A DNA stretch of 64,000 bases from Atribacteria bacterium SCGC AAA255-G05 (GTDB lineage Bacteria > Atribacterota > Phoenicimicrobiia > Phoenicimicrobiales > Phoenicimicrobiaceae), in assembly GCA_000405605.1 (NCBI GenBank), contig ASPA01000002.1, positions 16,998-80,997 on the forward strand. Direction: 5' to 3'. How positions within the stretch are numbered: position 1 is the first letter of the stretch; each line of letters starts with the position of its first letter. Below, piece after piece: positions 1 through 64,000 of this stretch. The notes under the pieces were generated by a model. The model ran no database searches. It had not been told where the DNA came from and saw nothing but the letters and a program-made list of their open reading frames with translations. Position numbers and translations under genes: made by a program.

Positions 1-162
1 AAAATACCATTTATCATTCCAATATATTAGCCATAGCCTTTTTGATAAGACTCATTTCTCTTAAAAGTTAGAAAATATTTTTGAAATTTTGTAAATTACA
101 TGCTTGTTCGTGAAAAAATAATTAGAAAAGATTAATTTATAATATGGGGCATTGACAAAATA

Positions 163-1863
163 ATGAAAAGAGAAACCCATTACTTAGATGAGGGATTAAT
201 TCATGAAATTAACAAACTTAATATTTTGATTGAGAAAAATAATTGTAGACAATTGAAATTAATAGATTCACAAAAATTATCTCAGCTATCAAAAGAAAAC
301 AAAAGCTCTGATTTTTCACAGAAATTTGTATTAAATCTTTGGCAATTAGGATTTTTAAATGCAGACATAGTATATTCAGATAAAAAAATTGATATTGATG
401 GACTTTTTTTTAATGGGAAAAAAGGTGATATGTTTCTATATGCTGATGAAAGAGAATTGCCTGTAAAGACAACCGGTTATTCTAATGCTATATCAAATTT
501 AGAAGATATTCATCCTGGTATTACACCTTTATTTCATCCATTTCGTTGTTACGTTCTTTATCAAATTTATAATAAACTGAAATTAAATTTTTCATCAGTA
601 CAAACATTGTTAAATACCAAAGGCTTCGACCAATTGATATCTTTGCATATCGAAAGGTTCAATACCTGGTCATCAAAAAAAGAAGCTTCTTTATTATTCA
701 AGTATTGGAACTATATAACATCTATTGCGGTTATATCAGAACCATCTGTTCATCGTACTATTTTTAACAAAGTGACTTGGGATATTTCAGACAATTATAA
801 ATCTATTCTCGAAAGATTGAAAAAAATTGGGGAAAAGGTAATAAATTTATATAAAACAATAGGTGAAGTACATATTGAACGTTATCGAGATAAAATATGC
901 ACAGATGCTGAAATTATAGATTCCAATAAATATCTACATCTAATCATCCGACTGATGAAATCGGATGAAAGGGAAAAGTTAAAGAGACATATTTCTTCGG
1001 CGCTTCTTTTCCTTACAATGGCGGAATGTTTAAGACGTACCCTGGAACTTGCTTTTCAAAAAGAGTATCCAGAAGAGGATGAGTGTGGATTCGGAGAAGT
1101 ATCTCGCAATGCAAAATTATTACTTCAAGGTAGCACGAGAGTATTGGATGGAAATAGGGTTGTTGCTAATCAATTTCTAAGAAGATTTGGATTAGATTAC
1201 GGAATTAGAATTAATGTTTACGTTGAAGGTAATACTGAATTTGAAGCATTGAAATCAGAGTTTTCGACAAATAGTTCGGTTTTAATAATAAACCTTCGTG
1301 GTCAGTTTAAAGAAAAACAAGGAAAAGGTGTTTCTTTTAGAGAAAGCCTAAGAAATGATATAAAATCTAAAATTTTTAGTATTATTTTATTAGATGGTGA
1401 TGTTTCTGAAAATTATCGGGCAGTACGGAAAGCCGCAGAATTAGATGAAATTTGTGGCTTGTTTTTTGTTTCTAACCCCGACTTTGAATTTCAAAATTTT
1501 AAGATAGATGAATTAACAGAAATTGCCTTTCAATTGGCAGTGAAAAAAGGATTAAAAGAATGTTCACTTGATGAATTAAAGAAAAATACAGGTAAAGCAA
1601 CAAATGCCAAAGAGTTTATTAAAATTTTGCACAAACAATCACCTTTTTTTCTTTCGATATCAAAAGGATCTGAATGGGGGAAAGCATTGGTTAAATATGC
1701 GAGGTGGAATTTGTTAGGTAAAGAATTTGGCAACAAGGATGACCGGCTTATAAATCAAATTATAAGGACTATTTATAACGGATTTAATGCTTCGTATGAA
1801 GTGACACGTCAACAACAAAAAATTGATCCAATTACGGGTAAATTAATAGAAAGGAAAATTTAA
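163..1863 (+). CDS. Hypothetical 566-aa protein with a C-terminal Toprim-like region (DUF4276/OLD-family-like).
   Basis: Complete ORF with an ATG start. Residues ~345-470 carry a hydrophobic strand plus EGxxE ('NVYVEGNTEFE') and, ~64 aa later, a hydrophobic strand plus DxD ('SIILLDGDVSE'). This is the classic Toprim signature and spacing. The N-terminal ~340 aa has no recognisable domain. Confidence 0.5.
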   Translation: MKRETHYLDEGLIHEINKLNILIEKNNCRQLKLIDSQKLSQLSKENKSSDFSQKFVLNLWQLGFLNADIVYSDKKIDIDGLFFNGKKGDMFLYADERELPVKTTGYSNAISNLEDIHPGITPLFHPFRCYVLYQIYNKLKLNFSSVQTLLNTKGFDQLISLHIERFNTWSSKKEASLLFKYWNYITSIAVISEPSVHRTIFNKVTWDISDNYKSILERLKKIGEKVINLYKTIGEVHIERYRDKICTDAEIIDSNKYLHLIIRLMKSDEREKLKRHISSALLFLTMAECLRRTLELAFQKEYPEEDECGFGEVSRNAKLLLQGSTRVLDGNRVVANQFLRRFGLDYGIRINVYVEGNTEFEALKSEFSTNSSVLIINLRGQFKEKQGKGVSFRESLRNDIKSKIFSIILLDGDVSENYRAVRKAAELDEICGLFFVSNPDFEFQNFKIDELTEIAFQLAVKKGLKECSLDELKKNTGKATNAKEFIKILHKQSPFFLSISKGSEWGKALVKYARWNLLGKEFGNKDDRLINQIIRTIYNGFNASYEVTRQQQKIDPITGKLIERKI

Positions 1864-1908
1864 ATTAAATTTGCTACATATGCTGAAATGTGTATCGTTT
1901 TTATTTAG

Positions 1909-2634
1909 GTGTATTTTAAAATGCAAAAGATTAATATTGCAAAAGTATTAGAATTTTATAAAGGTTCATTGGTAAAAAAAATTGACTTATCATCATTATA
2001 CTCGCGTTCGAAAATTGCCCACAAATGGAAATTGACATATAGACTAATTGTACTAAGAGAAGCTATATCTTGGCGATTTGTAGACATCTTGTCTCAAGCA
2101 TACAGTAACGGAATGCATGATATGACGATAGGTTCATTAATATTAACTAGAGCTGCTTTAGAAACAGTATGTTTGTTAATATACATGAATAATAAAATGC
2201 AGCTGGTTATTGATGGGAAAATGAGTTTCGATGATTTTGAGCGCATTACTATAAGATTGTTATTAGGTGTAAAGAATATAGATAAATTGCCTGAACCTGT
2301 AAACATTATGAAATTGATAGAAGATAGCGAAAGTAAATATCCAGGAATAAAAAAAACATATGACGATCTTTGCGAAATAGTACATCCAAATTATCGTGGA
2401 TTATGTTATGGATATACTAAGACTAATCAACAAGAATATGAGACGGAGTTTGGAATATTTTGTGAAGAAAAATTCGGAAATCAATATGAATCTATGATTG
2501 AGAAATGTCTAAAAACTTTCGAAGAAGAATATAATGATTGGAAGAAACATTTTGAACAACTGGAAAAATGGCTCGAAAAAAATGATAGTAAATTAGAAAG
2601 ACAGAGAAATAAGAAATTAAAAAAGAATGTTTAA
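1909..2634 (+). CDS. Hypothetical protein with a predicted alpha-helical, lysine-rich C-terminus.
   Basis: 241-aa ORF lying immediately downstream of the ORF at 163..1863 on the same strand. No recognisable family. Confidence 0.45.
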   Translation: MYFKMQKINIAKVLEFYKGSLVKKIDLSSLYSRSKIAHKWKLTYRLIVLREAISWRFVDILSQAYSNGMHDMTIGSLILTRAALETVCLLIYMNNKMQLVIDGKMSFDDFERITIRLLLGVKNIDKLPEPVNIMKLIEDSESKYPGIKKTYDDLCEIVHPNYRGLCYGYTKTNQQEYETEFGIFCEEKFGNQYESMIEKCLKTFEEEYNDWKKHFEQLEKWLEKNDSKLERQRNKKLKKNV

Positions 2635-2949
2635 CAATGCAATTTACAAGAGAATAAAGACACTAATGAACTTTTTTTATGTATTGGAATGAAAGACATT
2701 TCTCTTTTTCTTAGAAAATTAATATTTTTGCTGTTAAATTAAATAGAGAAGGGATCAGTATATTAACAGATCAATAACCCGAAAACTTTTCGCACAAAAC
2801 CTATGGGGTCTTTCTAGTTTCTTAACAAGATAATTGAGCTTTAAATATAAAAATAGGAGAAACGGATCCCAATTTTAAATATAAAATTTCTAATAATGTG
2901 AAATTATGAAGACAAGATTCTAAGAGATACGCTTATAAGGAGTTGGAAA

Positions 2950-3753
2950 ATGAATGGTATAGTGAAAAAGGATTTACCCTTCAAAGATATCGAAATAAAT
3001 GATTTAGAAATAAAATTACTTCATTTGAAAAATTTAGTTGTTGAATCCAAAGAGTTAATAGAATTGGGATTTAAATATCTACTGAAAGTTAATTTTAGAA
3101 ATAAAGATGAATGGGCTTATCCGATCTTCTTGCTTTTTTTTTCAAGAGGATTTGAATTGTTAATGAAGGCTATGATTTGTTATAAGACTTATGAGAACAA
3201 TCATGATAGTAAGGATGAAAAAACATTTTTTCCCTCAACAGAATTTTTAAAAGAAAACATTGGACATAATTTAGTTGAATTAAGAGGTCTGATAATTCAG
3301 AATTATAATGGAATTAAAAAAAGGGAAAACAAAACAAATGAAAGGTTGATCAAAGATCTAAGGAAGGATCGTTATTTTCTATCGAATGATAAAAAATTAC
3401 TTTCTTTATTAGAAATATTTTCAGACTACGCAAGACAAGGTCGTTATTATGAATTAAATAAGATTACTGAATCTAATAGAAATGTCTATAATGCAAAAAT
3501 AGAATTTGATAATCTAATATTATCTTTTATCCAGAAAGATAAAACACTTTTAAATGAATGGAATAAAGAAGAAAATAATTCTAGTGAAGATGATTTTCTT
3601 AATAATATTGATAGTGTTTGGTCAAAAGTTGTAAAAGAAAATATTTTTCCTACTCTAAGAAAATATTTTGAGACTTTATATCGACAATTTAGCTATGGAT
3701 TACTAGGAGAAAAAGCAATGGAAGTGTCTTACTTTTTGGAAATTAATTTCTAA
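2950..3753 (+). CDS. Hypothetical protein, alpha-helical, possibly HEPN-like (weak).
   Basis: 267-aa ORF with an AGGAG ribosome-binding site ('aaggagttggaaaATG'). It has helical motifs ('FSRGFELLMKAM', 'IGHNLVELRG') but no canonical Rx4-6H could be confirmed. Confidence 0.45.
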   Translation: MNGIVKKDLPFKDIEINDLEIKLLHLKNLVVESKELIELGFKYLLKVNFRNKDEWAYPIFLLFFSRGFELLMKAMICYKTYENNHDSKDEKTFFPSTEFLKENIGHNLVELRGLIIQNYNGIKKRENKTNERLIKDLRKDRYFLSNDKKLLSLLEIFSDYARQGRYYELNKITESNRNVYNAKIEFDNLILSFIQKDKTLLNEWNKEENNSSEDDFLNNIDSVWSKVVKENIFPTLRKYFETLYRQFSYGLLGEKAMEVSYFLEINF

Positions 3754-3789
3754 ACAATAACGGTAAATCCTATTTTGATAAAACAGAGG

Positions 3790-5560
3790 AACGGTCCTTC
3801 GTTTGACAATACACTAGTAAATAACAAGAGATACATTCTAGTTTTTAAAATAACGAATCGTCCCAAGTCAATAGTCCGGTAACTTTTGGTTTTTGTCATA
3901 CTAAATTTAAGTATTTTTATTATATTTTATTCTGCAAATCAAAGAGCCACTCTTTCTCACTTTTTCTCTCTAATTATGCTAATTTACCTGACGATTATAA
4001 TTATAATTTGCAAACAACAGGGACGGAGCGGGTAGCTTTCCTTCCCCCTTAAATCCCCCCTAAAACCCTCCTCTTATCCCCCTTCTTTTTATTTTTGCTC
4101 TTTGGCTCAAAAGCTACGCTCGCGGGGACGCTTCTAAGCATAAATGCGAGCAGTAACGCTCTTTACGGCCCCGCTGTTGCTTCGCTTTATTCGCCACCGC
4201 AAAAAACCAAGGTTAGGCTATGATTCATTAGGGGGGAAGCATAAGGAGGAAGGAAAAACTGCGGTCGATTCACCTTCACTCTACCAGCATAAATGTAAGC
4301 TTATCGCTCTTTCCTCTCTCCCTTGCCCCGCCCCTATTTGCGAACCTTTTCGTGCAGCTGCCATCCATCGTGGTTTAGTCTTCTTCCCGGAAAAAAAAGA
4401 TAAAAAGTAAAAAAAGAGCAGAAGATCGGGAACTTTTTATCTTCTTTTTCGGTGATTATATTGTTTTGATTCTTTGCGGTTAAGCGATAAGAAAAAACAT
4501 ACAACTAATAAAAAGTTAAAAGAATCGCTTTTTATATATAAACTTTTTATTGTTGTAGTTTTTACCTATCGCGGGGGAAAGACAAGAAGGAGAGAAAAAA
4601 AGAAAGAGCAATACTCTCACCAGCAAATAGTAATTTACCTGGTGAGAGTATTGCCAGGGAGAAAGAGTATTGCTTTATTATAAGCAAGGGGAAATCACCC
4701 CTCTTTTACAAAAAGCAATACCAGAGAAGGAAAAGCAAAGGGAAGGGCATATCTTCAGAAAAAATCTTCAAAAAGAAAAACTTTTTTGAGATATTTTTAT
4801 CTGAAGTAATGCCGGGAGAAGAAAAAGTGCATAGTTTACGACAAGAGGGAAAAGCGCCCACTTGCCGAAAACTATGCTTTCCGTAGGGAAGGTAATGCAA
4901 TAATATCATTTATCTTTTCTTTTTAAGTGTCTATTTTTCTTCCGGATCTTTGTATTCGGCGCTGAGAGAGGGAGAACACTGCAAAAAAATCTACGCTTTC
5001 ATTTAAGACTTTTTGTAGTGCTTTCCCTCGGAAGCGCCATCGTTGCCGCACCTATAAACTCTTAGGATAGTTTTAGTATTTTTTTACTGCTACTGCTAAA
5101 AAATATTAAAAACGTAGAGGAACAATGATCAGAAATAGAAAGGAACCATAGGGTGAGTAGAAATAGAAGTGCAGCCCTACGACAAGAAGTATCTCATTTA
5201 GCCCGCCTTTATATTTTTAACCAGGCTAAAAAAACTTTTAACTGGTTAAAAATATAATGCTTTTTTTGCTATACATAACAAGACTTTATCGGATAAGATA
5301 AGCGTGAAATTATTTCTGGAAGAATGTCCGATAAAGTCTTGTTATGTATGTGGTGGCTTTCGAGTAAACTCCTTAACAAAAAAAGCTCCTGGCGGGCGGT
5401 CGTGGTAAAAGTAAATCAGTCGGAGTAGTTAAAATGGATTATTTAAAGCCGCTGAAGTAGTCTAAAACTGATAGGAATATGTATAGATTTATAAGGGAAA
5501 TTAAAATTGATCAAAATAACGATATATTTTTAAATTATTTTAAAGTTTATGCTTGACAGA
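3790..5560. other. Long (~1.75 kb) non-coding region with GC-rich islands and at least seven stable hairpins. Candidate large structured ncRNA or a cluster of sRNAs.
   Basis: No ORF of 100 aa or more. Perfect or near-perfect inverted repeats are visible, e.g. 'gcaatactctcaccag…ctggtgagagtattgc' (~4608-4655), 'gtattgcttt…aaagcaatac' (~4665-4722), 'ttttaaccag…ctggttaaaa' (~5215-5255) and 'catacataacaagactttatcgg…ccgataaagtcttgttatgtatg' (~5270-5350). GC-rich tracts ('ggacggagcgggtagc…ccttccccc', 'cgcggggacgc') sit in a ~30% GC genome. Confidence 0.3.
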
Positions 5561-5593
5561 ATTTTATAAAAGTTATATTGTATTGGTATACCA
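5553..5593 (+). promoter_or_regulatory. Putative sigma70-type promoter (TTGACA, 17 nt spacer, TATTGT) overlapping a perfect palindrome TGGTATACCA, which is a FadR/GntR-type operator.
   Basis: TTGACA lies at 5553-5558. The sequence 'tattggtataccaga' contains the 10-bp palindrome TGGTATACCA at 5584-5593, immediately upstream of the GntR gene's ribosome-binding site. Confidence 0.4.
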
Positions 5594-5607
5594 GAGAGGA
5601 GTTTGGT

Positions 5608-6276
5608 ATGCCAGCAAATAAAATCGAAAATGAAAAACTATCTGTTGAGATATATAAAAAGATTAAAAATAAACTTTTATATTTAGATATTTTGCCCGGT
5701 ACTGTTTTGCGAGAAATGGAAATAGCTAATATGTTCTCCGTAAGTCGTACCCCTATTCGAGAAGCTACACAAAGACTTGCAATTGAAGGATGGATTGAGA
5801 TTAATTCTCGTAAAAGTATAGTAATAAAAGCTATTTGTAAACAAGATGTAATAGAGATATTTGAATTTCGTCGTATTATTGAACCAATGGTGTTAGACAT
5901 AATCTTGGATAAAAGATTAGCTGATATCACATTGATTAATGATATTCAGGATACTTTAAATGCTATGAAATCTACGAAAGATAATACGGCAGAGTTTATT
6001 GATTTAGACCAAAATTTTCATGCTTTAATAATTCATAAGATTAATAATAAAAGATTAAATCAAACCTGGGAACAATTAAAGGACGAAATTATACGATTAG
6101 GCATGATAGCTCTGCAATATCCCGGAAGATTTACCAATGTAGCAGAAGAACATGAAAAAATAGTTGATGCTCTTGTAGATATGAAAAAGATGAAGGCCAG
6201 AAAAAGTTGTTTAGACCATCTTCGTTCAACGGAAGATATCATTTTGGAAAGTATATTTAAGAAAGGAAGTAAATAA
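5608..6276 (+). CDS. GntR-family transcriptional regulator (FadR/FCD subfamily).
   Basis: N-terminal GntR helix-turn-helix ('VSRTPIREATQRLAIEGWIEI') and a C-terminal FCD-like helical domain. ATG at 5608 follows the ribosome-binding site GAGAGGA. The supplied ORF begins at an upstream TTG at 5578. Confidence 0.8.
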   Translation: MPANKIENEKLSVEIYKKIKNKLLYLDILPGTVLREMEIANMFSVSRTPIREATQRLAIEGWIEINSRKSIVIKAICKQDVIEIFEFRRIIEPMVLDIILDKRLADITLINDIQDTLNAMKSTKDNTAEFIDLDQNFHALIIHKINNKRLNQTWEQLKDEIIRLGMIALQYPGRFTNVAEEHEKIVDALVDMKKMKARKSCLDHLRSTEDIILESIFKKGSK

Positions 6277-6281
6277 ATCTA

Positions 6282-6983
6282 TTGAGAATTAATCTAAGAT
6301 ATAGAAATTTAAAAACAGAAGAAAATATTGTTGAATTAAAATGGGATAGTTGTGTGGCTGCAGGCTATACTGGAAGAGATCAAAAAGCTGTAATGGCACA
6401 TATTAAAGAATTAGAAATTCTTGGTATTCCCGCCCCACAGAAGGTACCTGCAATGTATTGGATAGATCCAGAGAGAGTAAGCACATCAAAAACTTTATAC
6501 GTTATAGGCGAAACAACATCTGGGGAAGTAGAATTTTTCTTTGCTAAGGACATAAATGGCAAAGCATACGTTACTATTGCCAGTGACCATACTGATAGAA
6601 AAATAGAAAAGGAATCTATTTCCAAAGCGAAGCAGATTTGTAGCAAAATTATTGCGGTAAATTGTTGGAAAGTGTCCGATATCCGTGATCATTGGGATGA
6701 CATAATCATTAGAGTAAAGATTAAAGAAGAAGACAATTCTCCAGAAATTCTATACCAGGAAGGCTCGTTAAAAAAAATACTTTTACCTGAAGAGTTAGAG
6801 CGAATTTGTGAACAGGACAACCCGAGAAAACAAGGTAATATAGCTATTTTAAGTGGAACATTGCCTTTAATTTCTAACCAAGTCATATTTGCTAAAACAT
6901 ATCTACTAATTATGTCTGATCCAGTATTAAAAAGGGAAATTAGCCATACCTATAGAGTATTCACTTTACCGGATCGAAGTTAG
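6282..6983 (+). CDS. Conserved hypothetical protein, DUF2848-like.
   Basis: TTG start 6 nt after the GntR stop codon. It has an 'AGYTGRD' motif and sits next to an amidohydrolase, which is the usual DUF2848 context. The call rests on recalled motifs only. Confidence 0.45.
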   Translation: MRINLRYRNLKTEENIVELKWDSCVAAGYTGRDQKAVMAHIKELEILGIPAPQKVPAMYWIDPERVSTSKTLYVIGETTSGEVEFFFAKDINGKAYVTIASDHTDRKIEKESISKAKQICSKIIAVNCWKVSDIRDHWDDIIIRVKIKEEDNSPEILYQEGSLKKILLPEELERICEQDNPRKQGNIAILSGTLPLISNQVIFAKTYLLIMSDPVLKREISHTYRVFTLPDRS

Positions 6984-7000
6984 AGAGGAGGTAGTTAAAT

Positions 7001-7792
7001 ATGAAAATCGGTATAATCCAGATGGATATTAAATTAGGTAACCCAGATTCTAATTATAAAAAAGTTACTACCTTAATAGAAGAAATTATGCAGCAAAAAG
7101 AAAGGCCTGGAGTAATTGTTCTTCCTGAGTTATGGACAACAGGGTATGCCTTTAACCAAATAGAGGATATAGCTTCAATTGAAGGTAAAGAATCTGCGGA
7201 TTTTTTAGGCAAACTATCTAGACAATATGGAGTATGGTTTGTGGGTGGATCAATTATTGCATCCACCTCTAGAGGTTATGTTAATAGGGCTCAAGTTATT
7301 AATCCTAACGGTGAATTAATTGCAATGTATGATAAAATCCACCTTTTTGGTCTAATGAATGAAGATAATTATTTAGTGAATGGTGAAAAAATTGATATTT
7401 TCAATTTAAATGGAATTGCTTCCAGTTGTGTGGTTTGTTATGATATTAGATTTTGTGAACTTATTAGAAAAATAGCTCTTTCCAAAGTTGAGTTGTTGTT
7501 TGTATGTGCTGAGTGGCCGCATCCTCGCTTAGATCATTGGAGAACCTTGCTTACAGCTCGAGCTATAGAGAATCAAATGTACGTAGTAGCTTGTAATAGA
7601 GTAGGAAAATCAGGAGAAAACATTTTCTTTGGGCATTCTATGGTAATTGATCCCTGGGGGAAGATAATAGGCGAATTAATTGAGGAAAAAGAAGGTTTTC
7701 TTATTGTAGATATAGATTTATCATTAGTTGAAGAAGTAAGAAATAAAATGCCTGTTTTTAATGATAGAAGACCAGAAGCATATACTCTTTGA
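7001..7792 (+). CDS. Carbon-nitrogen hydrolase (nitrilase superfamily, omega-amidase/YafV-like).
   Basis: 'VVLPELWTTGY' (catalytic Glu region), a Lys region and 'CYDIRFCEL' (catalytic Cys). Strong ribosome-binding site GAGGAGG. Confidence 0.8.
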   Translation: MKIGIIQMDIKLGNPDSNYKKVTTLIEEIMQQKERPGVIVLPELWTTGYAFNQIEDIASIEGKESADFLGKLSRQYGVWFVGGSIIASTSRGYVNRAQVINPNGELIAMYDKIHLFGLMNEDNYLVNGEKIDIFNLNGIASSCVVCYDIRFCELIRKIALSKVELLFVCAEWPHPRLDHWRTLLTARAIENQMYVVACNRVGKSGENIFFGHSMVIDPWGKIIGELIEEKEGFLIVDIDLSLVEEVRNKMPVFNDRRPEAYTL

Positions 7793-7890
7793 AGAGCGAG
7801 GGAGAAAGCAAAGTAAGTTGAGTAATAAAGGAGGTGATATTTAGAAATTACAATTTCTTATTTATTCTGAAAAAAAAGGAGGTTATAATA

Positions 7891-8874
7891 ATGAGAAAAA
7901 GAGGATTTTTTATTTTAATATTAATGTTAATAATGTTACTTATGGTATCCACAGTTGTAGCAGCAGGCGAGACTATTGAATTGAAATATGGACATGATGG
8001 TTCTTTAACTCATCAATATCAGATTGCCGCTACTTATTTTAAGAAATTGGTAGAAGAGAAAACTAATGGAAGAATAGAAATAACGATTTTCCCAAGTGGG
8101 CAATTAGGACACGAGAGAGAACTTGCAGAAGGTATAATAATGGGAACAGTAGATATTTGTACCGTTGCTGGTGCTTTACCATCTTGGGTGCCGAGTTATG
8201 AAGTATGGGGGATCCCCTTTTTAATTAGAGATCGGCAACATGCTTATCACGTTTTGGATGGCGAAATAGGAGAAAAATGGAAAGAGGAATTTCTTGCTCA
8301 AGGTATGAAAATTATGGGCTATGGAGATATTGGGTTACGTAATTTGACTAATGATGTGCGACCTATTAGGACACCTGAAGACATGGAAGGTCTTAAGTTT
8401 AGAGTACAGGAGTCTAAAATATGGTTAGTTACCATGAAAGCCCTTAATTGCACAGGGGTTCCAATACCTTTTGGAGAATTATACACTGCTCTACAACAAG
8501 GAGTAGTGGATGGACAAGAAAATCCACTTGCAACTATTAGATCTATGAAATTTTATGAAGTTCAGAAGTATTGCAGTATAACTAAACATACCTTTTCTCC
8601 TTATTGTTATCTAATGAACCCGAAAAAATTTGATAGTTTATCATTGGAAGACCAAAAAATTATAGAAGAAGCATTTGCCGCGACTGAGAAGTATGAAAGA
8701 GATGTGCAAATAAAAAATTATGATGAAAATTTGCAATATTTAAAAGACCAGGGCATGCAAGTAACAGAAGATGTTGATATATCGGCATTTATAGAAGCAA
8801 CTATAGACGTAGCTAAAGCTATTTCAGATATAGTCCCCACAGAACTAGTGGAAAATATTAGAAATACTAAATAA
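7891..8874 (+). CDS. dctP: TRAP transporter substrate-binding protein (DctP family).
   Basis: Signal peptide followed by a typical DctP fold. ATG at 7891 follows 'aaaggaggttataata'. The ORF track shows an in-frame upstream extension from 7834. Confidence 0.8.
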   Translation: MRKRGFFILILMLIMLLMVSTVVAAGETIELKYGHDGSLTHQYQIAATYFKKLVEEKTNGRIEITIFPSGQLGHERELAEGIIMGTVDICTVAGALPSWVPSYEVWGIPFLIRDRQHAYHVLDGEIGEKWKEEFLAQGMKIMGYGDIGLRNLTNDVRPIRTPEDMEGLKFRVQESKIWLVTMKALNCTGVPIPFGELYTALQQGVVDGQENPLATIRSMKFYEVQKYCSITKHTFSPYCYLMNPKKFDSLSLEDQKIIEEAFAATEKYERDVQIKNYDENLQYLKDQGMQVTEDVDISAFIEATIDVAKAISDIVPTELVENIRNTK

Positions 8875-8884
8875 TATTCACAAT

Positions 8885-8912
8885 CTTAGGGAGTAGAAAT
8901 ACTCCCTAAGAT
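8885..8912 (+). terminator. Hairpin 'cttagggagta-gaaa-tactccctaag' after dctP.
   Basis: 11-bp perfect stem located 10 nt after the stop codon. The tail is A-rich rather than U-rich. Confidence 0.35.
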
Positions 8913-8947
8913 TAATAAGATATTAGTAAGGAAGTAAAAAATATTCT

Positions 8948-9418
8948 ATGAAACGGGTTACCCATATTTTAAATAAAATTATTGAGTATAGTTTAATAAT
9001 ATCTTTGGCCTTACTCTCTATTATTGTATCTCTTCAAGTCTTTTCCCGTTATCTTTTTAGTATACCTATGCCTTGGTCAACCGATATTAATAGAATTCTT
9101 TTTATTTATCTAGTTTTTTTAGGCGCTACAATAGGAATTAGAGATCAATCACATTTAAATATTGATATACTGGTAAATAAATTTCCAAAAAGACTTCAGA
9201 AGCTCTTAAATATTCTTGTTAATTTCATTATCTTGGTATTTTTGATTACATTAGTGGTAGCAGGGTTAATTTTTGTATTGAGTTCTACAAATCAGGTAAC
9301 TTCCTATTTAAGGATATCTATAAGCTATTATTATCTCGCAATTCCTTTGAGTGCCATAGCAATGGTTTATTATATTTCTTTTCATCTAAAAGACCAAATT
9401 AAAAATTTTAAAAAGTAG
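8948..9418 (+). CDS. dctQ: TRAP transporter small permease (DctQ family).
   Basis: 156-aa protein with four transmembrane segments, lying between dctP and dctM. Confidence 0.75.
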   Translation: MKRVTHILNKIIEYSLIISLALLSIIVSLQVFSRYLFSIPMPWSTDINRILFIYLVFLGATIGIRDQSHLNIDILVNKFPKRLQKLLNILVNFIILVFLITLVVAGLIFVLSSTNQVTSYLRISISYYYLAIPLSAIAMVYYISFHLKDQIKNFKK

Positions 9419-9458
9419 TTGTTTAGAGACACAAAATTAGATAGGAGACATACGTATT

Positions 9459-10739
9459 GTGGGTTTATCATTAATTGTTATTTTATTTATAGCCTTTTTA
9501 TTGGGCATGCCCATAAGTTTTGCTTTAGGTGTAGTTTCCCTTTCCGCCATAATAATCCGAGGGTATCCTTTACCAGTGATAGTTCAAAAGATGTTCTCAG
9601 GCATCGATTCTTATTCGTTGATTGCGGTTCCTTTATTTATTTTTGCCGGAGATTTAATGGGGAAAGGCGGTATATCCAAAAGATTAGTAAAATTTTCTAA
9701 TGTGTTGGTTGGGCATTTACCCAGTGGCCTAGCCATGGTTGCCATAGTAGCTTGTATGTTTTTTGCTGCAGTTACAGGGTCTGCTATTGCTGCATCTGCA
9801 GCCATTGGGGGGATGTTAATTCCCGAGATGACTAAAGAGGGATATGATAAGAGCTTTAGCGCTTCTTTGATGGCTACCGGCGGATCGATAGGTCCCATAA
9901 TCCCTCCCAGTATTCCATTCCTTATTTACGGTACCTTAGTAAATGTATCAATTGCGAAACTTTTTATTGGAGGAGTGATCCCCGGAATTGCCATGGGGAT
10001 TGCTTTAATGATTTTTAGTTACTTTGTGGGCAAGAAGAGAAATTATAAATCGAGCATTGCTCGACGTGCTTCTTTCAAAGAGATTTTACAGAATATGCAA
10101 TCTGCCATTTTAGCCTTGCTGATGCCTATAATGATTATTGGGGGAATAATGGCAGGAATTTTTACTCCCTCAGAAGCAGGAGCTATTGCCGTAGTTTTTG
10201 CTTTCGTGGTAGGAAAGTTTATTTATAAAGACCTAAAATGGTCTGATTTACCTGGGACCCTAAAGCGATCAGCGATAACTACTGGAATTATACTATTTGT
10301 TTTGTGTAATGCCCGTGTATTTATGTGGTACCTCACTATCGAACAGATTCCTCAAAAATTGGCAGAAATTATGGTAGTTAATATCCACAGTAAATATGTT
10401 TTACTAGCAGTGATAAATATAATTTTATTGTTTGCGGGGACTTTTATTGATACGATTAGCAATATAGTTATATTTGTCCCCTTATTCTTGCCTATTGTTC
10501 AATTTTTTGGTATAGACTTAATTCACTTCGGAGTAATAGTGGCTGTAAATCTATCTATAGGGATGTGTACTCCTCCATTAGGCGTATGTATATTTACAAC
10601 TGCTTCAATTGCTAAAATTTCAGTTTCGGATATGTTTAGAGATCTTTTTCCTCAGATAGGTATATTATTAATAGTGTTGTTTATTATAACTTATATACCT
10701 AGCAGTGTGTTATTATTAGCAAATTTTTTAGGTCATTAA
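9459..10739 (+). CDS. dctM: TRAP transporter large permease (DctM family).
   Basis: 426-aa polytopic membrane protein with the typical DctM N-terminus. GTG start. Confidence 0.85.
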   Translation: MGLSLIVILFIAFLLGMPISFALGVVSLSAIIIRGYPLPVIVQKMFSGIDSYSLIAVPLFIFAGDLMGKGGISKRLVKFSNVLVGHLPSGLAMVAIVACMFFAAVTGSAIAASAAIGGMLIPEMTKEGYDKSFSASLMATGGSIGPIIPPSIPFLIYGTLVNVSIAKLFIGGVIPGIAMGIALMIFSYFVGKKRNYKSSIARRASFKEILQNMQSAILALLMPIMIIGGIMAGIFTPSEAGAIAVVFAFVVGKFIYKDLKWSDLPGTLKRSAITTGIILFVLCNARVFMWYLTIEQIPQKLAEIMVVNIHSKYVLLAVINIILLFAGTFIDTISNIVIFVPLFLPIVQFFGIDLIHFGVIVAVNLSIGMCTPPLGVCIFTTASIAKISVSDMFRDLFPQIGILLIVLFIITYIPSSVLLLANFLGH

Positions 10740-10762
10740 TAAGAAAGGAGGAGAAAAACATT

Positions 10763-11101
10763 ATGTCAAAAGAAGAAAAAGAATTTTTTAATCCCAACAA
10801 AGATATTATATGGAGAGCTTGTAAGGGTTATCCTCCAGGAATCTATGAACAAGTACTGTGCGAAGATAAAAAGGCACATACTTGGACTCGAATTGTAAAG
10901 TGGTGTGCTGGAGTAGATACACATGAAACATTAGCACATGATTGTTGGGAAGAAGTATATATCTTAGAAGGAGAGCTCATTGATACAAAAAAGAAAATTA
11001 TCTGTGGTAAAGGAATGTATGCTTGTAGACCACCAGGGATGAAACACGGTCCGTATATATCTCCAAAAGGATGTTTGTTATTAGAAATTAGGTATAAATA
11101 G
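10763..11101 (+). CDS. Small cupin-fold protein.
   Basis: 112-aa protein. 'HETLAHDCWEEVYILEGEL…GMKHGPY' looks like a cupin beta-barrel metal site. Ribosome-binding site GGAGGAG. Confidence 0.5.
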   Translation: MSKEEKEFFNPNKDIIWRACKGYPPGIYEQVLCEDKKAHTWTRIVKWCAGVDTHETLAHDCWEEVYILEGELIDTKKKIICGKGMYACRPPGMKHGPYISPKGCLLLEIRYK

Positions 11102-12086
11102 AAATTAAGTATATTAAATAATTGGTTATCTATGACAAGTGACAATTCTTTGATACACTTTTTATTGCCCAGTTACCATGTTAACCGTTTTCTAGTTGAC
11201 TAAAACTTAAAACAATAAGAGATGCTTTGTATAACTTAGGATTATATGGATATGATGATATGGAATTGGAAGTAATAAAAGACCTGAAGATATTAATTAT
11301 AGAATATTACGAAGATTTAAAAAATGAAAGAGAATTGAGTCAAACTTTAAAAAGAATGATGGTTTATTATGAAGAAATAATAGAAGAAAAGTAATATACA
11401 ATTTAAAAAAATAGAGTTACAGCGATAATTAATAAATTACAGATAGAATATAGTCAAAAAAGCATAATTATGAATTGCTTAAATATAAAGGGAACCTATT
11501 TTACCAGTATATTTTTCTCATAGTAGAAGAGATATGCCAAGAAAACTTTCAGATAAATTTAGACAATCTTTAAAAATTAATGGGGATAATTTTGAGAATT
11601 TAAAAAATTGTTATGTTAGCAGAGAAGATTATATCGAAATTCTAAAAGAAAAATGACTTATACAATAATTGAATAAAATAGTAAAATATTCACCAAAATC
11701 CTTGCTTTAAGAAAGTAGGGATTTTTATTATTACTTGAAGTATTAGATTTTTAAAGAGTGTGTATTAAGTAGATGAAAGGTGGGAGGGGTTCTGATCATA
11801 ATATAATATGATTGTAAAGAAAAATAAAAAGGCGGTGAAAACTGCTCTTTATTAATTATAACTATATTTTGCATGGAAGGGGGTCCTTCTTGTATCAGGA
11901 AGGATTCCTTTCTATTTTAATATAATAACGAGCAATTAAAAGGATACCAAAGAAAAAAGAACCTTTATGTATTAAAGAAGCTGATAATGCTCTAATGTTG
12001 ACTAATACATGGAAATATGATAATATATTCATATACTTCTTGGTTTTACTTGATTCAAAATCCATAAAAAAGGAGGTGAAAAATAA

Positions 12087-12314
12087 ATGGCCACAGTAAT
12101 CACTGTTCCCCGTGATTCATCCTTACAGTTCAGACTGGTAGTAGGTACCAATCCGGGTACCGGAGCTCCTACCATCAACAGCAAGACCTTTGGTAATATT
12201 AAATCAACTGCCTTAGATCAAGATGCCTATGATACAGCTACCGCTTTAGTAGGTTTGCAGAAGTATACTGTAGATGAAATCAGACTTGGAAAAGAATCCC
12301 AACTTACTGAATAG
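12087..12314 (+). CDS. DUF1659-like small protein.
   Basis: 75 aa with strong ribosome-binding site AAAGGAGGTG. Pattern 'L.F..G.…G.P…K.F.N.K…L……D.A.AL.GLQ' matches the Firmicutes DUF1659 family from memory. Confidence 0.5.
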   Translation: MATVITVPRDSSLQFRLVVGTNPGTGAPTINSKTFGNIKSTALDQDAYDTATALVGLQKYTVDEIRLGKESQLTE

Positions 12315-12454
12315 CAAATTAGTCGTTGTGGATAGTGAATAGCCGTTAGCAGGGAAGGGGGGATAATAGCAAAGGAACGGCTAATAACTAAAACTAAAAA
12401 CCGATAACAGATTTACCAGATGGTAAATCCTTAAAAAGGAGGTGAAAAAAAATA

Positions 12455-12727
12455 ATGGCTACCGAATTAGGGGATGTAACTAGTTACAAAAGACTCTATC
12501 TGCAATTCAGGGATAGTGCTGCAAAAACTGTCAACCTCACTTTGGACAATCCCAAAAATTTAGATGATGGAGATTATGCAGACTTAGCTGCACAAGATGC
12601 AGCTATAGAAGGAGTTATGGATACGATTATCGCTAAGAACGTCTTCCATAATAGCGGCAATGACCTAGTGGCTAAAGTCAATGCCAGAATCCTTGATTAT
12701 AAGTCTACTGATGTTGTGGATGTATAA
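12455..12727 (+). CDS. DUF2922-like small protein.
   Basis: 90 aa with the same AAAGGAGGTG ribosome-binding site. It carries 'MDTIIAKNVF', the hallmark of DUF2922. It is paired with a DUF1659 protein, as is usual. Confidence 0.5.
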   Translation: MATELGDVTSYKRLYLQFRDSAAKTVNLTLDNPKNLDDGDYADLAAQDAAIEGVMDTIIAKNVFHNSGNDLVAKVNARILDYKSTDVVDV

Positions 12728-12798
12728 CTTTAATATATTGTAATATTTCTCCTTGGAAGGGCCGCGGACCTTCCCTGGGAGATAGAAAGGAGCAATAA

Positions 12799-13161
12799 AT
12801 GTTAGAAGGTTTTATCACGAAATATCTATTAGATTTCACTCTGGTTTTTCTGGTTGGCCTGGCCTCTAAATTTATGATCAATAAGTTTGGCCAGGATAGG
12901 ACAGATAAAATAAAAGAGGCCATTCTGGCAGCTATGCTTTGGGCAGAGGAAGAACTTGGCATAGGAAACGGTGAGGAAAAATGGAAAATAGCCTGGGTAA
13001 AGTTGATTGAAATATTGAAGAAACAAAAGGTTGAATTAAAAGAGGGTGAAATATCCTATGTAAAGGATCTGATGAAGGCTACTGTCCCGGAGGTGAACGA
13101 AATTATTTATAAGGCCATGCCTGATGTCGTAAGGAACGGCAGGACCTTAAAATATAAATAA
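12799..13161 (+). CDS. Putative phage holin (LL-H-like).
   Basis: 120 aa with an N-terminal transmembrane helix and a charged C-terminus. It lies immediately upstream of a peptidase M15 gene, the typical holin-endolysin order. Confidence 0.4.
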   Translation: MLEGFITKYLLDFTLVFLVGLASKFMINKFGQDRTDKIKEAILAAMLWAEEELGIGNGEEKWKIAWVKLIEILKKQKVELKEGEISYVKDLMKATVPEVNEIIYKAMPDVVRNGRTLKYK

Positions 13162-13554
13162 ATGATGGGTATAATTAATGATATAGAATTAACTGAATAT
13201 TTTTCTTTATATGAGTTTGAGTGTCCCTGCTGTAAGCGGGTTATGCTGTCTCCGGACCTTTTTGCCAGGTTAAATCATTTAAGGATGGTGATAAATAGGC
13301 CAGTATATATCAACTCCGGATACCGGTGTCCGGAGGAAAATCATAAGGTAGGAGGAGTTCCCGGTTCTTATCATCTCCTAGGTATGGCGGTAGATATTCA
13401 TGTAAAGGATTATTTGCTTTATGATCTTCTCCTATTTGCTCAGGAAATAGGATTTAATGGTATTGGATTTTATGAAAAGAAAGATTTCTTACATCTCGAT
13501 ATGAGGCCTGGACCAAAACGCTTTTGGAAAGGAAAAGAATTAATTGGATATTGA
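13162..13554 (+). CDS. Peptidase M15A family (D-Ala-D-Ala carboxypeptidase/endolysin-like, YcbK-like).
   Basis: 'SGYRCPEENHKVGGVPGSYHLLGMAVDIHV' is the M15 zinc-binding signature. Confidence 0.7.
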   Translation: MMGIINDIELTEYFSLYEFECPCCKRVMLSPDLFARLNHLRMVINRPVYINSGYRCPEENHKVGGVPGSYHLLGMAVDIHVKDYLLYDLLLFAQEIGFNGIGFYEKKDFLHLDMRPGPKRFWKGKELIGY

Positions 13555-13747
13555 ATATGTACTAAAGTTAATAGCAAATAATGGGTTTCCTCTGGTGCTT
13601 TCTATCTACCTGGTATATAAATTGGAATTTTTTATTACCGAAATCATCAAAAATCAAAAGGAATTTTCCCAGGATATTACTGCTGAAATCAAAGAAATTA
13701 AGAAAACAATCAATGATCTACGCGTAGATTTTGCAAGAAATCAATGA
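13544..13747 (+). CDS. BhlA/UviB-family holin-like small membrane protein.
   Basis: 67 aa. Its N-terminus 'MDIEYVLKLIANNGFPLVLSIYLVYKLEFF' matches the BhlA pattern (M..E…L….G.F..L..YLL). It overlaps the M15 stop codon by 11 nt. Confidence 0.45.
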   Translation: MDIEYVLKLIANNGFPLVLSIYLVYKLEFFITEIIKNQKEFSQDITAEIKEIKKTINDLRVDFARNQ

Positions 13748-14515
13748 AACCATTGAAAAATAAGGGTTTTAGCGTTTTTTAAAAAAGCTTCGTATTTGGC
13801 GTATATGAGGTGTATTTAAAAAATACGATGAATTATACCAACGCTCTTAAAACAGGGGCTTAAAACAGGCTTAAATAAGATGTTATTTTTCATGATTTAT
13901 GAAATACCCCGTTTATATCCTTATTTCCTCCTGTATACTCTCTTTATCTTCTGTATTCTCTTCATTTCTTACATATTTGCCTTTGCGTTGCACATAGACA
14001 GGTTTGCAAGAAATTATATTAAAATGCTAAACTTTCAATTAGCTTTTTTAGTTAAATTGACATATAAAACAATATAGTTATTATAGCCATTCATAATAGT
14101 CAATTTCAACATACCTACAGAGTGTTTCTAAAGGTGCTTCTTTAAAAAGATTATCAGATATTTCCACTTCCTTAAGCTCTCATCTAAGAATTCTCTTTCA
14201 ACTTTTCTGTCAAGCACGATATTTCCTCCTATCAATGACTGAATTGAATTTAGATTAAACTCAACCTTGCTCGAGCGTCTAGAATAAATATTAGATCCCA
14301 TTTACTTTCCTCTAAAGTAAGATTCTGGCATAAGGATGAGTTTTTAGGTATGTAAAAAGTTAAAAATATTGAGCTTAATTTAGTCCACTTTTGAAATGTA
14401 ACTAACAAATCACAGTTTGACTTGACAAATATAAAAAAGTATTTTATTATATAATAAATTGTTTTGCATATAACAAAACGATTATTATAATAAAATTAAA
14501 TAGTAAGGATCCTAA

Positions 14516-15301
14516 ATGGAAAATAAAGCAATTTATATTAATAAATCATTAGTAAAGGCATTAACTATCATAGATTTATTTGATGACCACATACAAAAAT
14601 TATCTGAAAAAGAAATAGCTGATAAATTGAGTTCTACATCAAGTACAGTTTACCCTATATTATTCACATTTGAAAAATATGGATATCTTGAAAGAAGTAA
14701 AAAAGATAAAAAATATAGTATCGGATTAGCATTTTTAAGAAAAGGAAATTTAGTATTAAAAAAATTAGATATTCGCAACTGTGCGCAACCATTTTTAGAA
14801 CAATTGATGTTATCTTGCAATGAAAATGTTCACTTAGCAATGCTGGATAATGGAAAGGTTATGTATATTGATAGAAAAGAGGCAGGACAGAGTCTTATGA
14901 TTCGTTCTTACATTGGTAAAAAGGTACCAGCAAATTGTACTGCTTTAGGGAAAGCAATGATCGCCTTTTTAGAAGAACAAGAACTAGAAGTTTTTTTAGA
15001 AAAAGAGGAATTAGTTCGAATGACAGAAAACAGTATTGTGGATGCAAATGATCTGAAAGCTGAATTAGAAAAAGTAAGGCGCAATGGATATGCAATTGAA
15101 ATTGAAGAATTTCAAAAAGGGGGAGTTTGTTTAGCTGCTCCCATAAGGAACCATATAGGAAATGTAATTGCAGCTATAAGTATTTCAGTTCCAAAGAGTA
15201 GATTTTTAGATTTAGATAATAATACATCAAAAGAGCTCATTAAAGAAATAAAAAACACAGCTTTAAATATTTCTAAAAACATGGGTTATTTAGAAGACTA
15301 A
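14516..15301 (+). CDS. IclR-family transcriptional regulator (KdgR-like).
   Basis: N-terminal winged helix-turn-helix and a C-terminal IclR effector domain. It sits upstream of the eda/kdgK genes. Confidence 0.85.
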   Translation: MENKAIYINKSLVKALTIIDLFDDHIQKLSEKEIADKLSSTSSTVYPILFTFEKYGYLERSKKDKKYSIGLAFLRKGNLVLKKLDIRNCAQPFLEQLMLSCNENVHLAMLDNGKVMYIDRKEAGQSLMIRSYIGKKVPANCTALGKAMIAFLEEQELEVFLEKEELVRMTENSIVDANDLKAELEKVRRNGYAIEIEEFQKGGVCLAAPIRNHIGNVIAAISISVPKSRFLDLDNNTSKELIKEIKNTALNISKNMGYLED

Positions 15302-15325
15302 TAAATAATTGGGAGAGCAATCATA

Positions 15326-15994
15326 ATGAAAGCTAATACATTAGATATTATTAAAAAGAATAGAGTCATAGTAGTTATCAGGTTGAACGAATCAAGGAAA
15401 ATATTAAAAATAGTAGAAGCACTTATGAAAGGTGGTATTAAATGTCTCGAAATAACGTGTACAGTACCTAATGCCTTGAAAATTATTAAAGAGATTAGTG
15501 AAAATATAGGGCAAAACTTTAGGGTGGGGGCTGGGACTGTTCTGAATTCAGAAATAGCAAGAGCAGCAATTTATGCAGGCGCCGAATTTATAGTTGCACC
15601 AAACACAAACCATGAAGTAATCAATGTTTGTAAAAAATGCGACAAAGTTATTATCCCTGGAGCATTTACTCCTACAGAAATTTTTAATGCTTGGGAGAAG
15701 GGAGCAGACATTGTAAAAGTTTTTCCTGCTAGTTATTTTGGACCTAAATATTTTGTTGACATTAAGGGGCCTTACCCGCAAATTAATTTAATGCCTACAG
15801 GTGGAGTAAGTATAGAGAATGCAGCTGATTTTATTCAATCAGGTGCCTATGCTGTTTCTATTGGAAAGGATCTGCTTAATAATGATGCTATAACAAAAGA
15901 TAAATTCGATATTATTACCGAGAATGCTAAGAGGTTAGTCGAAAAAATTAACGAAGTTAAAGATGTTAAAAACGGAAATAATAATATAACTTAA
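15326..15994 (+). CDS. eda: 2-dehydro-3-deoxyphosphogluconate / 4-hydroxy-2-oxoglutarate aldolase.
   Basis: 'GIKCLEITCTVP', 'VGAGTVLN' and 'VSIG' motifs of KDPG aldolases. Confidence 0.8.
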   Translation: MKANTLDIIKKNRVIVVIRLNESRKILKIVEALMKGGIKCLEITCTVPNALKIIKEISENIGQNFRVGAGTVLNSEIARAAIYAGAEFIVAPNTNHEVINVCKKCDKVIIPGAFTPTEIFNAWEKGADIVKVFPASYFGPKYFVDIKGPYPQINLMPTGGVSIENAADFIQSGAYAVSIGKDLLNNDAITKDKFDIITENAKRLVEKINEVKDVKNGNNNIT

Positions 15995-16104
15995 AAATAC
16001 AAAATGTTTACATTAAACATTTATTATTCTATAAAAAGCACTTGCACGCTATTAAAGAAAGTATATGAATTTACAAATAAAAAACTAAAAGGAAAGTTAT
16101 AAAG

Positions 16105-17109
16105 ATGTATGATTTAGTTACATTTGGTGAAATGCTATTAAGATTAGGTGCACCAAACTTTCAGAAAATTGAACAAGCGAACTATTTTAATATAGGAATT
16201 ACTGGTGCTGAGATGAATGCCTGTACTGTTACAAGCCGTTTTGGCTTAAAAACAGCTCATATAACAAAACTACCAAGAAACCCCTTAGGGCGAATGGTTA
16301 TTAATAAAATACGCGAACAAGGCATTGATATATCCCATATAGTCTGGTCAGAAGGTGGTAGAGTAGGATTATTTTATCTTGAATTTGGTGCAATGCCCAG
16401 AGTAAATTCAGTTATATATGATAGAGCAAATTCGACAATGAGCGAAATTAAACCAGGAGAAGTTAATTGGAATTCAATATTTAAAGGGACTAAAGTTTTT
16501 TGTGTCTGTGGTACACTGCCTGCTTTAAGTGATTCTGCTGCTGAGGCAACTAAGGAAGCACTTATTGCTGCGAAGAATAATAATGTAGAAGTAAATTTTG
16601 ATCTTAATTACAGAGCCAAGTTGTGGTCAGAAGAAAAGGCACAAGAGGTTCTTGCCCCACTTATGAAATATTGTGATATTTTAATTACTACCGAAGAAGA
16701 TATTTTCAGAGTATTTAAAATTAAAGAGGACAATCATAAGTCAACTGCTAAAAGGCTTCAGGAGAAGTTTGGTTTTAAGGTAGTTGTTATTACCTTAAGG
16801 GAAAATCTAACTGTTTTGAAAAATAACTGGTCAGCTATCGCTTATTCCGATGGGCAATTTTATGATGATTTAACTTATGAAATAGAACTTGTTGACCGGG
16901 TTGGTGGAGGTGATGCATTTACTGGTGGTTTCCTTTATGCATATATAAAGTTTGATAAGGATATCAAGAAATGTCTTAAGTATGGCAATGCATCGAGCGC
17001 ATTAAAACAAACGATACCAGGAGATTTAAATTGGAGTACACTTGAAGAAGTTGAAGAGCTAATAAAGCGTGGTTCAGGAGCGGGGATGAGTTTAAGAATT
17101 AAAAGATAA
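16105..17109 (+). CDS. kdgK: PfkB-family sugar kinase (2-dehydro-3-deoxygluconokinase-like).
   Basis: 'DRVGGGDAFTGGFLYA' ribokinase-family ATP motif. Located next to eda. Confidence 0.75.
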   Translation: MYDLVTFGEMLLRLGAPNFQKIEQANYFNIGITGAEMNACTVTSRFGLKTAHITKLPRNPLGRMVINKIREQGIDISHIVWSEGGRVGLFYLEFGAMPRVNSVIYDRANSTMSEIKPGEVNWNSIFKGTKVFCVCGTLPALSDSAAEATKEALIAAKNNNVEVNFDLNYRAKLWSEEKAQEVLAPLMKYCDILITTEEDIFRVFKIKEDNHKSTAKRLQEKFGFKVVVITLRENLTVLKNNWSAIAYSDGQFYDDLTYEIELVDRVGGGDAFTGGFLYAYIKFDKDIKKCLKYGNASSALKQTIPGDLNWSTLEEVEELIKRGSGAGMSLRIKR

Positions 17110-17446
17110 TTTTTTAAAAATAAGTTATTCTTTCTTTATCATGAGCTTTTCTCTTTGTCTTAAAAAGTAAAAATTATTTATTTTTGCTCAGTCGATTATA
17201 TAAGGCAAAGATACGTCCTGATTATAATCTTTTTTTTAAATATCTTTAATGCTGAATTAATCATAAGAATATCTTGCCGAGAAAGTGCAAAATAAAGGCT
17301 TTCAAAATTTTCCGAAAGACTCATTGTTCGCATTGAAGGGAGGTGAAGGGAGAGTAAAAATTATTTGTATTGGTTAGTCAGTCAATATTGTTTTTAACAG
17401 GATGAAAGAAATAAACTAAAATAAAATTTAAATATGGAGGTTTATA

Positions 17447-18715
17447 ATGAAAAAAAATATTATATTATTACTGATTATAATTTTTGTGATTTGCGTTATC
17501 ACATCTCCTTTGTTTGCTCAGGAAAAAAAGGAGGAGGTTATTGAATTGGAGTTTCCATCATGGCAGTGGAGTGAAACTGGGTATAGGGATTGGTTTCAGC
17601 TTGCAGCAGATGAGTTTACGAAAGCTAATCCTGGTATACGTATTAAGGCAACTACTATCCCAAGTGGAGCTAACTATAATGAGTACATGATTATACGTTA
17701 TGAAGCTAATGATATTCCTGAAATAAATCATGTACAGGGAGCACGGTTCCATCAGTTCTATAAGGCGGGATACTTAGAGTCACTCGATGGATATCCTGGA
17801 TTTAAAGAACTTAAATCAAAATTCCTTGAGAATTTTTGGGATTTTTCAGTTGTTGACGGTCAGCAATTTTTTATTCCCATGTCCACCTACAGCAAGTTGT
17901 TATTTTATAATAAAGAAATGTTTGACGAAGCAGGTGTTTCCTATCCTGAGACTTGGAATTCTCTAGATGACCTTGTAATAGCAGCAAAGAAATTGACTAA
18001 AACAAAAGAGAGTGGTGAGAAACAGTATGGTTATTCATGTGCTTCAAGTGGCGATAGAATCTACTTATATGGTTGGTTACCATTAGTTTTATGCCAAGGA
18101 GTTAACATTACTACGAATGGTGTGCCTACGGCCACTTCCCCAGAGGTAATAAAAGCGATATCAGTATTAAGAGATCTCATTGTTTCAGGTGCAACTGCTC
18201 CAGGAATCAATTCAACACAGATGCGTCAACTTTTCTGGGAAGAAAAAGCTGCAATGTTGTATGATGGTCCATGGGTGTATTCTACTATAAAAGAATTAAA
18301 TCCCAATATGATTTCCTATCTTGGTTTGGCAGGACTCCCTGGCTTCCAGGCGACTGGTATCAGTAATGGGTTCAGCATTATTAAAAACCAAAAATACAAG
18401 GATGAAGCATGGAAGTTTATTATGTTCATGAATTCTGAGCGAATGGTAAAAGCATATTCTGAAATGACAGGACTTATTTTGCCACAAAATATACCGATTA
18501 CTGAAAAAGCTATTGAAAACTTCCCTTCATTGATAAAAGTTCAAGAATATATGCCTGAAGGGATAGATAGTAATCCCGTGGGGATGGAAGAGTATGTAGG
18601 GGCTATAACAAATATTGTTTACCCAATATTGGAAGAGGTATTCTATAGTGGACTGACACCAGAGGCGGGAGCAGAACAGATCCAGAAAGAGTTGGAAGAA
18701 TTGAATAAAAACTGA
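17447..18715 (+). CDS. ABC transporter substrate-binding protein (family 1, sugar-type).
   Basis: Signal peptide and typical SBP_bac_1 architecture. Two permease genes lie downstream. Confidence 0.8.
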   Translation: MKKNIILLLIIIFVICVITSPLFAQEKKEEVIELEFPSWQWSETGYRDWFQLAADEFTKANPGIRIKATTIPSGANYNEYMIIRYEANDIPEINHVQGARFHQFYKAGYLESLDGYPGFKELKSKFLENFWDFSVVDGQQFFIPMSTYSKLLFYNKEMFDEAGVSYPETWNSLDDLVIAAKKLTKTKESGEKQYGYSCASSGDRIYLYGWLPLVLCQGVNITTNGVPTATSPEVIKAISVLRDLIVSGATAPGINSTQMRQLFWEEKAAMLYDGPWVYSTIKELNPNMISYLGLAGLPGFQATGISNGFSIIKNQKYKDEAWKFIMFMNSERMVKAYSEMTGLILPQNIPITEKAIENFPSLIKVQEYMPEGIDSNPVGMEEYVGAITNIVYPILEEVFYSGLTPEAGAEQIQKELEELNKN

Positions 18716-18824
18716 AAGCGCTACTAAATAAAAATAAAGTATGCAACGATTTAAGGCGGGTGGCAAGTAACCATTGCTACCCGCCTCCATTCATTGCTTA
18801 CACATTTCAGGAGGTATGATAAGA

Positions 18825-20147
18825 ATGAAGAATAATAAGCTTTTTAATATTGTTGCCCCGATAATTGGAGAACCTGAAGTGTTAGTATGCGGTTTAGGCA
18901 GCGCCGGCATTGCTGCTGCATTGTCAGCTGCAAGAACAGGCGCAGAAGTCATGGCTGTTGAGAAATTGCCTTATGCTGGCGGTACAATAACGGGTTCAAA
19001 TGTAACCGGTTGTTGTGGCATTGCAGACATGATTTCCGGAGAATTAGCAGTAGGTGGAATTGCTCTTGAACTTCTCCAAAAAACTGGTAGGCTACCGAAT
19101 CCTCTTCAAAGTAAAAAGCTTTTTCAACCGATTACGGATCAGGAGAATATTGATCAAGGAACAATAAAAAAAATACCAATACGATGGAATACAGAAACTT
19201 TAAAATTAACTGCTGATCAGTTACTAAAGGAAAGTAGAGTATCTGTGCTTTATCACAGTATGATTATCGGTGTTGATACCTATGATGGCTCTTGTACTAC
19301 GGTATATATTTCTAATAAGGATGGTGTAAGGGCAATATGTCCCAGAATTGTGATTGATTGCACTGGAGATGGGGATATTGCTTTATTATGTGGAGCTGGA
19401 TTCGAAAAAGACAATAATTTACAGCCCCTAACACTCCAGTTCACCATTGGTAATATTCAGATAACGTGTGCTGATTATATTACCAAGATGTGCAGTACAG
19501 TACTTAAAAAAGCAAAAAATCAAGGGTATCTTGAGAGTTATGGTGGGCCATGGCTGGTTTTTTCTGATAGAGAAAAAAAGATCACGGTCAATGCTGTACG
19601 TCTTAATTATGATGCCAGTAATGCGAGCCAGCTAACTTTGGCAGAAATAGAGGGTCGGCGTGATGCATGGATGATGTTTAATCTCTGGAAGAGAGAAATA
19701 AATGAGTTCTCTGAGTCTTATTTCCTCAATAGCGGCCCATCTGTCGGAGTAAGAGAGACTCGGAGAATAAAAGGACTTTACACTCTTACTGCTGAAGATA
19801 TCAGAAAGTGCAGATCTTTTCCGGATTCAGTTGCAAAAGGTGCTTGGTACCTTGACAGGCATCCCAAAGGAAAGGTTGGATATCATCATCATGAAATCGT
19901 TCCAGCATATAAAATTCCGTTCAGAACTCTAGTACCAGTAGGTTTGAAGAATATTTTTGTCGCTGGAAGATGTCATTCAGTCACTTCGGAAGCTCTATCT
20001 TCAACTCGAGTTGCTGCAACTGCAATGGCTATGGGACATGCTGTGGGTATTGCTGCCGCAATATGTTCTAATATGAATGTATCCGCTGCAGAAGTAGATA
20101 TAAGCAAACTTCAAAGTATTCTTTTTGAGCAAGATGCAATATTTTAA
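18825..20147 (+). CDS. FAD-dependent oxidoreductase (FAD_oxidored, PF12831-like).
   Basis: GxGxxG Rossmann motif 'VCGLGSAGIAAALSAARTGAEVMAVEK'. ATG at 18825 lies 10 nt after CAGGAGG. The ORF track extends upstream to 18774. Confidence 0.7.
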   Translation: MKNNKLFNIVAPIIGEPEVLVCGLGSAGIAAALSAARTGAEVMAVEKLPYAGGTITGSNVTGCCGIADMISGELAVGGIALELLQKTGRLPNPLQSKKLFQPITDQENIDQGTIKKIPIRWNTETLKLTADQLLKESRVSVLYHSMIIGVDTYDGSCTTVYISNKDGVRAICPRIVIDCTGDGDIALLCGAGFEKDNNLQPLTLQFTIGNIQITCADYITKMCSTVLKKAKNQGYLESYGGPWLVFSDREKKITVNAVRLNYDASNASQLTLAEIEGRRDAWMMFNLWKREINEFSESYFLNSGPSVGVRETRRIKGLYTLTAEDIRKCRSFPDSVAKGAWYLDRHPKGKVGYHHHEIVPAYKIPFRTLVPVGLKNIFVAGRCHSVTSEALSSTRVAATAMAMGHAVGIAAAICSNMNVSAAEVDISKLQSILFEQDAIF

Positions 20148-20385
20148 AATAGAGCAAAGGAAGTATATTTCAGCACCTAAAAATATTGCAGTTTTTGTTT
20201 TTGGAGAATTCTCCGTTTGAACAGCACAGGTATTATCCATAGAATTGTATCTCTGGCGCTGGAAGCCTCAAAGAGTAGCTGATATTACAGCTGAGGTAAC
20301 ATGCCTGAAACATATGGTGCAAGGTAACTTCAATCTTGTCACTAAAGGAAAAGTTTTAGAATTAGTAAAAAGAGGACATATTAAA

Positions 20386-21303
20386 TTGAACAAATTAAAC
20401 GCTAAGCTAAAAGTTGTAAGAAATAATAATCTGCAGAAAAGGAGACGATATTTAGGTATATTTTTTCTAGTACCGGCACTTGTTATAAGTCTGTTGGTAA
20501 TAGGATATCCACTATTGCAAATGTTAAACTTAAGTTTTAGGGAGTATAATCTAATGCGTCCGACAACTCTTGGAAAGTTTATTGGCATTACTAATTTTGT
20601 TCGTGCTTTCACAAATTATAAGTTTCGCAATTCTCTGGGAACTACTTTGATCTTTACTTTCCTTGTAACCATTTTAGGATATATAATAGGGTTGTTTTCT
20701 GCTTTACTTTTAAATTCTCTTAAAAAAGTAAAAGGATTTTTTACTGTGTCTATTTGCCTTCCCTGGGCAATTCCAGGAGCTATAGCAGCTTATATCTTTT
20801 TACAGCTTTTTCAAAGTCCTGGCGGAATCATCACTTATTGGATTTCCATAATTGGCTTAGATGTGAGTTGGATTACTCAAAAGCTGCCGAGTTTATTTTT
20901 AGTAGTTATAGTTGCAACGTGGAAGAGTTATCCGTTTGTAACCATGGGATTATTGGCAGGTTTACAGACAATTCCTAATGAAATATATGAAGCTGCATCA
21001 ATCGATGGAGCTTCAAACTTTAGAAAACTTTTTTCCATCACTTTACCCGCACTCAAGCCAATAACAACTGTGCTTCTTATACTAAATGGAACGTGGGCTT
21101 TCAAAAATTTTGAAATAATCTGGATCCTTACAGGAGGTGGCCCTGCACGATTTACTCAGACTCTTGGAATAGACCTCTATAATAAGGCTTTTGTAAATTT
21201 TAATTTTGGATACGCATCTTCAATAGGCGTTATAATGCTTATTATCAGTCTATTTATTATCTTTCTCTATATGCGCTTGATGATGAAGGAAAGTTTTTAT
21301 TAG
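20386..21303 (+). CDS. ABC transporter permease (MalF/UgpA-like).
   Basis: Six transmembrane segments and an EAA-like loop 'EAASIDGASNFRKLFSITLP'. A TTG at 20386 follows 'aaagagga'. The supplied ORF starts at 20245, which is probably an upstream over-extension. Confidence 0.7.
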   Translation: MNKLNAKLKVVRNNNLQKRRRYLGIFFLVPALVISLLVIGYPLLQMLNLSFREYNLMRPTTLGKFIGITNFVRAFTNYKFRNSLGTTLIFTFLVTILGYIIGLFSALLLNSLKKVKGFFTVSICLPWAIPGAIAAYIFLQLFQSPGGIITYWISIIGLDVSWITQKLPSLFLVVIVATWKSYPFVTMGLLAGLQTIPNEIYEAASIDGASNFRKLFSITLPALKPITTVLLILNGTWAFKNFEIIWILTGGGPARFTQTLGIDLYNKAFVNFNFGYASSIGVIMLIISLFIIFLYMRLMMKESFY

Positions 21304-21332
21304 TAATTTATTTTCTAAAGAAAGGTCTGTCT

Positions 21333-22163
21333 ATGATAAATAAAAAACAGAGACTTTTAATAAATATTATAGTACTTTTACCTTTTGCCTTTTTTGCTTT
21401 GTTCCCAATATACAGCATGCTTGTTTTATCTTTTTCCAGTGAAAAAAGCTTAATGGCTTATCCTCCTAAAATTATACCGGGAGAATATACATTAAATGCA
21501 TGGCGGAATGTATTCACTACTCGGCCTGTAGTTAAGTGGTTAACCAATTCAATAATCCTCACAAGCTTATCAACATTAATCTCTATAGTTGTAGCAATAT
21601 TTGCTGGGTATAGTCTTTCCAGGTATAAAAACCAGTTCAGCATTGGTATTGGGTATTTCTTTTTTGCAACAAGGATGGTTCCTTCAACTCTCATTATTAT
21701 CCCTCTCTATATACTATTCCAGAAATGGGGAATTATCAACAAATATCCATCGGTAATTCTTGCCTATATTAGTTTCCAAGTTCCTTTCGCTTCTTGGATG
21801 ATGAAGAGTTTTTTTGACAGTATTCCAACATCTTTGGATGAGCAGGCCATGGTGGACGGATGCACTGAAATTGGAGCTCTTTTCAGGATTATACTCCCCC
21901 TATGCCCTGCAGGGATTATGGCATGTATCTTAGCCGCATCTGTTCTTGCGTGGGGTGATTACATGTTTGCACGTACATTCTTGAGTCAAAATGAGTTGTT
22001 AACTATTACTGTTGGCATTAAAACATTTTTTCAGGAATATCGGTTTCATTGGAGTGAGATCATGGCTAGTTGCCTTTTAGGAACAGTTCCACTAATTTTC
22101 TTATTCTTACTGTTCCAGAAATCTCTAGTAAAGGGGCTTGCTAGTGGTGCTGTAAAACAATAA
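21333..22163 (+). CDS. ABC transporter permease (MalG/UgpE-like).
   Basis: Six transmembrane segments and the EAA motif 'EQAMVDGCTEIGALFRIILP'. Confidence 0.8.
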   Translation: MINKKQRLLINIIVLLPFAFFALFPIYSMLVLSFSSEKSLMAYPPKIIPGEYTLNAWRNVFTTRPVVKWLTNSIILTSLSTLISIVVAIFAGYSLSRYKNQFSIGIGYFFFATRMVPSTLIIIPLYILFQKWGIINKYPSVILAYISFQVPFASWMMKSFFDSIPTSLDEQAMVDGCTEIGALFRIILPLCPAGIMACILAASVLAWGDYMFARTFLSQNELLTITVGIKTFFQEYRFHWSEIMASCLLGTVPLIFLFLLFQKSLVKGLASGAVKQ

Positions 22164-22343
22164 TAAATATTGGCAATGAAAAGGTAGGGAAAGTATATTC
22201 TAAAAGAATAAAGCATAGACATAGGATTGTGGACAGAGATAGCCAAATTACAAGTTTGTATTATTTTGGTTTTTCAATACTTATTATTTATTGTCGTTTT
22301 ATTTGGTAAATATAAATAAAAGAAGGAGGATTTAATTTATAGT

Positions 22344-23990
22344 ATGCTCGATAAAGAGTATTTAGAAAAGACGCTGAGTTGGATTCCGAGAATTAATAAA
22401 TTTTCAACGGATGATCTGGAGCTTTTATCCCAGGAACTAAGCTATTTAGAACAAAGACTATCATCTTTATGGGATTTCAGTTATGTCGGGAAAGGATGTA
22501 CCTGGGATAATCCAGTTAATAAATTTATTAAGGAAGGTTCAGCAGTAAAATTTTTGTATGAGGAGTGTTGGGTTGATGATGATCAGCAAAAATCATCAAC
22601 AAAAACTCATATCCGGGATTCTGAGCCGTGTATGCTTGAAATTACACAGATTCAGGCTGCAGTAAAACAAGGGAGTTTTACGGTAGAAGATCTCATTATC
22701 TCCTGTTATGAAAAAGCTAGTCGTTATGATGGAAAAATTAATAGTTTTATTTCTATTAGAAATTTAAATGAGTTACTTCAAGATTGGAAAATTCAAAGTT
22801 TGGTTGAAGGATCTCTTACAGGAATTCCAATTGCCTACAAGGACAGCATTGCAACAGCGGGAATTAAAACAACTCATGGGTCATATGCCTTTAGAGATAA
22901 TATACCGGATGAAGATGCATATGTTGTTGACAGATACAGAAGAGAAGGTGCTATTGTATTCGGAAAGACAAACCTGTGTGAATTTGGTCATGGTGATCAT
23001 GAATTCAGTGGACTACCTTGTAATCCTTGGAATTTGAAGTACAAAACGGGTGAATCAAGCAGTGGTTCAGGAGCTGCACTTGCTGCAAGGTTTGTACCAG
23101 CTGCAATGGGTACTGACGGGTGTGGATCTATCCGTGTTCCCGCATCCTTTTGCGGTGTGGTAGGCCTTAAGCCTACTCATGGGCTTGTGAGTAATTATGG
23201 AATTACGCCAGGTGGTTGGACATTAGGCCAGGTTGGCCCAATGGCAAGATCAGTTATAGATGTCGGTATATTACTTCGAGCAATAGCTGGCTATGATTCT
23301 CGTGATCCTAGAACAAAATGCATTGAAGTCCCGGATTTTAATAGTGTAAAAATCCAAAAAAGAGGAGGTATAACTATCGGTGTTCCTAAGAGCTGGATCT
23401 ATGCTTCAGGGACAGATGTAGAAGTATATAATAGTTTTAAAATAGCTTTAGAAGTTTTGGGTCGTATTCCCGAAGTAGAGATACTTGAAATTCCTCTAGA
23501 GCTTGCTTGCTTTTCTCAAACTGTTGCTTTTACGATATTAAAGTGTGAAAAGTATATAGATATGGAACGTATTCTAAATCTCGAAATAGGACATCAATCC
23601 AAACGAAAGATAACCCAAGGAGGTTTGCTTCCTGCTTCTTGCTATATACGAGCGCGAGTTTTGCAGCAGGCTATATTTGATGAGTTCATGCAGGCATTTT
23701 CAAGGGTGGATGTCATAGTAACCCCTACGACGCCAATAACTGCAGCTACACCAAAGGAGACTATTGGATGTAATAATGACCCGACTTTCGGCGGTTCGGA
23801 GTTCACATCTGTAGCTAATCTATTAGGAGCTCCTGCACTTTCAGTCCCAGCTGGGTTTTCATCAAGGAATCTACCCATTGGTCTACAGTTCATGGGGGTG
23901 CCATACTCCGAAGTCCTGCTTCTATATCTTGGGCGGGAGTTTCAGAAAAATACTGATTGGCATACACTTATCCCCACTTTAAAAGAATAG
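22344..23990 (+). CDS. Amidase (amidase-signature family).
   Basis: 'GESSSGSGAALAA', a Ser-cisSer-Lys triad region and 'GMQVIG'-like C-terminus. ~100-aa N-terminal extension. Confidence 0.8.
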   Translation: MLDKEYLEKTLSWIPRINKFSTDDLELLSQELSYLEQRLSSLWDFSYVGKGCTWDNPVNKFIKEGSAVKFLYEECWVDDDQQKSSTKTHIRDSEPCMLEITQIQAAVKQGSFTVEDLIISCYEKASRYDGKINSFISIRNLNELLQDWKIQSLVEGSLTGIPIAYKDSIATAGIKTTHGSYAFRDNIPDEDAYVVDRYRREGAIVFGKTNLCEFGHGDHEFSGLPCNPWNLKYKTGESSSGSGAALAARFVPAAMGTDGCGSIRVPASFCGVVGLKPTHGLVSNYGITPGGWTLGQVGPMARSVIDVGILLRAIAGYDSRDPRTKCIEVPDFNSVKIQKRGGITIGVPKSWIYASGTDVEVYNSFKIALEVLGRIPEVEILEIPLELACFSQTVAFTILKCEKYIDMERILNLEIGHQSKRKITQGGLLPASCYIRARVLQQAIFDEFMQAFSRVDVIVTPTTPITAATPKETIGCNNDPTFGGSEFTSVANLLGAPALSVPAGFSSRNLPIGLQFMGVPYSEVLLLYLGREFQKNTDWHTLIPTLKE

Positions 23991-24341
23991 AATCGGGAGG
24001 AGGAGAATCACATATGAGTAACAGAAGAAAAGAAATTTTGTATCATATAAGTCAGAAAAAAGGTAGCTACATAGCTGAATGATCGGTATATTCCAGATGT
24101 CAACTAAAATGAGGGCTCTAAACGGTTTTACATTAAACTTTGATGATATACTGAATGTTTCGGAGTGGCAGAAGAGATTTGCCCCATTTATACAGAGCAG
24201 ATTTCCAGAAATTAGCGTCTGAGCACACCATTACAGTAGTTTCAAGTGGAAACATTACTGGAAGGTGTCCAATTAAATAATAAAACTTGAAAATATTGTT
24301 TACTTAAAGGCAAGGAATAACCAATCGAAGGGATTTACAAA

Positions 24342-25235
24342 ATGAAAATTTCTGTTTTTCCAAAATGCTACATGGATGAAATTTGCATTCATCATACAAT
24401 GACGGTATTTGATTGGATTGAAGACTCAAAAGTTCTTGGAGCCGAAGGGTTAGAAATGTATGAGGGGTTCTTTGCAAGTTTAGATGAGGTTTACCTTAAC
24501 TCGGTTGGTGAAGCAATTCAAAAAGCCGGATATGCAATGCCCATGCTTTGCTGTTCGCCTGATTTTACAAATCCCGATCTAAGTAATCGAAAACGAGCCA
24601 TTGAGTATGAAGCGAAGATGATTAAAGTAACTCGCCGTTTGGGTGGCCCAAAAGCGGCTTGTCGTATATTAAGTGGCCAGCGTTATCCGCAAGTTAGTAG
24701 GGAACAGGGCATTAGGTGGGTTGTTGAAGCGATTGAGCAGTTACTGCCGGTTGCTAGAGAGAATGACATTATTTTGGTAATAGAGAACCACTATAAGGAT
24801 GGCTATTGGAAGTATCCAGAATTCGCGCAAAAGCAAGATGTATTTTTAGAGATTGTGAATTCAATCAATGACCGGGAGTATTTTGGTGTTCAATATGATC
24901 CGTCGAATGCGATCGTAGCAGGAGATGATCCTATTGAATTGCTCCGTAAAGTGATTGATCGTGTTAAGACTATGCACGCCAGTGATCGATATCTAGAACC
25001 TGGTTCCACTCTAGAAGAATTGCGCCAAAGCGATGGCACAATTGGATATTTCTCTAAACTGAAGCATGGAGTGATAGGAAAAGGATTAAACGATTATAAT
25101 AAAATTTTTAAGTTGCTTTCTGAGGTTGGTTACGACGGCTGGGTTAGTATCGAGGATGGGTTTAACGGTATGAATGAGATGAAGCGGTCCATTAATTTTC
25201 TTAAAATGATGCGAAATAAATATTTTAATAAATAG
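24342..25235 (+). CDS. Sugar phosphate isomerase/epimerase (xylose isomerase-like TIM barrel).
   Basis: 'ENHYKDGY', 'QYDPSNA' and 'VSIED' motifs of AP-endonuclease-2/TIM-barrel isomerases. Confidence 0.7.
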   Translation: MKISVFPKCYMDEICIHHTMTVFDWIEDSKVLGAEGLEMYEGFFASLDEVYLNSVGEAIQKAGYAMPMLCCSPDFTNPDLSNRKRAIEYEAKMIKVTRRLGGPKAACRILSGQRYPQVSREQGIRWVVEAIEQLLPVARENDIILVIENHYKDGYWKYPEFAQKQDVFLEIVNSINDREYFGVQYDPSNAIVAGDDPIELLRKVIDRVKTMHASDRYLEPGSTLEELRQSDGTIGYFSKLKHGVIGKGLNDYNKIFKLLSEVGYDGWVSIEDGFNGMNEMKRSINFLKMMRNKYFNK

Positions 25236-25270
25236 TTTGTATTCAGTATAAAGTAGAAAGGAATATATTA

Positions 25271-26308
25271 ATGAAAGCAGTTGTTAAATTTGGACGCCAT
25301 GATGGTGATGTTGAATTAAGAGAAGTCCCTGAACCAATTATTCAGCCCAATCAGGTATTAATAGAAGTAGTTGCGGTCAGTGTTTGTGGTAGCGATATCC
25401 ATCTTTGGCATGAGAACCAAAGCTGGCCGATTAAGTTACCAGTTATTTTGGGGCATGAGTTCTCCGGAAGAATTATTGAAATGGGTCCCCAGGTTTCAGG
25501 CTTTCACGTAGGAGATCGTGTAGTCTGTGAAACCGCTGCAGAAATATGTGGACAATGCATTTATTGTTTGACCGGTAACTACAATTTTTGTCCGAAACGT
25601 AAAGGTTATGGTAATTTGATTGATGGGGCTATGACGCGCTATGTCGCGGCACGTCCGACAATTTTGCATCATATTCCAGAAAATATTTCATTCGAACATG
25701 CAGCGTTGACAGAACCTATCTGTGTTGTAAATAAGGCATTAGTGGAAAAGAGCAGCATAAAACCAGGGGACATGGTAGTCATTCAAGGCAGTGGAGCAAT
25801 TGGTCTGTTAGCGCTTCAATTACTAAAGCTTAGTGGTGTTAGCACTCTTATTGTGTTGGGCATGGATATTGATTTGAACCGTTTGGAACTTGCTAAGAAG
25901 CTTGGTGCACATTACACTATTAATGTCCAGCGTGAAGATCCTATGAAATTGATTCGGTCTTTAAGAGACGGTTTGGGTGTTGACTGGGTTGTAGACTGCA
26001 CAGGTGTTAGTAGTGCATTAAAGCAAGCTATGGAGATGGTACGGCCTAGCGGTGGTATTACCAAGATTGGATGGGGACCAGAACCACTTGACTTTAATCT
26101 AGACCCACTGGTTGCTAAAGCAGTTACTCTTCAGGGATCTTTCAGTCACACCTATGGAACATGGGAACGTACACTGTATTTGATGGCATCGAGCCAGCTT
26201 GATCTGGACACTATTATTGGTGGAGTTTACCCAATTGATGAATGGGAAGAAGCTTTTGTAAAGATGGAAAGCGGACAGAATATAAAATCTATAATTAAGA
26301 TTAACTAA
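25271..26308 (+). CDS. Zinc-dependent alcohol/polyol dehydrogenase (MDR family, sorbitol/threonine-DH-like).
   Basis: 'GHEFSGRI' catalytic zinc site, structural zinc cysteines 'CGQCIYCLTGNYNFC', and 'GSGAIGL' NAD-binding motif. Confidence 0.85.
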   Translation: MKAVVKFGRHDGDVELREVPEPIIQPNQVLIEVVAVSVCGSDIHLWHENQSWPIKLPVILGHEFSGRIIEMGPQVSGFHVGDRVVCETAAEICGQCIYCLTGNYNFCPKRKGYGNLIDGAMTRYVAARPTILHHIPENISFEHAALTEPICVVNKALVEKSSIKPGDMVVIQGSGAIGLLALQLLKLSGVSTLIVLGMDIDLNRLELAKKLGAHYTINVQREDPMKLIRSLRDGLGVDWVVDCTGVSSALKQAMEMVRPSGGITKIGWGPEPLDFNLDPLVAKAVTLQGSFSHTYGTWERTLYLMASSQLDLDTIIGGVYPIDEWEEAFVKMESGQNIKSIIKIN

Positions 26309-26339
26309 TAAATGTAATTTAAAATGAAACCTATTATTC

Positions 26340-26997
26340 AGATTTTTTAGATGTTACAAAGATCGACGAATCATTAGAAAATGCACAAGCTGCTCTTCGT
26401 GCTGGTGTAGATTGTTTGGAAACTGGTACATCGCAGATTCTATCAGAATGTTTACGTTGCATTGAATCCATACACAAGAAATTCTCAGAAATATTGATTG
26501 GTGCAGATTTGAAAACGATGGATGGTGCTGGCCTTGAAGCAGAGATGATGTTGAAGGCAGGTGCTAATATGGTGGTTGCGATGGGGCAGATGCACGATGC
26601 AAGCATTATTGAACAAGTCAAAATTGCAAAAAAATGTGGTAGCAAAGTAATGTGTGGTGTGATGCTTTGTGAAGATAAGCCTGTTAGAGCACGTTAGACC
26701 AAGGAATTAAGCGTTGATTATATTATCGTGTATACAGAGTTTGATGAGCGTAATATGATTCCCTGACTCAGCCCATTAGACGATCTCCAATCAGTACTAG
26801 AGATGGTGGATATTTCAGTGCAAGCTGTCGATGGCCTTTCTACCAAACAAGCAATTCAGACCCTAGAGATGCGTGCTAAAATCGTGGTGTTCGGTGTACC
26901 GTTAGTTATTAGTGGTACTGAATTTAAAGTAGCTAACCCGAACTTTGAAGACATTATTTGGGATATTATCCAGTGTGTTAAGAAGATTGAAATTTAA
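26340..26997 (+). pseudogene. Decayed 3-hexulose-6-phosphate synthase / 3-keto-L-gulonate-6-P decarboxylase-like gene (OMPDC superfamily).
   Basis: Fragments 'LDVTKIDESLENAQAALRAGVDCLE', 'DLKTMDGAGLEAEMMLKAGANMVVAMG' and 'VDISVQAVDGLST' lie in different frames, separated by stops. There is no start codon for the first part. Confidence 0.55.
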
Positions 26998-27355
26998 ATT
27001 AAGTGAAGCGAATATATAAATATGCGATTTTTTGAATCGATTAAACTAAATATTTTTATAAAGTCAAGTTAGGGAGGTCTGGCATGTTAGTGGGTAGAAG
27101 TCAATAGAAGCCATATTAGCTGGTTAATACTAGTGAAGGGTTGAACATGAAGTGGGGGATTAACATGGTAGGTTCGAGAAACATATTAAAAAGGAAGAAA
27201 ACTCTACCAAGAGTCTACCCTGGAAAGAAAGCGGTGTAGCTGCCGACCAATCAGGGAGAGTCGAGTATGTACTCGGTACAAACCAAAGATTAATTCCGCG
27301 GAGAACTCCGTAGTGCTTTATGAACCAACTGCCATATACCGAACGAAACGTACGG

Positions 27356-27410
27356 CGGAGTGAGTAGGACGGTAGATGAACTGCTCATCTACCGTCCTAC
27401 TCACTCCGCT
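27356..27410. repeat. Perfect 25-bp-stem inverted repeat (hairpin) in intergenic space.
   Basis: The sequence 'gcggagtgagtaggacggtagatga-actgc-tcatctaccgtcctactcactccgc' has no mismatches and no U-tail. Confidence 0.6.
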
Positions 27411-27516
27411 AAATTATTTGGATATTAAATTGTCATAAATATATTGCGCTATTGCATTTATGATTATTACAAGTATAAAATATTCCAAAAAAATTTTATA
27501 AAGGGAAGGCAATTAT

Positions 27517-28446
27517 ATGCGTGGAAAAGTATTGATTACTTTGACTAAAAAAGAGCAAGGAATTGTTGAAAAATTATCTAATGAGTTACTTAGAAAGAAG
27601 GGCTTCGAGGTAATTTCATTTTATGAGGATCCTATGTTAAGTGAAGATAAATTAATTGAAGTAATAAAGGATATAGATGGATATATTGTAGGGTTAGAAA
27701 AAATTAATGAAAAGGTTTTAGAAGCAGCTAAGAAGTTAAAAGTTGTTTGTAAGTTTGGAGTTGGAACTGACAATATAGATATTAAAGCAGCAGAAAAGCA
27801 CGGAGTGAAGGTTGCAAATTGTCCAGGGTCAAATAGTAATGCAGTGGCTGAACTTGCATTGGGGTTAATGATTAGTTTAGCTCGGAGAATACCCCAACTT
27901 AATTTTGAAGTTAAACAGGATAAGTGGCCTTATCATATTGGTGCAGAAATATCAGGAAAGGTGTTAGGAATTGTAGGTTTAGGAAATATAGGTAGGAGTC
28001 TTGTAAAACTTGTAAGAGGTTTAAATATGAAAGTTTTAGTATATGATATTTATCAGGATAATAATTTTGCTAAAGAACATAGCATTAAATATGTTAAGCT
28101 AAACGATTTAATAAAGCAGTCAGATTTTATTAGTGTTCATATCCCTTTGACTAAAGTAACAAATAATCTTATAAATTGTGAGGAGTTGAATGCTATGAAG
28201 CCAACAGCCTACCTAATAAATACGGCTCGTGGAGGTGTAATTAACGAAGAAGCATTATATAAAGCCATTAAAGAAGAAAAGATTGCAGGAGCAGCTTTGG
28301 ATACGTTTGTAAATGAGCCACCAGTAGGGTCTCAACTTGTTAAAAGTGATAGGATTATTGCTCTTCCCCATATTGGGGCTGCAACATATGAAGGGATAGA
28401 AAAAACAGCAAAGATGGCAATTCAAAATGTAATTAATATTATATAA
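27517..28446 (+). CDS. D-isomer-specific 2-hydroxyacid dehydrogenase (phosphoglycerate/glyoxylate reductase-like).
   Basis: 'GIVGLGNIGRSL' NAD-binding motif and the catalytic residues 'R…E…H' ('NTARGGVI', 'ALPHIGAAT'). Confidence 0.85.
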   Translation: MRGKVLITLTKKEQGIVEKLSNELLRKKGFEVISFYEDPMLSEDKLIEVIKDIDGYIVGLEKINEKVLEAAKKLKVVCKFGVGTDNIDIKAAEKHGVKVANCPGSNSNAVAELALGLMISLARRIPQLNFEVKQDKWPYHIGAEISGKVLGIVGLGNIGRSLVKLVRGLNMKVLVYDIYQDNNFAKEHSIKYVKLNDLIKQSDFISVHIPLTKVTNNLINCEELNAMKPTAYLINTARGGVINEEALYKAIKEEKIAGAALDTFVNEPPVGSQLVKSDRIIALPHIGAATYEGIEKTAKMAIQNVINII

Positions 28447-28960
28447 AATGGAAAGAACTTTTTAATGAGCAATTAGTTGACTTTTTTAATAAGCCGAATC
28501 CTCGACAATTTATACACATAACATATGGTTCTGTTTTACAGGCAAAGAATGATGAAGGAAAATATATCTTTAAAGGTAGGATTTATCAGATTTTATTCTG
28601 CCATGAAGAAGACTATTATCGGGAACTTTCTGATCATATTAGAAAACATTTAGAATTTTTAATTAGTATTTAGTATTGTGTATTATATAGCGAAAAATAA
28701 AAAGCGAAAAGCACAAAACAAAATTTGTATCTCGTATCTCGAGATCTTATCTCGTATATTAGTGTAAAGCGGATAGATTTAAAAAGAAATATACAATGCT
28801 CTATTTATAAATGATTCTAAATTATAATTTTCGCTTAATTGGTCGTTTTGCCTTGCAATCAAAAAGTCTGTTTTAACTAACTAACAAGATAACTGAATAA
28901 TTTACTATCTATGAAACCATTGAACTTAAGGAGGAAAAGTTAATACAAGGGAATTTGAAG

Positions 28961-29270
28961 ATGTTTAGCCTCGAAGGGAAGACTGCAGTGATTACTGGTG
29001 ATGCAAAGGTTTTAGAATTTGCTATTGCCCCATGGGATTAGGCAAGGTAGGGACCAAAGTAGCCCTATGTGATATTGCAAATGCCAATAAAGTTGCAAAG
29101 CAATTGTAAGAGCATGGAGTAACAGCTAAAGGATATTATATAAATGTAATGGATATAGAAAAAATACAGTCCTGCAGAGATGAGGTAATCAGAGATTTTG
29201 GTAAAGTTGATATTTTGCTTAATGCCGCCAGAGAGAACACAAATAATAAGTTACTATTAATATACAAGGG
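28961..29270 (+). pseudogene. Decayed short-chain dehydrogenase/reductase (KduD/2-deoxy-D-gluconate 3-dehydrogenase-like) N-terminal fragment.
   Basis: 'MFSLEGKTAVITGDAKV' (TGxxxG motif) is followed by frame breaks. 'HGVTAKGYYINVMDIEKIQSCRDEVIRDFGKVDILLNAA' lies in another frame and the gene is then truncated. Confidence 0.55.
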
Positions 29271-29436
29271 GTTTGATTTATCAACCCCGTGAACCCTGGG
29301 TCGGATAAATCCGGTCCCTATTCTAAAAAAATAATTTATACAAAAAGTTTTGAATTTAAAATTATTGTTTTTTGCTTTTAACTTCAGCCTTTTAACTTAA
29401 CCAAATACTAAAGATTAATTAAAGAGGAGGATTAAT

Positions 29437-30720
29437 GTGCTGTCAATTGAGAATCTTAATGGAGATTTAACAAATAAACAATTAGAGGGAATCATAAAGG
29501 AAAGTCTAAAGGATTTTAACGCGATAAAACGAGTTCTCCTAATTCATCCTGATTATACCAGAATAGATTTCTCAAATAGATTGGTTCCTCTCATATATCA
29601 AGAATTAAAAAATAGAGGTATGAAACAGATTGATTCTTTAAATGCCGGTGGTACTCACCGAGCAATGACGGAGAAGGAAATTCGAAGTAAGTTGGGCATT
29701 TCTTCTCAGGTTAGTTTTGATAATTATTACAACCATGAATATAGTAACCCTCAAAAACTAGTAACTGTGGGGGAGATTCCCGCCTTTTTTGTAGCAGAAA
29801 AAACTCAGGGAGAACTCTCTCAGTCTATCCAGGTAGTGGTAAATAAATTAATTACCGAAGATTATGATTTGATTATTGCCTTAAGCGGGACAGTTCCCCA
29901 TGAAGCTGCCGGTTATGCGGGAGGACTAAAGGTCTTTTTCCCGGGAATTTCCGGTCCGGAAGTAATAGATTTGCTTCACTGGACGGCAGTACTAATTGGC
30001 ATTCCTCAGGTTATCGGAACTGTCGATAACACTACTCGAGAAGTAATAAATAAAGGTTCTTCTTATATATTTAGTAAGATAAAAGCACCGACAATTTCTT
30101 TTAATATGGTTTCTGGAGAAAAAGAACATCGAGCAATACCAAAAGGCTTATATGTAGGTTTGGGATTCGATGGCTTTATCGAGGCCTATAAACAAGCAGC
30201 AAGAGCAAGCTCTCAGCTCCACGTAACTTATTTAAATGAATCTCTTAAAGTCGCTGTTCAGGTCATTGACAAAAATTATGATGAGATTTGGACTGCTGGG
30301 AAAGGTTCCTATAAATTGCAGAGCCCGGGAGTAATGGCCCCAGGAGGAGAGATAATTATCTACGCCCCTCATATCAAGTGTTTTCATTCCCGATCGAAGA
30401 TGGATTTTGTCTTAAGGCAAATAGGTTATCATTGTAAGGATTATGTAAAAAAGTATTTAGAATTAAATCCTGAGTTTAGTAAAAATATAGCTGCTCATGT
30501 GATATGTGTTAGAGGAGAAGGGAGTTTTGATATTAATTCCGGGAAGGAAGAGTTTAATTTTAAAGTCACTTTAGCTACCGGAATTTCTAAAGAAATTTGT
30601 GAATCAGTAGGATTAGGTTATCGGCATCCTGATTCAATTCACCAAAAAGATTTCATCGGACCAGGAAAACTGTGGATTGAAAATGGAGGAAAATATCTTT
30701 ATAAAATAAAAGATTGTTAG
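29437..30720 (+). CDS. LarA-like protein (nickel-pincer-dependent lactate racemase/epimerase family, DUF2088).
   Basis: GTG start after AGAGGAGG. 'HPDYTRI' and 'NAGGTHRAMT' resemble the LarA DxTR and GTHR motifs. The length, 427 aa, is typical. Confidence 0.6.
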   Translation: MLSIENLNGDLTNKQLEGIIKESLKDFNAIKRVLLIHPDYTRIDFSNRLVPLIYQELKNRGMKQIDSLNAGGTHRAMTEKEIRSKLGISSQVSFDNYYNHEYSNPQKLVTVGEIPAFFVAEKTQGELSQSIQVVVNKLITEDYDLIIALSGTVPHEAAGYAGGLKVFFPGISGPEVIDLLHWTAVLIGIPQVIGTVDNTTREVINKGSSYIFSKIKAPTISFNMVSGEKEHRAIPKGLYVGLGFDGFIEAYKQAARASSQLHVTYLNESLKVAVQVIDKNYDEIWTAGKGSYKLQSPGVMAPGGEIIIYAPHIKCFHSRSKMDFVLRQIGYHCKDYVKKYLELNPEFSKNIAAHVICVRGEGSFDINSGKEEFNFKVTLATGISKEICESVGLGYRHPDSIHQKDFIGPGKLWIENGGKYLYKIKDC

Positions 30721-31380
30721 AATCCAAATCTATCTTAAGCAATCATCCTATAATCGGTAAAATAACCACAAAGGAGGAGGTTATTTGAAATTACTTGTGT
30801 AGTACGGATTTCCGCCATAAAAACGTTTCACTAATATATTGATAAATATCTTTTGTTTTTTTACCTCTTTTATAATAAATCATAATAGAATAATAATGTA
30901 ATAATAAACACCTATACCTTGTATTACTGGAACTTTAAATATAGACATCTATAATAACTATACTTATCGGGTATATATAGATGATGTACTATGGGGAACG
31001 AGTGATTGGAATGGGGATATTACGCTTGATAATGTTCCTCTCGGATATCATAATATTCATGTTCAATCTACTGCATTTCCTTATTATTATATTGGCGATA
31101 CTGATACAACCATCAATTGCGGAGTAAATAATGTATATATTATGGTATTTTGTAGTATATAAATAATTACATGTGAAGTAGACATCTTAAAATTTATAAA
31201 TTAAACCCAAATTTAACTATATAAAAATTAAAAATAAAGCAGTACGCTTTTAAATTAAAAGGACAATTCAATATTTTCCATCATCATATTCTCCTTAAAA
31301 GTTCTGAAAGCGTCCAATAGGGGGAGCCAGACAATAACATAGACAGACTTTCTTTGTTGAGGTTCTGCCTTTTTAAATTC

Positions 31381-40909: not shown

Positions 40910-41206
40910 GAGTATGAGAAATTTCTAGAACAAAACAGAATCAGACATACCAAGATTAAACCGAGAACTCCGCAAAGCAATGGGATAGTAGAAAGATTTA
41001 ATCGTACGCTACTGGAAGAGTTCTACCAGATAGCCATGATCAAAAAAGTATATTCCTCTTTATCCGAATTACAAGATGATCTGGATCAGTTTATCACTGA
41101 TTATAATTTTAAAAGAACGAATCAAGGTTACAGGTTAAAGGGTAAAATCCCATATCAAAAATTCTTAGACGGTAAGCGAAAATATTCTTTACCTGAACCC
41201 TTATAA
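40910..41206 (+). pseudogene. IS481-family transposase C-terminal remnant (integrase-core end).
   Basis: 'KPRTPQSNGIVERFNRTL' hallmark. It continues the reading frame interrupted at 38603. Confidence 0.6.
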
Positions 41207-41558
41207 ATAGTATTATTCTCTATAGGAAAGAGCATAAAGTGTAAACACCACTTGAAAGTAATACAATTTATATTTGTTCGTTTCATAAAGTAAAATACAG
41301 AAATATTAATGTGAAAGAATTATTTTATATTATAAAAACATTTTGGAAGGATGGAATAAAGAAGAATTTAAGATACATTCATACTAATAAATATGTAAAA
41401 GTTTGATTTGTAGTTTATAATAAGGAAGGCATACCGCTTTTATATGAACTTAGTAATATAATATAGAGACCTTTCCCTTTTCAAATATTATCAAATATAT
41501 TGATAATAAATACCCAGTATAACTTAACGCTAGTAATTAATAGAGGTTAAAAAATTCT

Positions 41559-43073
41559 ATGGATATAAATATTATCATTGCTATACTTGGATTTATTTTA
41601 ATAATTTTAGGAATAGGGTTTCATAAATTTGGTATAAAAGATAAAATAAAGGTTGTAATTGGAATATTAATAATTGTGTTTGCTGTTTATAATGGAAGAG
41701 TTGTTATATTTAAAGAAAAAGAATTTAAAGAAGATGTTAGTAATGAAATACAAATAACGCATCTAATTAGTATGGGCTTATCTGAAAGCGAAATTGAAAA
41801 TCTTGGGAGAAATCCCTTATTGAAACAAGCTTATGAAAAAGGTCAAGAATATGAAAGAGTGGGAAGTTTTAAAAAAGCTATTGAAAGTTATAATGAAATT
41901 ATTAAATATTCTCTTTCTAGTGATAGAGATAGAGTATCTGCTTACAATTTAATTGGTCTTTGTTATTTTAATTTGTATGAGCTAGAAAAAGCCAAACAAA
42001 ATTTTAAAAAAGCTGAGGAGAAAATTGAAAATTTAAAAGATAAAAAATATAAATCAAATGGAAAAATGATAACTTTTCATAATATCGGTCGTGTTTATAA
42101 AGAATTAGCGCTGTGGAAAGATGCCCAAGAATATTTAGAATGTTCCTTAAAAGAAAGTGTTAAATTAGGTGATGATTTACAAAAAGCAATTACACTTTTA
42201 AATATTTCTGAAATATACTTCCAATTAAACAAATATAAAATAGCTATTGAAAAAATGTTTCAAGCTATCCTGGCCTTCCAGGAGGCTTTGAATTTCTATA
42301 TTCCAAAGAACTTCCCCATAGACTATGCCCTGACCCAGAACAACTTGGGGACTGCCTATGGCACCCTTGCCGAGGTACAGGATAAGGTCGAGAATTGCAA
42401 TAAAGCTATCCAGGCCTACCAGGAGGCTTTGAATTTCTATATTCCAAAGAACTTCCCCATAGACTATGCCAAGACCCAGAACAACCTGGGGAATACCTAT
42501 CGCACCCTAGCCGAGGTTGAGGATAGGGTTGGCAACTGCAATAAGGCTATCCTGGCCTACCAAGAGTCCTTGAAGTTTTATACCCTAGAGGATTTCCCTA
42601 TGAACTATGCCCTGACTCAGAACAATCTGGGGAATGCCTATCGCACCCTAGCCGAGGTTGAGGATAGGGAAGGCAATTGCAATAAGGCTATCCAGGCCTA
42701 CCAAGAGTCCTTGAAGTTTCATACCCTAGAGGATTTCCCTATGAACTATGCCCTGACTCAGAACAATCTGGGAACTGCCTATCACACCCTAGCCGTAGTT
42801 GTAGATAAGCTCGAGAACTGCAATAAGGCTATCCAGGCCTGCCAGGAGGCCTTGAAAGTAAGAACCCCAGGGGATTTCCCCATGCAGTATGCCATGACCC
42901 AGAACAACCTGGGGAATACCTATCGCACCCTAGCCGAGGTTGAGGATAGGGAAGGCAACTGCGATAAGGCTATCCTGGCCTACCAGGAGGCTTTGAAGTT
43001 CTATACTAAGGAAGAGTACCCTGAAGCATACAGAATAATCGAAAAAAATATAAAAAATGCATATGAGTTTTAA
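41559..43073 (+). CDS. Membrane-anchored TPR-repeat protein.
   Basis: Two N-terminal transmembrane helices, then TPR-like helices, then six near-identical 41-aa repeats ('AIQAYQEALNFYIPKNFPIDYALTQNNLGTAYRTLAEVEDR.GNCNK'). Confidence 0.75.
   Translation: MDINIIIAILGFILIILGIGFHKFGIKDKIKVVIGILIIVFAVYNGRVVIFKEKEFKEDVSNEIQITHLISMGLSESEIENLGRNPLLKQAYEKGQEYERVGSFKKAIESYNEIIKYSLSSDRDRVSAYNLIGLCYFNLYELEKAKQNFKKAEEKIENLKDKKYKSNGKMITFHNIGRVYKELALWKDAQEYLECSLKESVKLGDDLQKAITLLNISEIYFQLNKYKIAIEKMFQAILAFQEALNFYIPKNFPIDYALTQNNLGTAYGTLAEVQDKVENCNKAIQAYQEALNFYIPKNFPIDYAKTQNNLGNTYRTLAEVEDRVGNCNKAILAYQESLKFYTLEDFPMNYALTQNNLGNAYRTLAEVEDREGNCNKAIQAYQESLKFHTLEDFPMNYALTQNNLGTAYHTLAVVVDKLENCNKAIQACQEALKVRTPGDFPMQYAMTQNNLGNTYRTLAEVEDREGNCDKAILAYQEALKFYTKEEYPEAYRIIEKNIKNAYEF
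42262..43000 (+). repeat. 6 × 123-bp tandem repeat (intragenic) with ~50% GC, against ~27% GC in the rest of the gene.
   Basis: Direct reading shows units that are >85% identical at the nucleotide level. Confidence 0.8.
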
Positions 43074-43486
43074 CATAAAAAATTAAGAAGATTTATTAAA
43101 AAAAACATAATTAAGATAATAAGCTTTTTTTACAAAGAAAAGCTTATAAGATGTTTTAATTAGAATTAAATTCGATTTATGCACTTATTTCTATATAAAA
43201 AGAATTTTTTAACCAAATGATTTTGATTATTTTATTGAACATGTTTTTCATTTTTTCATTTTTAAAGCAATTATTGTATTTTTCACTCTGTACTTTCTAT
43301 TAAAATGATAAAGTTTACTTTTGTAATACATGGTTAGAATAAGAGTAGGGAGTATACTTTATTGATAAATAAGGGATAATAAGCTATTAAATTGGATTTA
43401 TAACGCTTACAGGAAGGTTAATTAAATCCTTTAGTTTATAGATATTTCGCATATCTTTGATAATTTGGTTCCAACTGGAAAACGTT

Positions 43487-43595
43487 AGGGGAGCCAGACC
43501 ATTCCCAGCCCTTTGGTATTTTACTGAAGGGCTTTTATTATTTTTATTAAATTATTTTTCAGAAAAAGAAGGATTTTTAATAAGTTGTATAGTAT
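43487..43595. repeat. R1 repeat, partial copy E (3' half with terminator GCCCTTTGG…GAAGGGC and promoter-like tail).
   Basis: Matches the 3' part of R1 copies A, B and C, including 'aaaaagaaggattttta'. Confidence 0.55.
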
Positions 43596-43821
43596 ATATA
43601 AAATAATGACTAAAAAAATATAATAAGAGTAGTTTTCATCTAAGTAGAATATCTGTAATAATATTATACTAAAATAAAAAGCTATATTATCTAAGATTTA
43701 GACTAAGAATAACACTCTTTCTCTATCCCAAGAGACACAACAAGTAACATACCCTAACTATACTAACCATCCAACCAGTAATCTTCTATCATTACTTAAC
43801 CTAATATTAAATATTGTATTC

Positions 43822-44384
43822 TGTATGAAGGTAACAGGAGAGACTTTTTCTTTCCATCATAAAAGAAAAAGAGCCGAAGAGGCAAGATACCAAAAGTATC
43901 CAAACTTTCAGGCCAATGGACTGTTACCGGACAGAACTCTGGAGAGCTTTATACTAAAAAGCACCGACGGGGCAATTCCTAATCTTTAGGAAAACCCATA
44001 CAGAGTTTACTAAAAAGAACTATCTCCTAATTTCTTAGGAAGAATCTTTCAGGTAAAAGGACAGAGCAAGAATAGCAATATAACTATTTTTACTCTGTCC
44101 TTTTTTATTTTTATGATGAACAGTCTATGCAAATACTTAAAAGTTGACAAAGGTAAACTATTCCGAAAGGATAGGGAGCAAGGTTATGAATCTAAGAATT
44201 GGTTAAGATGAAATAAATTAAGTGTACTGCTGAGAGGATTAAAAAATAAAAAAGGAAGGAGTGATTGATAGGATAATATAAAAAATATAAATAAAGTATT
44301 AATTTCGATTATCATTTAAAATTTGCTGCAGACTAAAGACATATAAGACTTTTCCAATAAAATAATTAAAAGGAGTTATTTAAA
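43822..44384 (+). ncRNA. R2 conserved leader copy C, with an internal terminator at ~44055-44112.
   Basis: Collinear with copies A and B. It ends at the ribosome-binding site 'aaaaggagttatttaaaATG', which is shared with copy B. Confidence 0.5.
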
Positions 44385-44825
44385 ATGGATAAAGAAAAAA
44401 GAATATGGATAGCATTATTTCTTGCACTTTCCTTAATGTTAATTTTGTCTGGATGTAGTGGTTTACCAACAACAGCGAAGTTAACTATATCTATTGATCC
44501 AAACCCGGTACCTTGTTCTAGTGAAGATGGAATATGGCGTTATGCCATGACCATTAGTGAAAGTAACGGTGTAGGGGTTACTCTCACTAGCATAAGATTT
44601 GATTCATATGACCAGGAGGAGCAGTTATACTATACACAATTTTTGTATGAAGAGGATATTATCGATTGGTTTGGATCAAATTATATTCCCGCTTTTTCCA
44701 TTCTCCAAAATAGTAGCATTGGAAGTTCAAGTTCAAGAAAATATGCGATAATAACAATCGAAGGTATAGATGATAGCAGTAACCCAGTTGAAGCAACTCG
44801 TAGAGTAGATTATCTACCTAAATAG
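44385..44825 (+). CDS. Lipoprotein, 'DPNPVPCSSEDG' paralog family.
   Basis: Lipobox 'LSGCSG'. Paralog of 32872 and 45033. Confidence 0.65.
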   Translation: MDKEKRIWIALFLALSLMLILSGCSGLPTTAKLTISIDPNPVPCSSEDGIWRYAMTISESNGVGVTLTSIRFDSYDQEEQLYYTQFLYEEDIIDWFGSNYIPAFSILQNSSIGSSSSRKYAIITIEGIDDSSNPVEATRRVDYLPK

Positions 44826-45032
44826 AATTATATAACGATAATATCTCATATGAGCATAAAAACTAATTTCAATAAATTAAGTTTGCTACAAAAAGGAGGC
44901 TTTAAAGATAAGGTAGATCTGAAATATTTAAATTTATTTTTAACTTATAAGGCAATTTGATCATCTTTTTTGTAGTACTTAAGTTATTCCGTTATTTACA
45001 AAAATAAAATAATTAAAAGGAGTTATTTAAAA

Positions 45033-45500
45033 ATGAATAAAGAAAAAAGAATATGGATACCATTATTCCTTATACTTACTTTAATGATAATTTTATCTGG
45101 ATGTAGTGGTTTGCCAAAAACAGCAAAGATAAACATCACCATTGATCCTAATCCTGTACCCTACTCTAGTGAAAATGAGAATTGGCCATTTGATATGGTT
45201 CTTGACGAAAGCAATGGAATAGGGGTTACTTTAAGTAGTTTAAGATGGGATGAGTATAACGTGGAGGAGCAATTAATTTATACGGCAATTTGGTATGAAA
45301 CAAACGAAGAGGCAATTACATCATTGTTTGGGTCAAATTATCTTCCTGCTTTTTCTTCACTTCAAAACGACTTTGGTTATTATATAGGTCCAGGAGCAGG
45401 AGATGAATTTGCACAATATATAGTACTAACAATCGAAGGTGTAGATGATAACGATAATCCAGTTGAGGCAACGGGTAGAGTAGATTTACTACCTGAATAG
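45033..45500 (+). CDS. Lipoprotein, 'DPNPVPYSSE' paralog family.
   Basis: Lipobox 'LSGCSG'. The last ~30 nt of its upstream region are the same as in the R2 leaders. Confidence 0.65.
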   Translation: MNKEKRIWIPLFLILTLMIILSGCSGLPKTAKINITIDPNPVPYSSENENWPFDMVLDESNGIGVTLSSLRWDEYNVEEQLIYTAIWYETNEEAITSLFGSNYLPAFSSLQNDFGYYIGPGAGDEFAQYIVLTIEGVDDNDNPVEATGRVDLLPE

Positions 45501-45620
45501 TTTTACACAATTAAATAATGGCAGGGAACGGTTCTTTATTATTTTTAATATCTACCATAGAAGAATTTTTAAATATTTTTAAAGAGTGAAATTTGATTCA
45601 AATAAAAGGAGGGATAAAAT

Positions 45621-46421
45621 TTGAAAAGATATAATTTCTTTATTTTATTACTCGTATATGTTCTTCTTTTGATTCTTTTATCAGGTTGTTCCGGAAGTGA
45701 ATATATTCCAGTGCCACCGCAGGGGCAGATAACTCCTGGTCATATGGCAGTGATTTGGTATGATTGGCCCCAGCCCCCAGGCAGTGGTTTCTATAATTTT
45801 GATGTTCTTTTGACTATTGATGTAGATCCTGGTATGCAAAGCCCCTATTTCTGGGCACACCAATTCCATTTCAAGAATGAAGAAGTGGGTTATATAGGAT
45901 TACAAACCAATGGGGTTATATATGGTGAGTGGGTAGGAAAAATGGCCATATTTTCCATGTGGGATGCCTTAGAAGTAGAACCAGGCCCTGGGGTATCATC
46001 TGAATGGTTTACTTGGGAGGGTTATGGTTGGGAGTGTAAGAAAAAATATAATTGGGTAGAAGGACATACGTATTGTCTTAGGGTAGAGGCATGTGGTGTT
46101 GATGAGCAAGATAATGAGTGGTGGGGAGCTTGGATTATAGACACATCTACTAGTGAAGAAATGTTTCTTGGAAAAATAAAAGTTCCTGCCTCCTGGCAAC
46201 GGATGGATGATTATTCCGCAGTTTGGGTAGAGTATTACGGACAAGTGAATGATTGTGATTCTATTACTTACGCAAAAGCCCGCTTTGAGCAGCCTACTGC
46301 TGATGATGACAATTTCTCGCCTCAGGAGTTTACTTCTGTAATAGGAACAACCTGTACTAATGCCCAGATCATCCTTTTAGAAAATAATGGAGTAACTTTT
46401 GAAACTGGAGGCTCTCTCTAG
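45621..46421 (+). CDS. Lipoprotein, hypothetical (Trp-rich).
   Basis: Lipobox 'LSGCSG' and ribosome-binding site AAGGAGG. Confidence 0.6.
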   Translation: MKRYNFFILLLVYVLLLILLSGCSGSEYIPVPPQGQITPGHMAVIWYDWPQPPGSGFYNFDVLLTIDVDPGMQSPYFWAHQFHFKNEEVGYIGLQTNGVIYGEWVGKMAIFSMWDALEVEPGPGVSSEWFTWEGYGWECKKKYNWVEGHTYCLRVEACGVDEQDNEWWGAWIIDTSTSEEMFLGKIKVPASWQRMDDYSAVWVEYYGQVNDCDSITYAKARFEQPTADDDNFSPQEFTSVIGTTCTNAQIILLENNGVTFETGGSL

Positions 46422-46469
46422 AAATTTAGAAGATATAAAGATTGAATTTTTTAAAAGGAGTAAATTGAA

Positions 46470-47189
46470 ATGAAACGATTGCTCTTCATCGTTGTAATAA
46501 TCGCTATATGTGTAAGTATCAATGCCAATGTCTTAGCGAAAGTAAAGTTTGGCAACTGGGACAGGTGGGACGAGGAATTACCTTCCTGGAATAATGAAGG
46601 CTGGGATTTAGAAGAACATTGCAGACTTACCTTTGTAGGTTTTCCTTTCATTAGGAGAACACTTATTTGGCTCCCAGTAGAAGAAGGTAAAGTACGTGCA
46701 GTATCTGGAACAGAATCGATTGATAATACATTTTTTTTACTAACTCATTTATCTTTCATAAAAGATAAAAAATCCCAGGCATCGATTATTCTTTTCTCTC
46801 CAGCAACAGCAGGTAAGAATGTTGAAGGTGTTAAATGCAATAACTCTGTGCTTAATAGTGCAAAATTTGCGATAGTGGCTTTTCCACCAGATAAAAAAGA
46901 AATAGTCTTGAGAGTATATGAGAATGAAAATGGATTATTCCGTTTATTAGAAGAATGGGGCGTTGCTTTTCAAAATGAAACAATCATAATTCCCGAAAAA
47001 ACGGTTAAATTTTCACAGAAATATGAAGAGTTTGTCAGTCAATCTCAACAATTAAATAATCAAAATATTATAGTTTCTTCATCTTCGATTATATTAATAG
47101 TTAGAGATAATAAGAAAAAGGAATTTAATCTTGGGGTATCTTTGGAAATTTTAGATGGAAAAAAGATAATAACACCTATTTTCTATTAA
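46470..47189 (+). CDS. Secreted hypothetical protein.
   Basis: Signal peptide 'IAICVSINANVLA' and ribosome-binding site AAGGAG. Confidence 0.55.
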   Translation: MKRLLFIVVIIAICVSINANVLAKVKFGNWDRWDEELPSWNNEGWDLEEHCRLTFVGFPFIRRTLIWLPVEEGKVRAVSGTESIDNTFFLLTHLSFIKDKKSQASIILFSPATAGKNVEGVKCNNSVLNSAKFAIVAFPPDKKEIVLRVYENENGLFRLLEEWGVAFQNETIIIPEKTVKFSQKYEEFVSQSQQLNNQNIIVSSSSIILIVRDNKKKEFNLGVSLEILDGKKIITPIFY

Positions 47190-47305
47190 AAGTCCATTTG
47201 TTTAGCTTTTAAAAAGTTAGGAAATGCCTTATCAGGTTTTGTGATGTGTGCTATGAATATACCCGTCATCTCTAGATGTTATTTTGTTATATTCTTTTAT
47301 AGTAG

Positions 47306-47402
47306 TTATGCACATATTATTTCTTCTAACTTATGATATACTTTTTCAGTTTCATCACTCATACAAAAAGTTCGAAAATCGTTCTGTCTGGCCGACCATT
47401 TA
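47306..47402. repeat. R1 repeat copy D, truncated. It has a minus-strand mini-ORF (47306..47362, MSDETEKVYHKLEEIICA) and no terminator half.
   Basis: Homologous to the 5' half of R1 copies A, B and C. Confidence 0.6.
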
Positions 47403-47484
47403 AAAAATTTAAGAACAGGGAATCGATAAATTTATTTCTGAAAAAAGATATTACTACCAATTGCTTAATAATTTGTTTTTGATT

Positions 47485-48841
47485 TCAAAAGAAATTTCGT
47501 GTTCTTTTACAAACAGAAACAAGCATTAACATTACCGGGACTTCAATTAAAACTCCTACTACTGTTGCCAAAGCAGCACCAGAAGATATACCAAAAACCA
47601 TTATTGCAGTTGCAATAGCTACCTCAAAATGATTACTCGCGCCAATTAACGCAGAAGGAGCAGCATCTTCATATTTAAGCTTTAATAGTTTTGCTAATCC
47701 GTAGGTGAGAAAAAAGATAAGGTTGGTTTGGATAAAAAGTGGAATAGCTATCCATAGTATGGTTAGAGGTTTGGTTAAAATAATCTCACCTTTAAAGGAA
47801 AAAAGTAAGATTAGAGTAAATAATAGAGCGACAATAGATACCGGTGTAAGCAGATGTAAGAAATTCTCCTTAAACCATTTTTCACCCTTTACCTTTATTA
47901 TCCATTTTCTGGAAAAATAACCTGCCACCAAGGGTAGGGCAACATAAATGCTTATAGAAAGTAGTAGTGCTTGCCAGGGGACAGGTAATCTTCCCACGCC
48001 AAGCAGAAACCCGCCAAGTGGTCCATATAAAAGGAGCATAGTTAGAGAATTTATTGCTACCATAACCAACTGGTTATGGTAGCAATAAATTCTCTAACTA
48101 TGCTCCTTTTATATGGACCACCAAGGGTAGGGCAACATAAATGCTTATAGAAAGTAGTAGTGCTTGCCAGGGGACAGGTAATCTTCCCACGCCAAGCAGA
48201 AACCCGCCAAGTGGTCCATATAAAAGGAGCATAGTTAGAGAATTTATTGCTACCATAACCAGTGTATGCCCTGCATTACCTTTTGCCAGGAAACCCCAGA
48301 CCAAGACCATTGCTGTACATGGAGCAATACCCAATAAAATATTTCCTGCAAGAAAACTTCTCCACAGAGGTATTTGAAGCATCTTCAGGCCACTATCTAA
48401 AACTACTGCTCCCGCTCCATGAATTGTTCCTACTGCCCAATCTGCTCCAGGTGGAAGTTTTACTAAATCCATTGCCTCACTCCCAATAAAATTTTTAAAA
48501 AGAAAACCTAAAAAAAAGATAGATATGGCATACATAGTAAAAGGTTTTATTGCCCAGTTAGCGAATAAAGTCAGTCCAATCGGCTTAATAGATTTTCCTG
48601 CCTTTAACACTTCTCCGAAGTCAATCTTTACCATAATCGGATACATCATAAAAAATAGACAAACTGCAATCGGGATAGAAACTACTGGTGCTTCACCAAT
48701 ATAAATTGCTAATCCGTCAAGATATTTTGCTACTCCGGGAATAACCTTGCCAAAAATAATACCAATAACAATACATAACAAAACCCATACCGTTAGATAT
48801 TTTTCAAAAACATTTAAGCCCCCATTTTTTTCTCTGGCCAT
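47485..48841 (-). pseudogene. acr3: ACR3-family arsenite efflux transporter (ArsB/Acr3), disrupted by an internal duplication-inversion.
   Basis: The N-terminal part (ORF 48098..48841) and the C-terminal part (ORF 47485..48069) share the overlapping peptide '[46 protein letters not shown]'. Confidence 0.65.
47926..48261. repeat. Direct 143-bp duplication (47926-48068 = 48119-48261) separated by a 50-bp inverted copy of the repeat's own end.
   Basis: '…gctaccataacca|actggttatggtagc…' forms a perfect palindrome at the junction. Confidence 0.7.
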
Positions 48842-48854
48842 AATTGATCTCCTT

Positions 48855-49556
48855 TTAAATGCTCCAAATTAAATACATCCCACCTAAAATAATTAGAACA
48901 CCACATATTTTTTTTATTAAAACTGCGCCTTTAGATTTTTCATTCCAATTCAAATATTTCTGTACAATTTCTGTAAAGGTTCCTGCTAAGACTATTATCG
49001 AACAATGACCAATACCATAAGCAAAAAGAAGTGCAGCTCCATAGAAAAATTGTGTTACTGATATTGTAAATACAATACCCAACATTGGTGCCATATAAGC
49101 AAAGGAACAGGGACCAAGAGCGATACCAAAAATTAGACCTAATCCAAAAGCGGCCAACAATCCTTTTTTCCGGAAGGTTGGTTGATTAGTTTTTCCCAGA
49201 AAAGGTAATTGAATGACTTCTAAAAGATGAAAACCCATGACGAAAAAAATTACTGCTACTATATAATTTCCACAAGAACCGACATCACCCAACATACGAC
49301 CTAAAAGTCCGGTAATAAGACCGATAGCGGCAATAGTAATTAAAATACCCAGAGAAAAAGAGGTTGCCAGCCAAAAAGCTCTTTTAGTTGACATCTTACC
49401 TTGCTCTCCGATAAACGCTATAATTAAGGGAATACTGGCTAAATGGCAAGGACTTAATAATATGCTTAACATTCCCCATAAGAGAGAAGCGGTTAGCGCA
49501 ACAATAAGGCTTGATTGCATTGAATTAGAAAGCCATTCAAAAATGGTCAGTATCAT
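48855..49556 (-). CDS. ccdA: Cytochrome c biogenesis / thiol-disulfide electron transporter CcdA (DsbD transmembrane-domain family).
   Basis: Six transmembrane segments, with conserved cysteines in the first ('SPCHL') and fourth ('GPCSF') segments. Confidence 0.8.
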
Positions 49557-49966
49557 TATTTGACTCCTTGTTTTTCAAGAACTTTAAGTAATTCATCTTT
49601 GGCAAAAAATCCAAGATGCCTAAAATATTCATTTCCATCTTTATCCAGAAAGACCTGAGTTGGGATTGCCCTAATGCCAAATTCCTTAATATAAGGTTGG
49701 CCTTCTGCGGTCTTCACATCGTGAAAAACTACTTTTACCTGACCTTTGTATTCTTCTTCAATTTCTTTCATAATTGGCTGCATCTTATCGCAGGGGATAC
49801 AGCCAACCGACCCAAGTTCTACAAAGGTTACTTTAATCTCATCGGTCATCGTATCTTCTTGAGTTAAACTAGTGTCAGTGTTATTAGATACCCTTTTAAA
49901 ACCAAAGACTATAGCTAAAAGTACTAAAAAAATTATAATATAAATATATTTTTTCTTATTTTGCAT
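49556..49966 (-). CDS. Membrane-anchored thioredoxin-like protein.
   Basis: 'GCIPCDKM' CxxC motif in a thioredoxin fold. N-terminal transmembrane anchor. Confidence 0.7.
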   Translation of the reverse strand: MQNKKKYIYIIIFLVLLAIVFGFKRVSNNTDTSLTQEDTMTDEIKVTFVELGSVGCIPCDKMQPIMKEIEEEYKGQVKVVFHDVKTAEGQPYIKEFGIRAIPTQVFLDKDGNEYFRHLGFFAKDELLKVLEKQGVK

Positions 49967-50043
49967 TAATTTATCTCCTTCTTATTTTTTCTCATTCCCA
50001 TAAAGAGAGGAATCCATATTTCTTTTTATATTATTTAAAATTA

Positions 50044-50694
50044 CTAAAAAGAAGACTTTTTAATACAAGTACATACATCTGGCTCTTCTACAACTTCTTC
50101 CTTCTCTTTTTTTTCTTTCTTTGGGATTTCTTTCTTCTCACTTGCTAAAAAGTAGCTCATATATTGAAACATTAGGGTTTGTTGATTGGAGATAATGCCC
50201 GGGTATACCCTTTTAACAACTAAGTTATTATCTAAAAAGATAGCAGTTGGTAAAGTGTCAATATTATATAGTTCGCTTACTTTTTTCTGACTGTCTAATA
50301 TAATCGGGAAGGGTATTTTATTATCAGATAAATATACCTTCATCAATTCGATATCTTTTTCTTGTAATTTTTCTTGTGTATTTACGAAGAATACTTCATA
50401 TTTTTCCTGAATAATATAGTTTTCGAAATATTCTACTAATTTTTTTACACCTGTAAGAGAATCGTAATTATCCTGGGAATAAAAGTAAAGGATAAGAAGT
50501 TTCTGTTTTTCTCTTTGATCTTTTAGATTAAAATAATCTCCTTCTATTGTTTTAAGACTAAAAGTAGGCGCAGGAAAACCTGTTTTTAAAGTTGAGGAAA
50601 AACCGATTGAGCAAAAAGAAATTAAAAATATAGTTGTTAGAATCATAATAAAGTAATATCTTTTTTTATTTTTAAAGCAAGTCATAAAAATCAT
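50044..50694 (-). CDS. Thioredoxin-fold (TlpA/redoxin-like) exported protein lacking a canonical CxxC motif.
   Basis: Signal/transmembrane N-terminus, redoxin-like core and a C-terminal 'CTCIK' motif. Confidence 0.45.
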   Translation of the reverse strand: MIFMTCFKNKKRYYFIMILTTIFLISFCSIGFSSTLKTGFPAPTFSLKTIEGDYFNLKDQREKQKLLILYFYSQDNYDSLTGVKKLVEYFENYIIQEKYEVFFVNTQEKLQEKDIELMKVYLSDNKIPFPIILDSQKKVSELYNIDTLPTAIFLDNNLVVKRVYPGIISNQQTLMFQYMSYFLASEKKEIPKKEKKEKEEVVEEPDVCTCIKKSSF

Positions 50695-50751
50695 TTCCTT
50701 TCATTTGTAATATATTTTTTTATGAAATAAGAACACTAAAACTTTTTGTTA

Positions 50752-51666
50752 TTAATTGATAACTCTTTGACGATTTTTAATAACCTCCTTGTCTTTACAA
50801 CAGTTATATTCTATTTGGATGGTAGTGTGATTTATTCCAAATTCATTAGTTAATATTGAATTTATATTACTCCGTATTTTTTCAACTTTGCTTAAATTTA
50901 TATCTTGTTTAATATCTACATGGCCTTCAAAAAGAAATTCCTTATCATTTATTTGCCATAAATGAACATGGTGTAAATTATCTACTTCCGGAATTTTTTC
51001 TACTATTTCTTTGATCTTTAAAATATCAATATGAGCAGGTGTTTTTTCCATTAAAATATCTATACTTTGTTTCAAAATATCAAATCCCTCTTTTAGAACA
51101 TAAGAGCCAATAATAAAAGTTAAAATTGGGTCGATTATGGTTATATTAAAATAATATATTAATATTCCACCAATGGTTACTCCTAAAGAAGAAAGAGAAT
51201 CTGAAAATAGATGTACATAAGCTGATCTAATATTTATATTGTCTTTTGAGCCAGACTTTAATAGAAATACAGAAATTGTATTTGCAACAAGTCCAACAAG
51301 AGCAACAGTAATCATAATTTTACTTTCTATATTTTGAGGGTGTTGTATCCTTAAGTAGGCTTCTTTAAATAGGAAAAAAGATATTATTATAAGAAAAGAA
51401 GAATTAAATAGGGCAGCTAAAATTTCTGCTCTTTTGTAACCAAAAGTATTTTTTGGGGTATTTTCTCTTTTACTTAATCTTAAGGCAATAAAAGTTACAA
51501 TTACGGAAATTCCATCACTAAAATTGTGAAGTGCATCAGATAGAAGAGAAAGACTTCCAGATAATAAGCCACCTATTACCTCTACCAAAGTAATTATAAA
51601 ATTCAAAACCATAGTAATTATTAAATTATTTTCTTTAAAATGGTTATGTGTATGATGAGAACTCAT
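50752..51666 (-). CDS. Cation diffusion facilitator (CzcD/ZitB-like) metal efflux transporter.
   Basis: His-rich N-terminus 'MSSHHTHNHF', six transmembrane segments, and 'HxxxD'-type sites ('LSDALHNFSD', 'HLFSD'). Confidence 0.85.
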   Translation of the reverse strand: MSSHHTHNHFKENNLIITMVLNFIITLVEVIGGLLSGSLSLLSDALHNFSDGISVIVTFIALRLSKRENTPKNTFGYKRAEILAALFNSSFLIIISFFLFKEAYLRIQHPQNIESKIMITVALVGLVANTISVFLLKSGSKDNINIRSAYVHLFSDSLSSLGVTIGGILIYYFNITIIDPILTFIIGSYVLKEGFDILKQSIDILMEKTPAHIDILKIKEIVEKIPEVDNLHHVHLWQINDKEFLFEGHVDIKQDINLSKVEKIRSNINSILTNEFGINHTTIQIEYNCCKDKEVIKNRQRVIN

Positions 51667-51690
51667 TTCATCTTGCCCCTCTAATGTTTT

Positions 51691-51933
51691 TCATTTAGTT
51701 TTCTCTTCAATCCACTTAGCAATTTCTTCTTTACTGGGAATTTTGCCCGCCACCTTTACATTTTCATCAATGACTAAAGCTGGGGTAATCATAACCCCGT
51801 AATTGATAATTTTGTTAATATCTGTTACTTTAATAATTTCTGCTGGAACACTAAGTTCATTAATTACCTCTTCAGTTAGTTCGTTTAGTTTTTTACACTT
51901 CGGACAACCAGTTCCTAAAATTTCAATTTTCAT
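51691..51933 (-). CDS. Thioredoxin-family 'redox-active disulfide protein 2' (TIGR00412-like).
   Basis: 80 aa, 'ILGTGCPKCKKL'. It lies adjacent to a COG0701 permease, as is usual for this family. Confidence 0.7.
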   Translation of the reverse strand: MKIEILGTGCPKCKKLNELTEEVINELSVPAEIIKVTDINKIINYGVMITPALVIDENVKVAGKIPSKEEIAKWIEEKTK

Positions 51934-51971
51934 ACTAAATCCCTCCTTTCATCTTTATTTTATATATATTT

Positions 51972-53145
51972 TTAAAAAATATTGCCAAAAAGCATTCCGC
52001 TAAATGTTGCCATAGTTACTACCAAAAAGATAAATACTAAAGTTTTTTTAGTTCCTACAATGCTTCTGATAACTAACATATTTGGTAGGCTTAAGGCTGG
52101 ACCAGCCAGCAAAAGAGCTAAGGCCGGGCCTTTCCCCATACCTGCCCCCAACAATCCTTGCAAGATAGGAATCTCAGTAAGTGTAGCAAAATACATTAAA
52201 GCTCCAACTACCGAGGCAAATAAATTCGACCATATGCTATTTCCCCCAACTAAATTTTCAATCCATATTTTTGGAATTAATGCTTCGCTGCCTGGCCTGC
52301 CTAACAAAAAAACCAGCTACCAAAACCCCTCCTAACAAAAGAGGCAATATTTGTATGGCAAAACCCCAACTCGATTTTACCCATTGAATTCGTTCTTCCT
52401 TTTTAAACCACTTAATAACTATCCAGGACAAAATAATTAAAAGAATACCGGTGATAAACCACTTAAAATTATAAATTGTTTGCCAAATTTTAATTGATTC
52501 ATCTTTTCCCCAATTAGCAAAAATTAATATCCCTATCATAATTGCAAAATAAAATGTTGTCTGCCATAAAGGTCTATCCTCTTGCTCCACTTTCCCTATA
52601 GTTAAATTTTTATTGGCATTTAGGTTTTTCTTTTTCTCATCCTCAATAAAAATAAAATGCATAGATAGTCCGATAATTACAGAAAAAATAATAGCACCAA
52701 TGGCACGGGCTAAGCCTAACTCAAAACCTAAAACACGGGCAGTTAAGATAATTGCCAATACATTAATGGCCGGTCCGGAATAAAGAAATGCGGTCGCTGG
52801 TCCTATTCCTGCACCGCGTTTATAAATTCCGGCGAAAAGCGGTAAAACCGTACAGGAACAAACTGCCAAGATTGTGCCAGAAACAGAGGCGACAGTATAA
52901 CTTAAAAATTTATTTGCACCTGCTCCAAAGTATTTTATTACATTTTCTTGACTAATAAAATTAGCAATTGCCCCGGCAATAAAAAAAGCGGGAATCAAAC
53001 ACAATAATACGTGTTGGCGTGCATAATCCTGTGCCATTAATAGAGATTCTAATATTACCTGCGGCATTCTGTAATTGCTAAATGGTATAAAATAAAAGAA
53101 TATGAATACGGCGACTATAATGAAAATTTTTGTTTTTTCTTTCAT
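51972..53145 (-). CDS. COG0701/DUF318 permease (ArsP-like), split by a frameshift in an A7 homopolymer near 52300.
   Basis: ORF 52258..53145 ('CSCTVLPLFAGIYKRGAGIGPATAFLYSGP') and ORF 51972..52307 overlap by 50 nt in different frames. Together they reconstitute a two-half permease. Confidence 0.6.
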
Positions 53146-53379
53146 TGCTTTTTCTTAATACTCCTTTTAGAGGTACATGAATAAATTATCATATAAACAT
53201 ATTATTGTCAATATATTATATATAAAAACCAAAAAATTTTATATAAAAAGAGGATTTTTGCTATTTTTACAGTAAAGATAAAGTAAGATGTGGATTAATT
53301 AATTTAGTAGTAGAAATGCATCCTGCAGAAGGAAACAACGAATGAAAAGATAATAAAAGAAAGAAAGGTGTTTAGATCG

Positions 53380-53817
53380 ATGAATGAAGATAAAAAGTTA
53401 ATTGCTTATTGCGGACTTTATTGCGGAGATTGTGTTAATTACAAGGGAGAGATTGCAGATTTAGCCAGAGATTTGAGGAAAAAATTAAGACAAGAAAAGT
53501 TTGATCGAGTTTCTAAAGGATTATCTAAATACTTTAAGGAATTTAAAGATTATGAAAAGTGTTATGCGACTTTAGGGGCTATAGTTAGATTACGTTGCAG
53601 TAGAGTTTGTAGAGACGGAGGCGGACCTCCGTTTTGCAATATCAGGAAATGTTGCGAAAAAAAGAATATTCAAGGCTGCTGGGAATGTGAGGAATTTGAA
53701 ACTTGTACCAAATTAGATTTTCTAAAACCAATCCACGAAGATGCCCATATAAAAAATCTAAGGAAAATTAAAAAACAAGGAGCAGAGAAATTTCTTTCCG
53801 GAAAGAGATATTGGTAA
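53380..53817 (+). CDS. DUF3795-family Cys-rich protein.
   Basis: 'YCGLYCGDC' and 'CRDGGGPPFCNIRKCCEKKNIQGCWECEEFETC' motifs. ATG at 53380 follows AGAAAGGTG. Confidence 0.6.
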   Translation: MNEDKKLIAYCGLYCGDCVNYKGEIADLARDLRKKLRQEKFDRVSKGLSKYFKEFKDYEKCYATLGAIVRLRCSRVCRDGGGPPFCNIRKCCEKKNIQGCWECEEFETCTKLDFLKPIHEDAHIKNLRKIKKQGAEKFLSGKRYW

Positions 53818-53974
53818 AATGGTTGATAATCAAAGTCGCATTTATTAAACATAGGGCAAATCTATTTTGGAAAATCAGTCAACAAAAATTAAAACTCGAT
53901 TTATTGTAAATTATTTTGGGTTTGGTATAATATTGAAATATTAAAGAGTGTTACTTTTTTAGGAGAGATGTTTA

Positions 53975-54229
53975 ATGGTCAGTAATAATAAAAAACAAAC
54001 CGAATGGGCCGAAGCGAAAAAGAAATGTCGATTAAATGAAGAAACAATACAAATGGCTAAAGAGATGGGTTTAAACCCGAGAAGTCTAATAAAGAATATT
54101 CCGAGTAAGACACAAAAATGGAAGTCTCCTGTTCATGTTTGGATTCGGGAAATGTACCAAAAACGTCAGGAAAAAACCCTGAGGAAAAAGGCTTCGAAAA
54201 AGGATGCACAGGTTCATGTTGTAGGTTAG
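53975..54229 (+). CDS. Small basic hypothetical protein.
   Basis: 84 aa, with ribosome-binding site 'aggagagatgtttaATG'. No family recognised. Confidence 0.35.
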   Translation: MVSNNKKQTEWAEAKKKCRLNEETIQMAKEMGLNPRSLIKNIPSKTQKWKSPVHVWIREMYQKRQEKTLRKKASKKDAQVHVVG

Positions 54230-54823
54230 GTGAGTGAAAGAACCTCTCTTTCATTCTCAGTAGAAGGAGCAAAACAAAGTGATGCTGCTTCGGCAATTTC
54301 TTTTCTCCGCAAAACGTTAGTTGCAATTGGGCGGGCTCGCTCTCTAATTCCTTTCTTCCTAGGTTAAAAGCTTAATTTAAAAATAACAGGAACTATAGGA
54401 GTTTTAGTTAAGGCCAGGAAAAGGAATATAATTACTTCAACACAAGAAGTTTTAAATTCTATGATGTTATATGAAAGATTTAATCGGTAATTAGAAGCAC
54501 GTCTTAACATTTGGAATTCTGATTTGATGAATCAAATATCTTTCACTTTTTTCTATCACCAATCTGCTTTAAAATTTTATCTACTTTCCCTATAACCCTG
54601 TATATAGTAAAATAAAGAGAAGAAGTTATTTTTACATTAATATTACCACTAATTTAACATAAGTGACCAAAAACTTTTATATAAAAAGAGGATTTTTGCT
54701 TATTTTGTAGAATAAAGAGGTAAAGCTATTCTCAGATTGTTTTTACTGTCAATTATATAGTATCTTAATTTAAATGGTACAGATTAATGATTTTTAAAAA
54801 TAATAAAAAGGAGAAAAGTTATT

Positions 54824-56285
54824 ATGAAAAAGATATACAAAATTATGCTTGGTAGTTTAATTTGTCTTGCTTTAATAATACCAGGTAGTGTTAGTATGAT
54901 AGGGTTTGCTCAACAGCAAGATGTTTCTAAAATAAGCATTGAGGGTATCTGGGAGGGCCAATTAAAAGTTCCCGGAACGGAACTTAGAATTGTTTTTAAT
55001 ATTTCTAAGAATCAGGATGGAGCTCTGACTGCAACTTTAGATAGTCCTGACCAGGGAGTAACTGACATCCCGATAGAAGAAGTTATTTTTAAAGATAACA
55101 CTTTACACCTGGAAGTAAAATCTGCGGGAGGCATTTTTGAAGGGAAAGTCAATCAAGATTTTTTAGTCATTGAGGGAGAGTGGAAACAATCTGGACAGGC
55201 TTTACCCCTTACAATTAATCGGGTTGATAAAGCAGTGGAAATCCTTAGACCTCAGGAGCCAAAAAAACCTTATCCTTATATAGAAAAAAAAAGTAGCATA
55301 TACAAATTTAAAAGCAGGGGTAAAACTTGTCGGTATACTGATTTTGCCCTCCGATAAAGGGGTATTTCCGGCAGTTTTATTAATTACCGATTCCGGACCG
55401 CAGGACCGTGATGAAACTATATACGGTCATCATCCTTTTTTGGTATTAGCAGATTATCTGACTTGTCAGGGTATTGCAGTCCTTAGGGTAGATGATCGGG
55501 GAGTAGGAGAATCTACCGGAGATTTTTCTCAGGCTACCAGTGAAGACTTTGCTTCTGATGTGTTAGCAGGTATAGAATATCTTAAAACCTGTAAAGAAAT
55601 AGACGCCAAGAAGATAGGTCTTATCGGTCATAGTGAAGGTGGTTTAATTGCTCCCATGGTGGCGATAAAATCGTCGGATGTAGCCTTTATTGTATTAATG
55701 GCGGGGACAGGATTACCTGGAGAAGAAATTCTATATTTGCAGGGGGCTTTAATTTCCAGGGCAATGGGGATTAGCGAGGAAGATATTACCAAGAATCGTC
55801 AGCTTAATGAAAAGATATTTTCAGTAATAAAAGAGGAAAAAGATAAAAAAAATGCTGAAGAACGGCTTCGACAGATGTTTATGGAAGATTGGGAAAAAAT
55901 GAGCGATGAGGAAAAAGAAAAAATAAGTGACCCGGAAGTGTATCTTAATGCTCAGCTTCAGAGCTTATTAACTCCCTGGCTTAAGTTTTTTCTGACTTAT
56001 GATCCTAAACCAACTTTGAGTAAGGTCAAATGTCCGGTATTAGCCATAAATGGAGAGAAAGACCTTCAGGTACCACCCAAAGAAAATCTTAGTGCTATTG
56101 AAGAAGCCCTCAAAGTCGGTGGTAACCAAAATTATACTATTAAAGAATTACCCGGCCTTAATCATCTTTTCCAAACTTCTCAAACCGGAGTGCCTTCTGA
56201 ATATGCAAAAATCGAAGAAACAATTTCACCGGTGGCTTTAAAAATAATAGGCGATTGGGTTTTAGAACAAACCCGAGATAAATAA
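54824..56285 (+). CDS. Exported alpha/beta hydrolase (prolyl-oligopeptidase/dienelactone-hydrolase-like) with a +1 frameshift in an A9 run at 55283-55292.
   Basis: ORF 54824..55357 (signal peptide plus beta-rich N-terminal domain) continues in another frame as '…KLVGILILPSDKGVFPAVLLITDSGPQDRDE…GHSEGG'. Confidence 0.65.
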
Positions 56286-56299
56286 TGGGGTAGATTATT

Positions 56300-56896
56300 T
56301 TGTTTTATATTATTGCCAAATTTATTTTTTTAATTATTTTTAAATTTTTCTTTAGGCTTAAAGTAATCGGTCAAGAAAATATACCCCAGAATGGCCCGTT
56401 TATTATTGTTGCCAATCATTCGAGTTTATTGGACCCGATTATTCTGGGAATATCTATTAAACCTAAAATTATTTTTGTAGCTGCTGCCTATCTTTTTGAA
56501 ATAGGTTGGCTTGGTTATTTATTGCGGAAGGCTAATTCTATCCCGATTCATAGGGAAAACTATACAGATAATATTGAATCTATAAAACAAGCTTTGAAAA
56601 TATTACAGAAAGGAGGAGTTTTGGGAATTTTTCCTGAAGGAGGAGTTGACCGTCAAAAAAATAATTTACCCATTAAAGCCGGAGCCGCTTTTTTAGCTAC
56701 CAGTGTAGGTGTTCCTATTGTTCCCATAAGAATTAAGGGAGCAGATAAAGCTTTACCGAGGGGAGCAAAATTTATCAAAAGCTTAAGCAAAATTGAAGTG
56801 GAAATTAAGAAACCGATTTACTGTTCAAGGCAGACTCATAAGGATAAAGAAATTATTAAAAGGGTAGTAGAATCTTATATAAAAGAGATATATTAA
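56300..56896 (+). CDS. plsC: 1-acyl-sn-glycerol-3-phosphate acyltransferase (PlsC family).
   Basis: 'NHSSLLDP' (HxxxxD) and 'FPEGG' motifs. Confidence 0.75.
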   Translation: MFYIIAKFIFLIIFKFFFRLKVIGQENIPQNGPFIIVANHSSLLDPIILGISIKPKIIFVAAAYLFEIGWLGYLLRKANSIPIHRENYTDNIESIKQALKILQKGGVLGIFPEGGVDRQKNNLPIKAGAAFLATSVGVPIVPIRIKGADKALPRGAKFIKSLSKIEVEIKKPIYCSRQTHKDKEIIKRVVESYIKEIY

Positions 56897-56913
56897 AATA
56901 GGGTTGAAAAAAT

Positions 56914-57567
56914 ATGGTTCTAAGAGTATTAATAATGATTTTTTTTGTTATTGTTGCTGTTGGAGATGTTTTTGCCGTAAAGTATGACAAGACAAAATTA
57001 AGATATTTTACTAAAACATTATTGGTTCCTTTGCTTACTCTTTTTTATATAATAAGTGTGGCTAACCTGAATGGGGTGATTTTATCTGCTTTAATTTGTT
57101 GCTTTTTGGGAGATTTTTTCTTATTGTGGTCTCAGAGAAAGACTTTTTTTATAGCAGGGTTACTATCTTTTCTTATGGGACATATTTTTTACACTATAGC
57201 CTTTTTGCAAACTACTTATTTTTTATCCGGTATTCCTAAATGGTTTTATTTTTCTTTGCTCCCCTATATCTGGTATGGAATATTTATTCTAAAAAAACTC
57301 AATCCTTATCTTTACTCTATGAAGGTACCGGTGATTGTTTATCTAAATGTTATTCTTATAATGAGTTTCGCTAGTTTTAGTCGGATTTGGGCATTAAAAG
57401 GATTATCATTCTGGTTACCTTTTGTAGGTTCAATTTTCTTTATAGCTTCTGATTCATTGTTAGCTTTTCGTAATTTTAAAGTTAAGTTATCAAGAGGCTG
57501 GTTATCTATAATGATAACTTATATTCTCGCTCAATTGCTAATTATTTTTGGTTTTTTATGTGTATAA
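56914..57567 (+). CDS. Polytopic membrane protein (YhhN/lysoplasmalogenase-like, tentative).
   Basis: Seven to eight transmembrane helices, 217 aa. The family call is weak. Confidence 0.45.
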   Translation: MVLRVLIMIFFVIVAVGDVFAVKYDKTKLRYFTKTLLVPLLTLFYIISVANLNGVILSALICCFLGDFFLLWSQRKTFFIAGLLSFLMGHIFYTIAFLQTTYFLSGIPKWFYFSLLPYIWYGIFILKKLNPYLYSMKVPVIVYLNVILIMSFASFSRIWALKGLSFWLPFVGSIFFIASDSLLAFRNFKVKLSRGWLSIMITYILAQLLIIFGFLCV

Positions 57568-57643
57568 ATTTTATACATATTTTTCAAAATAAAAAGGAAT
57601 TTCTTCTTTTTTGTCGAATTCTTTTATTAAGGGAGGGAAAATT

Positions 57644-58333
57644 ATGTCAAAACATATTGGAATAGTTGGATGTAGTGCAGAAGGTGCAGCTCTTTGTTAT
57701 CGTACAATCTGTAAGGAAGGAACAAATTTATTGGGAAGGCACGCTCACCCGGAGGTTACCATGCACACTTTCCCCTTAAGTGAATATATGCGGTATATCG
57801 AAAAGGGAGATTGGGAAGGAGTGGCAGATTTAATGTTATCTTCGGTATCTAAGTTGGCAAAAGTGGGAGCAGATTTTGCTATATGCCCTGATAACACCAT
57901 ACACCAGGCATTCGATCTAGTGGTCAAGGAATCACGAATTCCCTGGCTTCACATTGCACAGGAAGTTGCCGCTGAAGCAAAACAAAAAGATTATAAATGC
58001 TTGGGGATTTTAGGCACACGATATTTAATGGAGGGCCCGGTCTATCCTGACAAGATTACTGCGTTTGGCATTAAATATATGATACCCGAAGTAAAAGACA
58101 GAGAGAAAATCAATAAGATAATTTTTGAGGAATTAGTTAATGCTTGTTTTACTTCAGAAGCGCTTACTTATTTTCAGGGAGTCATCGATGAATTAAAAAA
58201 TAAAGGGTGTGACGCGGTTGTTCTTGGTTGTACTGAAATACCGCTATTAGTAACTCAAGAGAATTCATCTCTACCTATACTTGATTCTACCAGACTCCTG
58301 GCAAGAGCAGCTTTAAAAGAAGCAACAAGATAA
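57644..58333 (+). CDS. Aspartate/glutamate/hydantoin racemase family (aspartate racemase-like).
   Basis: 'GIVGCSAEGAALCY' and 'VLGCTEIPLL' two-cysteine racemase motifs. ATG at 57644 follows GGGAGGG. Confidence 0.75.
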   Translation: MSKHIGIVGCSAEGAALCYRTICKEGTNLLGRHAHPEVTMHTFPLSEYMRYIEKGDWEGVADLMLSSVSKLAKVGADFAICPDNTIHQAFDLVVKESRIPWLHIAQEVAAEAKQKDYKCLGILGTRYLMEGPVYPDKITAFGIKYMIPEVKDREKINKIIFEELVNACFTSEALTYFQGVIDELKNKGCDAVVLGCTEIPLLVTQENSSLPILDSTRLLARAALKEATR

Positions 58334-58362
58334 AATCTTTATTAAGGAGGAAAATAAGATAG

Positions 58363-59091
58363 ATGAATAAAATTAATTTAAAAGAAAAAATAGAAGTTTT
58401 GAATATGCACAGAATTGCCTTTGCGGTAGTTTTATTTATCTTATTAATTGTGATAGCCAGTATTCTTTTATTAATCTGGTGGCCGGCAAAACCATCATTA
58501 GCAGAAATAACTAATTCCTGGGTCGCTTTAATAATAGTGTATCTGGTTCTTAGTATATTATTATTTGATAAGCCCATTTATAAGTTCTTTGAAGAATTTA
58601 TTACTGCTAAAAAATTAGGGCAACACGATTCTCAACAGTCAAGACAAGAACAATTTCTCGGTTTAGTTTCAGACATTAACATTGGCGATTTAACCCATTA
58701 TTACGATTTCAGGCAGGACAATATATTAAATAAAGAAATTCAAGATGCAAACTCCGCCCTTTTAAGAGAAGAAGAGATGGCTAAACATATTCGAAAATTG
58801 CAAAAGGAAAACATTAGATGGCGATTTCTCTATGCTGATACCTATCTGGTCTTATACGCAAAATATGTTTTATTCTGGCTTCATAAATCCAAATTGGTAA
58901 ACCGAGAAGAATTTGATAACATATGGCAGTCTAAAATATCTGACCCCGAAGAACGGGAGGCCATACTAGACGCCCTCCTTGATTTAGAATTTATTCGGCG
59001 GGAAGAGGAAGGGGATACTTTTTCTATTACTGAATTAGGCTCAGCTTATGTAAATTATCTGAAAGAAATGGATAAACAAATAAGCTATTAA
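58363..59091 (+). CDS. Hypothetical membrane protein (two transmembrane segments plus a cytoplasmic coiled-coil region).
   Basis: Ribosome-binding site AAGGAGG. No family recognised. Confidence 0.5.
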   Translation: MNKINLKEKIEVLNMHRIAFAVVLFILLIVIASILLLIWWPAKPSLAEITNSWVALIIVYLVLSILLFDKPIYKFFEEFITAKKLGQHDSQQSRQEQFLGLVSDINIGDLTHYYDFRQDNILNKEIQDANSALLREEEMAKHIRKLQKENIRWRFLYADTYLVLYAKYVLFWLHKSKLVNREEFDNIWQSKISDPEEREAILDALLDLEFIRREEEGDTFSITELGSAYVNYLKEMDKQISY

Positions 59092-59186
59092 GAATAACGG
59101 TTATTGCGAACTGGTTTTTAAGATTGAAAGATTAACGGAATCAATTATAAGATAAAATTTTTTAGGATTATCAAAGGGGGGGTGTT

Positions 59187-60359
59187 TTGGTGAGAGTTTC
59201 AATAGGGATAATAACTAAAGATTTTAATTCTTTAGAGCCCATAGATGAATTTTTAGAAAATGCTTCAAAACATAATCATAAAATTTACAGTGTAATAATT
59301 GTGTATTCCCATGGCTGTGATTTTCGATTGGTAGAAAGTTTAGAAAAAAAAGTCAAAGTCTTTTTGATAAAAATAAATGATGCTCCGGAGATTAAGCGCC
59401 AACTAACAAAGATGGGATTATCTACAGAAAATATAGAAATTTTACTCAATTGCCCCACCTTAAAAAAATATGGAAAAGTGCCTTATGGTTTGAATAGAAA
59501 TTATGCCTTAATCAAGGCTTTGTTGAGCGGTTTAGAAGCATTAATTTTTGTAGATACTGATGTTTATCCCAGAGTATTGGCAAAAGAAAACGATGAAGTA
59601 AAAGAAAAAAAGATAGATTTTATCGGAAGGCATTTAGAATATCTAAGGAAAGAAGAAGTTATTATTACCACCAGCGATTACTCCGGTTATTACATTATTC
59701 CTCCCATGAGCTTTACCGGGATGAAGGAATTATTTATTGGCTTACAAAAAGAGAAAGCTTATGAATTTTTAAAAAATTCCGACGAACATAATTGCCTGAG
59801 TTTAGATAATGACAGCAAGCGAAAAATATTTGAAACATATAAGATATTAGGAGGAAATGTAGCTATCAAGTTAAATGCTTTTAAAGAATTGCCACCCTTT
59901 TTTTCTACGGTGTATAATGTAAATGGTGAATATGTTCTATCTCGCGGAGAGGATACCCTCCTGGGAATTAAATTAAAAAAGAGCGATAAAAAATGTATCG
60001 ATATAGATACCAAAATATTTCATAATACCTTTGGGAATTACCCCGAGGTACCGGATATAAAAAAAGATAAATCCATAAAAGATAGATTTTATTTTACCTG
60101 CCTGGGCTGGATTGGACGGAATCCTTTTCTTAATTGGCTAAAAGGTGAGGATGTAGAAGAGGTAAAAAATAGACAGAAGAAAAATATAATTATCGGCTCC
60201 AAAGCCGTGTCCTCCTATCTTAATGATGAGAGATTTTTAATCTTACCCGAAGCCTTGGAAATATCTTACCAGAATTTAGAACGGGTAATTAGTGAATACA
60301 AAAATACTATGAGGGCCTGGAATGATTTTATCAAAAAATTAGAGAAATGGGGAGGGTAA
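59187..60359 (+). CDS. Hypothetical GT-A-like protein (DxD 'VDTDVYP').
   Basis: GTG start after AAAGGGGGG. The architecture resembles the N-terminal region of 61616..63364. Confidence 0.5.
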   Translation: MVRVSIGIITKDFNSLEPIDEFLENASKHNHKIYSVIIVYSHGCDFRLVESLEKKVKVFLIKINDAPEIKRQLTKMGLSTENIEILLNCPTLKKYGKVPYGLNRNYALIKALLSGLEALIFVDTDVYPRVLAKENDEVKEKKIDFIGRHLEYLRKEEVIITTSDYSGYYIIPPMSFTGMKELFIGLQKEKAYEFLKNSDEHNCLSLDNDSKRKIFETYKILGGNVAIKLNAFKELPPFFSTVYNVNGEYVLSRGEDTLLGIKLKKSDKKCIDIDTKIFHNTFGNYPEVPDIKKDKSIKDRFYFTCLGWIGRNPFLNWLKGEDVEEVKNRQKKNIIIGSKAVSSYLNDERFLILPEALEISYQNLERVISEYKNTMRAWNDFIKKLEKWGG

Positions 60360-60362
60360 AAA

Positions 60363-61556
60363 ATGAAAATATTAATAATAAACCATTTCCCCCTGGAGGG
60401 TTCGGGGAGTGGGGTTTACACTAAAAACTTAGCAAAAGAGCTAACCGAAATTGGGCATAAGGTTAAAGTTATATTTCCGGAAAATCGAAAGGTACCACGA
60501 GAAATTTTTGAAATGAGACCGATAATGTTTAAAGATGACAACACTAAAGATTATGAAATTGATTTTAATTTTCCCTGTTTTACCAGTCATCCCCGAAGCA
60601 ATACCACTTTTTATCAATTAAATAAAAAACAGATGAGAGACTATATTGATATAATGGTTAGGGTTACCCAAGAAGAGGCAGATAAATTTAAACCTGATAT
60701 TATTCACGCCCAGCATCTCTGGATTACCCCTTATGCTGCCCAAAAGACCGGTCTTCCTTATGTGGTAACAGTACACGGTACAGACCTGAAAGGATTTAAG
60801 CAAGACAAAAGATATCATACTTACGCCTTAAAAGGTGCTCAAAATGCTCGAAAAGTTATTACCATATCAAAACAAGTAGACAGAGAAACCAAGGAACTTT
60901 ACCATATAGGGGACGAGAAAAGAAAAATCGTCTATAACGGATATGATACTAAACTTTTTAAAGTAAACAATGTTTCCCGAAAGGAAGCTTTAGAGAGGTT
61001 TGGCATAAATGAGATACCGGATTATATTGTTTCTTTTGCCGGGAAATTAGCCCATTTTAAAGGGGTAGACATATTGTTAAAAGCTGCTAAAATATATGAA
61101 AACCAGATGAATAAAAAAGTCATGACCTTAATTGCCGGCAATGGGGTATTATATGATGAATTAAATAAACTTAAAAAATTTTTAGAGCTAAAAAATACCT
61201 TTTTCCTGGGACATGTAAGCCAGGAGCAGCTTACTGATTTATATAATATTGCTGATGTAAGCGTCGTGCCTTCCAGGAATGAACCTTTTGGATTGGTAGC
61301 TATTGAGGCTTTAGCCTGCGGCACCCCGGTAGTAGGCACCAATCAGGGAGGGTTACCTGATTTTATCAATGAAGATATCGGTGCCCTGGTCGATGTGGAT
61401 GATGATATTGCTCTGGCTGAAGCTATAATTAACGAGCTGGTAAGACCTGATAAAAATGTTAGAAGAAAACGGGCACATAAATATGCGGTTAATAATTTTT
61501 CCTGGGAAAATACCATTAAGGAAGTAGAAAAAATATATAAGGAAGTAATATTTTAA
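60363..61556 (+). CDS. Glycosyltransferase family 4 (GT-B, 'glycosyl transferases group 1').
   Basis: 'HAQHLW', 'GTDL' and the C-terminal 'VVPSRNEPFGLVAIEALACGTPVV' with EX7E. Confidence 0.8.
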   Translation: MKILIINHFPLEGSGSGVYTKNLAKELTEIGHKVKVIFPENRKVPREIFEMRPIMFKDDNTKDYEIDFNFPCFTSHPRSNTTFYQLNKKQMRDYIDIMVRVTQEEADKFKPDIIHAQHLWITPYAAQKTGLPYVVTVHGTDLKGFKQDKRYHTYALKGAQNARKVITISKQVDRETKELYHIGDEKRKIVYNGYDTKLFKVNNVSRKEALERFGINEIPDYIVSFAGKLAHFKGVDILLKAAKIYENQMNKKVMTLIAGNGVLYDELNKLKKFLELKNTFFLGHVSQEQLTDLYNIADVSVVPSRNEPFGLVAIEALACGTPVVGTNQGGLPDFINEDIGALVDVDDDIALAEAIINELVRPDKNVRRKRAHKYAVNNFSWENTIKEVEKIYKEVIF

Positions 61557-61615
61557 CCAAGTAAAGATAATATTAGGAAAAATTATTTACACAAAGGAGA
61601 AGGAGAAAGAAAATT

Positions 61616-64000: not shown

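Follow-up and report, generated by a model that had tools for sequence, protein, structure and literature searches.

Large structured bacterial RNAs such as OLE (RF01071), GOLLD, ROOL, HEARO and raiA extend over hundreds of nucleotides, are GC-rich within AT-rich genomes, adopt a closed and elaborate fold and are conserved without coding potential. GOLLD and ROOL also travel on mobile DNA. Modular intergenic repeats of the composition boxA-(boxB)n-boxC are known as the BOX elements of pneumococci, which are dispersed in more than 100 copies per genome. RNAIII of S. aureus, LhrC of Listeria and RsaE, which are regulators with C-rich loops, and the protein sponges CsrB/RsmZ are chains of stem-loops with a shared composition of their unpaired parts and a variable number of units. 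The ssiA and ssiB signals of plasmid RSF1010 are hairpins read by an AEP-type primase; like ssoA/ssoU of the pMV158 type and the sso of ICEBs1, they are strand-specific folded cassettes in a fixed orientation to rep, and sso elements are common to unrelated plasmids and ICEs. Strand-specific hairpins in which structure is kept better than sequence also characterize attC arrays and CALINs, with variable genes of the same direction adjacent to them.

The Atribacterota are abundant in anoxic sediments and lakes and almost uncultured. Searches of the literature yielded no description of Atribacterota plasmids or non-coding RNAs. Here we report that a gene-free gap within a 64-kb stretch of Atribacterota DNA (64,000 nt; from here: the window) is one copy of a previously undescribed, conserved non-coding locus of this group.

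The locus shares the size, GC contrast, closed fold and non-coding conservation of the large RNA classes, but its conserved part comprises only 314 nt with main helices lacking covariation, and its variable, shuffled chain of hairpins exists in none of OLE, GOLLD, ROOL, HEARO or raiA. The layout resembles BOX elements, A-(B)n-C, in being non-coding and intergenic with conserved ends and variable hairpin middles. However, BOX is about ten times smaller and has one family of middle modules versus 88 here, and our locus apparently occurs once per genome in a syntenic position. Compared with the RNAIII-, LhrC-, RsaE- and CsrB/RsmZ-type chains the locus is much larger, lacks a predicted terminator and carries GGA motifs on the non-folding strand. 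With ssi and sso cassettes it has in common the strand-specific fold, the fixed orientation to rep and the occurrence in unrelated replicons and integrated elements, whereas its associated Rep is of the iteron-type Phage_rep_O group instead of HUH, the chromosomal copy is syntenic and the hairpins are very diverse. Unlike in attC arrays and CALINs, inspection of the hairpin bases showed no R'/R'' boxes, the best 25 of 150 families of flanking proteins include no integrase, and the hairpins are packed rather than placed one per gene.

Results

A hairpin-dense gap with a GC-rich island

The gap extends over positions 3754–5607, from the stop of a 267-aa ORF (3754) to the true ATG of a GntR gene at 5608. 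Its longest ORF comprises 88 aa (4144–4410) and is broken by 3-nt and 2-nt indels relative to the related locus L002, which rules out a coding region or pseudogene. The GC content reaches 0.50 at 4001–4200, compared to ~0.25–0.30 in the flanks and roughly 28–34% in the genome. The initial annotation of this DNA had described a region without ORFs of 100 aa or more, with GC-rich tracts and at least seven long hairpins including 16-bp and ~23-bp stems, and these descriptions hold: the C-rich tract it quoted is located at 4040–4082 and 'cgcggggacgc' at 4122–4132, while inverted repeats, a hairpin census and folding together yielded about ten long hairpins, three of them with perfect stems of 16, 16 and 23 bp. 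No significant family of direct repeats was found in the gap.

Perfect inverted repeats pair 5271–5293 with 5327–5349 (23 bp), 5209–5224 with 5242–5257 (16 bp) and 4608–4623 with 4639–4654 (16 bp); near-perfect ones pair 4385–4408 with 4432–4455 (24 nt, 88%) and 4829–4849 with 4857–4877 (21 nt, 86%), the latter with the plus-strand mismatches A:A, A:C and A:A. The census (stem ≥12, loop ≤40) counted seven hairpins in the gap, i.e. 3.8 per kb versus 0.5 per kb over the 64-kb window, and folding added three more, at 4484–4572, 4667–4721 and 4958–5038. The bases of hairpins read GCAATAC/GTATTGC, AAAAAGAAG/CTTGTTTTT and ATACATAAC/GTTATGTAT. For 4380–5360, the folding energy was −309 kcal/mol on the minus and −311 kcal/mol on the plus strand, compared to −194 and −215 for shuffled sequences (z = −14.4 and −13.9, respectively). 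No further copy of any module or hairpin exists elsewhere in the window.

The location between a Toprim-containing gene cluster and a GntR operon, also proposed initially, was correct on one side only. The downstream operon was confirmed by a GntR/FCD regulator and genes for DUF2848, CN-hydrolase and TRAP-transporter proteins. No Toprim domain was detected in the upstream proteins (163–1863, 1909–2634 and 2950–3753) with Pfam, PADLOC, PHROGs or NCBIfam; the 566-aa and 267-aa proteins had no matches at all in these collections, and the 241-aa protein had sub-threshold matches only, to DUF5677 (Pfam), LeoA (PADLOC) and phrog_4680 (PHROGs). The same profile searches gave no support for defence systems as neighbours.

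Table 1 Features of the non-coding locus in the window
Feature	Position	Strand	Basis
Left block, AT-rich and conserved, outside the module; contains CTAATTTA-like words	3890..4022	-	L002 matches
GC-rich module, 314 nt, ~50% GC, variable inner domain	4023..4336	-	76-sequence alignment
C-tract run (plus strand), i.e. G-tracts on the minus strand	4044..4082	-	G-quadruplex motif in most copies
31-mer AAGGTTAGGCTATGATTCATTAGGGGGGAAG (plus-strand reading), mostly unpaired in the predicted fold	4209..4239	-	Invariant, first 8 copies aligned
Hairpin, family 0, first part of module B (4352-4581)	4385..4455	-	Inverted repeat I3; 58 family variants
Long imperfect hairpin, second part of module B	4484..4572	-	Folded in both strand predictions
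Hairpin with perfect 16-bp stem, family 2 (module C)	4608..4654	-	Inverted repeat I8; 36 family variants
Nested hairpin, family 6, GTATTGC...GCAATAC enclosing GGGG...CCCC	4667..4721	-	29 family variants
Hairpin, stem 4753-4764 with 4795-4806	4745..4814	-	Census; folded in both strand predictions
Hairpin, 21-nt arms, 86% complementary	4829..4877	-	Inverted repeat I4
Hairpin containing the strain breakpoint 5032	4958..5038	-	Folded in both strand predictions
Right block, conserved start of the locus in minus-strand reading	5032..5410	-	77-84% in L017, L018, L019
GC-rich 21-mer GCTCCTGGCGGGCGGTCGTGG preceded by A7; conservation begins here in minus-strand reading	5385..5405	-	

A conserved locus with modular architecture

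Using a 24-mer and a 21-mer taken from the 31-mer (Table 1), we retrieved copies on six genome contigs and at least 120 metagenome contigs; across Atribacterota MAGs and these metagenome contigs, the locus recurs at 70–93% identity. The exact 24-mer was present in only 4 of 185,579 species representatives, and the core was carried by four MAGs. Between species, the locus keeps its position and 70–84% identity, approximately the same as the neighbouring coding DNA; in L019, for instance, the non-coding block is 77–80% identical to the window, versus 74–84% for the neighbouring genes. Blastn against reference collections of phage and plasmid DNA returned no match, and three conserved words had no match in IMG/VR. 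Two contigs per MAG could suggest two copies per genome; strain heterogeneity within the bin is at least as likely, because L017 and L019 have common right-hand synteny.

The locus is built of modules, the ends being conserved and the array of hairpins shuffled: a left block (~3890–4022) is followed by the module (4023–4336), the variable array (4385–5040) and the right block (5032–5410). On the left side, 3890–3975 matches L002 7481–7567 and 3946–4338 matches L002 7664–8055, at 71–86% identity, and recurrent words, among them TAGATCTAATTTAATCCACTCCGG and TAATATTTCACATTT, are found there in about 20 of 92 loci. The right block was aligned across 16 distinct loci and contains hairpins at 5071–5111, 5209–5257 (16 bp, perfect) and 5271–5349 (23 bp, perfect). 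Its 21-mer GCTCCTGGCGGGCGGTCGTGG, with none expected by chance, occurs once in the window and in about 17 chromosomal loci, 1.2–2.9 kb from the module core with one outlier at ~6 kb. Shared words resembling a minus-strand sigma-70 promoter were seen at the right end, none of them convincingly conserved since their spacing differs.

In L002 and L004–L011, the sequence to the right of 5032 is ~100% identical to the window and that to the left differs, which marks a strain breakpoint. Module B of the window (4352–4581) matches L002 9094–9309 at 72%, is present in two copies in L018 and L019, and the order of modules is shuffled; in L013, the loop of the 5209–5257 hairpin is inverted.

The 314-nt module

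The boundaries of the module, ACGGGGCGGG ... CCCCGCCCCT, are sharp in the alignment of 76 sequences. Its identity to the window copy is 93% in L002, 80–83% in the MAG loci and ~72% on circular replicons (see below). The predicted fold is closed by helix P1 (4025–4032/4328–4335), followed by P2 (4037–4051/4242–4256) and P3 (4054–4063/4228–4237), with an MFE of −120 kcal/mol (z = −4.2). The arms of P1–P3 are invariant (2218 Watson-Crick cells versus 17 G:T and 16 A:C) and show no covariation, hence the fold of the module is based on thermodynamics and on domain swapping only, the inner domain being exchanged for at least five unrelated sequences within an unchanged frame. Automatic consensus folds of the inner domain by type were too noisy for use. 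Because they are invariant, the helices are also uninformative about the strand. On the minus strand the module has more G than C, and at least 65 of 103 distinct copies contain the G-quadruplex motif G5-N6-G6-N5-G6-N6-G5, against a background of 6 motifs per 100 kb; in the window copy run 2 is weakened to GGAGGG, which fails the strict N1-7 pattern.

The hairpin array folds on the minus strand

In 103 distinct copies, hairpin density amounted to 4.67 per kb downstream of the module, compared to 0.76 upstream and 0.09 in shuffled sequences. The mismatches within stems, read on the plus strand, were 334 A:C versus 65 G:T, a bias that persisted when unique hairpins (244 versus 55) or families (36 versus 14) were counted. 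The formation of wobble pairs is accordingly confined to the minus strand. Base composition predicts an A:C/G:T ratio of ~1.1 compared to the observed 5.1 and is thus rejected as the cause. Loop polarity is fixed as well, with 160 plus-strand loops exceeding 60% purine and only 20 below 40%.

The hairpins fall into 88 families, two of which (0 and 2) were tested for compensatory changes. In family 0, the loops of which keep the word UCCCGC, three pairs switch from A-U to G-C in 10–12 of 32 sequences, and the covariation score of 0.190 exceeded the 0.114 of shuffles and was not reached in any of 500. In family 2, which has many G-U pairs in the minus-strand reading, five pairs were changed on both sides, equalled in only one of 500 shuffles. 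Because a hairpin finder supplied the family members, the percentage of paired positions is necessarily overestimated, an effect that does not extend to the ratio of mismatch types or to the double changes. Hence, the array folds strand-specifically, the folding strand is the minus strand, its unpaired parts are pyrimidine-rich, and compensatory changes occur in both tested families.

The module on small circular replicons

The module alone also occurs on circular plasmid-like replicons of 2.1–3.2 kb. Ten contigs with exact terminal direct repeats represent units of 2101–3201 bp, although a tandem array in a chromosome would assemble alike. The circles encode an initiator matching PF04492 (Phage_rep_O) with 44.1 bits versus a cutoff of 28.7. 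All 20 rep genes are on the folding strand of the module, which is distal to rep; in L092, a promoter is followed by the HTH ORF, rep, a hairpin and finally the module. The wobble bias points in the same direction as in the chromosomal loci (16 A:C versus 6 G:T). Iterons are found in or next to rep (L092, 1225–1326, four copies; L048u, 1410–1505), i.e. outside the module, which excludes the module as an iteron-type plasmid origin. With circular contigs, an initiator and iterons, the circles have the hallmarks of small theta-type plasmids.

Discussion

Comparison with described families

Rfam 15 was searched with 4227 models, including OLE, GOLLD, ROOL, HEARO, raiA, 6S, tmRNA, RNase P and group I/II introns. 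No gathering-level match was obtained within 3754–5607; at E ≤ 10 only sub-threshold miRNA and snoRNA look-alikes appeared on the hairpins, and seven related loci and circles were without matches as well. The early suspicion that no known class would be recognized is thereby substantiated. Of the three initial suggestions (a large structured non-coding RNA, a cluster of sRNAs or a decayed mobile element), the large RNA stands as far as conservation, strand-specific folding and compensatory changes are concerned, and fails for the OLE, GOLLD and ROOL families then named. The suggested check of synteny and conservation came out positive, extending beyond the strain and across species. A degraded IS element or prophage remnant can be set aside, given that position and identity are kept across species and that no transposase or integrase stands out among the best 25 of 150 families of flanking proteins.

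A proposed long modular RNA

Among the readings considered, the most likely one, which we adopt tentatively, is that the minus strand of the locus yields a long RNA of modular build, at the end of which stands the conserved module. The predicted transcript would run from ~5410 to ~4020 or slightly beyond, with the conserved 5410–5032 segment as its 5' block. Its middle would consist of autonomous stem-loops (5040–4385) with pyrimidine-rich loops and linkers, changing quickly between strains in number, order and identity, and its 3' domain would be the near-invariant, GC-rich 314 nt at 4336–4023 that also occur on Rep_O-type circles after the HTH and rep genes. Such an RNA might act as a scaffold or decoy, with its hairpin chain and C/U-rich loops capturing either a protein or RNA sites rich in purines. 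Its invariant domain, with arms conserved as sequence and not merely as pairs, may be recognised by a specific partner common to host and plasmid.

In favour of RNA we count the conservation comparable with coding DNA, the lack of coding potential, the hairpin density, the strand-biased wobbles, the fixed loop polarity, the compensatory changes in both tested families, the co-stranded rep genes, the GC-rich module with its closed fold and its excess of G on the minus strand, and the exchange of the inner domain within a constant frame. The strand bias cannot discriminate RNA from single-stranded DNA, in which G-T wobbles are stabilising as well; RNA as the nature of the folded strand, the transcript limits and any activity are what we infer. 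Against RNA we count the inconsistent spacing of promoter-like words at the right end, the lack of predicted intrinsic terminators and the missing covariation of P1–P3, since a DNA site would just as typically have two invariant arms. Structured RNAs, moreover, do not usually have loops rich in pyrimidines, and perfect RNA duplexes of 16–23 bp would be RNase III substrates.

It is more doubtful whether the locus defines a new class of very large (1.4–3 kb) modular bacterial RNA with an invariant G-rich 3' domain and reshuffled stem-loops from dozens of families. The function of such an RNA would depend on a conserved 'head' combined with an exchangeable 'tail', possibly in host-plasmid cross-talk, and its G-tract and C-tract arms might alternate between pairing as a duplex and forming a quadruplex or R-loop.

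A possible replication signal in single-stranded DNA

The same strand-specific hairpins would also be expected of a single-stranded DNA replication signal, i.e. a single-strand initiation, primosome-assembly or sso-like site of small replicons, at which primase or RNA polymerase recognises the folded strand and primes synthesis of the complementary strand; the chromosomal locus would then be a domesticated or integrated derivative. The presence of the module on Rep-encoding circles in a fixed strand relative to rep, the module arms conserved as sequence, a Prim-Pol (PF09250) gene just upstream in 14 chromosomal loci and the precedents of ssiA/ssiB and sso elements all fit this possibility. We nevertheless consider it unlikely. 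The Rep is of the Phage_rep_O type with iterons in or next to its gene and not a HUH rolling-circle Rep, so that no long-lived single strand is expected, and the plus strand has the leading-strand GC skew in the window, from which the strand exposed during replication would be the plus strand and not the folding one. Moreover, the chromosomal locus is syntenic and conserved across species instead of island-borne, the 88 hairpin families fit poorly with one primase, and Prim-Pol is only one among many alternative neighbours.

A possible transcription stop or insulator zone

The gene neighbourhood raises another possibility. The locus is usually situated between convergent genes and adjoins a slot whose gene content varies: in 62 of 67 distinct cases the left gene is directed towards the module, 34 of 51 nearest right genes are encoded on the minus strand, and 23 of 36 pairs are convergent. 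On the circles, where transcription has a single direction, the module comes last. The module could thus be a bidirectional terminator and the hairpins stabilisers of 3' ends, protecting core genes and the replication control of plasmids against read-through that originates in the changing gene slot. Bidirectionality would follow from the sequence itself, because the C-rich, G-poor (rut-like) arm comes first in either direction, with its G-rich partner ~170 nt later. Canonical intrinsic terminators (a short GC-rich stem followed by a U-run) are absent from both 3600–5800 (0 predicted, 1.8 expected) and L092 (0 predicted, 2.9 expected), which fits a substitute for them. However, terminators and rut sites are normally unconserved, whereas here the 31-mer and both arms are near-invariant from chromosome to plasmid; 1.4–3 kb far exceeds what termination needs, the hairpins lack U-tails, and one third of the right-hand genes, including the GntR gene of the window, are divergent. 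On balance, such a zone appears quite improbable.

A possible recombination or integration site

Just as improbable is a recombination or integration site (att/dif/attC-like or MITE-like) common to host and plasmids, at which cassettes or replicons are exchanged and of which the hairpins are debris or accessory parts. Its signs would be the hypervariable slot of one to three genes directly left of the module, the strain breakpoint at 5032, the shuffled module order with module B duplicated, the flipped loop in L013 and partial modules in L020, L033 and L066/L140 that break within ~15 nt of the invariant core. Contig ends cluster around this 31-mer core, and in L019, L044 and L103 an inserted gene is enclosed by two copies of the 21-mer GCTCCTGGCGGGCGGTCGTGG at a distance of 1437 nt. 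Yet integrases, relaxases and transposases were not enriched in the best 25 of 150 families (140 flanking proteins), a Y1 transposase being found once plus one fragment in 141 loci, and no second copy of the module or the 21-mer bounds the inserts of the window, which discards a duplicated att site flanking the GntR-TRAP insert. Inversion of the inner segment was never seen: among 92 distinct inner segments, 6992 HSPs had the same orientation and 0 the opposite one, a result that also dismisses an inverton. Debris would show neither strand-biased wobbles nor compensatory changes.

More specific candidates of this kind were rejected. An attC array is contradicted by the absence, on inspection, of GTTRRRY/RYYYAAC boxes at hairpin bases and of Phage_integrase among the best 25 of 150 families. 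REP/BIME elements with a RAYT, or IS200/IS605 ends, are contradicted by the lack of dispersed copies in the 64-kb window and the rarity of Y1 transposase. For a MITE or decayed IS, too, dispersed copies in the window and a linked transposase are lacking, and the strand-biased mismatch spectrum would not be produced by transposase-bound double-stranded ends.

Conclusions

The locus is a widespread and sharply defined non-coding family, the 314-nt module of which, on at least 120 contigs, can be modelled and searched for directly. Its evolutionary pattern is unusual, combining invariant ends with a fast-turnover library of hairpins and a clear strand signature. The circles are apparently undescribed miniature replicons of the Atribacterota (2.1–3.2 kb, Rep_O-type). 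If the locus acts as RNA, this RNA would rank with the largest non-coding RNAs of bacteria and differ in architecture from all known classes; if it acts as DNA, it would constitute a cis element of a new kind, through which plasmids are connected with a chromosomal hotspot of gene exchange.

The ORF-free gap and its composition

The gap runs from the stop codon of a 267-aa ORF (3753) to the GntR ATG (5608) and contains no ORF longer than 88 aa. As the initial annotation had described, it is rich in long hairpins. Three inverted repeats are perfect, with 23-, 16- and 16-bp stems, and several more are nearly so; under a uniform definition, hairpin density was 3.8 per kb in the gap compared to 0.5 per kb in the whole window. 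Compared with dinucleotide shuffles, the predicted fold of 4380-5360 is better by about 14 standard deviations, whichever strand is read. A GC-rich island was likewise recovered (50% GC at 4000-4340, 25-30% in the flanks). The downstream genes for a GntR/FCD regulator, DUF2848, a CN-hydrolase and a TRAP transporter matched their earlier description. The Toprim label of the upstream cluster did not hold: four profile libraries yielded only weak sub-threshold hits, all on the 241-aa protein.

No known RNA class had been recognized in the gap, for which a large structured RNA, a cluster of small RNAs or a decayed mobile element had been proposed. The Rfam search bore out the first point: no hit reached a gathering threshold, and none at E ≤ 10 was credible. 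The gap was also without match in phage and plasmid reference collections. Elsewhere in the window, the Rfam search returned three tandem glycine riboswitches, a c-di-GMP-I riboswitch at most 80 nt after one of them, and a match to group II intron D1-D4 barely over threshold. In a simple scan, no intrinsic terminators were found at window 3600-5800 (1.8 expected from shuffles) or at 1-2560 of L092, a small circular contig (2.9 expected). Canonical terminators, a hairpin followed by a U-run, may be of little importance in these organisms.

Coordinates of features in the window and in related contigs (L-numbers)
Feature	Location	Description
Module	window 4023-4336	314 nt
Helix P1		start ACGGGGCGGG pairs with end CCCCGCCCCT of the module
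Helix P2		15 bp; C-rich 5' strand with G-rich 3' strand
Helix P3		10 bp; C-rich 5' strand with G-rich 3' strand
Right block	window 5032-5410	~380 nt; terminates at 21-mer GCTCCTGGCGGGCGGTCGTGG
Doubled 21-mer	L019 3639-3659 and 5076-5096	1437 nt apart, flanking a trypsin-like peptidase gene
C-rich tract of right block	compare window 5140-5185, L013	CCCCTCCCTCCCCC..., minus strand
Inverted 17-nt loop	L013 132-180; window 5209-5257	loop of the perfect 16-bp hairpin
Repeat unit, ~130 nt	window 3858-3892; L002 6215-6350; L071, L104, L120, L136	...catcccattttcttaaatagggaaggcgtaccaagtcaatagtccggtaacttttgggttgtcctggaagaaaagagaagagaaataataaaagagtggattgattccggaaggat...
Repeat unit, two copies	L127	1242 nt apart
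Assembly breaks, window's own sample	window 4055 and 4739
Tandem glycine riboswitches	window 31685-31924, 36187-36427, 43825-44066
c-di-GMP-I riboswitch	window 32000-32098
Group II intron D1-D4 match	window 27063-27141
Putative miniature circular replicons	whole contigs L048, L053, L055, L069, L070, L073, L080, L092, L102, L037

Conservation and distribution

The locus belongs to Atribacterota and is conserved beyond the strain: MAGs of the phylum carry the entire block at 70-84% identity to the window, about that of the adjacent coding DNA (74-84%). Searching 185,579 species representatives with a 24-mer from the GC-rich part gave six contigs, which represent three Atribacterota MAGs plus one contig assigned to Promethearchaeota; at least 120 metagenome contigs matched a 21-mer taken from that core. 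The contig from the Asgard archaeon (Promethearchaeota) MAG (L018, JAHLWS010000086.1, 26.7 kb, with a Prim-Pol gene) is probably a binning error, given the 77-83% identity between its non-coding block and that of the window. The related contig L002 has a similarly built gene-free gap of 2.6 kb, in which the GC-rich part is 93% identical to the window and two hairpin modules, 72-76% identical to the window's, occur in reversed order; its upstream genes form a type III restriction-modification system unrelated to those of the window. Metagenome contigs that encode an identical GntR protein, L002 among them, match the window at ~100% rightwards of 5032 and diverge leftwards. In contigs L017 and L019 the block adjoins homologues of window ~11,880-13,970; hence the GntR-TRAP operon was inserted in the lineage of the window.

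Architecture of the locus

The module ends were set by alignment of 76 non-redundant copies and its boundaries are sharp. Helices P1-P3 hardly vary, with Watson-Crick pairs in 2218 cells of the alignment, G:T in 17 and A:C in 16, and therefore provide neither covariation nor strand information. Between the C-rich and G-rich strands, the inner domain differs among copies, with at least five versions whose sequences are unrelated to one another. The 31-mer AAGGTTAGGCTATGATTCATTAGGGGGGAAG showed no variation in the first eight copies aligned. Most copies have a canonical quadruplex motif on the minus strand (G5-N6-G6-N5-G6-N6-G5), of which the second run is weakened in the window's own copy.

In many loci, conservation extends ~130-250 nt beyond the left end of the module; rightwards follow the hairpin array and the conserved right block. 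Its terminal 21-mer occurs in ~17 loci, 1.2-2.9 kb from the core, with one outlier at ~6 kb. The doubling of this 21-mer in L019, and likewise in L044 and L103, suggests an insertion with target duplication. Two independent assemblies (L014 and L015; Logan SRR8437243 and SRR8437287) share the exact start point of window 5380, 5 nt short of the 21-mer; this may reflect the end of a transcript or a break in the assembly. A long C-rich tract present in most right-block copies is absent from the window and L002. In the closely related strain L013, the inverted loop matches at 98% in reverse orientation, having flipped between the arms of its hairpin.

The hairpin array and its folding strand

Among 103 distinct copies, the 1.5 kb after the module contain 4.67 hairpins per kb, compared to 0.76 upstream and 0.09 in shuffled sequence. 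Grouped by sequence, these hairpins make up 88 families, which recur in changing combinations, orders and copy numbers. Isolated stem mismatches read on the plus strand comprise 334 A:C versus 65 G:T (244 versus 55 in unique hairpins only; A:C excess in 36 families, G:T excess in 14), while base composition predicts a ratio near 1. The complement of a plus-strand A:C is a wobble pair, G-U (G-T), so that the minus strand is the one on which the stems are kept able to fold. Loop polarity is fixed as well, 160 loops being purine-rich and 20 pyrimidine-rich on the plus strand. Both hairpin families that were formally tested contain compensatory changes: in the first, three A-U pairs are replaced by G-C in 10-12 of 32 sequences, and the second has double-sided changes at five pairs. 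Their covariation scores were equalled by 0 and 1 of 500 shuffles, respectively. The paired fraction in the families is inflated because they were gathered with a hairpin finder, a selection that leaves the mismatch spectrum and the double changes unaffected.

Neighbouring genes and putative small circular replicons

Of 67 distinct cases, 62 have a left gene directed towards the module; among 51 nearest genes on the right, 34 are encoded by the minus strand. DUF2922, holin-like and M15-peptidase genes are retained on the right in 11 of ~24 loci with enough sequence. Left neighbours are highly diverse (Prim-Pol at 14 loci, Abi_2, NYN, restriction enzymes, SocA/Panacea, IS21, unknowns, an IS200-type transposase once); no integrase, relaxase or transposase family was enriched among the most frequent families of the 140 flanking proteins. 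Contig ends concentrate at the invariant core, which fits a sequence common to many strain variants. A ~130-nt repeat unit without match in Rfam lies directly upstream of differing genes in the variable slot on the module's left; the window has only its middle part, with no gene behind. The unit might serve these genes in common, as a leader, a promoter or a site of exchange.

Ten module-bearing contigs have exact terminal direct repeats and imply circles of 2101-3201 bp, although a tandem array would give the same assembly. They originate from JABUBM-Q assemblies in every case with a contig name listed, have ~37-40% GC, are ~70% non-coding and share only the module with the window (~72% identity). 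Each encodes a Phage_rep_O-type initiator (44.1 bits, cutoff 28.7), with iterons inside or beside the rep gene, and a 75-aa HTH/excisionase-like ORF. In all 20 cases rep is encoded by the strand that corresponds to the minus strand of the window, the order in L092 being promoter, HTH ORF, rep, hairpin and module in a single direction; the wobble bias on the circles points to the same strand as rep (16 A:C versus 6 G:T).

Discussion

We propose a long minus-strand RNA as the active molecule. Its nature is inferred, and we favour this reading tentatively, because the folding strand is the coding strand on the circles, because the composition and closed fold of the module suit a structured RNA in an AT-rich genome, and because the chromosomal locus is closer in behaviour to a single, syntenic gene than to a mobile repeat. 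A single-stranded-DNA priming signal appears unlikely, as the Rep is of the iteron type, the locus is syntenic and its hairpins are diverse. The gene orientations, the C-rich arm coming first in either direction and the lack of canonical terminators there would agree with a bidirectional terminator or insulator between convergent genes, but the near-invariant sequence is hard to square with that function, to which we give little credence. Equally doubtful is a recombination site with accessory debris: breakpoints close to the core and the shuffling point to it, but it is contradicted by the lack of linked recombinases and by the signs of selection that the hairpins show.

The locus is similar to large ornate ncRNAs in size and composition, and its A-(B)n-C layout is like that of pneumococcal BOX elements. 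It is a stem-loop chain with compositionally uniform loops like RNAIII/LhrC-type or sponge RNAs, is strand-specific and common to several replicons like plasmid ssi/sso cassettes, and lies beside variable co-oriented genes like attC arrays. The tests run for membership in defined families of RNA and DNA elements gave no match, and the locus is therefore placed outside the known kinds. It is established as belonging to no described family, as a conserved, non-coding, modular architecture that is folded strand-specifically, and as the carrier of a 314-nt module common to the chromosome and small replicons.
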